Made by a program: the position numbers and the translations under genes. DNA of 64,000 bases from Acidimicrobiia bacterium (GTDB lineage Bacteria > Actinomycetota > Acidimicrobiia > Spongiisociales > UBA11373), in NCBI GenBank assembly GCA_016932695.1, contig JAFGCH010000016.1:1709-65708 (forward strand), read 5' to 3'. Shown here piece by piece: positions 1 through 64,000 of the stretch. The first letter of the stretch is position 1; each line of letters opens with the position of its first letter. The notes under the pieces were generated by a model. It worked only from the letters and a program-made list of their open reading frames with translations. It did no database searches and was not told the origin of the DNA.

Positions 1-2
1 AG

Positions 3-2144
3 AAGCTGGGGGCGGAGCTGCACAAGGTCCGCCAGACCGTCATCCAGCTGCTGTCCGGCTCCCATTCCGGAGAGGCCTCGGGCCAGGAGCCTTCCTCCGG
101 CGGGCGGCGCGGTGGAGCTCAGGGAGCCGGCACTCCTGAGTCCTCCGGCGGCGGATCCACCGTCCTCGACCAGTTCGGGCGCAACCTCACCCAGTACGCC
201 CGCGAGCGCAAACTCGACCCGGTGATCGGCCGGATGCGGGAGATCGACCGGGTTATGCAGATCCTCTCCCGCCGCACCAAGAACAACCCGGTGCTGGTGG
301 GGGAGCCCGGGGTGGGCAAGACCGCCATCGTCGAAGGCCTGGCGCAGCGCATCATCGCCGGCGAGGTGCCCGAGACCCTCAAGGGCAAGCAGATCTACAC
401 CCTCGACCTGGGGGCCCTGGTGGCCGGCTCCCGCTATCGCGGCGACTTCGAGGAGCGGCTGAAGAAGGTGCTCAAGGAGATTCGCACCCGCGGCGACATC
501 GTCATGTTCATCGACGAGATCCACACTCTGGTGGGAGCCGGAGCCGCCGAGGGGGCCATCGACGCCGCCAGCATCCTGAAGCCCATGCTGGCCCGGGGCG
601 AGCTGCAGACGGTGGGAGCCACCACGCTGGAGGAGTACCGCAAGCACCTGGAGAAGGACTCCGCCCTGGAGCGTCGCTTTCAACCGGTGCAGGTGGACGA
701 GCCCTCGGTGGCCGAGACCATCGAAATCCTCAAAGGCCTGCGGGAGAAGTACGAGACGCACCACGGCGCCCGCTACACCGACGCCGCCCTGGTGAGCGCG
801 GCCAACCTGGCCGACCGCTACATCGCCGACCGGCACCTGCCCGACAAGGCGATCGACCTCATCGACGAGGCGGGGAGCCGTATGCGCATCCATCGCCGGC
901 CCTCGTCGCCGGAACTCGACGACCTCGACCGGCGCATCGCCGGCTTGCGGGGCCAGAAGGAGGAGGCCGTCCAGGCCCAGCAGTTCGAGCGGGCCGCCCA
1001 GGTGCGCGACCAGGAGCGGACCCTGCTCTCCGAGCGCCTGCGCCTGGAAGCGGAGATTTCCCCCGGGACGACCTTCTCGGTCATCGACGAGGAGCAGATC
1101 GCCGAAGTCCTGGCCCAGTGGACGGGCATCCCGGTGCAGAGCCTCACCGAGGAGGAGACGAGCAAGCTCCTGCGCATGGAAGACGAGCTCCACAAGCGCA
1201 TCGTGGGCCAGCATGAGGCGATCGTGGCGGTCAGCCGGGCCATTCGCCGTACCCGGGCCGGCCTCAAGGACCCCAAGCGCCCGGCGGGCTCGTTCATCTT
1301 CCTGGGCCCCTCGGGCGTGGGGAAGACCGAGACGGCCAAGGCCCTAGCCGAGTTCCTCTTCGGCAACGAGAACGCCCTCATCCAGCTGGACATGTCCGAG
1401 TACATGGAGAAGCACACCGTCAGCCGGCTGGTGGGCTCGCCGCCGGGTTACGTGGGCTACGACGAGGGCGGCCAGCTCACCGAAGCGGTGCGGCGCAAGC
1501 CCTTCTCGGTGGTGCTCTTCGACGAGATCGAGAAGGCTCACCCCGACGTCTTCAACACCCTCCTGCAGATTCTCGAGGACGGGCGCCTCACCGACGCCCA
1601 GGGCCGAACGGTGGACTTCAAGAACACCGTGATCATCATGACCTCCAACCTGGGCACCGCCGACCTGCGCCGCAAGTCCATCGGCTTCGTGGCCGAGGGG
1701 GCCGAGGTGGGCTACCAGCAGATCAAGGACAAGGTGACCGAGGCCCTCAAGCGGTCGTTCCGCCCGGAGTTCCTCAACCGCATCGACGAGGTCATCGTCT
1801 TCCACGAGCTGACCATGGGTGAGGTCGGCCAGATCGTGGACCTGATGATGGCCCGGGTGCGCCGCCAGCTGGAGTCCCAGGCGTTGGAGCTGATGCTCAC
1901 CGACTCCGCCAAGGAGGTCCTGGCCCGCAAAGGCTACGACCCTCAACTGGGCGCCCGGCCGCTGCGGCGGGCCATCCAGCGCCTTCTCGAGGATCCCCTG
2001 TCGGAGAAGGTTCTCTTCCACGAGTTCCCCGCCGGCTCCACCATCCTGGTGGATGTGGACGAGGAGGGCGCCGGCCTCACCTTCGTCCCGGTGTCGGCGC
2101 CGGATCGCCCTCCGGTCGAAATGGCCGACTCGCCCGAGGCTTAG
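3..2144 (+). CDS. clpC: ATP-dependent Clp protease ATPase subunit ClpC (5' end outside window)
   Basis: Frame is open from position 3; two AAA+ modules ([16 protein letters not shown]), UVR-like middle domain, GSPPGYVGY pore loop, GARPLRR. Confidence 0.97.
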
Positions 2145-2244
2145 AGGGCGATCGGCCCGACGAACGGGCCTTCAGTTGGTTTAGACTCCGGTTACGGCCT
2201 GTGATGGCCTGAATGTGGGACGGAGCGAAGAGGAGCCAGATTCC

Positions 2245-3438
2245 ATGATGAGAAGAAGGCTTGCCCTGGTCGCGCTCTTGGCAGTGTTCGGCCTCGTCGT
2301 CGCCGCTTGCGGCGACGACGACGGCGGCACGACCGCTGCCCCGACGACGACCGCGGCTACCACGACCACCGCTGCCCCGACGACGACCGCAGCCCCGACG
2401 ACGACGGCGCCGCCCGAGACGACGACGACGGCCGCCCCGATCGCGGCGAAGATCTGCGAGATCACCGACGTCGGCGGCATCGACGACAAGTCCTTCAACG
2501 AGACGGCCTGGAGGGGCATGGAGCTGGCTCGCGACCAGCTCGGTGTCGAGGTGGCCTACCTGGAGTCCCAGGCTGCCACCGATTACCGGCCGAACATCGA
2601 CGCCTTCGTGAACGAGGGCTGCGAACTGATCATCACCGTCGGGTTCCTGCTCGCCAACGACACCGCTCTGGCGGCCTGTGACTACCCGGATCAGAAGTTC
2701 GCCATCATCGACCAGCAGCCGGAGTTCTATCCCGGCTCGCCGTGGGCCGATGCCGACGGCAACCCGCTGTGTGACTTCTCCCAGGTCCGCGGCCTGACCT
2801 TCGCCACCGACGAGGCGGCATTCCTGGCCGGGTACCTGGCGGCCGGCATGACCCAGTCCGGCGTGGTGGGCACCTTCGGCGGCATCAACATCCCGCCGGT
2901 GACCATCTTCATGGACGGCTTTGTCAAGGGCGTCCGCTACTACAACGAGCTGAACGGCACCGACGTCCAGGCGCTCGGCTGGAACCCGGACACCGCCGAA
3001 GGGTTGTTCACGGGCAACTTCGAGAGCCTCGACGACGGCCGGGCATTCGGGGAGAACCTGAACGACGAAGGCGCCGACATCGTCCTGCCGGTGGCCGGCC
3101 CCGTGGGCCTGGGCACCGCGGCGGCAGCGCAGGAGCGCGGCTTCCTGGTCATCGGTGTCGACGCCGACCAGTACCTCACCGCCCCCGAGTTCGCCGGCGT
3201 CTGGCTGACCTCGATCCTGAAGAACATGGACGTGGCCGTGCTCAACACGATCACCAACGTGCTCAACCTGGGCTCGGTCGGCAACCTGTACGTGGGCACC
3301 CTCGCCAACGGCGGCGTGGGCCTGGCCCCGTACCACGACCTCGAGGGCACCGTCCCGGCCGACCTGGCCGCTGCCATCGAGCAGATCAAGGCGGACATCA
3401 TCGCCGCCGGCGGCCTGGCTGCCTTCCTGACCTCGTAG
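2245..3438 (+). CDS. BMP family ABC transporter substrate-binding lipoprotein (nucleoside/purine type)
   Basis: AGGAG SD at 2231; lipobox VAAC; Thr-rich linker; GGIDDKSFN and VIGVDADQ motifs. Confidence 0.92.
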   Translation: MMRRRLALVALLAVFGLVVAACGDDDGGTTAAPTTTAATTTTAAPTTTAAPTTTAPPETTTTAAPIAAKICEITDVGGIDDKSFNETAWRGMELARDQLGVEVAYLESQAATDYRPNIDAFVNEGCELIITVGFLLANDTALAACDYPDQKFAIIDQQPEFYPGSPWADADGNPLCDFSQVRGLTFATDEAAFLAGYLAAGMTQSGVVGTFGGINIPPVTIFMDGFVKGVRYYNELNGTDVQALGWNPDTAEGLFTGNFESLDDGRAFGENLNDEGADIVLPVAGPVGLGTAAAAQERGFLVIGVDADQYLTAPEFAGVWLTSILKNMDVAVLNTITNVLNLGSVGNLYVGTLANGGVGLAPYHDLEGTVPADLAAAIEQIKADIIAAGGLAAFLTS

Positions 3439-3471
3439 GGGTAACAGGGAGTATCCAGAGACCCGAAGCGT

Positions 3472-3509
3472 GAGGATCCCCCCGGCTCGCCGGGGGGATC
3501 CTCTTTTTT
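3472..3509 (+). terminator. Rho-independent terminator after the BMP gene
   Basis: Perfect 14-bp stem GAGGATCCCCCCGG-ctcg-CCGGGGGGATCCTC followed by TTTTTT. Confidence 0.9.
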
Positions 3510-3569
3510 GGGCGGCGGCCGGGCCGTCGTGTAGTCTGCGCCCTCACCGAGGGGAGTGAGGGAGCGGGG

Positions 3570-5273
3570 TTGGAACTCCAGCTGCGAGGAATCACCAAGC
3601 GATTCCCCGGCGTGCTCGCCAACGACCGCATCGACCTCACGGTGCGCTCCGGCGAGATCCTCGGCCTGCTGGGCGAGAACGGTGCCGGCAAGACCACTCT
3701 CATGAACATCCTCTACGGCCTCTACTCGGCCGACGAGGGAGAGATCCTCATCGAGGGCGAGGTGCAGCAGTTCTCCGGCCCGGGCGACGCCATCGCGGCC
3801 GGGATCGGCATGGTGCACCAGCACTTCATGCTGGTCCCGGTCTTCAGCGTGGCGGAGAACGTGGTGCTGGGCGTCGAGCCCACCCGCCGCATGCCCGCCT
3901 GGCTGGGGCCGGCGCTCGCCGGGGCCTTCGGCGCAATGATCGCCGGTTCCTCCTTCGCTTTGTCCTGGTTCGGCTGGCCGACCTGGCTGTGGGCCATCCT
4001 GATGGCGATCGTCGGCGGGGCGGTGGGCTTCCTCGCCCGGTGGGCTTGGCCGTTCCTCACCCGCTCCAAGGGCAAGGCGCGTCGTGGGGGCTCCATCAAC
4101 ATGCGCGAGGCGCGGCGCGACGTCAGGGAGATCTCGGAGCGCTACGGCCTGGAAGTGGACCCCGAAGCGATCATCGAGGACCTGCCCGTAGGGGTGCAGC
4201 AGCGGGTGGAGATCATCAAGGTCCTCTTCCGCGAGGCCCAGTTCCTCGTCTTCGATGAGCCCACCGCAGTGCTGACCCCCCAGGAGGTCCAGGAGTTCTT
4301 CGGCATCGTGCGCTCGCTGCGCGACGCCGGCAAGGGCATCGTGTTCATTACCCACAAGCTGGGCGAGGTGATCGAGATCTCCGACCGTATCGCCGTGCTG
4401 CGCGACGGCCGGGTGGTGGGTGAGGCGCTCCCCGGAGAGGTCGACCAGAACTGCCTCGCCGAGATGATGGTGGGCCGCCCGGTAGAGCTCACCGTGGCCA
4501 AGGAGACCGCGACCCCGGGCGACGCGGTGCTCGAGGTGACCGACCTGGTGGTGCTCGACGAGCGGGAGCACCCGGCGGTCAACGGGGTCTCCTTCCGGGT
4601 CCGGGCGGGGGAGATCGTGGGGATCGCCGGCGTCCAGGGCAACGGTCAGACCGAGTTGGTGCGGGCTCTCACCGGCATGCGGCCTCCGCTGCGGGGGTCC
4701 ATCAGGATCGCCGGGGAGGAAGTGGCCGGAGCCGACCCGCGACACATCCACCGGCTGGGTGTGGCTCACGTGCCCGAGGACCGCCTGCGCCATGGGCTGG
4801 TAACCGCCTTCACCGTGGCCGAGAACATGGTTCTCGACAGCTACCACTCCGCCCCCTACTCCCGGGCGTTCGTCATGGACTGGGGCAAGACCCGGGAGGA
4901 GTCGCGCCGTCTGGTGGAGCAGTTCGATGTGCGCACCCCGAGCATCGAGGTCAAGGCGGCCAACCTCTCCGGCGGCAACCAGCAGAAGGTGATCGTGGCC
5001 CGGGAGTTCGGGCGGGAGAACGTGAAGCTGGCCGTGGCGTCTCAGCCCACCCGCGGCCTCGACGTCGGGTCCATCGAGTACATCCACAGTCAGATCGTCA
5101 CCCAGCGCGACCGCGGGGCGGCGATCCTCATCGTCTCCACCGAGCTCGACGAGGTCATGGCCCTCAGCGATCGGCTGCTGGTGATGTACCGGGGCAAGGT
5201 GGTGGCCGAGCTCGACCCCAAGCAGGTCACCCCGGCCGAGGTCGGCCTCCACATGGCAGGAGCGAAGCTGTGA
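3570..5273 (+). CDS. Sugar/nucleoside ABC transporter ATPase (two fused NBDs) with an internal hydrophobic insertion
   Basis: GENGAGKTT, MVHQHF Q-loop, DEPT, LSGGNQQK, SQPTRGLD; TTG start. Confidence 0.93.
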   Translation: MELQLRGITKRFPGVLANDRIDLTVRSGEILGLLGENGAGKTTLMNILYGLYSADEGEILIEGEVQQFSGPGDAIAAGIGMVHQHFMLVPVFSVAENVVLGVEPTRRMPAWLGPALAGAFGAMIAGSSFALSWFGWPTWLWAILMAIVGGAVGFLARWAWPFLTRSKGKARRGGSINMREARRDVREISERYGLEVDPEAIIEDLPVGVQQRVEIIKVLFREAQFLVFDEPTAVLTPQEVQEFFGIVRSLRDAGKGIVFITHKLGEVIEISDRIAVLRDGRVVGEALPGEVDQNCLAEMMVGRPVELTVAKETATPGDAVLEVTDLVVLDEREHPAVNGVSFRVRAGEIVGIAGVQGNGQTELVRALTGMRPPLRGSIRIAGEEVAGADPRHIHRLGVAHVPEDRLRHGLVTAFTVAENMVLDSYHSAPYSRAFVMDWGKTREESRRLVEQFDVRTPSIEVKAANLSGGNQQKVIVAREFGRENVKLAVASQPTRGLDVGSIEYIHSQIVTQRDRGAAILIVSTELDEVMALSDRLLVMYRGKVVAELDPKQVTPAEVGLHMAGAKL

Positions 5274-6487
5274 GCGATCGACCCGAGCTCGAGCAGTCTC
5301 CGGAGGAGAAGAAGCCCGGGCGTCTCGGCAGCCGCCTGTTCCGGGAGATCACCGGGGTGGGCGTCGACTGGCGCAGCGCGATGCTGGTCCCCCTCCTGGC
5401 GGTGATCACCGCCCTCATCGTCAGCGCGGTGATCATCGCCATCACCGACGTTGATGCGCTGCGCATGTGGGGCAGCAAGCCGGGTGAGGCCGCCGCCGAG
5501 ACGTTCGGCACCATTCGCGATGCCTACGTGGCCCTGTTCAAGGGCGCTTTCTGGGGCCTCAAGGCGTTCTCCGAAACCCTGATTGCCGCCGCGCCCCTGA
5601 TCCTGACCGGGCTGTCGGTGGCCATCGGCTTCCGGGCGGGCCTCTTCAACATCGGGCCCGAGGGGCAGATGCTCATGGGCGGCCTGGCCGCCACCATCAT
5701 CGGCTTCTACTTCGATCTCCCCGCCGTCATCCACCTGCCCTTCGCCCTGTTGGGCGGCCTCGTGGCCGGGGCCATCTGGGGCGGCATCCCCGGCCTGCTA
5801 CGGGCCAAGACGGGAGCCCATGAGGTCATCACCACCATCATGTTGAACTGGATCGCCATCCGGTTCATCGACTGGGTGTTGAAGACCAGTTTCGTCCAGC
5901 AGGGCGGGCGCCAGGACCCGGTTTCCAAGAACGTCCGGCCCAGTGCCCTCTTGCCCCGGTTCTTCGACGACCCCACCATCCGCCTCCACGCCGGGGTCAT
6001 CGTGGCCCTGCTGGCCGCCGCCTTCATCTTCTGGCTGCTGTATCGCACCACGATTGGCTATCAGTTCCGGGCGGTGGGCTACAACCCCGATGCGGCGCAC
6101 TACGCCGGCATGAAGGTCACCTGGATGTACGTGCTGGTCATGGCCATTGCCGGGGGTATGGCCGGCCTGGGCGGGGCCAACCAGATCCTCGGGCCCCTGG
6201 TCCGGGCTACCCCAGGGTTCTCCGCGGGCATCGGCTTCGACGCCATCGCCCTGGCGCTGCTGGGTCGCTCCCATCCGGTGGGAGTGGTCCTGGCCGGCCT
6301 GCTGTTCGGGGCTTTGGAGGCGGGAGGCCGTGAGATGCAGGTGGCCACCGACGTGTCCATCGACCTCATCTTGGTGGTGCAGGCCTTGATCGTGGTGTTC
6401 ATCGCCGCTCCGGCGCTGATCCGGGCCATCTACCGGGTGCGCACCGGTGGCGAAGCAGAGCGGATCACTAAGGGGTGGGCGGCATGA
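5270..6487 (+). CDS. Nucleoside ABC transporter permease
   Basis: GLFNIGPEGQ, HEVITTIMLN, GFDAIALALLG; GTGA overlap with the ATPase gene. Confidence 0.92.
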   Translation: MSDRPELEQSPEEKKPGRLGSRLFREITGVGVDWRSAMLVPLLAVITALIVSAVIIAITDVDALRMWGSKPGEAAAETFGTIRDAYVALFKGAFWGLKAFSETLIAAAPLILTGLSVAIGFRAGLFNIGPEGQMLMGGLAATIIGFYFDLPAVIHLPFALLGGLVAGAIWGGIPGLLRAKTGAHEVITTIMLNWIAIRFIDWVLKTSFVQQGGRQDPVSKNVRPSALLPRFFDDPTIRLHAGVIVALLAAAFIFWLLYRTTIGYQFRAVGYNPDAAHYAGMKVTWMYVLVMAIAGGMAGLGGANQILGPLVRATPGFSAGIGFDAIALALLGRSHPVGVVLAGLLFGALEAGGREMQVATDVSIDLILVVQALIVVFIAAPALIRAIYRVRTGGEAERITKGWAA

Positions 6488-7746
6488 CCGCCGAAGCCGC
6501 TCTTCGCTCCCCGCGGGAGATCCGCCGGGCCCGCTACCTGGGCATCACCTACCTGGTGCTGTCCGGGTTCGTGCTGTGGTTCTTCGGCATCGGCAGCTGG
6601 GGCGAGGGGATCGCCGACTTCGGCATGGCCCGGCCCACCGACACCTTCGACTGGATCCCCAGCCTGCCGGTGCCTGCGGCCGCTTTCGCCATCGGAGTGG
6701 CGGTGGTATTCGCCTTCATGGGCGGGGTGCAGTTGGTCCGTGGCTTCGGGCGCTGGCAGAACCGCATCCTGGCCATCGCCTTCATCCTGTTCATCTTTGC
6801 CTTCCTCGGCTGGGCCGCCGCGGGGCAGTCCTTTAACCTCGTCGGCATGCTGCGCACCGCCGTGGAGCGCAGCACCCCGATCACCTTCGGGGCGCTGGCG
6901 GGCCTCCTCGGTGAGCGGGTGGCGGTCATCAACATTGCCATCGAAGGGCAGTTGCTCGCCGGGGCCTTCGCCGGGGCCCTGGTCGCCTCGATCACGAGCA
7001 ACGCCTGGCCGGGCGTGGTCGCGGCGGTGCTGGTGGGGCTGTTCTTCGGCTGGGTGCTGGCGGTGCTGGCCATCCGCTACCGGGTGGACCAGATCATCAT
7101 CGGGGTGGTCATCAACATTTTCGTGCTGGGACTGACCTCGTTCCTCACTGCCCGGATCCTCGCCCCCAACCCCCACCTGAACAGGGGGATCAAGCTGAAC
7201 TCCTGGCGCATCCCCGGCTTGGGCGATATCCCCGTCATCGGGCCGATCTTCTTCGACCAGACGATCTTCGTGTACGCCTCGCTGATCCTGGTGGCGGTGC
7301 TGGCCTACACCCTGTTCCACACCAGGTGGGGCCTGCAGGCCCGGGCGGTGGGCGAGCACCCGCGGGCGGCGGACACCGTGGGCATCAACGTCTACCGCTA
7401 CCGCTACCTCAACGTGCTGCTGGGCGGGGCGGTGGCCGGCTTCGGCGGCGCCTACTTCACCATCGGCACGGTGGGCCGCTTCGACGAGAACATGACCACG
7501 GGCCGCGGCTTCATCGCCCTGGCCGCCATGATCTTCGGCCGCTGGCACCCGGTGGGGGCCCTCTCGGCGGCTCTGATCTTCGGCTTTGCCGATGCCCTGG
7601 CCGGCAAGCTGGGCATCCTGCAGACCGGGATCCCTTCGGAGTTCCTGCTGATGGCCCCCTACATCGCCACCCTGGTGGTCGTCACGGGGATCGTCGGCAA
7701 GGCCCGCCCGCCCGCTGCCGATGGCCAGGTGTACGTGAAGGAGTAG
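6484..7746 (+). CDS. Nucleoside ABC transporter permease
   Basis: NIAIEG, AVGEHPRAADTVGINV, GRGFIALAAMIFG; ATGA overlap. Confidence 0.92.
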   Translation: MTAEAALRSPREIRRARYLGITYLVLSGFVLWFFGIGSWGEGIADFGMARPTDTFDWIPSLPVPAAAFAIGVAVVFAFMGGVQLVRGFGRWQNRILAIAFILFIFAFLGWAAAGQSFNLVGMLRTAVERSTPITFGALAGLLGERVAVINIAIEGQLLAGAFAGALVASITSNAWPGVVAAVLVGLFFGWVLAVLAIRYRVDQIIIGVVINIFVLGLTSFLTARILAPNPHLNRGIKLNSWRIPGLGDIPVIGPIFFDQTIFVYASLILVAVLAYTLFHTRWGLQARAVGEHPRAADTVGINVYRYRYLNVLLGGAVAGFGGAYFTIGTVGRFDENMTTGRGFIALAAMIFGRWHPVGALSAALIFGFADALAGKLGILQTGIPSEFLLMAPYIATLVVVTGIVGKARPPAADGQVYVKE

Positions 7747-7818
7747 GGCCGCGCCCGGCGCGAGGGGGCCGGGAGAGTCCAGACCCCGGCGGCGCGGGCG
7801 CCACTACGCTCGCCCCTG

Positions 7819-8499
7819 ATGCCTGCCCGCTCCCCGCTCCCGGTGGCTCTAGCCCTGCTGGCCGCGGCCTACGTGGCGGCGCAGATACTGGCCGATGTGA
7901 CCAGCCTGAAAATCACCGAGGTGGCCGGCTTCAGCATGGACGCCGGCACCCTGGTGTACCCCTTCACCTTCACCTTGCGCGACCTGGTCCACAAGGTGGC
8001 CGGGAAGCAGGTGGCCCGCGCCCTGATCATCGCCGCCGCAGTGATCAACATGCTCATGGCGGGGCTGTTTTGGCTGGTGGCCCGGCTGCCCGGCGTCGCC
8101 GGTTCGGGCCCGCAGACCGAGCTGTTCGGCTCGGTCCTGGCGCCGGTCTGGCGGATTGTGTTCGCCTCGATCATCGCCGAGGTGATCGCCGAGTTCGTCG
8201 ACACGGAGGCCTATTCCTGGTGGGAGCGGCGCTTCGGGAGCCGCCTGCAGTGGGGCCGGGTGCTGGCCTCCAACGCGGTTTCGGTGCCTCTGGACACCAT
8301 CCTGTTCGTCCTCATCGCCTTCGCCGGGCGCCTCGGCTCCGGTGACCTGACGGAGATCTTCGTGACCAACGTCTTGGTCAAGGGCGTGGTGACCGTGGTG
8401 TCGATCCCCTGGATCTACTTCGTCCGTCCCGGCGCGGGGCGCGGCGGTGACCGCGAGGCGGCTCAGCCGCCGGTGGTCTCGGGAGAGACGCGACCGTAG
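7819..8499 (+). CDS. Queuosine precursor transporter (YhhQ/VUT family)
   Basis: Membrane protein with GTLVYPFTFTLRDLV, RIVFASIIA and SNAVSVPLDTILF motifs. Confidence 0.8.
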   Translation: MPARSPLPVALALLAAAYVAAQILADVTSLKITEVAGFSMDAGTLVYPFTFTLRDLVHKVAGKQVARALIIAAAVINMLMAGLFWLVARLPGVAGSGPQTELFGSVLAPVWRIVFASIIAEVIAEFVDTEAYSWWERRFGSRLQWGRVLASNAVSVPLDTILFVLIAFAGRLGSGDLTEIFVTNVLVKGVVTVVSIPWIYFVRPGAGRGGDREAAQPPVVSGETRP

Positions 8500-9329
8500 A
8501 AGGCGATCTCCTGCAACGCCAGCTCCTTGAAGGGCTCCTTGCCTTCGTACGTCTGGCCCGGGTAGGCGCTGGTGATAGTGACGGTCACGCTGGAGGTGCG
8601 CAAGCTGCGCAATTGCACCCGCTGGGGCTCGTTGGTGTCTTCCAGTTCGGCGATGGTCGCCTGGGGCAGGTCGTCGATGACGATCTCGACGCCTTTGATG
8701 CGAGCGTTGCGCTCGAAGCGCTCGGTGTCGTCGAGGTTGTAGAGGATGACCTCGGCGATCTGCACCGGCGGGGAGAAGAGGAAGGTGATCTCGGTGCCCA
8801 CTCCGCCTTCCCGGGCGTTCCAGGAGTTGTCGGGGTCGTCGTCGATAAGCGCCTCGCAGGGGTAGGAGGCCAGCTCCGACGAGCAGTCCACGCGGATCGG
8901 CTGCAGCTCCACGATGTCGAGGACGACGGTCGTGGTGCTGCTGGTGGTGGTGGATTCGGCCGTGCCGTCGCCACCTCGGAAGACGTTCACCGCTAGGGCG
9001 AGCAGAGCCACGGTGAGGATGACCCCGGCCAGCACCATTAGGGCCCGGGCCCCGGCGGTGGTCCGCAACATGGGCTGAGGGGCCACCGGCAGCGGTGCCT
9101 GGGAGAGGCGGGCGCCGCAGGAGTCGCAGTGGCGGTTGAACGGCGGGTTCAGCGTGCCGCAGGAGGGACAGGGCACCCCGGTGGGCGGCCCGCCCCGCCC
9201 GCCGCCGGAGCGCGGCGCGGGGGGCTCCACGGAACGGGGCGCCGTCCGGCGGGTCTCGCCGGTGGGCTTGTCCTCGAGCTCGAAGGGTTCGAAGACCTCG
9301 TCAAAGGGTTCGTCGGGCCTGTCGTCCAC
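8463..9329 (-). CDS. Zinc-ribbon + transmembrane + discoidin/glycan-binding-like domain protein
   Basis: GTG at 9329 after AGGTGAGG; CPSC..CDSC, one TM helix, Thr linker, C-terminal ALIDDDPDNSW...LALQEIAFYG. Confidence 0.7.
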   Translation of the reverse strand: MDDRPDEPFDEVFEPFELEDKPTGETRRTAPRSVEPPAPRSGGGRGGPPTGVPCPSCGTLNPPFNRHCDSCGARLSQAPLPVAPQPMLRTTAGARALMVLAGVILTVALLALAVNVFRGGDGTAESTTTSSTTTVVLDIVELQPIRVDCSSELASYPCEALIDDDPDNSWNAREGGVGTEITFLFSPPVQIAEVILYNLDDTERFERNARIKGVEIVIDDLPQATIAELEDTNEPQRVQLRSLRTSSVTVTITSAYPGQTYEGKEPFKELALQEIAFYGRVSPETTGG

Positions 9330-9398
9330 GATCCTCACCTGGGGTGGTGCGTCGGGCCCGCACGGGGGTGCCGGCGCCGTCGCAGTATTGTGCCACGG

Positions 9399-9542
9399 AT
9401 GGAGGCTTTGGCAGCGCAGTGGCTCGCCGAGATCCGGGCGGTGGAGGGTTGGTCGGTGGGGAACGCCTTCGGTGCCTTGCTGTTGAGCGCCGTGGTGCTG
9501 GGCCTCGTCCTCTACGCCTTTTGTGTCACCCTGCGGCGGTAG
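9399..9542 (+). CDS. Small (47 aa) putative membrane protein
   Basis: TATTGT 7 nt before ATG; hydrophobic C-terminal helix ending in RR. Confidence 0.5.
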   Translation: MEALAAQWLAEIRAVEGWSVGNAFGALLLSAVVLGLVLYAFCVTLRR

Positions 9543-9551
9543 CGTCACCTC

Positions 9552-10856
9552 GTGCGCTACCGGTGTGAGTCCTGCGGCTACTCCAGTCCCAAGTGGATGG
9601 GGTTCTGCCCCGGCTGCGGCGACCCGGCCCCCCTGGTCGAGGCGCCCGCCGCTCCGGGGCGCCCGGGGGCGAGCCGGGCGGCGCGGGTGACACCGCTCAC
9701 CGAAGTTGGGCCCGACTCGGCTCGCCGGCTCCTCACCGGCATCGAGGAGATCGACCGGGTGCTCGGAGGGGGCTTGGTCCCCGGAGCCACCGTGCTGCTG
9801 GGCGGCGAGCCCGGGGTGGGTAAGTCCACCCTGCTGCTCCAGGTCGCCGGAGTGTTGGCGGCCGCTGGGTCGACCGTCCTCATGGCCAGCGCCGAGGAGT
9901 CGGCCGCTCAGGTGGCCCTCCGGGCGGGCCGGCTGGGCCTGGCGTATCCCGGGGTGCTGCTGGCCGCCGAGCGCGACGTCGATGCCATCATCGCCGCGGC
10001 CGACCGGGCCCGGCCCGACCTGCTGGTGGTGGACTCCGTGCAGACGGTGGCTGCGGCCGAGGTGGGGGGGACCCCGGGGGGAGTGGCGCAGGTGCGCGAG
10101 GCGGCGGCCCGCCTGGTCCACTTCTCCAAGGAGAGCGGGGTGCCGGTGGTGCTGGTGGGGCACGTCACCAAGGACGGCTCCATTGCCGGCCCACGCCTCC
10201 TCGAGCATGCCGTGGACGTAGTGCTGTATCTCGAGGGCGACGTGGAGCGGGGATTACGGGTGCTGCGCAGTCTCAAGAACCGCTTCGGCGCCACCCATCA
10301 GGTGGGGTTGTTCGAGATGGGCGACGCCGGCATGCGGCCCGTGCCCGACCCCTCGGGTTGGCTGGTGGCCGGCTGGAAGGGGGATGTCCCCGGCAGTGTG
10401 GTGTTCCCTTCGGTCGACGGGCGCCGGCCGTTGCTGGTCGAGGTGCAGGCGCTGGTCTCCCCTCACGCCGTGGCGACCCCACGGCGCAGCGTGCGGGGCC
10501 TCGAGGCGGCCCGGGTCCATCAGGTTCTGGCGGTGCTCGACCGTCACGCCCGCTTTCGTCTGGGTGACCGGGACGTTTACGTCTCGGTGGTCGGGGGCTT
10601 GCAGGTGCGCGACCCCGGTGCCGACCTCCCGGTGGCCATCGCCCTGGTGTCGTCCTATCTCGACCGGCCGCTGGGGCCCATCGCCGCCTGGGGGGAGGTG
10701 GGGCTCACCGGCGAGGTGCGCGCCGTGGCATACGGAGACCGCCGCGCCGGCGAGGCCGCTCGGCTCGGGGTGGGCGTGGTGGTCGGGCCCACCGGCAACG
10801 GGGAGGATCGCATCGAGCGGGCCCTAGTGCGCGCCGGGCTTCCGCCGGCTTCCTGA
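9552..10856 (+). CDS. radA: DNA repair protein RadA/Sms
   Basis: C4 zinc finger, GEPGVGKSTLLLQ, KNRFG motif, Lon-like C-terminus. Confidence 0.96.
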   Translation: MRYRCESCGYSSPKWMGFCPGCGDPAPLVEAPAAPGRPGASRAARVTPLTEVGPDSARRLLTGIEEIDRVLGGGLVPGATVLLGGEPGVGKSTLLLQVAGVLAAAGSTVLMASAEESAAQVALRAGRLGLAYPGVLLAAERDVDAIIAAADRARPDLLVVDSVQTVAAAEVGGTPGGVAQVREAAARLVHFSKESGVPVVLVGHVTKDGSIAGPRLLEHAVDVVLYLEGDVERGLRVLRSLKNRFGATHQVGLFEMGDAGMRPVPDPSGWLVAGWKGDVPGSVVFPSVDGRRPLLVEVQALVSPHAVATPRRSVRGLEAARVHQVLAVLDRHARFRLGDRDVYVSVVGGLQVRDPGADLPVAIALVSSYLDRPLGPIAAWGEVGLTGEVRAVAYGDRRAGEAARLGVGVVVGPTGNGEDRIERALVRAGLPPAS

Positions 10857-10905
10857 GCCCCCGCTCAGGTGCCCAAGGCCCCGCGCCGTAGTAGCCTCGC
10901 CCGGA

Positions 10906-11967
10906 ATGACCAAGCGCGACGCCGCCCTCGACGTCCTCCGCTCCCTGGCTCCCGGGACCCCGCTGCGACGGGCCGTGGAGCTGATCCTCAGCCAGGATTC
11001 CGGCGCGCTCATCGTGCTGGGCTATGGCCCCGACATCGAGGGCATCTGTAGCGGCGGGTTCCACCTCGAGGGGGCTCAGTTCAGCCCGGCCCGGCTCGCC
11101 GAGCTGGCCAAGATGGACGGGGCGGTGATCCTCGAGGAGGGGGGGGAGATGATCCGGCGTGCCAACGTCCATCTCATCCCCGACCCCGACATCCCCACTC
11201 TGGAGACCGGGACCCGCCACCGTACGGCCGAGCGGGTGGCGGTGCAGACGGGCCGCCCGGTGGTGGTGGTCAGCCAGGGCCGAAGCATGGTCACCGTTTA
11301 CACCCGGAGGGGCAAGCACGAGCTGCGCAGCCCCACGGCGCTGCTCGAGCAAGCCAATCAGAACCTCCTGACGCTGGAGCGATTCCGCTGGCGGCTCAAC
11401 GAAGTGGAGAGTCGGCTCACCCAGCTCGAGGTGGACGACGTCGTGGCCTGCCGGGATGTGGTGCGGGTGCTGCAGCGGGCGGCCCTGGTGCATCACATCG
11501 CCCGCGACCTGGAGCACTACTCGGTGGAGTTGGGAGGAGAAGGACAGCTGACCCGCATCCAGCTGGAAGACCTCATCACCGGTGTCAAGGAGACCGCCGA
11601 GCAGGTGTACGTAGACTACGCCCGCACCTTCCCGCCACAGACCCGCCAGCCCCTCGACCTCCTCGAGGGCCTCAGCACCGAGCACCTCGGGGACCCGTCG
11701 CGAGTGGCTTCGCTCCTGGGCCTGGGCCCTCTCGATGCCCGGATGCGCCCTCGCGGTTATCGGGCGCTGAATAGGGTGCCGCGCCTCCCGGAGACCGTGA
11801 AGTCCTCTCTGGTGGCCCGTTTCGGCGAGCTGCAGAGCCTGTTGCGGGCTTCGGTCGGCGACCTCGACGAGGTGGAAGGCGTCGGCCGGGCGCGGGCCCG
11901 GCAACTACGGCACTACTTCGACCGCCTCCTCGAGTCCAACCGGGCTTGGGCCGTCGACGAGGCGTGA
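10906..11967 (+). CDS. disA: DNA integrity scanning diadenylate cyclase DisA
   Basis: KMDGA and GTRHRTAER motifs, C-terminal HhH (VEGVGRARA), follows radA. Confidence 0.96.
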   Translation: MTKRDAALDVLRSLAPGTPLRRAVELILSQDSGALIVLGYGPDIEGICSGGFHLEGAQFSPARLAELAKMDGAVILEEGGEMIRRANVHLIPDPDIPTLETGTRHRTAERVAVQTGRPVVVVSQGRSMVTVYTRRGKHELRSPTALLEQANQNLLTLERFRWRLNEVESRLTQLEVDDVVACRDVVRVLQRAALVHHIARDLEHYSVELGGEGQLTRIQLEDLITGVKETAEQVYVDYARTFPPQTRQPLDLLEGLSTEHLGDPSRVASLLGLGPLDARMRPRGYRALNRVPRLPETVKSSLVARFGELQSLLRASVGDLDEVEGVGRARARQLRHYFDRLLESNRAWAVDEA

Positions 11968-12022
11968 GCCCGGGGCTCCCACCCCCCGGGGGTACAATGC
12001 CGTCCCCCATCCGGTGAGGCGC

Positions 12023-13009
12023 ATGGCCGCGGACAAGAAGACCCCCGCACGCCCTGCCGCGGCCCCGACCAAGGCGGCCGCGTCCCAGGGCGTCAAGTCG
12101 GTTTCGAAGGCAGCAACGGCGGCGGCAAAGGCAGAGGCCGCAGCACCGAAGCCCGAGCCCAAGAAGCCCGCCCCGAAGAAGGCGGAGCCCAAGAGACCCG
12201 TCCCCAAGAAGGCGGAGCCGAAGAAGCCCGTCTCCAAGAAGCCCGAGGTCGAGAAGCCGGAAGCTAAGAAGCCGGCGCCGAAGGCAGCAGGGCCCAAGAA
12301 AGCGGAGCCCAAGAAAGCGGCGGCCAAGAAGCCCGTTCCCAAGAAGGCCGAGGTCGAGAAGCCCGGAGCAGGGAAGCCGGCGCTGAAGAAGGCGGAGCCC
12401 AAGACGCCGGTGTCGAAGAAGGCGGAGCCGAAGAAGCCCATTCCCAAGAAGCCGGAGGCCAAGAAGCCGGAGCCCAAGAAGGAAGCCCGCCCCACTCCGC
12501 CGCCTTCCCCCTTCGCCGTCGGCGACAAGGTGGTGTACCCCCACCACGGTGCGGCGGTGATCACCCGCCGGGAGCGGGTCGACTTCCAGGGGCAGCGCAC
12601 CGACTACTTCGTCCTCGAGGTGGCCACCGATCAGCTCATCCTCAAGGTCCCGGTGCAGAGCGCGGTGGAGCGCGGGGTGCGGCCGGTGATATCGCGGGCT
12701 GTGGCTCGCAAGGTGCTGGCCATCTTCAAGGAACCTCCCGAGGAGGCCGGGGCCAACTGGAGCCGCTGGTACAAGCTCCTCACCGAGAAGATCAACAGCG
12801 GCGACATCTTCCAGGTGGCGGAGGTGGTGCGCGACCTCACCTTCGCCCAGCAGACCAAGGGCATCTCCCCGGCGCTGAAGCGGATGCTCTCCAAGGCGCG
12901 GCTGATCCTGGCCAGCGAGCTTCGGTTTGCCCTCGATGTGACCGAAGAAGAGGCCATGAAGCGGCTCGACAAGGCCCTCCCCCGGGTGGAGGTCGCCGAG
13001 GAGCTCTGA
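12023..13009 (+). CDS. carD: CarD family transcription factor with a long N-terminal Lys/Pro/Ala-rich repeat extension
   Basis: FAVGDKVVYPHHGA, NWSRWYK, SGDIFQVAEVVRDL, LASEL; lies upstream of PIN/TRAM-ispD-ispF. Confidence 0.9.
   Translation: MAADKKTPARPAAAPTKAAASQGVKSVSKAATAAAKAEAAAPKPEPKKPAPKKAEPKRPVPKKAEPKKPVSKKPEVEKPEAKKPAPKAAGPKKAEPKKAAAKKPVPKKAEVEKPGAGKPALKKAEPKTPVSKKAEPKKPIPKKPEAKKPEPKKEARPTPPPSPFAVGDKVVYPHHGAAVITRRERVDFQGQRTDYFVLEVATDQLILKVPVQSAVERGVRPVISRAVARKVLAIFKEPPEEAGANWSRWYKLLTEKINSGDIFQVAEVVRDLTFAQQTKGISPALKRMLSKARLILASELRFALDVTEEEAMKRLDKALPRVEVAEEL
12161..12490 (+). repeat. 22 degenerate 15-bp tandem units encoding KK-x-x-P-type pentapeptides
   Basis: KKPAP KKAEP KRPVP KKAEP KKPVS ... 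KKPEP KKEAR read directly from the translation. Confidence 0.9.
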
Positions 13010-13016
13010 GGCGGCG

Positions 13017-14072
13017 ATGCTCATCGAACTAGTTCGCCTGGTGGTGACTCTGGGGCTCACCGCCGCCGGCTTTCTCATCGGACGCGAGGTGCCCGGTTGG
13101 TTCTCCGGCCGCACCATCGACCCCGACGCCGCCATCGTGGTCGGCACTGTGATCGGCGCCGGCCTGGGTTACGTAGTCGGCGGCCTGCTGGGCCGCGGCA
13201 TCCGGCGAGGCCTCGATCGGGCGCCGCAGCTGGTGGCGCGGGCCTCCGGCCCGCAGCTCTTTGCCGGGACCTTCGGCATGGTCGCCGGGCTGTTGGTGGG
13301 GACGGTGGCCGGCCTGCCTCTGGTGCTGCTGGCCCCGGCGGTGGTGGGCTGGCCGGTAGCGAGCCTGATCGTGGTGGTGCTGGCTGCATTCGGCGGGCGG
13401 GTCTTCGCCGCACGAGCACACGACCTGCTCGCTGCCGCCGGCCTGCGCTCGCGCACCGCGACCCGGCGCAGCCCTTCCGGGGGCGGCTACGTCATCGATA
13501 CCTCGGCGGCCATCGACGGGAGGGTGCTGGAGCTGGCCCGGGCCGGGGTTGTAGGCGGCGAGGTATGGGTGCCCGAGTTCGTCCTCGACGAACTGCAGGG
13601 CATCGCCGACTCCGGCAGCAAAGAGCGGCGCCGGCGCGGGCGGCGAGGGCTGGAGGTCCTGGAGGCCCTGCGCGACGTGCCCGCCGTGGAGGTGCATGCT
13701 GCGGAGGCCGATCTTCCCGGCTACGAAGGGGTCGACGCCAAGCTCGTCGCCCTGTGCCAGCGGAGCGGAGCCACCCTGGTGTCCACCGACTCCAACCTGG
13801 CCCGGGCGGCCGGCTTGCGGGGAGTGGCCGTGCTCAACCCGCAGACCCTGGGGGAGATGCTCCGTCCCCAGTACCTGGCCGGCGATCGCTTGGACCTCAA
13901 GATCGAGCGTGCCGGTACCGAGCCGGGGCAGGGGGTGGGTTACCTGGACGACGGCACCATGGTGGTCGTCGAAGGCGCCGCCGAAGTCGTGGGGCAGATG
14001 GTGGAGGTCGAAGTGGCCAACACCCTGCGCACCTCGGTGGGCCGGATGGTGTTCGCCAAGCTGGAGCCATGA
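13017..14072 (+). CDS. Membrane PIN/TRAM domain protein (YacL-like)
   Basis: N-terminal TM helices, VIDTSAAIDGR, RGRRGL, QGVGYLDDGTMVVVE. Confidence 0.92.
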   Translation: MLIELVRLVVTLGLTAAGFLIGREVPGWFSGRTIDPDAAIVVGTVIGAGLGYVVGGLLGRGIRRGLDRAPQLVARASGPQLFAGTFGMVAGLLVGTVAGLPLVLLAPAVVGWPVASLIVVVLAAFGGRVFAARAHDLLAAAGLRSRTATRRSPSGGGYVIDTSAAIDGRVLELARAGVVGGEVWVPEFVLDELQGIADSGSKERRRRGRRGLEVLEALRDVPAVEVHAAEADLPGYEGVDAKLVALCQRSGATLVSTDSNLARAAGLRGVAVLNPQTLGEMLRPQYLAGDRLDLKIERAGTEPGQGVGYLDDGTMVVVEGAAEVVGQMVEVEVANTLRTSVGRMVFAKLEP

Positions 14073-14677
14073 CGATCCACGGCATCCTGGTTGCCGCCGG
14101 GCGCGGGGAGCGCTTCGGGGGCCCCAAGCATGCTGCCCTGCTGCGCGGCCGCCCTCTCTGGGAGTGGGGGCGGGAGGCCCTCCGCCGCGGGGGAGTGGAC
14201 GAGTTGGTGGTCGTTGGGGATGTGCCGGGCGGCGTCCCGGGAGGGGCGCGGCGGCGCGACTCGGTGTGGGCCGGCCTCGCGGCGCTGCCCGCATCGGCTT
14301 GCCACGTGCTGATCCACGATGCCGCCAGGCCGCTGGCGTCGGCCGACCTGGTGCGGCGGGTCATCGACCGTCTCCTGGTCGGAGGGGTCGATGCGGTGGT
14401 GCCCGTCGTCCCGGTGCGGGACACCCTGAAGCGGGTGGAGGATGGCTGGGTGGTGCGGACGGTGGATCGGCGCGACCTGGTTGCGGCGCAGACGCCCCAG
14501 GGCTTCAAGGTGGAGGTGCTGCGAGCCGCTCATCGGACCGGGGACGACGACGCTGGAGATGATGCCGTCATGGTGGAATGGATCGGGGGCAGCGTGGCCT
14601 GCGTCGAGGGCGAGGTGGCCAATCTGAAGGTCACCTACCCCGGCGACCTGGCCTTGGCCGAGGCCTGGCTGTCATGA
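14069..14677 (+). CDS. ispD: 2-C-methyl-D-erythritol 4-phosphate cytidylyltransferase
   Basis: AAGRGERFG..PK, VLIHDAARP, QTPQGF, NLKVTYPGD; ATGA overlaps. Confidence 0.92.
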   Translation: MTIHGILVAAGRGERFGGPKHAALLRGRPLWEWGREALRRGGVDELVVVGDVPGGVPGGARRRDSVWAGLAALPASACHVLIHDAARPLASADLVRRVIDRLLVGGVDAVVPVVPVRDTLKRVEDGWVVRTVDRRDLVAAQTPQGFKVEVLRAAHRTGDDDAGDDAVMVEWIGGSVACVEGEVANLKVTYPGDLALAEAWLS

Positions 14678-15147
14678 GGGTGGGCTGGGGCTTTGATGCC
14701 CATCGCTTCGGGGGGGCGGGCCGGACCCTCCTGGGCGGAGTGGTGGCCGACCGGGCCCGCGGCGTGGAGGCCACCTCCGACGGCGACGTGCTGGCGCACG
14801 CCGTGGCCGACGCCCTGCTCGGGGCGGCCGCCCTCGGCGACCTGGGGGCGCTCTTCCCCTCCGGCGACCCTCGCTGGCGGGGGGCCGACAGTATGGGCCT
14901 CCTGGCCGAGGTGGTATCCCGGGTGATGGCCGCCGGGTACCGCGTGACCTCACTCGATGCCACTGTGATCGCCCAGGAAGTGCGGGTGGCACCCCATCGG
15001 GAGGCGATCCGGGAGCGCCTCGCCGCCGTCCTGGAGACCGACGCCGTGGCGGTCTCGGTCAAGGCCACGACCACCGACGGGCTGGGCTTCCTGGGCCGGG
15101 ACGAGGGGCTGGCCGCGATGGCGATAGTGGTCCTCGAGCGGGCGTGA
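14674..15147 (+). CDS. ispF: 2-C-methyl-D-erythritol 2,4-cyclodiphosphate synthase
   Basis: GFDAH, SDGDVLAHAVADALLGA, VSVKATTTDGLGFLGR. Confidence 0.95.
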   Translation: MRVGWGFDAHRFGGAGRTLLGGVVADRARGVEATSDGDVLAHAVADALLGAAALGDLGALFPSGDPRWRGADSMGLLAEVVSRVMAAGYRVTSLDATVIAQEVRVAPHREAIRERLAAVLETDAVAVSVKATTTDGLGFLGRDEGLAAMAIVVLERA

Positions 15148-15171
15148 GGCCGAAAGCACCGAGCCGGGGGG

Positions 15172-16326
15172 CTAGACGCGCCGCAGGAGGAGAGCGGCGA
15201 TCGCCGCCAGAGCGGCCCCGCTAGCGAACGCCGCCGTCGGCCCGAACCCGGCATAAAGGGCACCGAAGAGCAGCGAGGCCGGCAGCGCCGCCAGGCCGAT
15301 CACGGCGTGGTAGGCGCCGAAAGCGGTGCCGCGGGCGTCGGCCCCTGCCATGTCGGCGACCCAGGCTCTCTCCACCGGCTCGGTCAGCCCGTAGTAGAGG
15401 CCGTACACGAGGAACAGAGCGACCAGGCCCGCGGTCCCCGGCATCAGGCCGAAACCCAGGTAGACGGCGGCGTACACCCCCCAGCCGGCAAGCACCATCG
15501 GCCGGCGCCCCAGCCGGTCCGACAGGCGCCCCCCGAACCAGGTGGCTCCCATCTTCACCGCGTGCAGGCCGGCCCACAGGAGGGCGATATCGGCTGCCCC
15601 GATCCCGGCATCGTTGAAGCGCAGCAGCAAGAAGGCGTCGGCGCTGTTCCCCAGGGTGAAGATCCCGACGGCCATCAGGAAGCGTCGCAGCTGGGGGCTG
15701 AGGGCAGCCCCGCCGGGCACCGGCGTGGGAGGTGCGGCTCGGGTCGGCCGGGGGACCTCGTGCACGGCGAAGACGAGGATTGCCATGACTACCAGGGCGG
15801 GCAGCCCGGCCAGGAGGAACACCTCGCGCAGGCCCATTCCCGGGATGGTCAGCAGCGCCGCGGCGACCAGCGGCCCGGCGACCGCCCCGGCGTGGTCCAT
15901 AGCGCGCTGCAGCCCGAAGGCAGCCCCGTGCCGCTCGGGCGGGGTCACGTCGGCGATGAGGGCGTCGCGAGGCGATGTGCGTACGCCCTTGCCCACCCGG
16001 TCGAACACGCGGAGGGCCGCCACCGCGGGCCAGGCGCCTGCCAGACCGATCAGCGGACGGGCCGCGCCGGAGATCCCGTACCCGGCGACGACCAGGGCCT
16101 TGCGCCGGCCCCAGCGATCGGCCAGCCGTCCCGAGGCGGCCTTGAGCAGGGCGGCCACCGATTCGGCGGCACCCTCGATCACCCCCAGCGCCACCGCCCC
16201 CGCACCCAGCGTCTGCAGCAGGAACAGCGGCAGCAGCGGGTAGATCATCTCGCTGGACAGATCGGTGAGCAGGCTCACCACGCCCAGCGACACCACCGTC
16301 GCCGGGAGGCCCAGCCGGCGTCTCAC
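15172..16326 (-). CDS. MFS transporter
   Basis: GRLADRWGRRK, DRVGKGVRTSPRDALI, GRLSDRLGRR; GTG start overlaps the GDPD stop. Confidence 0.9.
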   Translation of the reverse strand: MRRRLGLPATVVSLGVVSLLTDLSSEMIYPLLPLFLLQTLGAGAVALGVIEGAAESVAALLKAASGRLADRWGRRKALVVAGYGISGAARPLIGLAGAWPAVAALRVFDRVGKGVRTSPRDALIADVTPPERHGAAFGLQRAMDHAGAVAGPLVAAALLTIPGMGLREVFLLAGLPALVVMAILVFAVHEVPRPTRAAPPTPVPGGAALSPQLRRFLMAVGIFTLGNSADAFLLLRFNDAGIGAADIALLWAGLHAVKMGATWFGGRLSDRLGRRPMVLAGWGVYAAVYLGFGLMPGTAGLVALFLVYGLYYGLTEPVERAWVADMAGADARGTAFGAYHAVIGLAALPASLLFGALYAGFGPTAAFASGAALAAIAALLLRRV

Positions 16327-17051
16327 GGCTCGGGCAAGCCCAGCGCCTGCCGTAGCGTGTCCGGTCTGTTGGTGATGATCCCGTCGACGCCGGCGGCCGC
16401 CAGGCGGCGGCCTTCCCCCGGGTCGTCGACCGTCCAGGCCATCAGCAGCATCCCCGCCCGGTGAGCCTCCTCCGCCAGGTCGAATGCGGAGTCTCCTGCC
16501 AGGGAGGCGGCGTGGGGCAGCAGCGCGGCGTGCCCCGCCTGCCCCGCCTCGGCTAGGGCCGGGAAGGGGGCCGCTCCCTCGTCCACCAGCCGACCGGTAG
16601 GGAGGTTCGGGGCCAGGGAGCGGGCCCGGGCGATGGTGCCCGGGTTGAAGGAGGTGACCAGCACCGCCCCGCCCCGCCCGGCGGCCATCGCGGCCAGCAC
16701 CGCGGCGAGGAGGGCATCCTCGGGGTCCCAGTCGGGGTCGGCGGGGGAGTTCTTTACGTCGATGTCCACCCACATCCCGGCACAGGCCGCCAGCGCCTCG
16801 GACAGGGTGGGGACCCAAGGTGCCCGCCGACGGAGGGAGGCCTCGGTGTGCTCCACCATGGCTCCCACCCCGGGGATGAGGGCGTCGTGGTGCACCATCG
16901 CGGCCCCATCGGCGGTCCGGCGGACGTCGAGCTCCACCGCATCGGCCCCCAGCCGGGCCGCGCCCCGGAAGGCGGCCAGGGTGTTCTCCGGGTGGGCGGC
17001 GGAGGCGCCGCGGTGGGCAATCACCCAGGGGCGTCCCGGCGGAGAGAGCAT
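16323..17051 (-). CDS. Glycerophosphodiester phosphodiesterase
   Basis: IAHRGASAAHPENTLAAF, ELDV, HHD, WTVDD, GVDGIITNRP. Confidence 0.92.
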   Translation of the reverse strand: MLSPPGRPWVIAHRGASAAHPENTLAAFRGAARLGADAVELDVRRTADGAAMVHHDALIPGVGAMVEHTEASLRRRAPWVPTLSEALAACAGMWVDIDVKNSPADPDWDPEDALLAAVLAAMAAGRGGAVLVTSFNPGTIARARSLAPNLPTGRLVDEGAAPFPALAEAGQAGHAALLPHAASLAGDSAFDLAEEAHRAGMLLMAWTVDDPGEGRRLAAAGVDGIITNRPDTLRQALGLPEP

Positions 17052-17088
17052 CCGGGAGAGGGTACCCGCCGCTGATACCATCGGCGCC
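17052..17088. promoter_or_regulatory. Back-to-back -10 elements for divergent, apparently leaderless GDPD and cysS
   Basis: TACCCT (minus, 17064-17059) and TACCAT (plus, 17076-17081), each 7 nt before its start codon. Confidence 0.6.
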
Positions 17089-18489
17089 GTGCGGGTCTAC
17101 AACACCCTGGGAAGAGAACTGCAGCCCTTCCGCACCCGGGTGCCGGGCGAGGTGACCATGTACACCTGCGGGCCCACGGTGCAGTCGGCGCCGCATGTGG
17201 GCCACGGGCGCCAGGCGGTGGCCTTCGACGTCATCCGCCGCTATCTGGAGTGGCGGGGCTACCAGGTCACCTACGTCACCAACATCACCGACATCGAAGA
17301 CAAGATCATCAACGCCGCCGCCGAACAGGGCATCTCGACGGTCGAGGTGGCCGAGCGGGCTACGGCGCAGTTCCTCGAGGCCTACCGGCGGCTCGGCGTG
17401 CGGCCTCCGGATCGCCTGTGCTACGCCACCAAGGAGATCCCGCGCATGCTGGAGATGATCTCCCGTCTGGTGGAGCGGGGCCACGCCTACCCGGCGGCGG
17501 GCAGCGTCTACTTCTCGGTGGCCTCCTTCCCCGGATACGGCAAGCTCTCCGGGCGCAACCCGGACGAGTTGCTCGCCGGGGTCCGTGTCGAGCCGGGCGA
17601 GGAGAAGCGCCACCCGGCCGACTTCGCCCTGTGGAAGGCCTCCAAGCCCGGGGAGCCTTCCTGGGACTCGCCGTGGGGGCCGGGCCGGCCCGGCTGGCAC
17701 ATCGAGTGCTCGGCGATGGCCCAGGGGGAGCTGGGCTTCGGCTTCGACATCCACGGCGGGGGGCTCGACCTGGTCTTCCCGCACCACGAGAACGAGATCG
17801 CCCAGGCCGAGGCCGCGGTCGGCACTGCCCCCTTTGCCCGCTACTGGCTGCATAACGGCATGGTGAACCTGCGGGGAGAGAAGATGGCCAAGTCCACCGG
17901 CAATGTGGTGGGCCTGCTCGATCTGCTCGACCGCTACCCGCCGCTGGCGGTGCGCCTCTTCTACCTGCGGGCTCACTACCGAGCACCGCTGGACTTCTTC
18001 GAGGAGGCTCTGGCCGACTCCGCCGCCTCGCTGGAGCGGCTGTGGGCGTTCCGGCGCCGGGCCGGGCAGGCGGCCGCCCCGGTGCCCAATGCCATCGCCG
18101 GCTTCGCCGAGGCCATGGACGATGACTTCAACACTGCCGGCGCCATGGGGGTGCTCTTCGACCTGATCCGGGAAGGGAACCGGCGTCTCGACGAGGGGGA
18201 GGACGCCGGGCCCCAGGCGGGCGCTTTCGATGAGATCATCGGGGTGCTGGGCCTGGCCGAGCCGGTGGCGGGCCTCGACGACCTGGCCGGGCCGCTCCGC
18301 GACCTGGCGGCGGCGGTGGAAGTGGACGCCGGGGAGGCCGCCGCCACTCTGGAAGCCCTCATTGCCCGGCGGGCCCGGGCCCGGGCCGAGCGCGCCTGGG
18401 CGCTGAGCGACGAGATCCGCGACCGCCTGGCGACGCTGGGCATCGTGCTCGAGGACGGCCCCGATGGCACCGTCTGGCGCCGGCGCTGA
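17089..18489 (+). CDS. cysS: Cysteine--tRNA ligase
   Basis: [43 protein letters not shown]. Confidence 0.97.
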
Positions 18490-19213
18490 GGTCGAAGGGC
18501 TGCACGCCGTGGCCGCCGCGGTGGCGGCGGGCCGGGTGGAGCGCCTATTCGTGGAAGCGGGGCGCGCCGAGGCCTTGCGTCGCTTGCGGGACGAGGCCGC
18601 CGCGGCCGGGGCCGAGGTGCAGGTGGTGCCGGACCTGGGCCGTCTGGCGGCCACCACCGCCCCGCAGGGAGTGGTGGCCCATTGCCGGCCCCTGCGGACT
18701 TTCGATCTCGTCGCGGTGGCGGGGCGGCAGTCCCCGGCGGCCCTCGTGGTGCTGGACCACTTGGAGGACCCGCGCAACGTGGGGGCCGTCGCCCGCTCGG
18801 CCCTGGCGGCCGGCATGACCGGCTTGGTGCTCGCCCGGCGCCGCTCCGCCCCGCTGGGGGCCACCGCTTTCAAGGCGGCGGCCGGGGCCCTGGAGCGCCT
18901 GCCGGTGGCTCTGGTCTCCTCGGTGGCGCAGGCGGTGGCCGACTTGGGTCGTCTGGGCGTCTGGACCGTGGGGCTGGATGCCGAGGCAACGCGCTCCCTG
19001 TTCGGCCTGCAACTGCTGGCCGAACCGGTGGCCGTCGTGGTCGGCGCGGAAGGCCGGGGCCTGGCCCCGCTGGTGGCCGACCGGGTGGACGCCAGAGTCT
19101 TCATTCCTCTGGGCGGGGGCGTGGAGAGCCTCAACGCCGCGGTGGCCGTCTCCCTCGCGTGCTACGAAGTGGCCCGGGTGCGGGTGGGGAGCAGGGAAGG
19201 CGCCGCGGGTTAG
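18464..19213 (+). CDS. rlmB: 23S rRNA 2'-O-methyltransferase (TrmH/RlmB family)
   Basis: LDHLEDPRNVGA, VVGAEGRGL, ESLNAAVA; follows cysS. Confidence 0.85.
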   Translation: MAPSGAGAEVEGLHAVAAAVAAGRVERLFVEAGRAEALRRLRDEAAAAGAEVQVVPDLGRLAATTAPQGVVAHCRPLRTFDLVAVAGRQSPAALVVLDHLEDPRNVGAVARSALAAGMTGLVLARRRSAPLGATAFKAAAGALERLPVALVSSVAQAVADLGRLGVWTVGLDAEATRSLFGLQLLAEPVAVVVGAEGRGLAPLVADRVDARVFIPLGGGVESLNAAVAVSLACYEVARVRVGSREGAAG

Positions 19214-19223
19214 GCTGGCCGCC

Positions 19224-20090
19224 GTGCAGGCCCAATCGGTGTCGAGCGCCGCCGAGTTCCTGGAGAGAGCCGGGCCCCTGCTGAACGCCGACGAGGCGCG
19301 GCACAACCTCATACTGGGGCTGGCCTGGACTCTGCACGACCGGCCCGAGGTGTACCCCGAATTCCGCTTGTGGGTGGTGGAGGAGGAAGGGGGGCCGGCC
19401 GCCGCTGCTCTCATGACTCCGCCCCACAACCTGGTCCTGGCCGACGCTGCCGACCCGGGCGCCCTGCCCCTGCTGGCGGCGGCCGTGCGCGGTTCCGGGG
19501 TGCCGGTGCCCGGAGTGCTGGGCAACCGGCCCACGGTGGATGACTTCAACAGAGCCTGGGCCGCTCTCGGCGGCGTCACCCCGATCTTGCGCATGGCCGA
19601 GGGGGTCTTCGCCCTCGAGCGGGTGAGGCCCGTGGTCCCTGCACCGGGGCGCCCCCGCCCCGCCCTCCCCGGAGAACGCAACCTGATACTCGACTGGCTG
19701 GCCGCCTTCTTCGCCGAGGCGATGCCGTGGGAGCCGTCTCCGCCGGAGATGGCGGCGAGGATGGTCGACTACCGGCTGGAGAGCCAGACGGGGGACGACG
19801 GCCTCTGGCTGTGGGAGGATCGAGGCGAGGCGGTGTCGCTGGTCGGCTTTGGGGGGCGCACCCCGGGCGGGCAGCGGATCGGGCCGGTCTACACGCCCCC
19901 CGGGCGACGCCGCCGCGGCTACGGCACCGCGCTGGTGGCGGCCGTCTCCACCTGGCTGCTGGGGCACGGCCGATGCCGCTGCTTCCTCTACACCGACCTG
20001 GCCAACCCCACCTCGAACGCCATGTACCGGCGTATCGGCTACGAGCAGGTAGCCGAGGCGGCACAGTTCGCCTTCGAGGCAGGGGCCTGA
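19224..20090 (+). CDS. GNAT family N-acetyltransferase
   Basis: RIGPVYTPPGRRRRGYG, LYTDLANPTSN..YRRIGY; start uncertain. Confidence 0.85.
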   Translation: MQAQSVSSAAEFLERAGPLLNADEARHNLILGLAWTLHDRPEVYPEFRLWVVEEEGGPAAAALMTPPHNLVLADAADPGALPLLAAAVRGSGVPVPGVLGNRPTVDDFNRAWAALGGVTPILRMAEGVFALERVRPVVPAPGRPRPALPGERNLILDWLAAFFAEAMPWEPSPPEMAARMVDYRLESQTGDDGLWLWEDRGEAVSLVGFGGRTPGGQRIGPVYTPPGRRRRGYGTALVAAVSTWLLGHGRCRCFLYTDLANPTSNAMYRRIGYEQVAEAAQFAFEAGA

Positions 20091-20112
20091 GGCCCGTCCC
20101 TGCGCCGCCGGG

Positions 20113-20185
20113 AGCCGGGTGCCGGAGTCGAACCGGCGACATCCGCTTTACAAGAGCGGTGCTCTGCCGTCTGAGCTAACCCGGC
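20113..20185 (-). tRNA. tRNA-Thr(UGU), CCA not encoded
   Basis: Cloverleaf GCCGGGTTAGCTCAG..., anticodon loop CTTGTAA, T-loop GGTTCGACTCC. Confidence 0.95.
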
Positions 20186-20276
20186 CGGCCCAACCAGGGT
20201 ACCGGAACTCGCCCCGTGCCGGGAACGTGAGGCGAAATCCCCGGGGGCGGAGCCCGGGGCCAATAGCCTGCGGGTC

Positions 20277-20534
20277 ATGCTGGGCGATAGGGAGCGGGCC
20301 GTGATCGATTTCGAGCGGTCGTGGTTCCTGTACCCCGGCCCCAAGGACCGGGCGGTCTCCGAGTACCTGGGCATCAGCGCCACCCGCTACTACCAGGTGC
20401 TCCGCCGCTTGCTGGACGATCCCGAGGCGGAGCGCTACGACCCGCTCACCATCCGCCGCCTGCGCCGGGTGAGAGAGCAAGCCCGTCGCAAGCGCGAGGA
20501 GCGCCGCCGCGACGGGGGCAGTTCAGGAGGATGA
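20277..20534 (+). CDS. DUF3263 family protein
   Basis: VIDFERSW..GPKD..LGISATRYYQVL..YDPLTIRRLRR. Confidence 0.85.
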   Translation: MLGDRERAVIDFERSWFLYPGPKDRAVSEYLGISATRYYQVLRRLLDDPEAERYDPLTIRRLRRVREQARRKREERRRDGGSSGG

Positions 20535-20595
20535 GACCACGGGCGGTATCCCCGCCCGCCGGTACGCTTTCGTCGACCTCTCGGGAAGGACGACC

Positions 20596-21318
20596 ATGGC
20601 CGAGGAACTGGCGCCGCGCGATGCCTACCTGCGGGAAACCACCGCCACGGTGGTCGCCGTTACCCCCGAGGGGGTGGTGCTCGACCGCACCGTCTTCTAC
20701 CCCCGGGGTGGGGGCCAGCCCGGCGACACCGGGAGGCTCGAGTGGGAGGGGGGGTCCGCCGTGGTGGCGGACACGGTCCGTTCTGCGGGCGAGGTGATGC
20801 ACGTGTTGGCGGCCGGCGAAGCGCCCCCGTTGGGCACCCCGGTACGCGCCGCCATCGATTGGGAGCGCCGCCATCTGCTGATGCGCACCCACACCGCGCT
20901 GCACGTCCTCTCGGCCCTGGTGTGGCGCGAGTACGGCGCCAAAGTCACCGGGGGCAACATGGAACCGGGCCAGGCCCGTATGGATTTCGAACTGGAGTCG
21001 ATGAGTGTGGAGTTCGGCCGGGAGGTGGAGGTGCGTCTCAACCGAATGCTGGGGGAGTCCCATCCCGTCCGCGTTCTGTTCCTCCCTCGGGCCCAAGCAC
21101 TGGCCGACCCTGATCTCATCCGCACCAAGGTGAGCCTGATCCCCGAGCACGTCGACCCCATTCGGGTGGTGGACATCGCGGGCCTCGATCGCCAGGCCGA
21201 CGGCGGGACGCATGTGGCCGACACCCTCGAGGTAGGCCCGGTGCGGGTGGTCAAGACCGAGAGCAAGGGCAAGGGCAACAAGCGAATGCGCATCGAGGTC
21301 GGCTCCCCGTCGGCATGA
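20596..21318 (+). CDS. Alanyl-tRNA editing protein (AlaX family)
   Basis: FYPRGGGQPGDTG, MRTHTALH, QADGGTHV. Confidence 0.9.
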   Translation: MAEELAPRDAYLRETTATVVAVTPEGVVLDRTVFYPRGGGQPGDTGRLEWEGGSAVVADTVRSAGEVMHVLAAGEAPPLGTPVRAAIDWERRHLLMRTHTALHVLSALVWREYGAKVTGGNMEPGQARMDFELESMSVEFGREVEVRLNRMLGESHPVRVLFLPRAQALADPDLIRTKVSLIPEHVDPIRVVDIAGLDRQADGGTHVADTLEVGPVRVVKTESKGKGNKRMRIEVGSPSA

Positions 21319-22283
21319 TCGACGCTTTCCTCGTCGCCCTCCTCCTGTTCCTCGCCGTTCGGGGGTGGTTCCGCGGCCTGGTGCGTGAAGCGCTGGACCT
21401 CGCCGGCCTGCTGGTGGGCACGGTTCTTGCCTTCCGCCTCGGCCCGCTGCTGGGCGGGGTGATCTCGTCTGTGGCCAACACCTCGCCCGACACCGGGCGG
21501 GTGGTGGGCGGCTTGGTGATCCTGGTCGCCACCGGGGTGGCGGCCGCCTTCCTGGCCCGGGCGATAGAGCCCCGGGTGCGGCGCCCGGGGATCAACCTCA
21601 TCGATCGGGTCGGAGGGGCCACTCTGGCCGCCGGCTGGGGGGCCTTCCTGCTCATGGTGCTGCTGTCGCTGCTGCTGGTGCTGCCCCTACCGGCCGCGGT
21701 GGGCCGCCAACTGGACGGCTCTGCCGTCACTCGCGTGCTGACCGCGCCCGGCGGCGTTCCTCAGCAGGTGTTCCATACCCTGGCGGGCGACAGGGTGATC
21801 CAGGCGCTCCTGCGGCTGCGCGAGGCCGTCGGCGAGCGCGAGGTGATCGTCACCGACGACGACTCGGTGGATCTGCCCGCCGCCGACCCGGCCGACCTGT
21901 CCGACGACCCGGCGGCTGCTGCCGAGGTGTTCGACTTGCTCAACCGGGCCCGGGTAGATGGCGGCCTGGCTCCGCTGGCCTGGAGCCCCGCGTTGTCCGA
22001 GGTGGCCGCCGGGCATGCCCGGGAGATGTACTTGGAGGGCCGCTTCGCCCACCATTCCTCCACGACCGGCACCGTGGGGGACCGCCTGGAAGCGGCGGGG
22101 ATCACTTACTCGCGGGCGGGGGAGAACCTGGCACTGGCGGCCACCATCACCAGGGTGCACAACGGCCTCATGGACAGCCCCGGGCACCGGGAGAACATCC
22201 TGCGCCCCGAGTTCCGGCGCGTCGGGGTGGCTGTGGTCGCCGGGCCGCTGGGCCTGATGACCGTGGAGGTGTTCACGGGCTGA
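21315..22283 (+). CDS. CvpA membrane domain fused to a CAP (SCP) domain
   Basis: RGWFRGLVRE..DRVGGA (CvpA); LLNRAR, HAREM, GENLA, MDSPGHRENIL (CAP). Confidence 0.8.
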   Translation: MIDAFLVALLLFLAVRGWFRGLVREALDLAGLLVGTVLAFRLGPLLGGVISSVANTSPDTGRVVGGLVILVATGVAAAFLARAIEPRVRRPGINLIDRVGGATLAAGWGAFLLMVLLSLLLVLPLPAAVGRQLDGSAVTRVLTAPGGVPQQVFHTLAGDRVIQALLRLREAVGEREVIVTDDDSVDLPAADPADLSDDPAAAAEVFDLLNRARVDGGLAPLAWSPALSEVAAGHAREMYLEGRFAHHSSTTGTVGDRLEAAGITYSRAGENLALAATITRVHNGLMDSPGHRENILRPEFRRVGVAVVAGPLGLMTVEVFTG

Positions 22284-22716
22284 AGTAGCCCGAGTAGATG
22301 GCGTCCAAGGCATCCGGTATCGCCAGCACTCCCTTGGGGCCTTCGACGTGGATGACCGCTAGTTGGGCGCGCCGAAGTGCCTCGGCCAGCGGGGGGCGGG
22401 CGGTGATCACGACCACCTGGTCCAGGTCGAATCCGAGCAGGCGGGCCAGGCGCCGCACCACCCGTGGGGAGACGGCCGGGCCGAACTCGGCCGAGGTGCC
22501 GATGAAATCGAAGTAGGCGTCCAGTTCGGCGTCCTCGAGGGCGCGGCGGAGGGCGAGACCGGTGTGGGCCCCGTCGCCGATGCCGGCGATGCGGAAGTCG
22601 GCGAACACCTCGTCCAGCATCTCCGCCGCCCCCGGCGGCACGTCGGGGGCTTCGTGCGGGCCGCGGCCCTCCCAGGAAAGCAGCAGCGGCACCAGGTCCA
22701 GGAACACGAGGTGCAA
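22273..22716 (-). CDS. Hypothetical protein, possibly a degenerate HAD-like fold
   Basis: Typical codon pattern; PGAAEML and LDAYFDFIGTSAE resemble HAD segments but no intact DxD motif. Confidence 0.5.
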   Translation of the reverse strand: MHLVFLDLVPLLLSWEGRGPHEAPDVPPGAAEMLDEVFADFRIAGIGDGAHTGLALRRALEDAELDAYFDFIGTSAEFGPAVSPRVVRRLARLLGFDLDQVVVITARPPLAEALRRAQLAVIHVEGPKGVLAIPDALDAIYSGYFSP

Positions 22717-22853
22717 CTCAGGCCTGCCCTTCGGCCCGTCGCCGCACGGGGCCCGCTGCAGCTGCCACGATGGAGAGGAGGAGGAGGTGCGTCAAGGGTG
22801 CTCCGGCTCGGTCCCCGGACTCTACCGCTGCCCCGGGGGAGGCGACCCGGACG

Positions 22854-22887
22854 CGTTCCGGCCCTCCCCGGAGGGAGGGCCGGAACG
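22854..22887. terminator. Perfect 15-bp hairpin, likely terminator of the 22902-23633 gene
   Basis: CGTTCCGGCCCTCCC-cgga-GGGAGGGCCGGAACG, no U-tract. Confidence 0.6.
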
Positions 22888-22901
22888 ACGGGAAAGGCCG
22901 G

Positions 22902-23633
22902 TCAGGCCGTGGGCATCTCGGGAGCCGGGGGAGGCGGCGTGGGTGCCCCGCCCCGCTTGCGGCTCATCAGAAGGAGGAAGCCGATCCCAGCGACAACGGC
23001 GGCGGCGATGACGATGATCGCCCACATGGGGAAGCCTCCGCCCGCACTCTGGGTGGGATCGGAGACGGCGCTGATCTGGATCTGCTCCCCGGTGATGGGG
23101 AACGACCAGGTCAGGGTGTTGCCGTCCTGTGAGGTGGCGTTGCTCTCCAGGACCCGGCCCGGCAGGGTGAGGCGGAAGTTGGCCCCCACCGCCTCGGCCA
23201 GCTGCTCGGGGGACATCATCTCCTCGGCGCCTTCCATAGCGCCGGTGAGGCTGCCCACGCCGGTGACCTCGATGCGGTCGGGGGCGAAGCTGAAGTCGAG
23301 TTCCTGCACCAGGCTGTTGGGGTCGGCGGCGATGGCCTGGGCCACGGCGGCGGCGATGTCCTCGACCGCGGCGGTGGAGACCAGGTAGTGCATGCCGCCG
23401 CGATCTTCCTCGCGCCCCTGGGCATTGGGGAAGCCGGCCATGGGACTGTCGGCGAAGGGATCCTCGCCCTCGGTGAACTGGTCGATGAAGGCGGCCGCCT
23501 CCTCGTCGTAGCCGATCTCGGCGCCGATCACCCCGGAACCGTCGGCATTGACTTCGGTGAGCAGGTTCGACTCGATCCGGCACGCCGCGGCCAGGAGCGC
23601 CAGCAGCATGACCAGGGGGATCAGGCGTCGCAT
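22902..23633 (-). CDS. LppM-like lipoprotein with C-terminal membrane anchor
   Basis: Lipobox LAAAC, VNADGSG, LTLPGRVLESNA..DGNTLTW, C-terminal TM followed by RKR. Confidence 0.75.
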   Translation of the reverse strand: MRRLIPLVMLLALLAAACRIESNLLTEVNADGSGVIGAEIGYDEEAAAFIDQFTEGEDPFADSPMAGFPNAQGREEDRGGMHYLVSTAAVEDIAAAVAQAIAADPNSLVQELDFSFAPDRIEVTGVGSLTGAMEGAEEMMSPEQLAEAVGANFRLTLPGRVLESNATSQDGNTLTWSFPITGEQIQISAVSDPTQSAGGGFPMWAIIVIAAAVVAGIGFLLLMSRKRGGAPTPPPPAPEMPTA

Positions 23634-23697
23634 ATCTTCCTTCCCTTGGCTTGCTTCTAGGTGACTCTACCGGGCGACCTGCCTCAAGGGCGGTCGG

Positions 23698-24600
23698 TCA
23701 GGCGAGGGGCTCGGGCATCGCCTCCGGGATTGCCGGGCGGTGCACCGCCCCCCACAGGGCAAGGACCAGGATGCCGCCGAGCACCACCCCTACGCCGGCC
23801 CACTGGACCGGAGAGAGGCGCTCGGTGAAGATGAGCTGGGCCCAGACAACCGCTCCCGCCGGCTGCACCAAGAGGAGGGCCGAGACCTCGAGGGCGGGAA
23901 GGCGCGGCAGGGCGCCGGTGATCCAGATCCATCCGGCGGTGTGGCAGAGCAGGGCGAGCGCCAGCAGCCAGCCGTGAGCCGGCCAGGTGGGGGCCAGGCT
24001 GAAGCCCGAGTCGAAGAAGGCGGCCAGCACCGACCCGGCCAGCGCGCCGAGGGTGGCGTCGAGCAGCGGACCGGCGGCGGGGGCCAGGTGGCCGCGGTTG
24101 GAGTGGCGCAGCAGCAACAGGAACAGCGAGTAGCAGAGGGCCGAGAAGAGCCCCAGCAGTACCCCAGCCACCGGGTCTTCCCCGTAGGCATCCCGGCCGC
24201 CCAGGCCGCTGAGCAACGCCACTCCTCCCAGGACCACGGGCAGCACGACGAAGGCCAGGCGGCTGGGGCGCTCCCGGTACAGGGCCCAGGCCACGAAGCC
24301 CACGAAGGCCACCTGAGTGGCTCCCACCAGAGTGGCCGAGCCCGCTCCGATGCGGGCGATGGCCGCGTGGTAGGTGAAGAGGTCGGCCGCCAGGATCAGC
24401 CCGGCACCGAAGGCCTGGGCCCGGGCGCGGGCCGGCCGCAGGTCGCGGCGGCGCACCGCCAGCCGGGCGAGCCAGACTGCCGGCAGGGCATAGGCCAGTC
24501 GCCAGAAGGCCACCGTGGCCGGGGAGAGGCCGGAGAGCCGCACGAAGATGGGGCTGAAGGTGATGGCGAGGACCCCGGCGAGAGCGGCGAGATGGGTCAC
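23698..24600 (-). CDS. DMT/EamA family transporter
   Basis: About 10 TM helices in a duplicated EamA pattern; GTG 8 nt after TAGCTT. Confidence 0.88.
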   Translation of the reverse strand: MTHLAALAGVLAITFSPIFVRLSGLSPATVAFWRLAYALPAVWLARLAVRRRDLRPARARAQAFGAGLILAADLFTYHAAIARIGAGSATLVGATQVAFVGFVAWALYRERPSRLAFVVLPVVLGGVALLSGLGGRDAYGEDPVAGVLLGLFSALCYSLFLLLLRHSNRGHLAPAAGPLLDATLGALAGSVLAAFFDSGFSLAPTWPAHGWLLALALLCHTAGWIWITGALPRLPALEVSALLLVQPAGAVVWAQLIFTERLSPVQWAGVGVVLGGILVLALWGAVHRPAIPEAMPEPLA

Positions 24601-24729
24601 GGCGGGCAAAGCTAGCGCTGCTACCGGGGCGCTTCGGCAGCAGGAGGCCGCGAGTCACCGCCGGCGGGCCCGGCTCGCCTACCCGTCCCCTTGCCCCCGG
24701 CGGCGTCTTGCCCGGTCCCCGGGGAGGGA

Positions 24730-25206
24730 TCAGCCGGCGGCCAGGTCGGCTTCGAAGGGATGGGCCGCTTCGCGGTAGTCGGCGAGGCTCATCCGTAGCG
24801 AGTGTCGGTGGGTTCCCGCAGCGAAGACGATGCTCTCTGCCCCAAGCAGCTTGCGGTCCAGGTAGGTGGGGACGCCGTAGAGGCCGCCGAAGGGTGGGGC
24901 TGCGCCCAACTGGCAGTCGGGGAAGGCAGAAGCGAACTCGGCCTCCGTGGCCAGACGCACCTCCCCGGCGGCGAGGGCCTCCCGGGCGCGGGTCAGGCCC
25001 ACATGGTCGGGGGCGGCGAGCACGGCCATCACCAGCTTCCCGTCCACCATGAGCATCACCGCCTTGGCCACCAGGGACCCGGGAACGTGAAGTGCGGCGG
25101 CCATCTCCTGGGCGGTGAAGGACTCGCGGTGCTCGGTGAGCTCGTAGGAGATGCCGCTCTCCATGAGGTGGCGGCGCACCCTTTCGGCGCACTTGAGCTC
25201 GGTCAT
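24730..25206 (-). CDS. YbaK/EbsC family aminoacyl-tRNA deacylase
   Basis: GAGGAGG SD; VAKAVML, RLATEAE, GAAPPFG, FAAGTH. Confidence 0.88.
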   Translation of the reverse strand: MTELKCAERVRRHLMESGISYELTEHRESFTAQEMAAALHVPGSLVAKAVMLMVDGKLVMAVLAAPDHVGLTRAREALAAGEVRLATEAEFASAFPDCQLGAAPPFGGLYGVPTYLDRKLLGAESIVFAAGTHRHSLRMSLADYREAAHPFEADLAAG

Positions 25207-25293
25207 GGGACCTCCTCGCGGTGCCGTGGTGACGGTTCCTCCCGTCGAGGGCAACGGTACACGGCGCGGGCTGCCGCTGCCGAGGGCTAGGGA

Positions 25294-25593
25294 TCAGGCC
25301 GAGTTGCCCGCCCGGGTCTCGGCCCCTCCGGGCTCGTCCTGGCGGCGGGAGCGGCGGTCCCAGCGAGCCGCGCCCCAGACGCCCCCGTGGGTGATGAGAT
25401 GCGGGGTCAGGTCCTCGTAGTCGGAGGCGAGCCTGCGGTTGCGACGGGCTACCACGAAGCGGATCCAGACGGCGGTCAGGACCAGGACCGCGGCGGTGAC
25501 CGCATTCACCACTGGGGAGTTGGGGCTGATCAGCCACCAGGCCAGGGCCACTCCCACGATGTGGGCCGCCACCACGTTGGCCAGGGTGTACAC
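25294..25593 (-). CDS. Small hypothetical membrane protein (2 TM)
   Basis: AGGAGG SD before GTG; two hydrophobic helices. Confidence 0.6.
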   Translation of the reverse strand: MYTLANVVAAHIVGVALAWWLISPNSPVVNAVTAAVLVLTAVWIRFVVARRNRRLASDYEDLTPHLITHGGVWGAARWDRRSRRQDEPGGAETRAGNSA

Positions 25594-25685
25594 GGCGCGC
25601 CCTCCTGGGGGCGGGAGTCTCGTCCTGGCGGCACCCTACGCCCACCGGTGTTGCCGGGAGATAACGGGCTGCCCCGGAGGGGGCC

Positions 25686-27539
25686 TCACGGCTCCGGCCG
25701 GTACCAGCGCTCCAGGTTCCAGGTGGCGGGCCGCGACGCCCGGCGGCTCAGCCCGGCCAGTGTGTCGCCCCACCAAGCGAGAGCGTCGCCCCGGGTAGCC
25801 AGGGGGATGATCACCACCTGGTCGGCGAGGATGTCCTCGGCCTGGGCGGCCAGTTCCAGGACCCGGTCGCGGTCGGCGGTGGCCCGCATGTCCTCCAGCA
25901 GCGCGCCGTAGGCGACGGTGGCGGCATCGGATACGGTCGCGGCCGCCTGGTCGAAGTCCTCGCCCGCGTCGGACACCGCGGGGGTGCCCCAGCGCTGGTA
26001 GTTGACCCCCAGCGGCGGCGGCCCGGCCGGGTCCCAGTAGGCCAGAGAGCGGCTCACCCCGCTGGCCCCGGCTTGCTGGTCCCAGGCCCACAATCCCAGG
26101 TCCCAGTCGCCCCGAGAGAAGGTTCGGCCGAAGAACAGGACGGCATCCTCCACGGCAAGGCGGGCGTCGCAGCCGATGGCATCGAGCATGCCGGCGACCA
26201 TCCCCCCCAGCTCGGACCGCAGGCTGCCCTCGGCGGTGGTGGTCACTACCACCACCGGGGGCTCGGCGGCGCAGTCGCGGCCGGCGGCGGCACAGGCGTC
26301 TTCCAGGAGGGCGGCGGCCAGCGCCGGGTCGTACCCGTAGCGGTCCCAGCCGGAATTGCTCGAGATGGGGGAGAGGTCCAGGAAGGAGGTGAGCGCCCCG
26401 CCGTTCACCCACGAAGGCAGGGCGGCCAGGGCGTCGCGGTCGATGGCGTGGGCCACCACGCGGCGGAACTCCACGGTCGAGTTCAACGAGACGCGGTTGC
26501 GGTTGTTGGCCCCGAACTGGAAGGCGAGATGCTCCCAGGCGGTGCCGTCCCCCACCACCACCGTCACCCCGTCGAGGCTGCCGAGGCGGGCGATCACGTC
26601 CGGCCAGGCACCCAGTTCGATGGCGTCGAAGCTGCGGCGAGCGAAACCCTCGACGGCCTGTCGGGAGTCCGTCACGAAGTGGAAGAGGGCGGTATCTAGG
26701 TAGGGGAGTACCCGGCCGACCCCGTCGGTGCGCCAGTAGGCAGGGTTGCGCTCGAAGACGGCGACGCTGCCCGGGGTTCCCGCGGAGGCGCCGGTCTCCG
26801 CCCAGCCGGCGAACAGGAACGGCCCGGCGGAGGGCCAGGGGCGTGCCGTCCAGCCGGTGAGGAGGTCGGTGCCTTCGACGGCGTGACGGGGCAGCACCAC
26901 GCCGAAGAGGCGCTCGTAGTCGATGGTGGCCCGGGGCAGGGTGAAAGAGAAGGTCTTCTCTCCCGTCGCCACGGACTCGGGCAGGATGTCGGCGTAGAGC
27001 GCCGCTTCCGGGTCGTCGAGGCCTAGATCGACCATCGCCTGGTAGGTGAAGGCGAAGTCGTCGCCCGTCACCGGCCTACCGTCTTCCCACATCGCCTCGG
27101 GGAGGATGCGGTAGGTCACGTTCATGGTGCCGTCGGGTCGCACCACCACGCCGCCGTTGGCCACCGTGGGGATCTCGGCGACCAGATCGGGGGCGAGATC
27201 GAAGGTGAGCGGGTCTATCTCCCAGGCGCCCGCCAGGTGGATCTCGCCGATCGCCGGCAGGGACCCTGCCGCCCACGGACTGAAGGAGAAGGGCTCTTCC
27301 GGAGAGACCACCGGCAGCGAGACGCTGCCTCCCGCCGGCACCGATTCGGGGAGGGTGGTAGTGGTCGTGGTGGGGCGCACCGGCCGGGTGGTGGTGGTGA
27401 CGACGGTGGTGGTGGCGGCGGTAGTGGTGATCGAGGTCCCGGGGGCGGTGGTGCGCGGCGGAGCGGTGCCCGCGGACTGGTCGTTCCCGCACGCCGTCAG
27501 GGCCAGGACGAACAGCATGAGGGCTACGGGGCGCCGCAT
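25686..27539 (-). CDS. Peptide/nickel ABC substrate-binding lipoprotein (family 5), orphan
   Basis: Lipobox LTAC, Thr linker, PTVANGG, WEDGRPVTGDDFAFT, FERNPAYW. Confidence 0.85.
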   Translation of the reverse strand: MRRPVALMLFVLALTACGNDQSAGTAPPRTTAPGTSITTTAATTTVVTTTTRPVRPTTTTTTLPESVPAGGSVSLPVVSPEEPFSFSPWAAGSLPAIGEIHLAGAWEIDPLTFDLAPDLVAEIPTVANGGVVVRPDGTMNVTYRILPEAMWEDGRPVTGDDFAFTYQAMVDLGLDDPEAALYADILPESVATGEKTFSFTLPRATIDYERLFGVVLPRHAVEGTDLLTGWTARPWPSAGPFLFAGWAETGASAGTPGSVAVFERNPAYWRTDGVGRVLPYLDTALFHFVTDSRQAVEGFARRSFDAIELGAWPDVIARLGSLDGVTVVVGDGTAWEHLAFQFGANNRNRVSLNSTVEFRRVVAHAIDRDALAALPSWVNGGALTSFLDLSPISSNSGWDRYGYDPALAAALLEDACAAAGRDCAAEPPVVVVTTTAEGSLRSELGGMVAGMLDAIGCDARLAVEDAVLFFGRTFSRGDWDLGLWAWDQQAGASGVSRSLAYWDPAGPPPLGVNYQRWGTPAVSDAGEDFDQAAATVSDAATVAYGALLEDMRATADRDRVLELAAQAEDILADQVVIIPLATRGDALAWWGDTLAGLSRRASRPATWNLERWYRPEP

Positions 27540-27580
27540 ACCTTCAGGCTAACCCAGCCCGGGAAGTGCGGCCGGGCCGG

Positions 27581-27772
27581 TCAGGGGACCAGCGCCTCGA
27601 GCTCGGCCTCACGGGACTCCAGGCGGGTGGCGACGTCCTCGGCTTGGTCGAGCACGACCCCCGGCGTCGCCGCCGGAAGGGTCGGGCCCGGCTCCACAGT
27701 CGGGCCCGCCGAGGTGCAGGCGGCCAACAGCAGGCCGGCAGCCAGCAAGGCGGGCGTAGGGCGATGGGTCAC
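27581..27772 (-). CDS. Small putative lipoprotein (63 aa)
   Basis: Signal-like LLAAGLLLAAC followed by a short helical tail. Confidence 0.55.
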   Translation of the reverse strand: MTHRPTPALLAAGLLLAACTSAGPTVEPGPTLPAATPGVVLDQAEDVATRLESREAELEALVP

Positions 27773-27847
27773 CGCGTAGTGATCGGCTTGCCGGAAGGGG
27801 CGGCTTGAGCGATACCCCGCTCCGTCTCCCGGATACCATCGCCGGTC

Positions 27848-29083
27848 ATGGTCACTCTCGACGTCACCGCAGTCCGCTCCCGCTTCCCCGCCCTGGCTCG
27901 CAGCGAAGGGGGCCGCCCCGTGGCCTATCTCGACGGGCCCGGCGGCACCCAGGTAGCCGAGATGGTCGTCGAAGCCATGGCCCATCGGCTGCGAGCGGGC
28001 ACCTCCAACCTCGGCGGGGCCTTCGCCGCCAGCCGGGAGGCCGACGAGGTCACCGCGGCTGCCCGGGAGGCCGGGGCTGATTTCGTGGGGGGGAGGCCGG
28101 AGGAGGTGGCGTTCGGCCAGAACATGACGAGCCTCACCTTTGCCGTGAGCCGGGCGCTGGCCCGTACTTGGGGCCCGGCCGACGAGGTGGTGGTGACCCG
28201 CCTCGACCATGATGCCAACGTCACCCCCTGGCGCCTGGCCGCCGCCGACCGGGGAGCGGTGCTGCAGGTAGTGGATTTCGACCCCGCCGACGGCACCTTG
28301 GACCTCACCCACCTGGAGAGCGTTCTGGGACCGCGCACCCGTCTGCTGGCACTGACCGCCGCCTCTAACGCCCTCGGCACGGTGCCCCCGGTGCGCTGGG
28401 CCGCCGACCTGGCCCACGCCGCCGGGGCGCGGGTCTTCGTCGACGGGGTCCACTACGCCCCCCATCGCCTCATCGATGTTGTCGCGTTGGGGGCGGACTT
28501 CCTGGCCTGCTCCGCCTACAAGTTCTTCGGGCCGCATGCCGGGCTGTTGTGGGGTCGGGCCGACCTCCTGGAGTCACTGGAGGCCTACAAGGTCGTGCCG
28601 GCACCTTCTATGGGCCCGGGGAAGTGGGAGACCGGCACCCAGTCGTTCGAGTCGATGGCCGGGGTGACCGCGGCGGTGGACTACCTGGCCGGCCTGGGGG
28701 AGGGAGGCAGCCGCCGGGAACGGCTGGCCGCCGCCTACGCGGCCATCCGCCGGCACGAGGAGAGCCTGGCCGGCCGTTTCCTGGCCGGGGTGGCCGCCAT
28801 GCCGCATCTGCGCCTTCACGGCCTCGCCGACCCGGCTCGCCCGGCCGAGCGCACCCCCACTTTCGCCCTCGAGGTGGCCGGTATGTCCCCCGATGAGGCG
28901 GCGCACCGCCTGGGGGTGCAGGGGATCCACGCCTGGAGCGGCGATTACTACGCGGTCGGGGTCATGGAGCACCTGGGGGTAGCCGAGCGGGGTGGGCTGC
29001 TGCGCATCGGCTTCGTCCACTACAACACGGTCGAAGAGGTAGATCGGGCCCTGGAGGCCTTGGCCGGGCTGCGAGCGGGCTGA
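27848..29083 (+). CDS. Cysteine desulfurase-like class V PLP enzyme
   Basis: YLDGPGGTQ, LDHDANV, DGVH, SAYKFFGPH. Confidence 0.9.
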   Translation: MVTLDVTAVRSRFPALARSEGGRPVAYLDGPGGTQVAEMVVEAMAHRLRAGTSNLGGAFAASREADEVTAAAREAGADFVGGRPEEVAFGQNMTSLTFAVSRALARTWGPADEVVVTRLDHDANVTPWRLAAADRGAVLQVVDFDPADGTLDLTHLESVLGPRTRLLALTAASNALGTVPPVRWAADLAHAAGARVFVDGVHYAPHRLIDVVALGADFLACSAYKFFGPHAGLLWGRADLLESLEAYKVVPAPSMGPGKWETGTQSFESMAGVTAAVDYLAGLGEGGSRRERLAAAYAAIRRHEESLAGRFLAGVAAMPHLRLHGLADPARPAERTPTFALEVAGMSPDEAAHRLGVQGIHAWSGDYYAVGVMEHLGVAERGGLLRIGFVHYNTVEEVDRALEALAGLRAG

Positions 29084-29117
29084 TCTCTCCGCCGGGAGCG
29101 GGCCGCCGGGCGCCCTT

Positions 29118-31772
29118 TCAGGTCCCCACCGGCTGATGGTCGGTTGATCGGGTGCGGCGGGGCGGGAACGGGTCTGGGGGCATGTCCTCAAGAGCGGCGC
29201 TCTGCTCCGCCGAGGCCGGGGACTCGCCGGAGGGCAGCGCCAGGACGAAGGCGCCCGTCGGCCCGCGACGGTAGTAGAGGTCACCGCCCATCAACCGGGC
29301 CAGCCGCCGGGAGACCGAAAGGCCCAGCCCCAAGGAACCGGGCTTGCCCGGGCTGTGATGGGCGCGCTCGTAGGGTTCGAAGATGCGGCTCTCCTCTTGC
29401 GGGGCTACCCCGGGACCGTCGTCGCTCACCACCAGGGCGACGGTGGACCCGTGCTGCTCCACGGCAATGCAGATGTGATTCCCGCCGTAGCGGAAGGCGT
29501 TGGTGAGCAGGTTGCGCAGGATCTGGCGGACCCGGAGGGCGTCACCCCAGGCTGAGATATCGCCGGCCGGAGTCTCGACGATGCGGTCCTCGGGGAGGGG
29601 CAGGCCCCGTAGGGTCTGGGCGGCCTGCTCGGTCAGCGAGATCCTCTCCGCCACCACCTTCAGCTGACCGGTCTCCATGCGGGAGGCCACCAGGAGGTCC
29701 TCGACGAGGTGGGCGAGCTCCCGGCTCTGCTCCACAATCAGGCTTAGCAGTTGGCGGCGTTCCTGCGGGCGGAGGCCCTTGGCGGATCGGAGCTCCTCGG
29801 CGAGCCCGAGGACGGCGGTCAACGGGGTGCGCAGCTCGTGGGAGACGGCGGCGAGCAGTTCATCCTTGGACTGCATCAGGGCTACCAGGCGCTCCCCGGC
29901 GGCCTGGCGTTCGAGCACGTTGAGCAGCATCTCCCCGACCAGTCCCAGCAGGCGGATGTCGGCCTCGGACCACTGCCTCCCGGCGGCCAGCGAATCCAGC
30001 CCCACGAAGCCCAGGACTGCCCCGGCCCGTACCAGCGGCACGCAGATGAGTGAGGTGATTCCCTGAGCCGTGAACTCGGCTTTCTCCGCCGCCGCCTTGT
30101 CGGGGAGGTCTGCCGTTTGGGGTACGACTACCGCCCGCCCGGCACACAGGGGCCCGGTGATCCAGGGGAAGGCTGAGGTGGGGACGTCCTGGATGCGGTG
30201 CTTCATCGGAGTCACCTGGGGGGCGCACCACTCGTGGGTGTTGCTCATCCTCTCCCCATCGGGGGAGAAGCGGAACAGATAGGAGCGTGCCGCCTCCGAG
30301 TGGCGGCCGATGGCGGCCAGTGCCCGCTCGATGCCCTCGTCCGTCTCTTCGGGAGCCAGGTTGATGAACTCCGTGGAGAGCCTGGTGATCAGATTCTCCA
30401 GGGCCACCCGGCGTCCCAGCTCGGCCCGGGCCTGCTCGCGCTCGGTGAGGTCGGTGATGGTCACCACCGCTCGGCTCAGGTCGCGGTGCCCCGAGACCAG
30501 CGGCGCCGCCCACTGCAATTGGCAGACGATGCGCTGGCCTTCGACGGTGGAGCCGACCACCTCGACGCTCGTGGAGGGCCTGCCCTCCCATATGGCGACG
30601 AACTGCTCTACAAAGGAGTTCCGGGTTTCGTTGGTTAGTGTCTCCTCCAGGATGCCCCCGATGAGCGCCTCCTTGCCGGGGGCGTTCACCAGGCGGACCG
30701 CCGCCTCATTCACGTCGATCACCCGGATCAGGCGGGCCCCGTGCGCCACCTCCTCGGGATGGCGGGCCAGGTAGGCCCGCAGGTCCTGCACCCCGTCCCG
30801 GCGTAGGTCCTCGAGCCACTCCGCTACCGCCGAGTAGTCCTCCTCCCACACCGCCACGGGCATGGCCGAGACCAGCGAGCGCTGCCGTTCCTCGGCGGCC
30901 CGAATGGCCTCCAGGTCGGCGCGCCGTCGCGTGACGTCGAGTATCTGGATCACCTGGTGGGCTTCGCCGGCGGCCCGGTCGCGCAGCGTGGTGACCGCCG
31001 TCTGGCCCCAGATGAGCGCTCCATCGCGGCGGCGGTAGCGCTGTTCGAAAGGCCCCTCTTGGGGGTGCTCCGGGAATGGCCTGCCGGCATCCTCCGGGAG
31101 GATGAAGGCCAGGGGGCGGCCGCGCACCTCTGCTTCCGGGTATCCCAGCAGGGCCTCGAACGACGGATTCACCCGTCGAACGACCTCGTCCTCGCCCAGA
31201 ACCATGGCGATGGGGGCGTTCTCGAAAGCGCCGCGGAAGCGAGCCTCGCTCTGGCGCAGCCGGCGGGCGGTGTAGGCATGAGCCGCAGTGCTTCCCCAGA
31301 TGGTGGCCCCCAGGATCACGGCGGCGATCACGGAGATCGGGCCGACTCCGTGTATCAGCAGTACCAGGCCCCCGGCGGTGGCGCCGAGAGACGCCAGGTA
31401 GAGGGCGGCTCGGCGCGGGGAGTGGAGCAGGGTCACTGCGGTGCCCAGGGCGGCCAGGCCCAGGCCCGACGCTTCGGCTATCAGCCAAGCGGGGCTGCGG
31501 GCCAGCAGCAGTACCGAGGCGGCCCATACGGCCATCAGGAGGGAGGGATGGGGCCGCCCGAGGCGCAGTTGCAGCGTGCCGGCGGCGGTAGCGGCGAGGG
31601 CGACGGCACCCGCCGCGATCACCTGCGGCCCACCCGTGGCAGCGCCCACAGCCACGGTGGCGGCGCTCAGGGGATACCCGGTCAGCAGGATGATCCGGGT
31701 CAGGGTCGGCGCCATGCCCCGCGGCGGGGCGCGGTGCTTCCGAACGAGCGCCAAGGGCAGCCACAATCGCAC
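29118..31772 (-). CDS. Membrane PAS-PAS-GAF sensor histidine kinase (orphan)
   Basis: TM region, two PAS-like segments, GAF (THEWC), VSHELRTPL, RNLLTNA, DDGPG, GLGL; start GTG 31772 or ATG 31715. Confidence 0.9.
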   Translation of the reverse strand: MRLWLPLALVRKHRAPPRGMAPTLTRIILLTGYPLSAATVAVGAATGGPQVIAAGAVALAATAAGTLQLRLGRPHPSLLMAVWAASVLLLARSPAWLIAEASGLGLAALGTAVTLLHSPRRAALYLASLGATAGGLVLLIHGVGPISVIAAVILGATIWGSTAAHAYTARRLRQSEARFRGAFENAPIAMVLGEDEVVRRVNPSFEALLGYPEAEVRGRPLAFILPEDAGRPFPEHPQEGPFEQRYRRRDGALIWGQTAVTTLRDRAAGEAHQVIQILDVTRRRADLEAIRAAEERQRSLVSAMPVAVWEEDYSAVAEWLEDLRRDGVQDLRAYLARHPEEVAHGARLIRVIDVNEAAVRLVNAPGKEALIGGILEETLTNETRNSFVEQFVAIWEGRPSTSVEVVGSTVEGQRIVCQLQWAAPLVSGHRDLSRAVVTITDLTEREQARAELGRRVALENLITRLSTEFINLAPEETDEGIERALAAIGRHSEAARSYLFRFSPDGERMSNTHEWCAPQVTPMKHRIQDVPTSAFPWITGPLCAGRAVVVPQTADLPDKAAAEKAEFTAQGITSLICVPLVRAGAVLGFVGLDSLAAGRQWSEADIRLLGLVGEMLLNVLERQAAGERLVALMQSKDELLAAVSHELRTPLTAVLGLAEELRSAKGLRPQERRQLLSLIVEQSRELAHLVEDLLVASRMETGQLKVVAERISLTEQAAQTLRGLPLPEDRIVETPAGDISAWGDALRVRQILRNLLTNAFRYGGNHICIAVEQHGSTVALVVSDDGPGVAPQEESRIFEPYERAHHSPGKPGSLGLGLSVSRRLARLMGGDLYYRRGPTGAFVLALPSGESPASAEQSAALEDMPPDPFPPRRTRSTDHQPVGT

Positions 31773-31780
31773 GGGAGCAA

Positions 31781-31808
31781 CCATCGGCGGCCCGGCGGGC
31801 CACCTTGA
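31781..31808 (-). promoter_or_regulatory. Sigma28 (FliA/WhiG)-like promoter
   Basis: TCAAG-N15-GCCGATGG, 8 nt before the in-frame GTG. Confidence 0.5.
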
Positions 31809-31825
31809 CTGCAGCGCTCTGCCCT

Positions 31826-32728
31826 TCAGGGCTCCCGGCGGCTGCTGAGCCAGGCTCCGGCGATCACCAGGGCCACCCCGCCGATCGCCATCGCCGGTAT
31901 GTCCTCGTGGCGCACCAGGGCCCCCAGCAGCATGGCGACCACGGGCAGGAAATAGATGGGCAGGGAGCCGCGCACCGGGCCTACCCGTGCCCCCAGCGTG
32001 GTCGACGCCACGAAGGCCACCCCGCTCCCGAGCACCCCGAGCACCACCATGGCGCCGGCCGCTCCCCAATCCCATTCCGACCGGGGCAGGCCCCAAAGGC
32101 CGAAGGGGAGTACCAGGGCCAGGGCCACGAGTTGGGCCCGCAACAGCACCGGGAGGCTCCCGTAGCGCTGGGTGAGGGGCACCGCCAGGTTGAAGGCCAC
32201 GGCGTAGAGCACGGTGGCGAAGACCAGCAGGGCGATGCCCAGGGGGCTGCCGCCTACTCCGGTGGCCTCGGAGAGGGTGACCAGCAGTACCCCGGTGAAG
32301 CCGACGGCCAGGCCGAGCACCTGTGGCGGGCCGGGCATTTGGCGCAGCAGCAGGGCTGCCAAGGCGGCAGAGAAGAGCGGCATGCTGCCGTTGATGGCGC
32401 CGGCGGTGGAGGAATCGACCCACTGCTGGGCGATGGGGTAGAGCAGCAGGGGGACCGCCATCCACACCACGGCGAGGAGGGCCACGCGAGGCCAGTCGGC
32501 TCGGTCGATGGGCCGCCGGGTCCTCGGGAACAGGGCCAGGGCAGCCGCGCCGAGGAGTAGTCGGCTCAGACTCACCACCGGGGGAGAGAAGTGGTCGAGG
32601 CCTTCGGCGATCCACAGGAAAGAGGAGCCCCACATGAGGGCGATCGCCACCAGCAGGCCCCACTCCGCCGGCCCGAAGGCTGCCGGACGGGTGCCCGGAG
32701 CAGTGGTGAGGACGGGGCGGCGCGCCAC
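31826..32728 (-). CDS. DMT/EamA family transporter
   Basis: WGSSFLWI, SSTAGAING, YFLPVVAMLLG. Confidence 0.88.
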   Translation of the reverse strand: MARRPVLTTAPGTRPAAFGPAEWGLLVAIALMWGSSFLWIAEGLDHFSPPVVSLSRLLLGAAALALFPRTRRPIDRADWPRVALLAVVWMAVPLLLYPIAQQWVDSSTAGAINGSMPLFSAALAALLLRQMPGPPQVLGLAVGFTGVLLVTLSEATGVGGSPLGIALLVFATVLYAVAFNLAVPLTQRYGSLPVLLRAQLVALALVLPFGLWGLPRSEWDWGAAGAMVVLGVLGSGVAFVASTTLGARVGPVRGSLPIYFLPVVAMLLGALVRHEDIPAMAIGGVALVIAGAWLSSRREP

Positions 32729-32856
32729 GGAGCCGCACACTAGGCCCGGGACGACGCGTCGGCGCCCGGCGGGGGGGTGAGGGGGCGCTCACCCCGCTGC
32801 CGGGCGCCGGTGGGCTGCGCCGGAGGGAAGCGCAGGCGGGAGCCCTCTCCCCGGCC

Positions 32857-32968
32857 CCCTCTCCCGGCAAGCCGGTCATGTGGAGGCCCTCACCCCCCGC
32901 CCTCTCCCGGCAAGCCGGTCATGTGGAGGCCCTCACCCCCCGCCCTCTCCCGGCAAGCCGGGAGAGGG
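32857..32968 (+). repeat. Two identical 43-bp tandem units plus a terminal REP-like palindrome
   Basis: CCCTCTCCCGGCAAGCCGGTCATGTGGAGGCCCTCACCCCCCG at 32857 and 32900, then CCCTCTCCCGGC-AA-GCCGGGAGAGGG. Confidence 0.9.
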
Positions 32969-32984
32969 GGCTGCAGGCGGGGGA

Positions 32985-34160
32985 TCAGTCGGGGCGTTCG
33001 GTCAGGGTCACCTCCACGGCGATCTCCTCCCCGCCCCGGGTGATGGTCAGCGTCACCGTGTCGTCGGGCAGCGAGGCGCGCACCGCCGCGCCCAGGTCGG
33101 CGAAGCTCTCGATGCGCTGCCCCTGATAGCCGGTCACCAGGTCGCCCACCTGCAGGCCCGCCTCGTCGGCAGGCGAATCGGGGACGATCCCGGTGAGCAG
33201 AGCGCCGACTCGGCCCCGGGTGGGATCGGTGCCCTCGACGCCGAGGAAGGCGGGGCGAATCTCCTCGCCGGCGATGAGGCGCTCGGCCACCGACAGCGCG
33301 GTGTCGATGGGGATGGCGAAACCGACTCCGTCGCTGCCGCCGGAACTGGAGTAGATGGCGTCGTTGATGCCGATCACCCGGCCGTGACGGTCGGCGAGTG
33401 CCCCCCCGGAGTTGCCCGGGTTGATGGGGGCGTCGGTCTGGATCATGGTGCGGGGGATGCCGTCGGAGCCGGTAATCGTCCTGCCCACGCTGCTCACCAC
33501 CCCGGCGGTGACGGTTTGGTCGAGGCCCCACGGGCTCCCGATGGCGATGGCCATCTGGCCCACGCGGATCTCCTCGGCGTCGGCGATGGAGGCGGCGGGG
33601 AGGTCGGTCTCCTCCACCCGGACTACGGCCACGTCGCTGTTGTCGTCGGCGCCCACCACGCTGCCTTCGAGGCGAGTGCCGTCGGCGAGGCGCACGGTGA
33701 CGTCGTTGCTGCCCGCTATCACGTGGGCGGCGGTGATGATGTAGCCGTCGGCTCGGAAGATGACTCCGGAGCCCAGTCCGCGCCGCGTCTCCAATTGCAC
33801 CACCGAAGGGGAGAGGGCGGCGGCCACGTCGGCTACCGGTTCGTCTGAGTCCCCGATGGTGCCGCTGGCGGCGGGGAGAGTGGTGGTCGTGGATGCCGCC
33901 GGAGCATCCTCACCGTCGTCGCCGGAGGTCGCCCGGCCGATGAAGAAGGCGCCCACGGCCAGGGCCAGTACGGCGGCGATGATCCCTACGGCCGGCCAGA
34001 TGCGGCGCGGTTTGGAGGTGGGGACGGCCGGCGCGGCGGGAGCAGGCGGCGTCGCTACCGGAGCTGCCTCCGTTGGAGTGGTGGCCGCCTCTGCTGTCGG
34101 AGCCTCCGGCTCGCCGGCCGCGGTTTCCTCGGGCGTCGCAGGTGTCAGGTCGTCGTTCAT
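32985..34160 (-). CDS. HtrA/DegP-like S1C serine protease with TM anchor and one PDZ domain
   Basis: AGGAGG SD; ITAAHV, SDVAV, QTDAPINPGNSGG, PDZ (DSPADEAGLQVGD). Confidence 0.95.
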   Translation of the reverse strand: MNDDLTPATPEETAAGEPEAPTAEAATTPTEAAPVATPPAPAAPAVPTSKPRRIWPAVGIIAAVLALAVGAFFIGRATSGDDGEDAPAASTTTTLPAASGTIGDSDEPVADVAAALSPSVVQLETRRGLGSGVIFRADGYIITAAHVIAGSNDVTVRLADGTRLEGSVVGADDNSDVAVVRVEETDLPAASIADAEEIRVGQMAIAIGSPWGLDQTVTAGVVSSVGRTITGSDGIPRTMIQTDAPINPGNSGGALADRHGRVIGINDAIYSSSGGSDGVGFAIPIDTALSVAERLIAGEEIRPAFLGVEGTDPTRGRVGALLTGIVPDSPADEAGLQVGDLVTGYQGQRIESFADLGAAVRASLPDDTVTLTITRGGEEIAVEVTLTERPD

Positions 34161-34260
34161 GAGTCCTCCTGAATCCATCACCCCCAATGATGCCGCCGCC
34201 CGGTTTGGTAACTGTTAGGGAATGCTGAGAAGTCGCGCGCGGGAGAGGCTGTGGGTCTGC

Positions 34261-34393
34261 TCCCTCTCCCGGCTTGCCGGGAGAGCGCTGGGGTGAGGGC
34301 AAGGGCGCGACATGGCTTTCCTTGCGGGTTGCCCTCACCGTCCCGGCCGCCTGGCGGCGGCCTCCGCGCCTCTCCCGCATTCGCGGGAGAGGC
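34261..34393. repeat. Inverted pair of REP-like palindromic elements
   Basis: Minus-strand CCCTCACCCCAGCGCTCTCCCGGCAAGCCGGGAGAGGGA (34299-34261) and plus-strand CCCTCACC...GCCTCTCCCGCATTCGCGGGAGAGGC. Confidence 0.75.
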
Positions 34394-34397
34394 AGCG

Positions 34398-36092
34398 TCA
34401 CGGATTCATCGAGTAGGCGTCGCGCAAGGCGAACACCTGCCCCCACACCCGGCCGTAGCGCTCCGGGTCGGGGATGGGGCGGCGGATCATCTGCAGGCAG
34501 TGCTCCGCCTGGGCGGCAGTGGTGGTGGGCTTCCCCTGGAGGATGACGGCGAAGCGGGAGAAGTCGCGTACCAGCACGTCGAACACCTGGTCCACCAGGT
34601 CGGCCTCCACCCCGTAGATCTCGGCGTTCTCCAGGAACAACTGGGCGTACACCACCAGGGTGAAGATCTCCCCCAGGGCCAGCAGGAAGTCGATGTCGGC
34701 CGCCTGCTCCTTGGTGGGGGTGGCCATCATCAGCATCTGCTCCAGCGCCCGGGTCTGCTCCTGGAACAGGCGCACGTTGGGCAGGTCGAACCGCTCGAAG
34801 ATCGGCCGGAAGTCGTGGAAGCGGATCTTGCCCAGGCCCCGGGCCGGGCCCTGGTTGAAGAGGAAGGCGTCGTCGGCCGGGTCGTCGCGGCGGGGCACCG
34901 GGGGCAGGTCCACCGGGTGGAAGAAGTAGTTCTCCATGAACTTGACGATCAGGGCGATGTTGACGTGCACCGTGCCTTCGAGCTTGGGCAGGGCCCGGAT
35001 GTCGCGGGCGGCCATCTCGAAGAAGGTGTCCTTCTCGAACCCCTTGGCGGCGATGACGTCCCACATGTGGTTGATGACGTCCTCCCCCTGGGTGGTGACC
35101 TTCATCTTGACCACCGGGTTGTACAGCAGGTAGCGCCGGTCGTCGGCCGAGGCGGAGCGCATGTAGTCGGCGGTGCGCAGGGCCACCAGCTTCATGGCTG
35201 CCAGACGGCAGTAGGCATCGGTGAAGAGCGCCTTCACGTGGGGGAAGTCGGTGACCGCCATGCCGTAGAGGTGCCGGTTGGCGGCGTGGTGGATGGCCTC
35301 GTAGAAGGCGTGGGTGCAGATGCCGATGGAGGCCCAGCCCAGGTTGTACTTGCCGATGTTGACCGTGTTGAGGGCGGCGTCCCAGGCGGCGTCACCCCGC
35401 AGCAGGATGTCTTCGGGCCGCACCACGTAGTCGGCCAGTTCGTACTCGGCTACGAAGTTCTGGCTGTGTACCACGTTCTGCACGCAGGTGTAGCCGGGCC
35501 GAGCGGGGTCGGTGGCGAAGAAGCACCACTCGCCGGTGTCGGTGATCTTGGCGAAGGTGGACACCAGCGAGGCCTCGTTGCCGTTGCCGATGTAGTACTT
35601 GCGGCCGTTGGCCCGCCAGGTGCCGTCGCCCGCCGGGGTCATGGACATTTCGGTGGAGTACAGGTCGGCGCCGTGGGCTTTCTCCGAAAGGCCGTAAGCG
35701 AAAATGCCGCCCTCTTCCAGCAGCCGCCCCGTCTGCTGCTTGACCGCTTCGTTGTCGCTCATCCAGATGGGCCCCAGCCCCAGCACGCTGACCTGCCAGG
35801 TGTACCAGTAGGGCAGGCCGTAGAAGCCCAGGATTTCGGCGAACTCGCAGATGCGCCAGGTGTCCCATCGGCAGTCGGGGGCGCCGTAGCCCGCTCGGGT
35901 GCACATGGTGGCGAAGAGGCGCTCCTGCCGGGCGAACTCCAGGAAGTCCCGGTACCACACCGCCGCCCGGTCGTCCTCCTTCACCTTCTGCAGGCCTTTG
36001 GCCTCGAAGAACTCCACCGTCCGGCGCATCACTTCGGCAGAGCGTGCGTCGGGATAGGGACGGTCGAGGTGACGAGGATTGAGGAGGGTCAT
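34398..36092 (-). CDS. Acyl-CoA dehydrogenase
   Basis: YGLSEKAHGAD, NGRKYYIGN, LPKLEGTVHVN. Confidence 0.9.
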   Translation of the reverse strand: MTLLNPRHLDRPYPDARSAEVMRRTVEFFEAKGLQKVKEDDRAAVWYRDFLEFARQERLFATMCTRAGYGAPDCRWDTWRICEFAEILGFYGLPYWYTWQVSVLGLGPIWMSDNEAVKQQTGRLLEEGGIFAYGLSEKAHGADLYSTEMSMTPAGDGTWRANGRKYYIGNGNEASLVSTFAKITDTGEWCFFATDPARPGYTCVQNVVHSQNFVAEYELADYVVRPEDILLRGDAAWDAALNTVNIGKYNLGWASIGICTHAFYEAIHHAANRHLYGMAVTDFPHVKALFTDAYCRLAAMKLVALRTADYMRSASADDRRYLLYNPVVKMKVTTQGEDVINHMWDVIAAKGFEKDTFFEMAARDIRALPKLEGTVHVNIALIVKFMENYFFHPVDLPPVPRRDDPADDAFLFNQGPARGLGKIRFHDFRPIFERFDLPNVRLFQEQTRALEQMLMMATPTKEQAADIDFLLALGEIFTLVVYAQLFLENAEIYGVEADLVDQVFDVLVRDFSRFAVILQGKPTTTAAQAEHCLQMIRRPIPDPERYGRVWGQVFALRDAYSMNP

Positions 36093-36205
36093 GGCTGCTC
36101 CTGGCTGGGTTCCGGCTTGCTGTGGAGGCTACCGGGCGGGAGGGCGCAGTGCCGGGGAGGCTCGGCCGCCGGCGCCGTGGGTACGATCTCTGCCGGGAGG
36201 TAGCG

Positions 36206-36595
36206 ATGGCCAAGGAGTACATCGCCGGTGTCTGCAACATCGGACCGGCGGAGACGGCAAGACGCCGGCGGGTGGGCGAGCGGGGAGCGCTGGCGGCGCT
36301 GGGCCTGCTGGTGCTGCTACGGCTGATCGGGGCGCCCCGCGCCTGGCGGCTGCTGGTGTTCTTCCCGGCGGCGGTGTCGGCCGCCGGCTACCTGCAGGCG
36401 GCGCGCCGCTTCTGCGCGGCCTACGGATGGAAGGGAGTGCTCAACTTCGGCGCGCTGGGCTCGGTGGAAGCGGTGGAGGAGGCTGAAGCCAGGGCGGAGG
36501 ATCGCAAGCAGGCCTTGGCCATCGCCCGGCAGTCGGCGGCGATCGGCCTGGGCGTGGCGCTGCTGGCGGTGGTGGCCGGTGGCGGGCGCCGCTGA
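36206..36595 (+). CDS. Hypothetical membrane protein (CNIG motif)
   Basis: GGAGG SD; CNIGPAE..RR, two TM helices, LQAARRFC, C-terminal TM. Confidence 0.7.
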   Translation: MAKEYIAGVCNIGPAETARRRRVGERGALAALGLLVLLRLIGAPRAWRLLVFFPAAVSAAGYLQAARRFCAAYGWKGVLNFGALGSVEAVEEAEARAEDRKQALAIARQSAAIGLGVALLAVVAGGGRR

Positions 36596-36695
36596 GGCCT
36601 GGTTGCCGTTCGCCCTCAACGCGCCGGGCACGACTTCCCACCTTTCCGGGACCGACCGGTCCGAGGCCGGCGCGTCCCGCGGCTAGCGTCCGCCC

Positions 36696-37442
36696 ATGCC
36701 CATGCAGAGCCCCATCGACATCACCCGTGACGCCCTGGTTCCTCTAGAGCCCGGTCCCGCACCGCACTTCCACTACCCGGCGGCCCCCGTGCCTGCTGCC
36801 GTCCGCTTCGAGGCCAAGGACGGAGACCCCACGCCCGACGGGGTGGAGGTGGTCCCGGAGATAGTGGTGGTCCCTGCAGAGGGGGACGCTCGGGTGGAGT
36901 GGGGCGATGCCCTCTATCGGCTGCAGTCGTTCCACTGGCACACCCCGTCGGAGCACTGGCTCGGCGGCAGCCCCCTGCCCCTGGAACTGCACCTGGTGCA
37001 CCGGCGATCCGGGGACGGGGCCTTCCTGGTGGTGGGGGTGCTCTACCGGATTGGGGGGCACAATGCCGGGATCGCCCCGGCCTTCGGCCTCATCGGGGGC
37101 TTCGACCCGGCGACCCTGGCTCCCGATCGGCCGCAGGAGGCCTCGGCGACTATCAGCCTCGCCGGCCTGCTGCCCGAGGGGCAGACGACCTACCGCTACC
37201 CCGGGTCGCTGACCACGGCGCCCTTCAGCGAGGGGGTCTCCTGGGTGGTGTTCACCGAGTTGCCCGAGGCCTCGGCTGAACAGGTGGCCGCCCACGACCG
37301 CCTGGTGTCGGCTCCGACGCCTCTTTGCGGCGGCCGCCCCAACCCTCCGGGGAACGCCCGCCGGGTGCAGGATCCGGCCGGGCGACAGATCGCCACGGAC
37401 CTGCCCCTGCCATCGGGCCCCGGCCGGGGATCGTCTTCCTAG
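36696..37442 (+). CDS. Alpha-class carbonic anhydrase, no signal peptide
   Basis: QSPIDI, FHWHTPSEH, ELHLVH, YRYPGSLTT, NARRVQ. Confidence 0.9.
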   Translation: MPMQSPIDITRDALVPLEPGPAPHFHYPAAPVPAAVRFEAKDGDPTPDGVEVVPEIVVVPAEGDARVEWGDALYRLQSFHWHTPSEHWLGGSPLPLELHLVHRRSGDGAFLVVGVLYRIGGHNAGIAPAFGLIGGFDPATLAPDRPQEASATISLAGLLPEGQTTYRYPGSLTTAPFSEGVSWVVFTELPEASAEQVAAHDRLVSAPTPLCGGRPNPPGNARRVQDPAGRQIATDLPLPSGPGRGSSS

Positions 37443-38041
37443 GGCAGCAGCCTCCAGGCCTCCACCCAGGCGAGGCCTTCCTCCAGGCCGAGGCTCCCCC
37501 TAAAGGAGGCCTCGAAGTACTGGCCTTCCTCCTGCCACTGCACCGCGCCCATGTCGCCGTCCTCGCCGGCGCAGGCGTCGGGGTCGTCGCGGAAGGTGAG
37601 GGTGGCGAAGTCCGAGGGGCAGTCGGCGGTGCCGACGAAGCTCCGGATCAGCACGATCGTGTCGTTGCCAGTCTGGATGTTCAGGGTGATGCTGGTGCTG
37701 CCGGCGAACGTCGCCCCGCTGCCCCAGCCGAAACTCATGGAGTCGGCCAGGGCGGTGGTCTCCTCACCGGTGGGCGAAGGGGAGTCGGGGATCATCAGCA
37801 CCGCCCCCAGTTCCTCCAACCCGGCCACCAGTTCCGCCTCGGTGGCGGCGTCGGGGGATTCCGCCGGGGTCCATTCCACCCAGCTGATGGGCCCGGGGAG
37901 GGGGACGGTGCCGGTGACGCCGGGGGCGCTTGGGTCCAGCGTGCCGGTGCTGTCGGCGGAGGTATCCCTGCTGTCGTCGCCGCAGGCCGCCAGAGCCATG
38001 ACGGCCACGACGAGTGCGGTCAGGGCCGTGCGGTACTTCAT
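37439..38041 (-). CDS. Hypothetical lipoprotein
   Basis: Lipobox LAAC; TATCGT 7 nt before ATG. Confidence 0.7.
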   Translation of the reverse strand: MKYRTALTALVVAVMALAACGDDSRDTSADSTGTLDPSAPGVTGTVPLPGPISWVEWTPAESPDAATEAELVAGLEELGAVLMIPDSPSPTGEETTALADSMSFGWGSGATFAGSTSITLNIQTGNDTIVLIRSFVGTADCPSDFATLTFRDDPDACAGEDGDMGAVQWQEEGQYFEASFRGSLGLEEGLAWVEAWRLLP

Positions 38042-38082
38042 GACCGCGACGATACGCCGCGGCGAGGCGATCTGCAGGAAGG

Positions 38083-38155
38083 TGCCCCCGGCAGGATTCG
38101 AACCTGCGACACACGGTTTAGGAAACCGCTGCTCTATCCCCTGAGCTACGAGGGC
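38083..38155 (-). tRNA. tRNA-Arg(CCU), CCA not encoded
   Basis: GCCCTCGTAGCTCAGGGGATAGAGC, anticodon loop TTCCTAA, GGTTCGAATCC. Confidence 0.95.
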
Positions 38156-38197
38156 GGGGTCTCGCCTGATCGAGTGTAGAAACCCGACCGGCTCCCT

Positions 38198-38515
38198 TCA
38201 GGCGTGGTCGACGCAGCGGGTGGCCCAAGGGCGGGCTTCCAGGCGTTCGGGGGCGATCTCAACGCCGCACGCGTCGCATCGGCCGTAGGTTCCCTCGGCA
38301 AGCTTCTCCTGAGCCCGCTTCACGTCGGTGAGCATCGCCTGCAGCTTCTCCTCGGCCGACACCGCGGTGATCCGGTCGACGGCTTGGCTGGTGCCCTCGC
38401 CCACGCGCTTGCCGAAGCCGATCGACCCCGGCTCCGGGGGTCGGCGCAGCACTTCGAGTTGCTCTTCCAGCGAGGCTCGCTTGGCGGCTAGTTCTGCGGC
38501 AGGATCGTGCGCCAC
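38198..38515 (-). CDS. TraR/DksA C4-type zinc finger protein
   Basis: GTYGRCDACGVEIAPERLEARPWATRCVDH. Confidence 0.88.
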   Translation of the reverse strand: MAHDPAAELAAKRASLEEQLEVLRRPPEPGSIGFGKRVGEGTSQAVDRITAVSAEEKLQAMLTDVKRAQEKLAEGTYGRCDACGVEIAPERLEARPWATRCVDHA

Positions 38516-38594
38516 CAACCCATCCTCGTCCTTAGCCCGGGACTCGTCCAGAGGTAGGCTCCCGGCGAGAGCAGTGGCGAGCACGGCCGACCGA

Positions 38595-39704
38595 ATGGAG
38601 ATTGCGCCTCTCCTCCTGGAGGGCGGCCCCTACGAGCGTGGGCTGGTCCACGGCGAGAGCCTGCGCCGGCCCATTGCCGAACTCCTGGAGCGCTGGAAGG
38701 AAGCGCTCGCCGAGGACTTCGCCATGGATGCCGACGAGGCCATCGGTCGCTTCCTGGCAGGCACCGGCTTCCCGGATGCCATCGGCCGGCACACCCCCGG
38801 CCTGCTCGAAGAGGTGCGGGGCATCGCCGCCGGGGCGGGGCAGCCCTACGAGACCATGCTCGCCTTCCAGTACCTCGACGAGTTCTGGGCGGGGCGAGAG
38901 GTGATCACGGAAGGGCACTGCACCAGCATCGGCCTCGATCCGCGCCCGGGGGAGCCGGCCTGGCTGGCGCAGAACATGGACCTCGAGTCCTTCCGCGACG
39001 GCTATCAGGTGATCCTGCGGCTGAATCCTTCCGGAGCCGAGCCGGAGGCCCTCGTCCTGACCAACGCCGGGATGATCGGGCTCAACGGGGTGAACGCCGG
39101 CGGCTTAGGTATCTGCTGCAACACCCTCATCGACTGCAACAGCCGGCTCGACGGGCTGCCGGTCGCCTGCGTGGTGCGCGGCGTCCTCGCCCAGCCCGAC
39201 CCGGGGGCAGCCGAAGCCTTCCTGCGGCGCATCCCCCACGCCTGCGGGCAGAACTACCTGGTCGGCGATCCGCAACGCATCGTCGATCTGGAGTGCTCGG
39301 CGAACCAGGTCACCCCGTACCGGTCGGATACGATCGGTGGGGCCGTCTGGCACGCCAACCTGCCCCTGGCGAACACGGACACCCGGCCGGGCTGCGCTGA
39401 GACGTCGACGCGCGCCGAGAAGAGCCCGCACCGCATCGACAGCGAGGCCCGCTTCGACTCCGTGGCCCGCCAACTGCAGCAGGCCGTTTCTGCCCCGCGC
39501 CTCGACATCCTGAAGCGGATCCTGGCCTCTCAGGATCCGCCGGAGAACCCGATCTGCAGCTTGAAGACCGGCCCCGGGTTCCACGCCCGGGTGAGCATGT
39601 TCTCCTTCGCGGTGACCATCATGGAGTTGTCCGCCCGCCCGGCGCTGCACGCCAGCTTCACCCCAGGCGACACCGGCTCCTACACCCGGCTCGGCTTCGA
39701 GTGA
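38595..39704 (+). CDS. C45 family Ntn-hydrolase/acyltransferase
   Basis: GGPYERGLVHG, EEVRGIAAGA, HCTSIG, AQNMD, GVNAGGL. Confidence 0.85.
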   Translation: MEIAPLLLEGGPYERGLVHGESLRRPIAELLERWKEALAEDFAMDADEAIGRFLAGTGFPDAIGRHTPGLLEEVRGIAAGAGQPYETMLAFQYLDEFWAGREVITEGHCTSIGLDPRPGEPAWLAQNMDLESFRDGYQVILRLNPSGAEPEALVLTNAGMIGLNGVNAGGLGICCNTLIDCNSRLDGLPVACVVRGVLAQPDPGAAEAFLRRIPHACGQNYLVGDPQRIVDLECSANQVTPYRSDTIGGAVWHANLPLANTDTRPGCAETSTRAEKSPHRIDSEARFDSVARQLQQAVSAPRLDILKRILASQDPPENPICSLKTGPGFHARVSMFSFAVTIMELSARPALHASFTPGDTGSYTRLGFE

Positions 39705-39738
39705 CGGCCCGCGACGGGGAGGCCACAGCCCGAGCCGG

Positions 39739-39942
39739 CTACTCCTCGTAGCCCGACTGGGCCAGTTGCCGGGCGGCGCTCAGCCGGCCGGTGGTGGTGT
39801 AGGAGATCATGGCTTCGAAAGAGCTGCCGGTGCCCACCGGGGGGTACATGAGGTCGGAGGCGTCGAAGCGCACCACGTCTGCTGCCGCCACGAGGGCGTT
39901 CCAAACGCGGGCGCCGTCGAGATGCAGCAGCAGGCCGTTGCG
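39739..39942 (-). pseudogene. Fused remnants: threonine-aldolase-like motif joined to a sugar ABC binding-protein C-terminus
   Basis: GLLLHLDGARVWNALVA runs in frame into VVRFDASDLMYPPVGTGS..; no plausible start. Confidence 0.5.
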
Positions 39943-40209
39943 ATTGCTGGAGGCCCGCAGCGACCCGGCGACCTGCAACAGCGCACCGGGCTGTCCAGCG
40001 GCGGGGTCACCAAGGTGGTGGACCGCCTGGAGAAGAAGGGGCTGGTGAGCCGGGACTACGGCGGTGTCGTGGGGGACCGTCGAGGAGTGCTCGTATCCCT
40101 GACTGATCTGGGGCGGCAACGCATCCGGGCGATGACGGAGGCCTTGGGTGCCCACCTGCCGCAATCGGCGGGCTTGGTGCGAGAACTGGATCGACTGCTG
40201 CAGGGCTGA
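39938..40209 (+). pseudogene. MarR family regulator, N-terminally truncated
   Basis: GPQRPGDLQQRTGLSSGGVTKVVDRLEKKGLVSR..DRRGVLVSLTDLGR; N-terminal helices missing. Confidence 0.65.
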
Positions 40210-40358
40210 GCGGTCGCGGCAACACGGCGTGCCGCTCGGGTCGCCGGCCATCCGGGCCGCCATCCGGGACAATCCGGAGGGCCCTCTCATCCCGGGGGCC
40301 CGTACCCTGCCGGGGCACGGTTCTCGAGGCGGGTGCCCTATCAGCGGGAGGTCGGCCA

Positions 40359-41153
40359 ATGGCGGATGAATCCCATTCCGGCGAACGGCCCCTGTGGCCG
40401 TACATCGTGGGAGCTCTGGTCTTGGGGCTATTGGTGGTGGGCTTCTTCTTCATCAGGGACTTGATCGCCTTCGGCCGGCCCGCTCCCGAGTTCCCCTCTC
40501 TGGCCGACCAGCCCGACCCTGCGCTACACGGCACCGTGGCGTACTTCGCCATGGTGGGCGACCCGAAGACCCAGATCGACAGCGGCTGTGTGCGGGTGAT
40601 CGCCGCCTCGGGCGCCGAGTCGAAGGATGTGCTCTGCCTGTCCGACGCGGGGTCCGATACCGGTCCCCAGCTCGCCTTCTTGCCCGACGGGCGGCTCGAG
40701 GTGACGATGTTCTCCTGGCCCGTCGATCAACCGCTGGTGGTCGCGTGGCAGAAGATCGTCGACGTGCGCACCGGGGCAGTCGAGGAGGTCCCCGCGGGGC
40801 AGCCCCCGGCGGCGCCCTCTGCCCAGGGCGCCACGGTGACCCCGGCGGGTGAGCAGATCATCGCCCGCACCGGGGGCAATGAGGCGGAACTGGCGCTGGT
40901 CTCTGCGGATGGGGCTGCCCGCACCCTGTGGTCGGCTGAGGTGAGCCCCGAGTACTCCATCCGGGCGATCTGGGCCCCCAACTGGGAGTGGGTGCTGGCC
41001 TACGACGGCCGGCTCCTCGTGGCCACCGTTGACGACCCGGCGGTGATCCGGGTGCTGGTGGCCGAACCCGCCGGGCTGGGCGGCTGGGGTAGTACCGAGC
41101 CCCGTATGGCGACCTACGCCGTCACCGAGGTGGATCTGGTAGGAACGGGCTGA
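40359..41153 (+). CDS. Hypothetical membrane-anchored exported protein
   Basis: GGAGG SD; N-terminal TM helix, beta-rich remainder. Confidence 0.7.
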   Translation: MADESHSGERPLWPYIVGALVLGLLVVGFFFIRDLIAFGRPAPEFPSLADQPDPALHGTVAYFAMVGDPKTQIDSGCVRVIAASGAESKDVLCLSDAGSDTGPQLAFLPDGRLEVTMFSWPVDQPLVVAWQKIVDVRTGAVEEVPAGQPPAAPSAQGATVTPAGEQIIARTGGNEAELALVSADGAARTLWSAEVSPEYSIRAIWAPNWEWVLAYDGRLLVATVDDPAVIRVLVAEPAGLGGWGSTEPRMATYAVTEVDLVGTG

Positions 41154-41162
41154 TACGTCTCA

Positions 41163-42068
41163 CTAGGAATGGCCCGGCTCGAGTTGGGACGCGAGCCAGC
41201 GCCGCAGGGAGGGGCTCATCGGGAGCCCCTCCCGCTGCTGCGGGTCGAACAGGACCTCCTCGAAGCGCGCGGTGGCCAGGTCATCGATGAGGCCGGGACG
41301 CAGCGATGCGGGCACCTCGCCGTGGAGGTGGAGGGGGTAGTTGTAGCCGGGGCCTAGGTCGGCCATCTCCGCGGGATCGAGGGTGGCGAGGGCGACCGCG
41401 GTGAGCACCGCCTGATGGAGAAACAGCAAGTGGCGCTCACTGTGTTCGCACCAGGCGCCCAGCTCCTGATCCTGCCGGGCGGCCCGCAGCCCCCGATCCC
41501 AGGCGGCCAGGAGGCCGCGCTCGGGGCGCACCACCAGCAGACCGGCGTTCAGGTAGGGGCAGATGCGCTCGCCGACACTGGTGGTCATGGGGAACTGCCG
41601 GTCCTCGGGAACTCCGCACACCTGCCAGATGCGGCTCCAGAAACCGTCCGGCGGCCGGCCCCATTCGGTGCCGATGAGCCGATGGTGCACCGGGCGGTAC
41701 CCCAGGGCCGCGCTCGCGGCGAGCAGGAAAGCCGAGGGCTCGCGCAGCACCAGGGTGTCGCGGTCCAACCAGGCGAGGAGCGCGGTGTCGGCCGACGCGC
41801 TCTCGACCGCCGCTGCCGCCGCCACCTTGCGCCCGAACGGCACCTCGCCCGCCGGGCTCTCGATGGTCAGGGGCAGGAGATCGACCCGCAGCCGGGCCAG
41901 GTCGGGACCGACGTCTCCTTCTACCCGGTCGAGACCTTCGGGGACGAACACCCGGATGGGGGCCTCGGCCAGCGCGCCGCCGAAGACGCGGATGCCGGTG
42001 GCCAGCAAGGCCGCCTGGCGGGCGGGTAGCCCGGGAACGGCGAGGGTGGCAAAGGCGAGACGGGTCAC
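41163..42068 (-). CDS. Hypothetical protein, glycosyltransferase family 8-like
   Basis: WLDRDTLV (DxD), YLNAGLLVVRP, HQAVL, YNYPLH. Confidence 0.55.
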   Translation of the reverse strand: MTRLAFATLAVPGLPARQAALLATGIRVFGGALAEAPIRVFVPEGLDRVEGDVGPDLARLRVDLLPLTIESPAGEVPFGRKVAAAAAVESASADTALLAWLDRDTLVLREPSAFLLAASAALGYRPVHHRLIGTEWGRPPDGFWSRIWQVCGVPEDRQFPMTTSVGERICPYLNAGLLVVRPERGLLAAWDRGLRAARQDQELGAWCEHSERHLLFLHQAVLTAVALATLDPAEMADLGPGYNYPLHLHGEVPASLRPGLIDDLATARFEEVLFDPQQREGLPMSPSLRRWLASQLEPGHS

Positions 42069-42212
42069 GGGGGCAGTATGACCGGGAGCCGGCGTCGTCG
42101 CCGTAACGCCGGGTCGCGGGGCGCAACCGTCCGCTGGGTGATGCTTCGGGTGCAGGGGCGATACAGTGCCTGCCGGCGGCGCCACGCCGCCGCATCATCA
42201 AAAGGTGCACCC

Positions 42213-43067
42213 ATGACCTTCCGACGCGATGCCCGCCTCGACACCAGCCAGGTGCATGATCGCCGCGGGATGAGTACCCGCACCGGAGTGGCCGCCGGGG
42301 GCGGCCTTCTGGCCGTCATCGCCGTCCTCGTCACCCTGTTCATGGGGGGCGACCCGTCGCAGTTGATGGCGGGGCTCAACGGCGAGACGGTGGGGGAGCA
42401 GGCTACGAACGACCTGTCGGAAGAGTGCCGGACCGGGGCCGACGCCAACGCCCGCGACGACTGCCGTATCGTCGGCTACGTGAACAGCGTGCAGGCCTAC
42501 TGGGGCGGCGTGGTGCAGGGCTACCGAATGGCGCCGACCACCTTCTACACCGAAGGGGTGAGCACCGGCTGCGGCTACGCCACCAGTGCGGTGGGCCCGT
42601 TCTACTGCCCCAACGACCAGAGCATCTACATCGACCTGGGGTTCTTCGATGAACTGCAGAACCGTTTCGGCGCCCAGGGTGGTCCTTTCGCAGAGGCCTA
42701 CGTGATAGCCCACGAGTACGGGCACCACGTGCAGAACCTCGTCGGCATCCTGCAGAGCGCCGGGCAGGGCGCGGGCGCCGAGGGAGAGGCGGTGCGCACC
42801 GAACTCCAGGCCGACTGCTTCGCCGGGGTGTGGGCCTACCACGCCGTGGCCACCGGCTACCTGGAGCCGATCACCCAGGAGCAGGTCAACCAGGCGCTCG
42901 ACGCGGCCGCCGCGGTGGGCGACGACCGCATCCAGGAGCATCTGCAGGGGCGGGTAACCCCGGAGAACTGGACCCACGGGTCGTCGGTGCAGCGCCAGAC
43001 CTGGTTCCGGGTCGGCTACGACACCGGCGACCCCAACGCTTGCGACACCTTCGACGCCGACATCTGA
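42213..43067 (+). CDS. Neutral zinc metallopeptidase (YpfJ-like)
   Basis: GPFYCP, YVIAHEYGHHVQ, ELQADCFAG, THGSS. Confidence 0.92.
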   Translation: MTFRRDARLDTSQVHDRRGMSTRTGVAAGGGLLAVIAVLVTLFMGGDPSQLMAGLNGETVGEQATNDLSEECRTGADANARDDCRIVGYVNSVQAYWGGVVQGYRMAPTTFYTEGVSTGCGYATSAVGPFYCPNDQSIYIDLGFFDELQNRFGAQGGPFAEAYVIAHEYGHHVQNLVGILQSAGQGAGAEGEAVRTELQADCFAGVWAYHAVATGYLEPITQEQVNQALDAAAAVGDDRIQEHLQGRVTPENWTHGSSVQRQTWFRVGYDTGDPNACDTFDADI

Positions 43068-43154
43068 GCCGGCGGGCGATCACTCCGGCGGCGGCGCTCC
43101 CACTCCACGGCGGAGCAGTTTGACGGCCGAGGAAGTCCGTCCGGGGAGGATGCG

Positions 43155-43977
43155 ATGAGATCGCGGCTGATGCCGGCCTGCCTGCTCGTGTTGGTGTGCG
43201 CCGGTTGTGGAGGAGGCGAAGCAGCCACTACGACGACCGCTCCCGGCCCCGGCAGTACTACGACCGGCGTGCCGCTCACCACGACCACCACCGCGGCATC
43301 CACGACGTCGGTCGAGACGACCACCACCGCCACCGCACCGCCCACCACCGAGACCACGCTGCCGGGTCGATACCCATCCGGTCTGGGGGGTGTCCTGGCA
43401 GGCCTTCGTCCCTGCCGACGGCGCCACCGCGGTCTATGAGGCGGTCACCTTCGACGGGCGCACGGTGCAACTGCCCGCCCGCTTCGACTACGCGGCGGAG
43501 TGGCAGGGGAGCACCTGGATGCGCCTCCAGTTCGGCACGGTGGAGGTGGGACAGGACGGCGCCGCCATGTACTTCGACATCCCCGAGCCCTGGATGATGC
43601 GCTGGGCGGGGGCGGAGAGCACCCAGGCCGTCACCGACTTTGTGCAGGTGGAGTACCCCGCCGAGCCGGTGGTCTTCGACTTCCTGAAGCTGCCGGGCGA
43701 AACCATCTACCTGGAGACGGACATCGTCGGTGACTACGGGGATTTCACCGCGACCATGGGCCTCACCCTCGCGATGTCGCTGGCGGCGCTGGTGGAATCG
43801 ATCGAGGTCCCGGCGGGGGCCTTTGACGCCCTGCATCTGGAGATGGTGGCCGGCGGCGAACTGATCGGCGGCCTCATCGACACGGAGTGGTGGCTGGCCC
43901 CCGACGGCTTCTTCGTCAAGTGGGAGGAACCGCCGGGGTTCCGCAGCCTGCAGCTGGTTGAGGGCTGGAGCGGCTAG
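43155..43977 (+). pseudogene. Thr-rich lipoprotein gene split by a frameshift near 43365
   Basis: Signal/lipobox (CAGC) and Thr linker in one frame; globular domain (VDTHPVWGVSW..IEVPAGAFDA) continues in the +1 frame with no separate start. Confidence 0.7.
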
Positions 43978-43992
43978 GGCGGAGCGCCGACC

Positions 43993-44391
43993 TCAGTCCG
44001 GCACCACCCGCACCCGGCAGCGGATTCCCGGAGCCGCGGCGAGTCTCCGGTCGGCGGTGACCAGTTCGGCATCCAGCGCTTCGGCCAGCGCCACGTAGAC
44101 GGCGTCGTAGGGGGTGAGGTTGGCCCGCAGCTCGTAGGCCCGCCCGAGGAACGGCCGGGCCGGGTATCGGGGAAAGGGGAGAGCTGCCAGGGCGTCGATG
44201 GCCACCAGGAAGTCCATCTCGTCGAGAACCCTCGCCGCCCATCGCTTCCGCAGGACGGCGACCGTCTCCACGTCCGCGAAGTCGGGCCACGCCGCCTCGC
44301 CATGTCGGCGCAGCAGGTCGCGGGCGAACCGACCTGCCTCTCCGCTGTCTACCGCCGCCGCAGCGAGGATCGAAGCGTCGGGGACGATCAC
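43993..44391 (-). CDS. vapC: VapC (PIN) toxin
   Basis: IVPDAS, E in DVETV, TPYDAVYVALAE, LVTADRRL. Confidence 0.9.
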   Translation of the reverse strand: MIVPDASILAAAAVDSGEAGRFARDLLRRHGEAAWPDFADVETVAVLRKRWAARVLDEMDFLVAIDALAALPFPRYPARPFLGRAYELRANLTPYDAVYVALAEALDAELVTADRRLAAAPGIRCRVRVVPD

Positions 44392-44618
44392 CGTTCCTCG
44401 CGTACCTGACGGAGAGCCTCGACGGCTTCGGCGAGGCTGAGATGGCCTCCCTGGAGCCGGTCAACGCGATCGAGCACATCGTCGAGTGTGCGGGTGGCCG
44501 TCTCACGAGTCAAGAGGGCCGTCAGGTACTGCTGCAGCGACCGGCCCTGGCGGTGAGCGCGCCGCATCAGTTCGCGGTGGACGTCTTCGGGCAGATCCCG
44601 AATCAACACGTTCGGCAT
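44388..44618 (-). CDS. Ribbon-helix-helix antitoxin (FitA/VapB-like)
   Basis: MPNVLIRDLPEDVHRELMRRAHRQGRSLQQYL; GTGA overlap with the toxin. Confidence 0.85.
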   Translation of the reverse strand: MPNVLIRDLPEDVHRELMRRAHRQGRSLQQYLTALLTRETATRTLDDVLDRVDRLQGGHLSLAEAVEALRQVREER

Positions 44619-44691
44619 GCTTGCATTATGCAAGCGGAGCGCCGCTGGGTCAAGACCACCCCCTTCCCCGGCTCCCTCTACTCTCCCCGTC

Positions 44692-47427
44692 GTGACCCTG
44701 CTGCCCGGTCCCGCCCCCGAGCAGATGGCTGCCGACACTGTCGCCATGCGGACCGATCTGGCGCTGGTGCAGCGCCTGCTGCGGGAGACGCTGGCGCGCC
44801 AGGTGGGCCCCCACCTGCCGGCTCTGGTAGACGAGGTGCGGCGGCTGGCGGCGATCGCCGCCGCGGAGTCCCTCGGCCGCGGCGGGCCGGAGACCCTGGA
44901 GGCCCTCCTCGGCGGGCTCGATCTCGATACCACCATCGCCCTGGTGCGGGCTTTCACCCTCGACTTCCATCTGGCCAACGTGGTGGAGCAGGCCCATCGC
45001 GCCGACCTGCTGGCGGCCGGTCCCGGGTGGCTGGAGGCCGCGGTGGACCGCATCCGGGCGGCCGGCATCCCGGCCGCCGACATCGCCGACGTGGTGGCCC
45101 GCCTCGAGGTGCGCCCGGTGCTCACCGCCCACCCCACCGAGGCGACGCGCTGGTCCACCCTCACCAAGCTGGCGGCCGTCGCCTCCCTGCTGGAGCAACG
45201 CCGTCACGGTGGGCTCCCCCCGGCAGAGGCCGAGGACCTCGACCAGGAGTTGGCGGCCACCATCGCCGCCCTGTGGCAGACCGACGAGCTGCGCCGAGCC
45301 CAGCCCACCCCCCTCGACGAAGCCCGCCAGGCGACCTACTGGCTGGGGTCGCTGTTCGAAGCGGCGGGCCGCCTGACGGGTCACGTCGACCGCCAGTTAT
45401 CCCGTTTGGGCGTCGTCCTCGCGCCGGAGGCGGCGCCCTTGCGCTTCGGCACCTGGGCCGGGGGCGACCGCGACGGCAACCCGGCGGTGACCCCGGAGGT
45501 GACCCGGGAGGTGCTGGCCCGCCAGCACCACCACGGCCTGGGGCTGCTGCGGGGCGCCGTCGAGGCATTGGGGGCCGAGTTGTCCTCCGCCACCACCGTG
45601 GTGGGCATCTCTGCCGAGCTGGCCGCCTCGCTCGAGGCCGATGCCGCCGTCCTGCCCGAGGTTCAGGCTCGCTACGGCGCTCGCTACGGCGACGAACCGT
45701 ACCGGCTGAAGTGCCGGTTCATAGCGGCGCGCTTGGAGCACACCCGGGCGCGGCTGGTGGAGGGCGAGGCCACCGGCGCGGCCTACGAAGGGCCTCGCGG
45801 CCTGCTGGCCGACGTCGACCTCGTGCGCCGTTCCCTGCGGGCGCACGGCGGCGAGGCGATCGCTGCCGCGTCGCCCGCTCGCCTTCTCCGCCGGGTGGCT
45901 GCCTTCGGCTTCGGCCTGGCCACGCTCGATCTGCGGGACCACGCCGCCCGTCACCACGAGGAGGTGGCCCGGCTCCCGGGTTTCGCCGGCTATGCCGCGC
46001 TGGACCGGGAGGGGCGGACGCGGCGGCTCCTTGCCGAGTTGGCGGTCCCCGGCTCGGGCGGGCTCCTGGACGAGACCTCCGGGGACGGCCCCCTCGCCCT
46101 GCTGGGCACCGTGGCCGGCGCTCTGGACTGCTTTGGGGAGGGGGCGGTGGAGTCGTACCTGGTCTCGGAGACCGGAGGCGCCGATGACGTGCTCGCCATC
46201 GTCGTCCTGGCCGCCCGGGCCGGGTTGATCGACCCCAAGGCGGGGAAGGCCCGGCTCGGGGTAGTGCCACTGTTCGAGACCTTGGAGGGTATCCGGTCCG
46301 CCGGGGACATCCTCGACACGCTGCTCTCCGAACCCGTCTACCGGCGCCTGGTGGACGCCCGGGGCGGCCTGCAGGAGGTGATGCTGGGCTACTCGGACTC
46401 CTCCAAGCACGCCGGCATCACCACCGGCCAATGGGAGCTGCACCGGGCGGCCCGGCGCCTCCACGACGTCGCCTCACGCCACGGGGTGCGGCTCCGCATC
46501 TTCTACGGCCGGGGCGGCACGGTGGGGCGGGGCGGCGGCCCCACGGGTGAGGCCATCCTGGCCCAGCCCTTCCGCACCGTGGACGCCGCCATCAAGGTGA
46601 CCGAGCAGGGCGAGGTCATCTCCGACAAGTACGCCCTGCCGGGCCTGGCCCGGCGCAACCTGGAGATAGCGGTGGCGGCGACCCTGGAGGCCTCGCTGCT
46701 GCACCGCACCCCGCGCCACGACCGGGAGACTCTGCAGCGCTGGACCGCGGCCATGGATGAGGTGTCCCGAGCGGCCTATCGCGCCTACCGGAGCCTGGTG
46801 GAGCATCCCGGCTTGATGCGCTACTTCTTCGCGGCGACGCCGGCGGCCGAGTTGGAGGCCCTCAAGCTGGGATCCCGGCCCGCGCGGCGCCCGGGCCGGG
46901 AGGCCGCCTGCTTCGAGGGGCTGCGGGCCATTCCTTGGGTCTTCGGCTGGACGCAGAGCCGCCAGATCGTGCCCGGCTGGTACGGGGTGGGGAGCGGCCT
47001 GGCCGCCGCCCGCACCGCCGGCTGGGGCGAGACCCTAGACGAGATGCATTGCGGCTGGCGCTTTTTCCGCACCTTCATCAGCAACGTCGAGATGACCTTG
47101 GCCAAGACCGATCTGGGGGTGGCCGCCCGCTACGTGGAGCACCTGGTGGAACCGGGACTGCACCCACTCTTCGAGACCATCACCGCCGAGCACGACCGCA
47201 CCCTGGCCGAGGTCCTGCACCTCACCGGCGGCCCCCGCCTGCTGGCCGGCAACCCCACCCTGCAGCGCACCCTCGAGGTGCGCCACGCTTACCTGGCCCC
47301 CTTGCATTACGTACAGGTGGCGCTGCTGGCTCGTCGCCGGGCCGAGGGGGCCGGCGACCCCGCCCTGGAGAGGGCCCTGCTGCTGACCCTCAACGGCATC
47401 GCCACCGGGCTGCGCAACACGGGCTAG
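44692..47427 (+). CDS. ppc: Phosphoenolpyruvate carboxylase
   Basis: [60 protein letters not shown]. Confidence 0.95.
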
Positions 47428-47518
47428 CGGGTCGAGCCCGGACGCCCCTACCTCACCGGACGGGGGACAGTGCCGACCGGGTAGTGTGCCCTCGAAAGCG
47501 TCTCGTCGAGGGAGGGCC

Positions 47519-48133
47519 ATGGTCCGTCTGATCCCGCGCGAGGAGAAGTACTTCGGGCTGCTCAGCGGCCTGGTGGGGAAGATCCGTTCCGGGGCGGCCC
47601 TGTTCGTCGAACTGCTGGCGGACTACGAGAACCGGGTGAAGTACGCCGAACAGATCAAGGCGATCGAGGAGGAGTGCGACCAGCTGGCCGCCGACATCGT
47701 GGCCAAGCTCAACACCACCTTCATCACCCCCATCGACCGCGAGGACATCTACCTGCTCACCACTCGGGCCGACGACATCATCGACGAGATCAACGGCCTG
47801 GCACGGCGCCTGGATCTCGTCCACGCCGTGCCGCTGCGCCCCGATGTCCCCGAGATCGCCGCCATCCTGGCCGACTCATTGGTGGAGGTCGAAGCCGCCT
47901 TCGGGCAGCTCAAGGCCCGCAACGGGGTCACCGAGCATGGCCGCAACGTCCGCCGCTTGGAGAAGCGGGCCGACGTGCTCTACGCCGAAGCTCTGCACCG
48001 GCTCTTCACCGGTGAGCCCAACGCCATAGAGGTCGTCAAGTGGGTTTCGATCTACGAGCAGCTGGAGGACGCCATCGACCGCTGCAAGCACCTGGCGGAG
48101 AGCCTGGAGAGCGTCGCGGTGAAGCACACCTGA
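47519..48133 (+). CDS. DUF47 phosphate transport regulator (PhoU-like)
   Basis: LNTTFITPIDREDI; upstream of the Pit gene; GGAGG SD. Confidence 0.9.
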   Translation: MVRLIPREEKYFGLLSGLVGKIRSGAALFVELLADYENRVKYAEQIKAIEEECDQLAADIVAKLNTTFITPIDREDIYLLTTRADDIIDEINGLARRLDLVHAVPLRPDVPEIAAILADSLVEVEAAFGQLKARNGVTEHGRNVRRLEKRADVLYAEALHRLFTGEPNAIEVVKWVSIYEQLEDAIDRCKHLAESLESVAVKHT

Positions 48134-48152
48134 GCACGGGGCCAGGGTTCTC

Positions 48153-49199
48153 TTGGACGCGACCACCACTCTTGCCGTAGCCATCATCCTGGCGGCGTTG
48201 ATCTTCAACTTCGCCAACGGCTGGCACGACGCCGCCAACTCCATTGCCACCATCGTGTCTACGCGCGTCCTGCGGCCCGGGTTGGCGGTGGTCTGGGCGG
48301 CGGCATTCAACTTCATCGCCTTTCTGGTATTCGGCACCGGTGTCGCCAAGACGGTCGGGGAAGGCCTGGTGGACGTGACCCGCGTCACCGAGGACTGGCG
48401 TCTCTGGGTGCTGCTCAGTGCCCTGGTCGGCGCGATCGTCTGGGACGTGATCACCTGGTACTTCGGGCTGCCTTCCAGCTCTTCGCACGCCCTGGCCGGG
48501 GGTTTCGCCGGTGGGGCGATCGCCGCTCAGTTCATCACCGACGGGGCCTACGCTGGGCTGCTGCGGGCGGGGGGATGGATCAGGATCCTGGTCTTCATCG
48601 TCTTGTCGCCGCTGCTGGGCATGGTCTTGGGCTTCCTCTTCATGGTGGCCCTCATGTGGGTTTTCCGCCGCTCGCGACCGGATCGGGTCGACCACATCTT
48701 CCGCAAGGGTCAGCTGGTCTCGGCCGCCGCGTACAGCTTGGGGCACGGTGGGAACGACGCGCAGAACTCGATGGGCATCATGACGGCGGTGCTGGTGGCC
48801 GGGGGATTCCTGGCATCCGCCCCGGATGGGGGCTTGCCCGACATACCGCTATGGGTGGTGCTGTCGGCCCACGCCGCCATCGCCCTGGGGACCATGACCG
48901 GGGGGTGGCGCATTGTGCATACCCTGGGATCCCGCATCACTCGCCTCAAGCCGGTGCACGGCTTCGCCGCCGAGACCGCGGGGGCGGTGACTCTGGCCAT
49001 GAACACCGCCTTGGGCATCCCGGTGAGCACTACCCACACGATCACCGGCGCCATCGTGGGGGTCGGTGCCACCCGGCGCCTTTCGGCGGTGCGCTGGGGG
49101 GTGGCGCGGCGGGTGGTGTGGGCGTGGGTGTTCACCGTGCCTATGTCCGCCCTGGTGGCGGCGGGCTTCGTCCTGGTGGTGCGCCTCTTCCGCGGCTGA
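48153..49199 (+). CDS. Inorganic phosphate transporter (PiT family)
   Basis: NGWHDAANSIAT, GLPSSSSHAL, HGGNDAQ, GIPVSTTH. Confidence 0.93.
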   Translation: MDATTTLAVAIILAALIFNFANGWHDAANSIATIVSTRVLRPGLAVVWAAAFNFIAFLVFGTGVAKTVGEGLVDVTRVTEDWRLWVLLSALVGAIVWDVITWYFGLPSSSSHALAGGFAGGAIAAQFITDGAYAGLLRAGGWIRILVFIVLSPLLGMVLGFLFMVALMWVFRRSRPDRVDHIFRKGQLVSAAAYSLGHGGNDAQNSMGIMTAVLVAGGFLASAPDGGLPDIPLWVVLSAHAAIALGTMTGGWRIVHTLGSRITRLKPVHGFAAETAGAVTLAMNTALGIPVSTTHTITGAIVGVGATRRLSAVRWGVARRVVWAWVFTVPMSALVAAGFVLVVRLFRG

Positions 49200-49245
49200 G
49201 GCGCCGGCCCGACGGGCGCCGTCTCCAAGGCAGGCCGGGGATGGG

Positions 49246-50445
49246 CTATTCGCCGGCCAGGGCCGCCGTGATCTGCTGCAGGTGCCCCTCGTCGTGGAGG
49301 CGCCCCTCCATCATCCCGTAGGCCAGCCGCCAGTAGGACCCCTTACGGGCGACGAAATCCTGGGGCAAGGCGGCGAGCATGGCCCAGGTCTCGGCGCGGT
49401 TGCGCCGCAGCTCCTTCAGCAGGCCTCCGGGGGTGGGGAAGACGGCGAGCAGGCCGGCATGGGCGATGTCTAGGTTGCCCGGCCAGTCGTCGATCCAGTG
49501 CTCCTGTCCTCCGACCAACTGGGTGATGTAGTCGTGGGTGGCTCGCTCGCCGACGATGAGGTGGCAGAGCACCTCGCGAGCACTCCAGCCGCCGTCGGCG
49601 GGGCGGCGGGCGGCTCGCTCGTCGCCGACACCCTCGAAGGCCTCGGTCAGCCGGGCCAGGAAGGCCTCCCCGGAAGCGGTCATCGCCGCGGAGAGCGCCG
49701 CCGGGTCGGCCGGCGGCTCATCGATGGGCCGGCCCGACAGGGTCATCGTGGTGCGGGCCTTGTCGGCGCCCCGGTAGTAGGTGACCTGGACTTCGTCTCC
49801 GGCCTCATGGCCGAGCAGGGCTTCCTGCAGGCCGGCCCAGTCGGGGGTCTTGTCGCCGCCGATGCGGACGATCACGTCACCTTTCTGGAGCCCGGCGGCC
49901 TGGGCGCCCATCTCCTCCACCACCCCGCCCAGCAGGATGCCCCGGTCGACGGGCACGCCCAGGCGGGCGACGGCCTCGGGGGTCAGGGTGTCGGGGAGGA
50001 TGCCCAGCATGGGGCGGCGGATGAAGCGCAGGTCGTGCCCGGTCTCGAGCACCGACTTCAGGTTCTCCAGGCCCGTCTCCCAGCCCCGGCGGACCGATTT
50101 GGCTTTCTTGGGCGGCTTCTTCCCCTTCCCTCCCGCCCCGTGGGTCAACTCCACTATCGTGGCCTCACCGTCCGGGCGCAGGTCGACCCGGACGCGGGAG
50201 GCGGCCTTGTCTCCCCGCCCCTGCCAGGTGAAAACGACCCGTTCGTTGGGGATCACCTTGGTGAACTCCCCGGTGGCGTAGTAGCCGCCGGCCCACCACA
50301 GGTGGAGGCGGCCTTCCTGCCGGGGGATGGCCGTGGCGGCGTCGCAGAGCCACTCCCGCAGGGCGGTGGAATTGATGAAGGCGTGGAACACCTGGGCGGG
50401 GGTGGCCTCGATGCGCTGCTGCAGGGTGACGGGTTTGGCTGACAT
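49246..50445 (-). CDS. SRPBCC (Aha1-like) + PDZ + DinB-like multidomain protein
   Basis: ATPAQVFHAF..GWETGLENLK; MLGI..AAGLQKGDVIV; WSAREVLCHL..HDEGHLQQI. Confidence 0.8.
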   Translation of the reverse strand: MSAKPVTLQQRIEATPAQVFHAFINSTALREWLCDAATAIPRQEGRLHLWWAGGYYATGEFTKVIPNERVVFTWQGRGDKAASRVRVDLRPDGEATIVELTHGAGGKGKKPPKKAKSVRRGWETGLENLKSVLETGHDLRFIRRPMLGILPDTLTPEAVARLGVPVDRGILLGGVVEEMGAQAAGLQKGDVIVRIGGDKTPDWAGLQEALLGHEAGDEVQVTYYRGADKARTTMTLSGRPIDEPPADPAALSAAMTASGEAFLARLTEAFEGVGDERAARRPADGGWSAREVLCHLIVGERATHDYITQLVGGQEHWIDDWPGNLDIAHAGLLAVFPTPGGLLKELRRNRAETWAMLAALPQDFVARKGSYWRLAYGMMEGRLHDEGHLQQITAALAGE

Positions 50446-50523
50446 GGGAGCCCTCCGGCCGATCGCGGGTGGGAGCGGGAGCGCGCTCATCCTATTCGGG
50501 GGCGCGCCGCTGCGCCGGGCCGG

Positions 50524-50733
50524 CTACGGGGTGGCCAGCATCACCTCGGTGGCCTTGATCACCGCGATCACCGGGTCGCCGGGGGCCAGGCCCAGTTCCT
50601 CGGCGGCCTCTCGAGTGATGGCGGCCGTCAGGGTCTGCCCCCCGGGGAGGGCGACCCGCACCGTCGACATAACTGTGCCGTGCTCGATCTCGGCGACCTT
50701 CCCTTGGAGCTGGTTGCGGGCGCTGAGGCGCAT
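50524..50733 (-). CDS. Molybdate-binding TOBE (Mop) protein
   Basis: MRLSARNQLQG..LGLAPGD..AVIKATEV; GGAGG SD. Confidence 0.92.
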   Translation of the reverse strand: MRLSARNQLQGKVAEIEHGTVMSTVRVALPGGQTLTAAITREAAEELGLAPGDPVIAVIKATEVMLATP

Positions 50734-50793
50734 GAGAGTCCCTCCTTGCTGCCGAGCCCACGCTACCGCCGGTCGGCGAGGCAGAATGGGGCT

Positions 50794-51045
50794 ATGACCC
50801 GCCGCGTCGTGCTCGTGCTCCTCACGGCCGTGCTGCTGGCCCTGGTGCTTCCCGCCGCCGGAGCCCCGGCCCAGTCGGGTCCCGCAACCACCACCACGGT
50901 GCCGGCAACCTCTGCCGGAGGGACCTCGCCCTGGGTGCTGGTGCTGATCGGCGCCGGCGCCGGGGCCGTGGTGGGGACTCTCACCGGCCTGGCGCGCCGC
51001 CGCCGGGCCGAGCGGGAGCGGGGCGACCCGCACCGCCCCGGCTAG
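50794..51045 (+). CDS. Small secreted/anchored hypothetical protein
   Basis: Signal peptide, short Thr linker, TM helix and RRRR tail. Confidence 0.55.
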   Translation: MTRRVVLVLLTAVLLALVLPAAGAPAQSGPATTTTVPATSAGGTSPWVLVLIGAGAGAVVGTLTGLARRRRAERERGDPHRPG

Positions 51046-53573
51046 CCCGGGCGGTAGGTCTCCTGAGAGAGCGAGCCACCATCGGGGGCCCGGCGGTCTA
51101 GGAGGATCGCTCCGTCCCCCCGGCGCTGGGCGGCCAGCACCAGGGCCCCGTCGGTGCCGGCTGCGGCGGAGAAGGGGTCGAAGCCGGCGGGCAGTCCCTC
51201 CCGGTAGCGCAGGTCTCCGGTGGCCGCATCCCGGGACACGATCCACACGGTGCCGTTGCGCCGCGCCCGGAGAGCGGCCACGAAGTTGCCACCGACGGCA
51301 GAGAGGATGATCCCGGAGTCCGGCGGCATGCGGTAAGTGGCCGCCGGTACGAGGCCGGCGGAGTAGACCAGGACCCGGGTCCGGCCGGTCTCGGCCGACC
51401 GCCACAGGACGGCGGGCCGCCCTCCGGACAGGAGGGCCAGCGCTTCGGCCTGCCCGCCGGCAGGAAGCGACGCTTCGGCCCGTATTCGGCCGTCGAGGCT
51501 CAGCACCTGCAGGCGCGTGTCCCCGGCCGTTGTGCCCAGCAGGACGATCTCCGAGTTGCCGTCGGCATCCGCGTCGTAGGCCGCGGCCGCGATCGGCGTC
51601 AGGCTCAGCGGGACCTCGGCGAGCAGAGCGCCGGTGAGGTCGCGGGTCGCGAAGACTGGGCCCGTCGGCCCCGTCGCAGTGACGCCGAGCGCGGGAGACC
51701 CGCCCACCACGAGGGCCGTCGGCCCGTCGGGGTCTGCCAGTTGCCGTCCGAAACGGATGCGTCGGACGAGGGCCCCCTCGGGGGTGAAGAGCGACACCGG
51801 CGCTCCGTCCGCGACGTGGAGCACGGCCAGACGTTCCCCGTCCGGGGTGAGCAGGGCGACCAGGCCCCGCACCTCACCGGCCAGATCCTGAACCCACGGG
51901 CCGTCCTCGGCGTCCCGCCCGCGCAGGACCCAGCCGCCGGAGGCCGGGTCCACATGGGCCGCGACGGTCCCGGTCGAAGTGCCGGCCGCGGCGAGAGCCC
52001 CGAAGGTGCCCCCGGCGTCGCGGATGCAGCCCGCCCCTGCCGTCCAGTGCGGGTCGTGACCTGCGAAGAACCAGTAGATCAGCCGGTCGTCGGTGGTGGC
52101 CCCGCGCTTGCCGCCGAGGTGCACGGTGAGGGTTCCATCGCGATCGAGGAAGTACAGATCGCCCCGGCCGTCCCCGTCGAGGTCCTCGACGGCGAATCCG
52201 CCGTCGCGGGCCGGTCCTTCCAGGGTGATTGCCTCGTCGGGGCCGGTGAACCCCGACGCCCCCGGCACGATGTGGACGACGGGGTCGTCGCCGGGTTCGA
52301 GAGCGAACAGGTCGGGTATGCCGTCGCCGTCGCGCTCGCCCAGGGCGTAGCGCCAGCCCTCCCCGCCGGTGAATGGCAGGGCGACCGACAGGGCTGAAGT
52401 GAAGCGACGCCCGCGCCAGATCTCGAGGGCCGCCGGGGTTCCCGGTCGTAGGACGTAGAGGTCGGCATGGCGGTCCCGGTCGTGGTCGCCCACCAGGAAA
52501 GCCAGACCGGTGCCTGCCGGGATGACGGTGGCAACCGGGCCGCGGCGGAGGGTGAAGCCTGAGGCGAAGGTGTAAATCGACAGTACGACCGTGGCGCCGG
52601 AGGCATCTGCCACCCAGAGGTCGGGGCGCCCATCGTCGCCGTCGTCGGCGAGCATCACGGCGGCTCCGGCGGGAACCGGCCATCCCGTGCTCTCGGCGGT
52701 GGTGCACGTCTCGAAACCGTGCATCGCCTGGGCAGCCTCGACGCCCAGGTGGCCGGCCGGGGTCCAGGGCCGGACCTCCACGGCGTCGGCGGCCCCGTCG
52801 CGATCTAGGTCGGCGAGTAGCCGCGTCCCGTCTGTTGCCGCCGGGCCCAGGGCGGTGGAGAAAGAGAGGGTGCGGGTGAAGGCCGCGGGCGAGGTACGCG
52901 GCGGGAACGGGGCCGGGGTACGGTAGCCCCGCGTGGCCGGCGGGCCTTCCCACGAGAAGTGCATCGGGTCCTTCTTCTCCTGCCAGTGGCCGCCCCAGCA
53001 CCAGCCGGCGTCGGTCCAAGCCTTCACGAACCAGTCCGGCATGTCGGTGATCAGCACGTTGTCGAGGCGGTAGGGGTTGGTGGTCGCGTTGATATCGATA
53101 GCTGCCCCCACGGCATGGAACGAGAGGTAGCGGCCCGGCGGGATGGTGGCCGCTCGGTAGGACCACGTGTCCCACGAGCGAATGGTGTAGGTGCGGCCGC
53201 CGGCCGCCTCACGTTCGAGGTTGCGGATCACCGCGGCCAGTGCCGGAGCGACACGGGAATGCACCCAAACGCCGACGTCCCCGGTGGGGGAGGGGAGGTA
53301 GGTGCGCACCAGTTGGGACCGAACCGCGGCTATGTCCCGGCCGAAGAAGTCGCCCCAGGGACCGAGCACCGGCTCGGTGTTCGGCAGGTTGCCGGCTTGC
53401 AGGGCGAAGGGCCCTCGAATGCCGTCGGGGCCCCCGCAACCGGGTGATTCGCTGAAGGAGGGGATGGTGGTGAGACGCGGTGTGGGGTCGTCCTCGGCCG
53501 CCGCCGGAACGGCGACCAGGAGCAGGGCGAGCACGAACCCGGCGGCGAGCCGGCGCCGCGGTGATTTCGTCAT
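51042..53573 (-). CDS. Secreted M15 family metallopeptidase with FG-GAP/VCBS-like repeats
   Basis: Signal peptide; SFHAVGAAIDIN, WGGHW..DPMHF; repeats DLDRDGAAD, DDGRPDL, DHDRDRHADL, DGDGIPDL, DLDGDGRGDL. Confidence 0.85.
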   Translation of the reverse strand: MTKSPRRRLAAGFVLALLLVAVPAAAEDDPTPRLTTIPSFSESPGCGGPDGIRGPFALQAGNLPNTEPVLGPWGDFFGRDIAAVRSQLVRTYLPSPTGDVGVWVHSRVAPALAAVIRNLEREAAGGRTYTIRSWDTWSYRAATIPPGRYLSFHAVGAAIDINATTNPYRLDNVLITDMPDWFVKAWTDAGWCWGGHWQEKKDPMHFSWEGPPATRGYRTPAPFPPRTSPAAFTRTLSFSTALGPAATDGTRLLADLDRDGAADAVEVRPWTPAGHLGVEAAQAMHGFETCTTAESTGWPVPAGAAVMLADDGDDGRPDLWVADASGATVVLSIYTFASGFTLRRGPVATVIPAGTGLAFLVGDHDRDRHADLYVLRPGTPAALEIWRGRRFTSALSVALPFTGGEGWRYALGERDGDGIPDLFALEPGDDPVVHIVPGASGFTGPDEAITLEGPARDGGFAVEDLDGDGRGDLYFLDRDGTLTVHLGGKRGATTDDRLIYWFFAGHDPHWTAGAGCIRDAGGTFGALAAAGTSTGTVAAHVDPASGGWVLRGRDAEDGPWVQDLAGEVRGLVALLTPDGERLAVLHVADGAPVSLFTPEGALVRRIRFGRQLADPDGPTALVVGGSPALGVTATGPTGPVFATRDLTGALLAEVPLSLTPIAAAAYDADADGNSEIVLLGTTAGDTRLQVLSLDGRIRAEASLPAGGQAEALALLSGGRPAVLWRSAETGRTRVLVYSAGLVPAATYRMPPDSGIILSAVGGNFVAALRARRNGTVWIVSRDAATGDLRYREGLPAGFDPFSAAAGTDGALVLAAQRRGDGAILLDRRAPDGGSLSQETYRPG

Positions 53574-53653
53574 AGCCCAAGTATCGGACTCCGGAGGACC
53601 TTCCCCGACGATTTGGTGGTGTTCAGCCGAGGAGCAGAGCGGGATCGCGGCCT

Positions 53654-54598
53654 TCAGTGCCGCTCGTCGAACCGCCACAGCCCGGCCGCCCGGGCGGCTT
53701 CGTAGGCGGCGGCGACCTCTTCCGGCAGGGGGCGGCGATCGATGTCGGCGTACCGGGGAGAGCCCGGGACCAGGTGATCGGGGCGGTATTGGGCCATGAC
53801 GTTCAGGTAGGTGTCGGGGGAGAGCGTCTCGGCCAGCCAGCGGAAGATGGCGGCGCTCTCCGTCCCCAGGCCGGGCATCACCAGATGGCGCACCAGCAGC
53901 CCGCGTCGGGCCAGGCCGTCGGGGCCCAGGCGAAGCACGCCCACCTGCCGGTGCATCTCGGCAACGGCTTCCCGGGCCCGCCGCGGGTAGTCGGCGGCCC
54001 GGGCCAGGCGGCGCGCCGTCGCGGGCTCCCAGAACTTGAAGTCGGGCATGTAGATGTCCACTAGGCCGTCCATGAGGCTCAGGGAGGCGAGCCCGTCGTA
54101 GGCTCCGGTGTTGTACACCAGGGGCAGCCGCAGCCCTCGGGGCACCGCCAGCGCCAGAGCTTCGATCACCTGAGGGACGACGTGCTCTGGGGTGACCAGG
54201 TTGATGTTGTGGCAGCCGTGGTCCTGGAGGGCGAGCATCAGGGCGGCCAGGTCCTCGGCGGGGCAGGCCCTCCCGACGGCCTGCTGGGAGATGTCCCAGT
54301 TCTGGCAGAAGGCGCAGCGCAGGTTGCACCCGGCGAAGAAGATGGTGCCCGATCCCCGGCGGCCGCGCAGGCAGTCCTCCTCCCCGCGGTGGGGGAAGGC
54401 GCTGGCCACCACGGCATGGCGTCCTACCCGGCAGACTCCGGCCTCGCCGGCGAGACGGTCCACTCCGCAGTCGCGCGGGCAGGCTCGGCAGGCGCGCAAC
54501 TCCTCCAGAGCGGCGTCCGCCTTGGCGGCCAGGGCCCCCGAGTGCCAGGCCGCCAGGTAGGCCGGTTCGGCCTCCTTCGCGGCGAAGCGCCCGGCCAT
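53654..54598 (-). CDS. Radical SAM protein (PflX-like)
   Basis: CRACPRDC, GSGTIFFAGCNLRCAFCQN, HNINLVTP, DIYMPDFK. Confidence 0.9.
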   Translation of the reverse strand: MAGRFAAKEAEPAYLAAWHSGALAAKADAALEELRACRACPRDCGVDRLAGEAGVCRVGRHAVVASAFPHRGEEDCLRGRRGSGTIFFAGCNLRCAFCQNWDISQQAVGRACPAEDLAALMLALQDHGCHNINLVTPEHVVPQVIEALALAVPRGLRLPLVYNTGAYDGLASLSLMDGLVDIYMPDFKFWEPATARRLARAADYPRRAREAVAEMHRQVGVLRLGPDGLARRGLLVRHLVMPGLGTESAAIFRWLAETLSPDTYLNVMAQYRPDHLVPGSPRYADIDRRPLPEEVAAAYEAARAAGLWRFDERH

Positions 54599-55662
54599 CA
54601 CCGCGTCGCGGGCCGGTCTGGGGGAGGGAGCCCGGCCGCGGCGGCGAAGATCCCGGGGCATGGGGCACCGCAGGCGGCACAGCGTCCCTCGGAGGTCAGT
54701 CCCCACGCGGTGAGGCGGTACCAGTCCCGGCCCACCAGGAGGGCCCCGCAGGCCGGGCAGCGGGTGGACTGGCCTTCGGGGTCGACGACGTTGCCGGTGT
54801 AGACGAAGCGGAGGCCGGCCCGGCGGGCGAGCCGCCGGGCCTCGGCCAGGGTGGAAGGCGGCGTGGGCGGCCGGTCGGTCATCCGGTAGGCGGGGTGGAA
54901 GGCGCTGAAGTGGAGGGGGGTGTCGGGGCCCAGGTGCTCCGCCACCCAGGCGCTCAGGGCGTTGATCTCGGCGGGGGAGTCGTTCAGGCCCGGGATCAGC
55001 AGGGTGGTCACCTCCAGCCAGGTGGCGGTGTGGCGGGCGACGTACTCCAGGGTCTCCAGCACCGGGGCGAGGCGCCCTCCGCAGTAGCGGCGGTAGAAGC
55101 CGTCGTCGAAGGACTTCAGGTCGATGTTGGCCGCGTCCATCACGGCATAGAACTCGGCCCGGGGCTCGGGGTTCACGTAGCCGGCGGTCACCGCCACTGT
55201 GGCGATCCCCCGGGCGCGGCAGGCTCGGGCGGTATCTACGGCGTACTCGTGGAAGGCGACGGGATCGTTGTAGGTGAAGGCCACGCTGCGGCAGCCCAGG
55301 CGGACGGCCCGCGCGGCGATCGCCTCAGGGGAAGCCTCGGCCGCCAGGATGTCGTCGTTTGTCGCCTTCGACATGTCCCAGTTCTGACAGAAGCGGCAGG
55401 CCAGGTTGCAGCCGGCGGTGCCGAAGGAGAGCACCCCGCTGCCGGGGTGGAAGTGGAAGAGGGGCTTCTTCTCGATGGGATCCACGGCGAACCCACTCGA
55501 CCTGCCGTAGGTGGTGAGCACGATGGCGTCGCCCCGGCGGGCCCGGCCGAAGCAGAGGCCGCGCTGGCCCTCCCGCAGCGAGCACTGCCGGGGGCACAGG
55601 TCGCACTGCACCCGGCCGTCCTCGCGGAGGTGCCAGTAGCGGGTGGGCGCCGCCGTGTCCAT
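54598..55662 (-). CDS. amrS: AmmeMemoRadiSAM system radical SAM enzyme
   Basis: CDLCPRQC, DPIEKKPLFHF, GCNLACRFCQNW, AFTYNDP, TRCPACG. Confidence 0.9.
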   Translation of the reverse strand: MDTAAPTRYWHLREDGRVQCDLCPRQCSLREGQRGLCFGRARRGDAIVLTTYGRSSGFAVDPIEKKPLFHFHPGSGVLSFGTAGCNLACRFCQNWDMSKATNDDILAAEASPEAIAARAVRLGCRSVAFTYNDPVAFHEYAVDTARACRARGIATVAVTAGYVNPEPRAEFYAVMDAANIDLKSFDDGFYRRYCGGRLAPVLETLEYVARHTATWLEVTTLLIPGLNDSPAEINALSAWVAEHLGPDTPLHFSAFHPAYRMTDRPPTPPSTLAEARRLARRAGLRFVYTGNVVDPEGQSTRCPACGALLVGRDWYRLTAWGLTSEGRCAACGAPCPGIFAAAAGLPPPDRPATR

Positions 55663-55709
55663 CAACGGGATGATCCTCCCGGCCGGGCCCTTCCACAAGG
55701 CCCGGGCGC

Positions 55710-56543
55710 CTACTCGGGTGCCGCCTCCCAGTCGACGGCCACCTCGTGTTCCGGATCGTCGCGGTCGACGGCCACCGCCAACTGCCGGCCCGGCCCCACC
55801 CGACCGACCAGGTCGGCGGGAAGCCAGTGCACCACCTTCGCCTGATAGGGGTCGCGCCCCGGCAGTTTCACTTCCAGTTCGAGCAGAGCCAACCGGGCGC
55901 CGGCGCGGGGGTCGGTGGCCGTCATCAGGCCGGCCTCTACCGCGTCGCCCAAATCCCGGATGCCGAGCAAACGCGCCGTGCCCCGGCGCCCCCGGGCCAG
56001 CAGGTCGGCGGCCGATCCCCGCCGTTCCGGGGGGATGGCGGCGAGGAGAGCGGGAGGGTCGTCCGTCTCTGTAGCGCCGGCGGCGCGGGGCATCTCGCTC
56101 CAGTCGATGGCCACCCGGGAGGCATCGGCCGGGTCCACCCGCACGGACACCTCATGGTCGGGGAGCACCGCGCCCACCAGCATGCGGGGAACCATCTGCT
56201 TCACGGTCACCGGATAGGGCGGCTGTCCCTCGCGGTGGACCTCAAGGTCGAAGGAGAAGGCCGGCGCTTCGTTGATGGTCCAGCCGGTCTCCCCGATGGC
56301 CCGAACGAGCGCCCGGGCGGGGAGGCCCTCCGGGATGGCGGCCGCGCCGCGCAGCAAAGAGCGCAGGCTGGTTCCCCCGGTCAGGGCCCCGGTCTTGGCT
56401 CCCACCAGCCAGAAGACGGTTCCGGCGATCAGCAGCGGGATGCCGGGGGCCAAGAGGGCCGGGTTGCCGGTGACGGCACCGGCAACCACCAGAGCCGCCC
56501 CGGCCACATCGGCCAGGATGCCCGAGACGATGAAGGGGGTCAT
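55710..56543 (-). CDS. Membrane-anchored protein with a tandem duplicated beta domain
   Basis: Two TM helices, then two similar units each containing LEV..G..PY and ending VAIDW/VAVDW. Confidence 0.7.
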   Translation of the reverse strand: MTPFIVSGILADVAGAALVVAGAVTGNPALLAPGIPLLIAGTVFWLVGAKTGALTGGTSLRSLLRGAAAIPEGLPARALVRAIGETGWTINEAPAFSFDLEVHREGQPPYPVTVKQMVPRMLVGAVLPDHEVSVRVDPADASRVAIDWSEMPRAAGATETDDPPALLAAIPPERRGSAADLLARGRRGTARLLGIRDLGDAVEAGLMTATDPRAGARLALLELEVKLPGRDPYQAKVVHWLPADLVGRVGPGRQLAVAVDRDDPEHEVAVDWEAAPE

Positions 56544-56584
56544 GGGCGAACCCTAGGGAATCGCCCGTCACCGCGTCGGCCGGA

Positions 56585-57583
56585 TCAACCGGTGACCAGC
56601 ACCGCCGCCCCGCTCACCTCGCCTCGCTTGAGCCGGGCCAGGGCGGTGTTGGCTTGCTCGAGGGGGAAGACGTCGGCCACGGTTTGGACCGGGATGCGGG
56701 CCGCCAGGTAGATGAACTCCTGGGCGTCGCGCCGGGTGGCGTTGGCCACACTGCGGATCTGTCGCTCCCACCACAGGTGCCGGTAGGGGAACTCGGGGAT
56801 GCGATCCAGGTGGATGGCGTTGACCGCCACCACCCCGCCACGGTCCAGGGCTTTGAGGGCGGCCAGCACCACCTCACCCACCGGGGCGAAGGTGATGGCG
56901 GCGTCCAGGGGCACCGGCGGTGGCTCCTCGTAGCCGCCCGCCCAGACCGCTCCCAGGTCGCGAGCCCGCTGCTGCTCGCCGGGAGAGCGGGTGGCGACGT
57001 AGACCTCACAGCCCCAGTGGGTCGCCACCTGGATGGCCAGCAGGGCGGAGGCACCGAACCCGTACAGACCGAGGCGCTCCCCGGGCCGGATGCCGCTCAC
57101 CCGCAGCGAGCGGTACCCGATGACCCCGCCGCAGAGCAGCGGTGCCGCCGCCAGGTCGGGAAAGCGCTCGGGGAGGCGTACCGCCCAGTCGGCGCGCACC
57201 GTGGCTTGCTCCGCGTAGCCCCCATCGCGGTCCCAGCCGGTGAAGGTAGCCTGCTCGCAGAGGTTCTCGCGGCCGCTGCGGCAGAAGCCGCAAACCTCGC
57301 AGGAGCCGGCCGGCCAGCCCACCCCGGCGCGGTCACCGATCTCCCAGTCCGATACGCCGGAGCCGAGGGCGGCGACGCGTCCGACGATCTGGTGGCCGGG
57401 GATGATGGGCAGCCGGCGGGCCTCGAGGTCGCCCTCGACCAACTGCAGGTCGGTGCGGCACACCCCGCAGGCGGTCACCTCCAGCAGCAACTCGCCCCCG
57501 CCGGGGACGGGTGCGGGCACGTTCATGGCCAGCAGCGGCGCGGTCTCAATGGGCCCGGGTTCGGAAAGCACGATGGCCTTCAT
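56585..57583 (-). CDS. Zinc-binding alcohol dehydrogenase family protein
   Basis: GVCRTD, GHQIVG, CEVCGFC..ENLC, GLYGFGAS. Confidence 0.92.
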   Translation of the reverse strand: MKAIVLSEPGPIETAPLLAMNVPAPVPGGGELLLEVTACGVCRTDLQLVEGDLEARRLPIIPGHQIVGRVAALGSGVSDWEIGDRAGVGWPAGSCEVCGFCRSGRENLCEQATFTGWDRDGGYAEQATVRADWAVRLPERFPDLAAAPLLCGGVIGYRSLRVSGIRPGERLGLYGFGASALLAIQVATHWGCEVYVATRSPGEQQRARDLGAVWAGGYEEPPPVPLDAAITFAPVGEVVLAALKALDRGGVVAVNAIHLDRIPEFPYRHLWWERQIRSVANATRRDAQEFIYLAARIPVQTVADVFPLEQANTALARLKRGEVSGAAVLVTG

Positions 57584-57704
57584 AGGCCCGACCCTACCCC
57601 CCGGCGGGGGCGGCGTCATCTGCCTCCGCTACCGGGGTGGAGCGGGGGTTCTGGCGGGCTCGTCTCGCTTTGCCATAGCAACCGGAGCGTGGCAAGGTAA
57701 CGGG

Positions 57705-57887
57705 GTGAGTTCGATCAAGCAGGTGGCGGGAAGGCGCCCCAAGAAGGTCTACGACGGGGGTCGCCATTGCGCCTATCCCGGGTGCACCACCTTGATCTCC
57801 CGCTACAACAAGAACGAGTACTGCTGGCGGCACTTCCAGCCGCGGCCGGAGCCGGCCCGCGTCCCCGTGCCGCCGCCCAAGGCCTGA
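57705..57887 (+). CDS. Small (60 aa) putative zinc-finger protein
   Basis: CAYPGC-x11-YCWRH pattern, basic N-terminus. Confidence 0.65.
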   Translation: MSSIKQVAGRRPKKVYDGGRHCAYPGCTTLISRYNKNEYCWRHFQPRPEPARVPVPPPKA

Positions 57888-57942
57888 GCCCGAGCCCTCG
57901 GCGGGCCCCGCCCGGCGGCGGGGTACCGCGGTCGCGGCCGCC

Positions 57943-59346
57943 TCAGCAGCTGACGAAGGCGCCCGTACCGGTGCCGAAGCTGCGGATGCGAGCGCTCGCG
58001 GCGGGGGGATCGGAGGGCGGATTCGCGAAGCGGCCGTTGTTGTAGCTCAGGTTTTCGTGGTACCAGAAGGCTACGCCGTCCGGATCCAGGTCGAAGCGTG
58101 CCCCCATCTCCTCGAAGTCGGCCCAGCGCCAGGCGGGGCGGATGCCGCCGGCGAAGAACAGCCAGTCCGGCAGGTCCTGGAGGTCGTTGACTTCCCAGCC
58201 GTCGAACTGCCGGGAACCGTTGCGGTCGGTGAAGATGGCGGTGAAGCCGTCCCAGGTGATCTCCTGCCAGTCGGCTCCGCTGCACGGGCTGGAGAACCAG
58301 CCGGTGGAGTCATCCGGGGTGCCGAACAGCAGGGTCAGGGAGGCTCGGGCTTCGGCTGCAGGCGTGCCGAAGGCGACCTCGCCGACACCCTGCCGGGAGG
58401 CGAGCACGATGTCGGATTCGCCCGAGACCACCTCTTCCAGCAGACGCTGGGTCTGCGGGCCCGCCTTGCCGTCGACGTCGAGGCGGTAGTCGCGCTGGAA
58501 GAGGCCCACCGCCTCCTCGGTCTCCTCGTCGTAGGTGCCCCCGCCGGCTCCGCCGTAGTAGCCCAGTTCGGCCAGGGTTTGTTGCAGGGCGGCGATGTCT
58601 TCGCCCTCATCCCCGGGGCGCAGGATGCCGTCGTCGGAGACGGTCTCGCACTCCAGGGTTCCGGTGAAGGTGCATTCGATCTCGCCGGTGTAGGCGGCGA
58701 CGGGCTCCCCCCCGCCGAAGTAGTCATCGGCCGGGAAGACGGATACCCCGGCGATGAAGTGCGCCGACCCGGTCCAGTCGAACACTTTGGGCGCCAACTC
58801 GAGCGCAGCGAGGTGCTCGACGCGGCGGGCCTGGTAGTCCGTGGTGGTCTCCAAGTAGGCGAGGATCGAGGCGTAGTCGATCACCACGTAGGGGTTCCAG
58901 CCCCCCAACCCCCGCCCGTACAGGACCAGGGCTTGGTAATCGGGGGCATAGGGGCCTTCGGTGAACGAAACTTGAAGGAGCATCTGATCGCTGTTGAGGC
59001 CGGTGATGGTCGGCATCGGATCGGGAAGGCGGAGGGAGAGGCGGGTGCCGGTCCCGTCGAGGGTGTCCTGCGACACCACCTCGTCTTGCTGCGGGTTGCG
59101 GTAGCGCATCTGGTGAGACCCCGTGTCCCGCAGCGGGTCGGCGACCGGATCGGCCAGCAGGGGGGCTAGGGGGCCGGTGTCGGGCGCCGCGGTGCTCGTG
59201 CTCGTCGTGCTCGTCGTGGAGGTCGTTAGGGCTTGGGTCGTGGTGGTCGTCGAGGCTTCCGCGGTGGTCGAGGTCCCGGTGCCGCCGCAGGCGGCAGCGC
59301 AGAGGGCTACCACGAGCAGCAGGGTGAGCCGGCGAGCGGCGGGCAT
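57943..59346 (-). CDS. Lipoprotein with a peptidoglycan-binding domain
   Basis: GGAGG SD; lipobox AAAC; Thr linker; LRPGDEGEDIAALQQTL..FQRDYRLDVDGKAGPQT. Confidence 0.85.
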   Translation of the reverse strand: MPAARRLTLLLVVALCAAACGGTGTSTTAEASTTTTTQALTTSTTSTTSTSTAAPDTGPLAPLLADPVADPLRDTGSHQMRYRNPQQDEVVSQDTLDGTGTRLSLRLPDPMPTITGLNSDQMLLQVSFTEGPYAPDYQALVLYGRGLGGWNPYVVIDYASILAYLETTTDYQARRVEHLAALELAPKVFDWTGSAHFIAGVSVFPADDYFGGGEPVAAYTGEIECTFTGTLECETVSDDGILRPGDEGEDIAALQQTLAELGYYGGAGGGTYDEETEEAVGLFQRDYRLDVDGKAGPQTQRLLEEVVSGESDIVLASRQGVGEVAFGTPAAEARASLTLLFGTPDDSTGWFSSPCSGADWQEITWDGFTAIFTDRNGSRQFDGWEVNDLQDLPDWLFFAGGIRPAWRWADFEEMGARFDLDPDGVAFWYHENLSYNNGRFANPPSDPPAASARIRSFGTGTGAFVSC

Positions 59347-59449
59347 GGAGCCTCCGAGAGGACGAAACGCTGCTCGGAAGGTAGCAAGCCTCGCGCGGTT
59401 GTGCCGATGGGCGGGGCCATTTGGGCCCGGGCCCCGCTAGCCTTCCCGG

Positions 59450-59660
59450 CAACGGAGAAAGGAGGTGGTCCAACAGTGATAGGCAGTTCTTACAGGACCC
59501 CGGAGGTGGCCGGGCGCTAAGCGGCCATCACAGGGGTGGCCGCTCCCCGGGGACGACCTCGGGGTAGGTGGCGACTCCAACCCGGACCACCGGGCCCGGA
59601 GATCCGTCAGTTGGTCCTCTGGCGGCGGCGGCGACGCTGAAGTGTCTCCGGGCCTGTCCG
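59450..59660 (+). ncRNA. Candidate structured RNA/small-ORF transcript of unknown family
   Basis: TAGCCT -10-like at 59438; extended SD; five hand-folded helices with G-U pairs and a GCGA tetraloop that work only on the plus strand. Confidence 0.5.
59476..59520 (+). CDS. Putative 14-aa peptide MIGSSYRTPEVAGR
   Basis: GTG preceded by AGAAAGGAGGTGGTCCAACA; TAA stop. Confidence 0.5.
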   Translation: MIGSSYRTPEVAGR

Positions 59661-59671
59661 CGTCCCGGGGG

Positions 59672-60223
59672 TCAGTGGCGGGCAGCTTCCTGCTGCAGTG
59701 CCTCCAGCAGGCGGCGGATCTGGGAGCGGAAGCGCTCGTCGACCAGGTGCCCGGCGGCATCGAAGCGGCTCTCGGCGGAGTCGATCAGCACCTCGGGCAG
59801 GCCCACCACCCGTACCCGGTTGTGGCGCAGTATCTCGCGCAGGTGCGTCTGCGCCCGTACCGTGCCGAAGCGGCCGCCCGCCCCCAGGATGGCTGCCGGC
59901 TTGCCCCGCAGCGGGGAGGCTTCCCCGCCGCGCGAGGCCCAGTCGAGGGCGTTCTTGAGCACGCCGGGGATCGACCAGTTGTACTCCGGCGTGGCGACCA
60001 GCAGGGCGTCCGCCGCGGCGATGGCCTCCCGGAGGCGGGTTACCTCGTGGGGCAGCCCGGCCGCCTCCACATCCGCGTCGAAGTGGGGGATGCCGTGGAG
60101 GGTCATCACCTCCAGCACCATGCCTGGCGGAGCCAGGTCGGTCGCGGCTCGCAGGGCGGCGGTGTTGAAGGACGCGCCGCGCAAACTGCCCGAGATGGCG
60201 AGGACGCGTAGAGGTGGAGTCAG
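59672..60223 (-). CDS. NADPH-dependent FMN reductase, probable CTG start
   Basis: LRVLAISGSLRGASFN, ATPEYNWSIPGVLKNALDW; conserved N-terminus lies upstream of the first canonical start. Confidence 0.88.
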   Translation of the reverse strand: MTPPLRVLAISGSLRGASFNTAALRAATDLAPPGMVLEVMTLHGIPHFDADVEAAGLPHEVTRLREAIAAADALLVATPEYNWSIPGVLKNALDWASRGGEASPLRGKPAAILGAGGRFGTVRAQTHLREILRHNRVRVVGLPEVLIDSAESRFDAAGHLVDERFRSQIRRLLEALQQEAARH

Positions 60224-60271
60224 AGCCGTCTCCCGGTAGGTGTGCCCTGCCCAACGCCGTGCCGGCGGCGG

Positions 60272-60760
60272 TCATTCCCGCGACGGCGAGGGCGCCGCCG
60301 CCTTGGAGTGGGGGGACTCGAGCAGGATGAACATGCGGTAGTGCGGCCCAATCTCGGGGAGTTCGAAGGGGTCGCCGTCACGGCGGAATCCGTAGCGCTC
60401 GTAGAAGCCGAAGGATCCGGCTCGGGCGTTGCACCAGGCCAGGCGGCCGCCGTGGGCGGCGGCGTGCTCCAGGCAGGCCTTGAGGAGCAAGCCGCCCAGC
60501 CCGTAGCCCCGATGCCCGTGGTCCACCGCCATGCCGCGCACCTGCCAGGCGGCCCGCTCGGGGCGCCCCGGCATGGGCCGGGGCATGATGGTGGCGATGC
60601 CCACCATCCGGCTGTGGCGGAACCCGCCCACGTGGAGCGCCTCGGAATGGTCGTCGCCGGCGTAAACCAGCTCCTCCACCTCTTGGTGGGGTCGGAGCAA
60701 GGCTCGGCGCAGCGGGCGCACCGTCTCCGCTTCGACCGCCCGGACTTCGAACTCGGCCAT
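60272..60760 (-). CDS. GNAT family N-acetyltransferase
   Basis: PLRRALLRP, WQVRGMAV..RGYGLG, WCNAR, FYERYGF. Confidence 0.9.
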   Translation of the reverse strand: MAEFEVRAVEAETVRPLRRALLRPHQEVEELVYAGDDHSEALHVGGFRHSRMVGIATIMPRPMPGRPERAAWQVRGMAVDHGHRGYGLGGLLLKACLEHAAAHGGRLAWCNARAGSFGFYERYGFRRDGDPFELPEIGPHYRMFILLESPHSKAAAPSPSRE

Positions 60761-60859
60761 GGTCCCTCTCGACGCGCCAGCCTATCCGGCGCCGCCGCCG
60801 CTCGCCCCGGCGATGGGGCCTGATCGATCTCGGCGGCTCCTCGGGGTACTCTGGCCGGG

Positions 60860-61804
60860 ATGCCTCCGCCGCCTCTTCAGACCGTCATCGCCTTCATCTG
60901 GGATTTCGACAGCACCTTGATCGTGGGCAACCAGCAGGATGCCCTCTTCGAGCACTACGGGGTAGACCCGCAGACCTTCTGGGCCGAGGTGGAGGCCCTG
61001 CCCGCCTTCCACCGGGAGCGGGGCGAGATCATCTCCCGGGACACGGCCTACTTGGTGCACCTGCTCACGTACGTGGAGGCTGGGGTACTCCCCGGCCTCG
61101 ACAACGCCCGCCTCCGGGAGTTGGGCGGCCGGCTTTGCCCCAGTCCCGGCATCCCCGAGTTCCTTGCCTACACGCGCCGACGCGTTGCCGAAAACCCGGC
61201 TCTCGCCTCTGCCGGCATCGTGGTAGAGCACTACGCCGTGTCCACCGGGCTGCTCCCCATGATCGAGGGGAGCCCCATCGCCCCCTACCTGGATGGGATC
61301 TGGGCCAACACCCTCCTCGAGCACACCGCGCTCCCCGGCTACCTCCATGGCGCGGCGGCCTGGGGCAGCCGGCGGATCACCCGCCAGGGCCTGGTGGTCG
61401 ACGGGACCACCAAGACGCGGGCGATCTTCGAGATCAACAAGGGGACCAACCGCGATCCCGCCATCGACGTCAATGCACCGCTGCCCGAGGAGCAGCGCCG
61501 AGTGCCCTTCTCGCAGATGATCTACGTGGCCGACGGCTTCAGCGACGTTCCGGCCTTCGCCCTGCTCAACGATCGGGGAGGGCGCACCTTCGGGGTGTAC
61601 CCGGCGGCCCCGGCCGGCGGCCGGTCGCGGGCCGAGGATCTCCATGAGCAAGGGCGCATCCAGGGGATGGCCGAAGCCGACTTCCGTCCGGGCACCGCGG
61701 CCTACCGGTGGCTCGTCGAGTGCCTCGACGGGGTCGCCGGGGAGGTCCTGGCGGCCAGGCGACGGGGCGCGCCGGAGGCCCCGCGATCCCCCGGGTGCTC
61801 TTGA
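60860..61804 (+). CDS. HAD-like hydrolase
   Basis: FIWDFDSTL, VSTG, KTRAIFEINKG, YVADGFSDVP. Confidence 0.85.
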   Translation: MPPPPLQTVIAFIWDFDSTLIVGNQQDALFEHYGVDPQTFWAEVEALPAFHRERGEIISRDTAYLVHLLTYVEAGVLPGLDNARLRELGGRLCPSPGIPEFLAYTRRRVAENPALASAGIVVEHYAVSTGLLPMIEGSPIAPYLDGIWANTLLEHTALPGYLHGAAAWGSRRITRQGLVVDGTTKTRAIFEINKGTNRDPAIDVNAPLPEEQRRVPFSQMIYVADGFSDVPAFALLNDRGGRTFGVYPAAPAGGRSRAEDLHEQGRIQGMAEADFRPGTAAYRWLVECLDGVAGEVLAARRRGAPEAPRSPGCS

Positions 61805-61815
61805 CCTCACCCTCT

Positions 61816-61842
61816 TCAGGCGGCCGGTGACCCTGCCGATAG
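61816..61842 (+). promoter_or_regulatory. Sigma28 (FliA/WhiG)-like promoter
   Basis: TCAGG-N14-GCCGATAG upstream of GGAGGT. Confidence 0.5.
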
Positions 61843-61870
61843 CAGGGCGAGCATCTGCCGGAGGTCCATC

Positions 61871-64000
61871 ACGCCGAAGCGCCTCTCGTCCTTCGCCAGC
61901 CCCCTCCTGCCGCGCCTGGAACCGCTGGCACTGGCCGGCCTGGCCGGGCACGCCACGCTGTTGTGGGCTCTCGGCGACCGCGGGGTGTGGGTCTGGTCGG
62001 GCAGCGGCATCCTGGCGCTGCTCGGGGTGCTGGCGCTCGCCGGGCTGGTGAAGCCGTGGGGGCAGTGGTGGGTCCTGCTGCGGGGTGGCTTGGGCGTGGC
62101 GGTGCTGCTGCTGTTCGGCCAACTGACCGGGGCCGTGCCCGGCCAGTTGGAGGTGTGGTTCGGGGTGCTCGCTTTCACCTATCCCCTGGTCCTGGCCGGG
62201 GGCCGGGCGGTGGCGGTGCCGGTGGTAGTCGGCGGGTCCTATGCGGCCGCTCTCCTGCTCGCCGAGGCCCCGCCGAGCCCGGCGGCAGCTTCGATCCGAG
62301 GTTTGGTCGTCCTGTTCGTGGGGTCGGCGGCCTGCTTGCTGGGCGCAGGTGCTCGGCATCTGCTGGGGGAGCAGGGCCGCGCCGCGGGCCGGCTGCACGA
62401 GGCCGAAAGGGTCTTCGCGGCCGCTTTCGAGGGGGCCTCGAGCGGCATGGCGGTCCTCGAGCTGGACGGGGCCCTGCTTCAGGTGAACCAGGCCCTGTGC
62501 GATCTGCTCGGTCATCCCCGTGAGGAGCTGGTAGGGACGCCATGGTCTTCCCATCTCCAACCCGACGATGCCGGGCACTACGCCGAGGCGGTCGCTCACC
62601 TGCTCGCCGGTGAGTCGTGGACCATCCAGCGCGAGGTGCGGCTGCGCCTGAAGGAGCGGCGTTTGGCTTGGGGGCTGTTGGGGATGTCCCTGGTGCACGA
62701 TGCCGCGGCGCGTCCCCGCTACCTGTTCCTCCACGTCACCAACCTCACCGACCGGGTGCGCACCGAGGGCCGGCTGCGCCAGAGCGAATCCCATTTCCGC
62801 AACTTGTTCGAGAGCTCTCCGATCCCGCTGTGGGAAGTGGATCTGACCGGCCTGGTGTCTCAATTCGAGCGCTGGCATGCCGAGGGCACCAGCGACCTCG
62901 CCGCCTTCCTCCAGTCTCGACCCGACCAGGCCCACCTGGCGGTGGCAGGGGTGACGGTGCGACGCGTCAACGAAGCCGCCTGCGCCCTGTTCGGGGCGGC
63001 GGGGGCAGAGGACTTCACGCGGGCACTGGCCTCCGGGGCACTGGGCCCCGGTTATCTCGAGGCGGTGATCACCCAGGCGGATGCCGTCTGGCACGGCCGG
63101 ACCCACCACGAGATCAAAGTCGACCTGGGGGACGGAGGCGGCGGGACCCGCACCGGCACCCTCCGGGTGGTGGTCCCCGCGATCGAGGGCCGGCCCGACG
63201 TTTCCTCGGTGGTAGTGGCCTTCACCGACCTCACCGATCATCTCCGAGCGCGCGACCAATTGCGCCGGGTCGAGGACCGGCTGCGCACCGTGATGGCCGG
63301 CGCTCCCATCGTGGTGTTCGCCGTCGACGAGCACGGGGTATTCACCTTCTCCGAGGGACAGGGCCTGCGAGCCCTGGGCCTGGCGCCGGGGGAGGCGGTG
63401 GGGCGCTCCCTCTTCGAGATGTATCGGGGGTCGCCCGGGATAGTGCAGGCGATGCGCCGGTCGCTGGCGGGAGAGACCTTCCGCGGCACCCTGAGCGTCG
63501 ATGAGCTGATCTTCGACACCCACTTCTCCCCGATGTGGGAAGAGGGCCGGGTGGTGGGTGTCATCGGGGTCTCCCACGACATCACCGAGCAGGCCCGGGC
63601 CTCGGACAATCTGCGCCAGCTGGTGCGCGCCAAGGACGAGTTCGTGGCGACGGTCAGCCACGAGCTGCGCACCCCGCTGACGGCGGTGGTGGGCTTCTCC
63701 CATGAGCTACGGGATCGTCTCGACCGCCTGGAAGCCGATGAGGTGCGCACCTTCATCGACCTCATCGGCGACCAGGCCACCGAAGTTGCCGACCTAGTCG
63801 AAGACCTGCTGGTGGCGTCGCGGCTGGACCTGAACGAGGTGGCCGTCACCCGGGACGCCATCCACCTGTGGAATCAGGTGGACGCGGTGCTGGTGGCGCG
63901 TCGCCTGGGCAAAGAGGTCACCACCGTGCGTCACGAGGCCGAGGCCAAGGTCTTCGCCGACCCGGTCCGGGTGCGCCAGATCTTCCGCAACCTGGTGGCC
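61871..64000 (+). CDS. Membrane multi-PAS sensor histidine kinase (3' end outside window; start uncertain)
   Basis: Open frame absent from the ORF track: TM region, three PAS-like segments, KDEFVATVSHELRTPL, DPVRVRQIFRNL. Confidence 0.9.

What the first reader, a model, noticed from the sequence alone, without database searches (positions are those of the whole stretch)
59438..59660. Candidate ribosome-capturing small RNA: 17-nt 16S-complementary leader, 14-codon ORF and structured 3' domain
Seen: an isolated intergenic element, divergent from one neighbour and convergent with the other. A -10-like TAGCCT (59438) precedes AGAAAGGAGGTGGTCCA (59456-59472), then GTG-ORF MIGSSYRTPEVAGR-TAA. Downstream are hairpins 59520-59544 and 59545-59564 and a three-way junction (59592-59603/59644-59655, arms 59604-59625 and 59626-59639 with a GCGA loop). 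The G-U pairs and GNRA loop work only on the plus strand. Known: the actinobacterial 16S 3' end is UGGAUCACCUCCUUUCU, so the leader could pair over 17 nt with one G-U, far beyond a normal SD. Very long SDs occur in Bacillus type I toxin mRNAs and STAB-SD stabilisers, but this peptide is not hydrophobic. Inference: a 30S/70S-binding (sponge, storage or stabilised) RNA or a micropeptide system; I do not recognise it as a named family.
Basis: partly seen in the sequence, partly recalled or inferred. Interest (0 to 1): 0.85.

Follow-up and report, generated by a model that had tools for sequence, protein, structure and literature searches.

The report
Ribosome-loading small RNA, Ms_IGR-5 family
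This is a real, stand-alone, highly folded small RNA that belongs to an already catalogued but functionally unexplained actinobacterial RNA family, and it carries a ribosome-docking leader and a tiny conserved reading frame threaded through its own knotted fold.

Summary
Window 59450-59662 (+) holds a roughly 210-nt structured RNA gene. Its leader AGAAAGGAGGTGGTCCA (59456-59472) is complementary to the 16S 3' tail, followed by a 14-codon GTG ORF and a three-way junction.

It is not nameless. It is a divergent member of Rfam RF02471, Ms_IGR-5. It scores 25.9 bits against a cut-off of 45, as a full-length, unique hit in the genome, and relatives link it to members above the cut-off. I found no function for this family in the papers I could search.

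New here:
- Covariation supports P1, P3, PC and the junction. It also supports a pseudoknot between the sORF's GGACC and the junction loop GGUCC.
- The leader is left unpaired in this model.
- In 116 of 116 distinct family sequences the frame is open. It begins with a canonical (94) or near-cognate (22) start and ends at the same place in TAG, TGA or TAA.
- The conserved residues coincide with helices, so the act of translation, not the peptide, looks selected.
- Metatranscriptome contigs of close relatives cover only the element.

A ribosome-sponge role remains unproven.

The parts
59438..59443 (+). -10-like hexamer TAGCCT of the element's own promoter
   Evidence: One search shows the hexamer. 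In one search, TANNNT sits at the same offset (-20 to -23 from the GGAGG block) in 31 of 60 family sequences. By eye, most of the others have a CANNNT-like or TGTGGCA-type box there. The consensus sigma-70 scan found no promoter.
59450..59662 (+). The whole RNA gene (about 210 nt), a divergent Ms_IGR-5 (RF02471) family member
   Evidence: RF02471 match at 59451-59662, 25.9 bits, model positions 1-184, E = 5.3e-4. It is the only hit in the genome. Conservation block. RNA-library contigs of relatives cover 59458-59662 only.
59453..59455 (+). P1, 5' strand (pairs with 59500-59502)
   Evidence: pair types at A2 columns 4:57 are CG27/AU13/GC11/GU3/UG2/UA1. At 5:56 they are CG22/GC20/AU9/UA2. 0 of 500 shuffles reach the covariation score.
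59456..59472 (+). Leader AGAAAGGAGGUGGUCCA, complementary to the 16S 3' tail; unpaired in the covariation-supported model
   Evidence: 17 bp, -30.8 kcal/mol. GGAGGTGG is nearly invariant in 60 sequences. AAGGAGGTGRTCC occurs only twice in the 2.44-Mb genome, the other time inside a CDS.
59476..59520 (+). sORF GTG...TAA, 14 sense codons (MIGSSYRTPEVAGR)
   Evidence: In 116 of 116 distinct sequences the frame is open. Starts are canonical in 94 and near-cognate in 22. Stops are TAG 81, TGA 18, TAA 17. The +1 and +2 frames carry stops in 76 and 99 sequences.
59495..59499 (+). PK, 5' strand GGACC (codons Arg-Thr of the sORF); pairs with the arm-1 loop 59613-59617
   Evidence: 95.3% of cells paired; column 50:214 is GC54/CG5/AU1. 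One search gives matched variants: GGACC-GGUCC 38, GGACU-AGUCC 12, GGACA-UGUCC 5, GGACG-CGUCC 8, GGAUG-CAUCC 5, CGACC-GGUCG 4, AGACC-GGUCU 2.
59500..59502 (+). P1, 3' strand
59505..59513 (+). P3, 5' strand GGUGGCCGG (codons Glu-Val-Ala-Gly region); pairs with 59582-59591
   Evidence: column 64:180 is GC42/AU10/GU5. One search gives matched variants, e.g. GGUGACUGC/GCAGUCACC, GGUGUCCGU/ACGGACACC, GGUGGCUAC/GUAGCCACC; helix 3 has 94.1% of cells paired.
59515..59519 (+). PC, 5' strand CGCUA (last sense codon plus the first two letters of the stop); pairs with 59569-59573
   Evidence: helix 4 has 97.2% of cells paired. The same helix is in Rfam's own consensus structure. By eye across the phylum the strands match as CGC/GCG, UGC/GCA and GGC/GCC.
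59520..59544 (+). Hairpin H1
   Evidence: helix 5 has 93.7% of cells paired and 2 pairs with compensatory change (77:97 is GC24/AU4).
59545..59564 (+). Hairpin H2 (variable in length)
   Evidence: In one search, helix 6 has only 62% of cells paired in 3 counted pairs, in a poorly aligned stretch.
59569..59573 (+). PC, 3' strand UGGCG
59574..59581 (+). Conserved single-stranded joint ACUCCAAC (GA[A/C]UCC motif across the phylum); partner unknown
59582..59591 (+). P3, 3' strand CCGGACCACC (looks like the GAUCACC part of the 16S tail)
   Evidence: It could also pair with the leader's GGUGGUCC (86.5% of cells paired, no compensatory change).
59593..59603 (+). Three-way junction, basal stem 5' strand (pairs with 59644-59655)
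   Evidence: helix 7 has 98.6% of cells paired and 8 of 12 pairs with compensatory change.
59604..59625 (+). Arm 1; its loop 59611-59618 holds GGUCC 59613-59617 (PK 3' strand)
   Evidence: helix 8 has 99% of cells paired and 5 of 7 pairs compensatory. Also.
59626..59639 (+). Arm 2 with GCGA loop
   Evidence: helices 9 and 10..
59644..59655 (+). Three-way junction, basal stem 3' strand; probable end of the transcript a few bases later
   Evidence: Contigs from RNA libraries end at 59657-59662 (contigs cannot prove an end).

Best explanation
The element is a stand-alone gene for a roughly 210-nt structured RNA. It is a divergent (Acidimicrobiia-type) member of the Rfam family Ms_IGR-5 (RF02471).

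Shown by comparison:
- The RNA folds into an H-type pseudoknot (P1 plus PK), two nested helices (P3, PC) around variable hairpins, and a terminal three-way junction.
- The long Shine-Dalgarno-like leader and the start codon lie in the unpaired pseudoknot loop.
- A 12-15 codon frame is always kept open. It runs through the 5' strands of PK, P1, P3 and PC and always stops inside PC.

Inferred mechanism:
- A 30S subunit docks on the leader through an unusually long pairing with the 16S 3' tail, 12 nt without melting anything and up to 17 nt in all.
- It initiates at GUG 59476.
- To read the sORF it must unzip the core, so the ribosome-loaded and the folded states exclude each other.
- The stop inside PC releases the ribosome before the 3' domain.
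- What matters is ribosome loading and passage: for stabilising the RNA, for switching its fold, or for reporting or holding ribosomes. The peptide sequence itself matters little.

The downstream cellular role is unknown.
For: Family membership:
- RF02471 gives a full-length match (model 1-184) at 59451-59662, E = 5.3e-4.
- It is the only hit in the 2.44-Mb genome, E = 5.9e-4.
- In 151 genomes of the phylum, 50 have a hit at E <= 0.01 and 19 score over the cut-off. All listed hits are full length, from 185.6 down to 21.9 bits.
- The hits in G025, G038 and G027 fall on the blastn homologues of the window's element.

Stand-alone gene:
- It is single copy.
- Neighbours are shared only among close kin. 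The largest flank cluster covers 11 of 60 loci.
- The downstream gene in the window is convergent.

Plus strand and structure:
- Fold z-scores are -4.46 (plus) and -1.69 (minus).
- Many G-U pairs are kept, e.g. UG in 26 of 30 sequences at 70:133.
- 25 of 57 pairs are compensatory.
- P1, PK and P3 covary across 60 sequences and again in the sequences from the genome-contig scan.

Frame (116 distinct sequences):
- The sORF frame has no internal stop in any of them. The other two frames have stops in 76 and 99.
- A stop codon sits at the same place in all 116 (TAG 81, TGA 18, TAA 17), never TGG.
- Starts are canonical in 94 and near-cognate (CTG, ATA, ACG, ATC, ATT) in 22.

Leader:
- It is nearly invariant and unpaired in the supported model.
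- The duplex with the relatives' 16S tail is 17 bp at -30.8 kcal/mol.

Expression:
- Contigs from 4 of 4 RNA libraries (3 studies), 90-95% alike, cover 59458-59662. They are bounded by adapter letters or contig ends, not by genomic flanks.
- Passages read: the family RNA is validated by RNA-seq in S. lividans (PMC8079986). It is an sRNA transcription unit in S. avermitilis (PMC8780764). It carries ribosome-profiling reads in M. abscessus and M. smegmatis (PMC4974804).
Against: - The window's copy is below Rfam's gathering score (25.9 against 45 bits).
- No experiment on this organism exists.
- Contigs cannot give strand, ends or level, and the laid contigs are from relatives, not this strain.
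- The same paper reports ribosome reads on 6C and F6, which are regarded as non-coding, so those reads do not prove translation.
- 22 of 116 sequences lack ATG, GTG or TTG at the expected place.
- The high stop counts in the other frames partly reflect fixed motifs such as GTGAGG.
- For 56 of the 116 sequences the search pattern imposed the T of the stop.
- All conserved residues coincide with helices or invariant RNA motifs. Ser is always AGU, Glu-Val always GAGGUG. An RNA-only reading of much of the 'ORF conservation' is therefore possible.
- A ribosome would have to melt four helices.
- A 17-bp duplex may not fit a productive initiation complex (inference from known 30S structures, recalled).
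- The consensus scan found no promoter or terminator.
- One complete relative (G009, 96% complete, 1 contig) has no copy by blastn or by RF02471 at E <= 1. The RNA is therefore dispensable in at least one lineage.
Confidence: 0.6

Rival explanations
1. Ribosome trap or sponge. The RNA binds 30S or 70S non-productively. A 17-bp leader-tail duplex and a pseudoknot at the mRNA entry site hold the ribosome at the start codon. The RNA thereby stores, titrates or protects ribosomes or the 16S 3' tail. The frame and stop are only a safety exit.
For: - The duplex of -30.8 kcal/mol is far above a normal SD.
- The leader and start lie in the loop of a covariation-supported pseudoknot. Its 5' strands begin 19 nt after the start codon.
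- The leader is nearly invariant across the phylum.
- A contig of depth 94 in one RNA library is a poor measure of level.
- The arrangement resembles 30S entrapment on the rpsO operator (recalled, not tested).
Against: - No binding data exist.
- One RNA per ribosome would need very high copy numbers, which nothing here measures.
- A pure trap would not need a start-like codon and an open frame of fixed end in 116 of 116 sequences.
- One relative lacks the RNA.
Confidence: 0.15
2. Micropeptide gene. The 12-15 residue peptide (…[R/W/G]-T-x-E-V-x-x-x) is the effector. The RNA structure serves only expression and stability.
For: - Conserved start, frame and stop.
- A strong SD.
- A recurring N-terminal x-[S/I]-[D/G]-S pattern in several lineages.
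Against: - The conserved residues map onto PK (GGAC), P1 and P3 (GAGGUG).
- Synonymous sites do not vary: GAG GUG is invariant in 60 of 60 sequences and Ser is always AGU.
- The last three residues vary (R/S/G/C; G/A/E/V/D; A/V/T) exactly as the P3 and PC partners vary.
- The 3' domain shows heavy covariation that an mRNA would not need.
Confidence: 0.12
3. Untranslated trans-acting or protein-binding sRNA. The SD-like leader acts only as a 5' stabiliser (STAB-SD-like) or as a seed for pairing with other RNAs. The 'ORF' is a by-product of the helices.
For: - Helices explain most of the sequence conservation in the ORF.
- 22 of 116 sequences have only near-cognate starts.
- The family was first recovered as an sRNA (Rfam description).
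Against: - No in-frame stop in 116 of 116 sequences and never TGG at the stop position. Yet UAG, UGA and UAA interchange, and a helix could accommodate UGG (pairing seen).
- The U of the stop is an invariant U-G pair that never becomes C-G.
- Start-like codons sit at a fixed place.
Confidence: 0.1
4. Cis-regulatory part of a neighbour: a minus-strand 5' UTR of the PG_binding_1 gene, or a leader of a downstream gene. Alternatively, a type I toxin mRNA.
For: - The region lies between the stop of 59672-60184(-) and the start of 57943-59346(-).
- The reverse complement carries CCUCC, which could mask that gene's GGAGG.
Against: - The minus strand folds no better than shuffles (z = -1.69).
- The conserved G-U pairs would be A-C on the minus strand.
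- The neighbours are not conserved with the element.
- The downstream plus-strand direction runs into a convergent gene.
- The peptide is not hydrophobic, the element is single copy and phylum-wide, and no antisense partner was seen.
Confidence: 0.03

Closest known systems
Rfam RF02471, Ms_IGR-5 (Actinobacteria sRNA; first reported from M. smegmatis by Li et al. 2013, a paper not held here)
   Same: - Full-length co-linear match.
- The same leader, the same GAGGUG block, the same PC helix and the same terminal stem plus arm 1.
- One copy per genome, and a continuum of scores across the phylum.
   Different: - The window's copy scores 25.9 bits, below the cut-off of 45.
- It has two central hairpins and a second junction arm that the mycobacterial type lacks.
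- Rfam's consensus structure pairs the leader GGUGGU with the sORF end. It has no P1, PK or P3. Covariation here favours P1, PK and P3 and leaves the leader free.
Rfam RF01867, CC2171 (Caulobacter/alphaproteobacterial sRNA; no inducing condition identified, per passages of bioRxiv 10.1101/2022.01.24.477521)
   Same: - A 5' leader GAAAGGAGGUG[G/A]UCCA directly followed by GUG and a short conserved ORF.
- A stand-alone sRNA ending in a hairpin.
   Different: - Only the leader and a terminal hairpin align (19.2 bits against a cut-off of 75).
- The Rhodobacteraceae examples encode a different peptide of about 18 residues (VSRVILERGVGTVR…) in another register.
- No shared core helices were shown.
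STAB-SD / ribosome-binding 5' stabilisers of Bacillus mRNAs (recalled: Agaisse and Lereclus 1996 and later RNase J work; not read here)
   Same: A long SD-like sequence within about 10 nt of the 5' end that could hold a 30S and shield the RNA from 5'-end-dependent decay.
   Different: - Here the SD is followed by a conserved start and frame.
- The complementarity (17 nt) covers the whole single-stranded 16S tail.
- Stabilisation was not tested.
rpsO (S15) translational operator pseudoknot, 30S 'entrapment' (recalled: Philippe 1993, Marzi 2007; not read here)
   Same: The SD and start codon are displayed in the loop of an H-type pseudoknot whose stems must open before the mRNA enters the channel.
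   Different: - No protein ligand is known.
- It is not upstream of a protein gene.
- The SD is much longer.
- This is analogy only.
Dual-function sRNAs (SgrS/SgrT, RNAIII/hld, SR1/SR1P; review PMC12310071 seen in a search listing only)
   Same: A small structured RNA that also carries a short translated frame.
   Different: In those RNAs the peptide is conserved as protein and usually lies apart from the regulatory part. Here the frame overlaps the structural core and the peptide looks unconstrained.

Membership tests
Rfam RF02471 Ms_IGR-5 | Covariance-model score at or above the curated gathering score (45 bits) | tested here: not met
   25.9 bits. E = 5.3e-4 on 531 nt and E = 5.9e-4 on the whole genome. 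Nothing reaches the gathering threshold in this region.
Rfam RF02471 Ms_IGR-5 | Full-length, co-linear, unique match to the model | tested here: met
   Model positions 1-184 of 184 at 59451-59662 (+). One match in G000.
Rfam RF02471 Ms_IGR-5 | Chain of homologues to members above the cut-off | tested here: met
   Blastn homologues in 40 of 41 genomes of the order, counting G000. RF02471 hits in G025 (36.8 bits), G038 and G027 lie on those homologues. 19 of 151 phylum genomes are over the cut-off, with scores running continuously from 185.6 to 21.9 bits. A single alignment of 60 sequences shares the leader, GAGGTG, GAATCC…CACC and GGTCC blocks.
Rfam RF02471 Ms_IGR-5 | Helices of the Rfam consensus (PC-like helix; terminal stem with arm 1) kept with covariation | tested here: met
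   PC has 97.2% of cells paired. The basal stem has 98.6% paired with 8 of 12 pairs compensatory. Arm 1 has 99% paired with 5 of 7 pairs compensatory. Rfam's first helix (leader with sORF end) shows mismatches in the window and I did not count it further.
Rfam RF02471 Ms_IGR-5 | Expressed as a discrete small RNA | tested here: inconclusive
   Contigs of 161-219 nt from 4 RNA libraries, 90-95% alike, cover 59458-59662 and end in adapter letters or contig ends. They are relatives, not this strain, and contigs show neither strand nor ends. Expression of family members is reported in passages read from PMC8079986 and PMC8780764.
Rfam RF01867 CC2171 | Covariance-model score at or above 75 bits over the whole model | tested here: not met
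   19.2 bits, E = 0.062. Only the leader and one hairpin align, and most of the model is skipped.
Type I toxin mRNA with long SD | Small hydrophobic or membrane peptide | tested here: not met
   The peptide MIGSSYRTPEVAGR and its relatives are polar or charged.
Type I toxin mRNA with long SD | Overlapping or adjacent antisense RNA antitoxin; patchy, often multi-copy distribution | tested here: not met
   Single copy and near-universal in the order. No conserved minus-strand structure. An antisense transcript as such was not testable.
STAB-SD-type 5' stabiliser | SD-like sequence close to the 5' end that binds 30S and prolongs RNA half-life | not testable with these tools
   The position fits. 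The leader starts about 6 nt after the predicted start of the RNA. Binding and half-life need experiments.
Dual-function (coding) sRNA | Translated ORF within a structured regulatory RNA | tested here: inconclusive
   The frame, start and stop are conserved in 116 of 116 sequences. Translation itself is not shown. Ribosome reads on the family are reported only in a passage that also lists non-coding RNAs.
Pseudoknot 'entrapment' operators (rpsO type) | SD and start codon in the loop of an H-type pseudoknot | tested here: met
   P1 (3-6:55-58) and PK (50-54:210-214) on alignment A2 have the strand order a, b, a', b', with no gap between b and a'. Both covary.
Pseudoknot 'entrapment' operators (rpsO type) | A ligand (ribosomal protein) that stabilises the pseudoknot and blocks the 30S | not testable with these tools
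   No candidate partner. Neighbours are not conserved.

The most novel reading that the evidence does not exclude
Ms_IGR-5 RNAs are ribosome-gated RNA switches or traps. A free 30S is captured through pairing with the whole single-stranded 16S 3' tail. It is held at the start codon by the P1/PK pseudoknot at the mRNA entry site. Only ribosome passage through the sORF unfolds the core. The RNA would thus measure, buffer or protect the pool of free ribosomes. On the Rfam hits found here, the system would also be shared by Acidobacteriota and Thermodesulfobacteriota.
Probability: 0.2. Interest if true: 0.85.

Novelty: new member of a known kind. Interest (0 to 1): 0.6.

Why it matters
Ms_IGR-5 is catalogued as an actinobacterial sRNA, and I found no function, target or mechanism for it in the papers I could search.

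This window adds three things:
- It adds a divergent Acidimicrobiia-type branch that Rfam's threshold misses.
- The comparison gives a concrete and testable anatomy. The leader matches the entire free 16S tail. A tiny frame has conserved boundaries but a free peptide sequence. A pseudoknot ties that frame to the 3' domain.
- These features revise the published consensus structure.

If ribosome loading really gates the fold, this would be an RNA that reads out or holds ribosomes. It could be studied at once in M. smegmatis or Streptomyces. The alphaproteobacterial CC2171 RNA has an almost identical leader, which hints that such leaders are a recurrent device.

Tried and rejected
Structure alternatives:
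- Local hairpin P2 (leader GGUCC with sORF GGACC, A2 columns 18-23:49-54) has 80.6% of cells paired. Where the sORF segment changes (CGACC, AGACC, GGACA/G), the 3' loop compensates and the leader does not. I rejected it as the main pairing. It remains possible as a transient alternative: leader GAUCC co-occurs with GGAU in 5 of the 13 sequences with that leader.
- Long-range pairing of the leader GGUGGUCC with 59584-59591 is what RNAalifold and the MFE fold predict. It has 86.5% of cells paired but no compensatory change. The same 3' strand covaries with the second GGUG block instead. I kept it only as a possible alternative state in this clade.
- RNAalifold pairs 59-64:75-80 and 54-57:138-141 were not kept, because H1 and P3 explain those columns better.

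Synteny:
- The first script picked wrong-strand ORFs in this GC-rich DNA.
- The first clustering was contaminated by ORFs overlapping the element.
- Only one search is used.

16S and other sites:
- The own genome has no 16S 3' end, so relatives were used.
- The second AAGGAGGTGATCC in the genome lies inside a CDS and is a chance occurrence.

Papers:
- Li et al. 2013 (PMC3527728) is not held.
- The review PMC4109619, Arnvig 2009, Shell 2015 and the PafBC paper gave nothing on this RNA.
- The search for the leader letters returned 16S primer papers.
- The search on the ribosome-sponge concept found 0 papers.
- Supplements are closed. Dataset S2 of PMC4974804 and the sRNA tables of the Streptomyces papers may hold coordinates or levels that I could not see.

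Sequencing runs:
- All 9 holders had a share of 0.05 of the sampled words. No habitat is claimed.
- Zero cover of 59300-59452 and the patchy cover beyond 59673 prove nothing, since relatives' flanks differ.
- Adapter letters directly before 59458 and 59459 in two studies, and their orientation in X9, would fit a plus-strand RNA whose cDNA starts there. Contigs cannot show this, so it is only a weak hint.

Full report
**1. What is there**

The intergenic stretch 59347-59671 lies between two minus-strand genes. One is a PG_binding_1 lipoprotein-like gene (57943-59346). The other is an FMN_red gene (59672-60184).
- TAGCCT at 59438-59443.
- AGAAAGGAGGTGGTCCA at 59456-59472.
- A GTG frame at 59476-59520 reading MIGSSYRTPEVAGR then TAA.
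- Hairpins at 59520-59544 and 59545-59564.
- A three-way junction at 59593-59603/59644-59655, with arms 59604-59625 and 59626-59639 (GCGA loop).

The plus strand folds far better than shuffles: -118.1 kcal/mol, z = -4.46, with 0 of 200 shuffles as good. The minus strand does not (z = -1.69, 9 of 200). The simple promoter and terminator scan found nothing.

**2. It is conserved, and it has a name**

At Rfam's curated thresholds the window has only two tRNAs. A permissive scan of 59250-59780 gives a full-length match to RF02471, Ms_IGR-5 ('Actinobacteria sRNA'). The match covers 59451-59662 (+), scores 25.9 bits against a cut-off of 45, and has E = 5.3e-4. A weaker match to RF01867, CC2171, aligns only the leader and one hairpin (19.2 bits against 75).

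- In the whole 2.44-Mb assembly this is the only RF02471 hit (E = 5.9e-4). The DNA is single copy.
- Blastn finds the element in 40 of 41 genomes of the order, counting G000. The one miss, G009, is a 1-contig genome that is 96% complete. It also has no RF02471 match at E <= 1.
- Across 151 genomes of the phylum, 50 have an RF02471 hit at E <= 0.01 and 19 are over the cut-off.
  - All listed hits span model positions 1-184, and 49 of the 50 genomes have a single hit (G060 has two).
  - Scores run without a break from 185.6 to 21.9 bits.
  - The hits in G025 (36.8 bits), G038 and G027 fall on the blastn homologues of the window's element.

I therefore file it as a divergent member of that family. 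The curated score criterion itself is not met.

**3. What is known of the family**

From passages read:
- Ms_IGR-5 is listed as validated by RNA-seq in S. lividans (PMC8079986).
- It is one of two sRNA transcription units with an Rfam match in S. avermitilis (PMC8780764).
- It is among sRNA homologues with ribosome-profiling reads in M. abscessus and M. smegmatis. It is listed there together with 6C and F6, and the authors themselves question coding (PMC4974804).

The original paper (Li et al. 2013) is not held. My searches found no function, target or structural study. Supplements were closed.

**4. Structure from covariation**

I aligned 30 order-level copies (A1) and 60 copies including 30 from across the phylum (A2).

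On A1 my structure has 94.3% of cells paired, against 33-45% when slid. Of 57 pairs, 25 show compensatory change, and 0 of 500 shuffles reach this. Hairpin 59545-59564 is weak in the counts.

Four further helices emerge.
- **P1** (59453-55 with 59500-02) covaries strongly on A2. Pair types include CG27/AU13/GC11 at one pair and CG22/GC20/AU9 at the next.
- **PK** pairs GGACC of the sORF (59495-99) with GGUCC in the arm-1 loop (59613-17).
  - 95.3% of cells are paired, and one pair reads GC54/CG5/AU1 with no mismatch.
  - Over the 60 sequences plus those from an independent scan, matched variants occur: GGACC-GGUCC 38, GGACU-AGUCC 12, GGACA-UGUCC 5, GGACG-CGUCC 8, GGAUG-CAUCC 5, CGACC-GGUCG 4, AGACC-GGUCU 2.
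  - The leader stays GGUCC throughout.
- **P3** pairs GGUGGCCGG (59505-13) with CCGGACCACC (59582-91).
  - A at column 64 pairs with U in 10 of the 12 sequences that carry it. The two A-C cells fall in rows that are shifted by one column there, and by eye all 12 have a U opposite.
  - G at that column is met by C or U.
  - Whole-strand variants match, e.g. GGUGACUGC/GCAGUCACC, GGUGUCCGU/ACGGACACC, GGUGGCUAC/GUAGCCACC.
- **PC** (59515-19 with 59569-73) holds the last sense codon and the stop. It is the one helix also drawn by Rfam.

P1 and PK have the strand order of an H-type pseudoknot, with no gap between the two 3'-side strands. The leader and start codon lie in its first loop.

The pairing of the leader with 59584-59591 that energy models predict is conserved as complementarity (86.5% of cells) but has no compensatory change. 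That 3' strand covaries with P3 instead.

These results hold without the four rows from unpublished genomes.

**5. The leader and the ribosome**

The own assembly lacks a 16S 3' end. Five of five relatives searched carry GGATCACCTCCTTTCT. In the two scanned with Rfam it sits at the very end of the SSU match.

The leader can pair with that tail over 17 bp (one G-U) at -30.8 kcal/mol. This compares with -8.7 for GGAGG and -14.0 for a 9-mer.

AAGGAGGTGRTCC occurs twice in the genome. The other copy is inside a CDS.

The leader block is nearly invariant in 60 sequences.

**6. The small frame**

In the 60 sequences a stop lies exactly three codons after GAG GTG in 60 of 60 (TAG 33, TGA 14, TAA 13). 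ATG, GTG or TTG is present in 49.

A pattern scan of genome contigs gave 120 stretches, of which 80 were listed. I excluded 17 listed rows that are non-actinobacterial or chance hits: L082, L084, L106, L109, L114-L117, L126, L132, L136, L138, L139, L143, L146, L152, L153. After duplicates are removed, the remaining sequences together with the 60 give 116 distinct sequences.
- In-frame stops between leader and conserved stop: 0 in the sORF frame, against 76 and 99 sequences in the other two frames.
- Stop codon at the conserved place: TAG 81, TGA 18, TAA 17.
- A start-like codon within the first three in-frame codons: canonical in 94 and near-cognate in 22 (CTG 12, ATA 4, ACG 3, ATC 2, ATT 1).

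Caveats:
- For the scanned set the pattern imposed GAGGTG and the T of the stop.
- Fixed motifs inflate the stop counts in the other frames.
- The sequences are related to one another.

Against a functional peptide:
- The conserved residues [R/W/G]-T-x-E-V are the PK, P1 and P3 strands.
- GAG GUG never varies at synonymous sites, and Ser is always AGU.
- The last three residues change as P3 and PC covary.

My reading is that the frame's existence and boundaries are selected. Its product is not, or is only weakly so.

**7. Independence and expression**

Flanking genes are shared only among close relatives. The largest cluster covers 11 of 60 loci and is a GNAT-like gene.

A -10-like TANNNT sits at a fixed offset in 31 of 60 sequences, and related boxes sit there in most of the others.

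Nine RNA-library runs held a small share of the words. Laying four of them (three studies) shows contigs 90-95% alike.
- X1: a 193-nt contig covers 59468-59662.
- X2: a 162-nt contig covers 59495-59630. A separate X2 contig lies on 59766-59800 in the right flank.
- X7: one contig covers 59458-59602 with adapter letters at both ends, and another covers 59461-59530.
- X9: a 219-nt contig of depth 94 covers 59459-59657, with adapter letters directly before 59459. Two further X9 contigs lie on 59628-59669 and 59701-59739, the latter in the right flank.
- In no run does a contig join the element to either flank.

This fits a discrete, well-expressed RNA of about 200 nt in close relatives. It shows neither strand nor true ends, nor anything about this strain.

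**8. Mechanism**

Shown:
- The fold.
- The free leader.
- The conserved frame running through PK, P1, P3 and PC.

Inferred:
- A 30S docks on the leader.
- The pseudoknot strands begin 19 nt after the start codon, at the edge of an initiating ribosome.
- Reading the 14 codons must open the core, and termination inside PC lets it refold.

Ribosome loading and the folded state would thus be mutually exclusive. The RNA could use this for its own stability, for switching, or for sensing or holding ribosomes. Which of these applies is open. A full 17-bp duplex may not be compatible with productive initiation (recalled structural knowledge). That keeps the trap reading alive.

**9. Beyond the finding**

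RF02471 also hits MAG contigs labelled outside Actinomycetota: Polarisedimenticolia (51.6 bits), Blastocatellia (49.6 and 41 bits), Thermodesulfobacteriota (34.7 bits) and Syntrophobacter (26.3 bits, cut by the contig end). Binning errors are possible.

Rhodobacteraceae hits of the pattern are CC2171-like (27-38 bits). They carry the same leader and a different sORF of about 18 codons. From passages read, the condition affecting CC2171 was not identified.

**10. Verdict**

- It is a new, divergent member of a known orphan RNA family.
- The family now has a revised and testable architecture.

Noticed in passing
L139:1777-1987, L153:1265-1496, L152:264-481, L082:7035-7233 (-), L138:1-131 (-): RF02471 (called an Actinobacteria sRNA) matches contigs of MAGs labelled Polarisedimenticolia (51.6 bits) and Blastocatellia (49.6 bits), both over the cut-off of 45. 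It also matches a second Blastocatellia contig (41 bits), Thermodesulfobacteriota (34.7 bits) and Syntrophobacter (26.3 bits, truncated). The family may reach beyond Actinomycetota, unless the bins are contaminated.
   Followed up: partly
L109:1731-1894, L143:2111-2296, L136:92-270, L115:1286-1472 (and L116): Rhodobacteraceae and Paracoccus loci match CC2171 (RF01867) below its cut-off. They carry GAAAGGAGGTG[G/A]TCCA followed at once by GTG and a conserved frame of about 18 codons, VSRVILERGVGTVR…. This is a second orphan sRNA family with the same 16S-tail-complementary leader.
   Followed up: partly
window 59451-59662 against the RF02471 consensus structure: Rfam's consensus structure pairs the leader GGUGGU with the sORF end and lacks P1, PK and P3. 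Covariation in 60 and more sequences supports P1, PK and P3 instead. The family's structure annotation may need revision.
   Followed up: yes
window 59458-59459: In two RNA libraries from different studies, the contigs of relatives begin at 59458 or 59459, directly after adapter letters. That is 15-16 nt after the -10-like box and downstream of the P1 5' strand. It could be a processed 5' end, or loss of the 5' end during library making. Contigs cannot decide.
   Followed up: no
G009 (same family, 1 contig, 96% complete): No copy of the element by blastn or by RF02471 at E <= 1, although its 16S tail is the usual one. The RNA is dispensable in at least one close lineage.
   Followed up: partly
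G000:C94:70140-70152 (outside the window; L072:1501-1513): This is the only other AAGGAGGTGATCC in the genome. It lies inside a long open frame (…RKEVIQASDRAGFIVNALLNPY…) that looks like a 3-hydroxyacyl-CoA dehydrogenase by eye, so it is a chance occurrence.
   Followed up: partly
window 59574-59581 and A2 columns 164-171: The unpaired joint GA[A/C]UCC is conserved across the phylum, and its partner is unknown. An AGU inside the pseudoknot loop (window 59485-59487) is also nearly invariant.
   Followed up: no
L117:5547-5636 and 5987-6211: A tRNA and a group II intron D1-D4-6 match (168.6 bits) lie on an unclassified MAG contig that carried a chance-like hit of the leader pattern.
   Followed up: no
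window 20113-20185 (-) and 38083-38155 (-): Two tRNA genes are the only Rfam matches at curated thresholds in the window.
   Followed up: no
window 61961-64000 (+): A long open-ended frame contains an H-box-like VSHELRTPL stretch and looks like a PAS-type sensor histidine kinase by eye. It was not searched.
   Followed up: no
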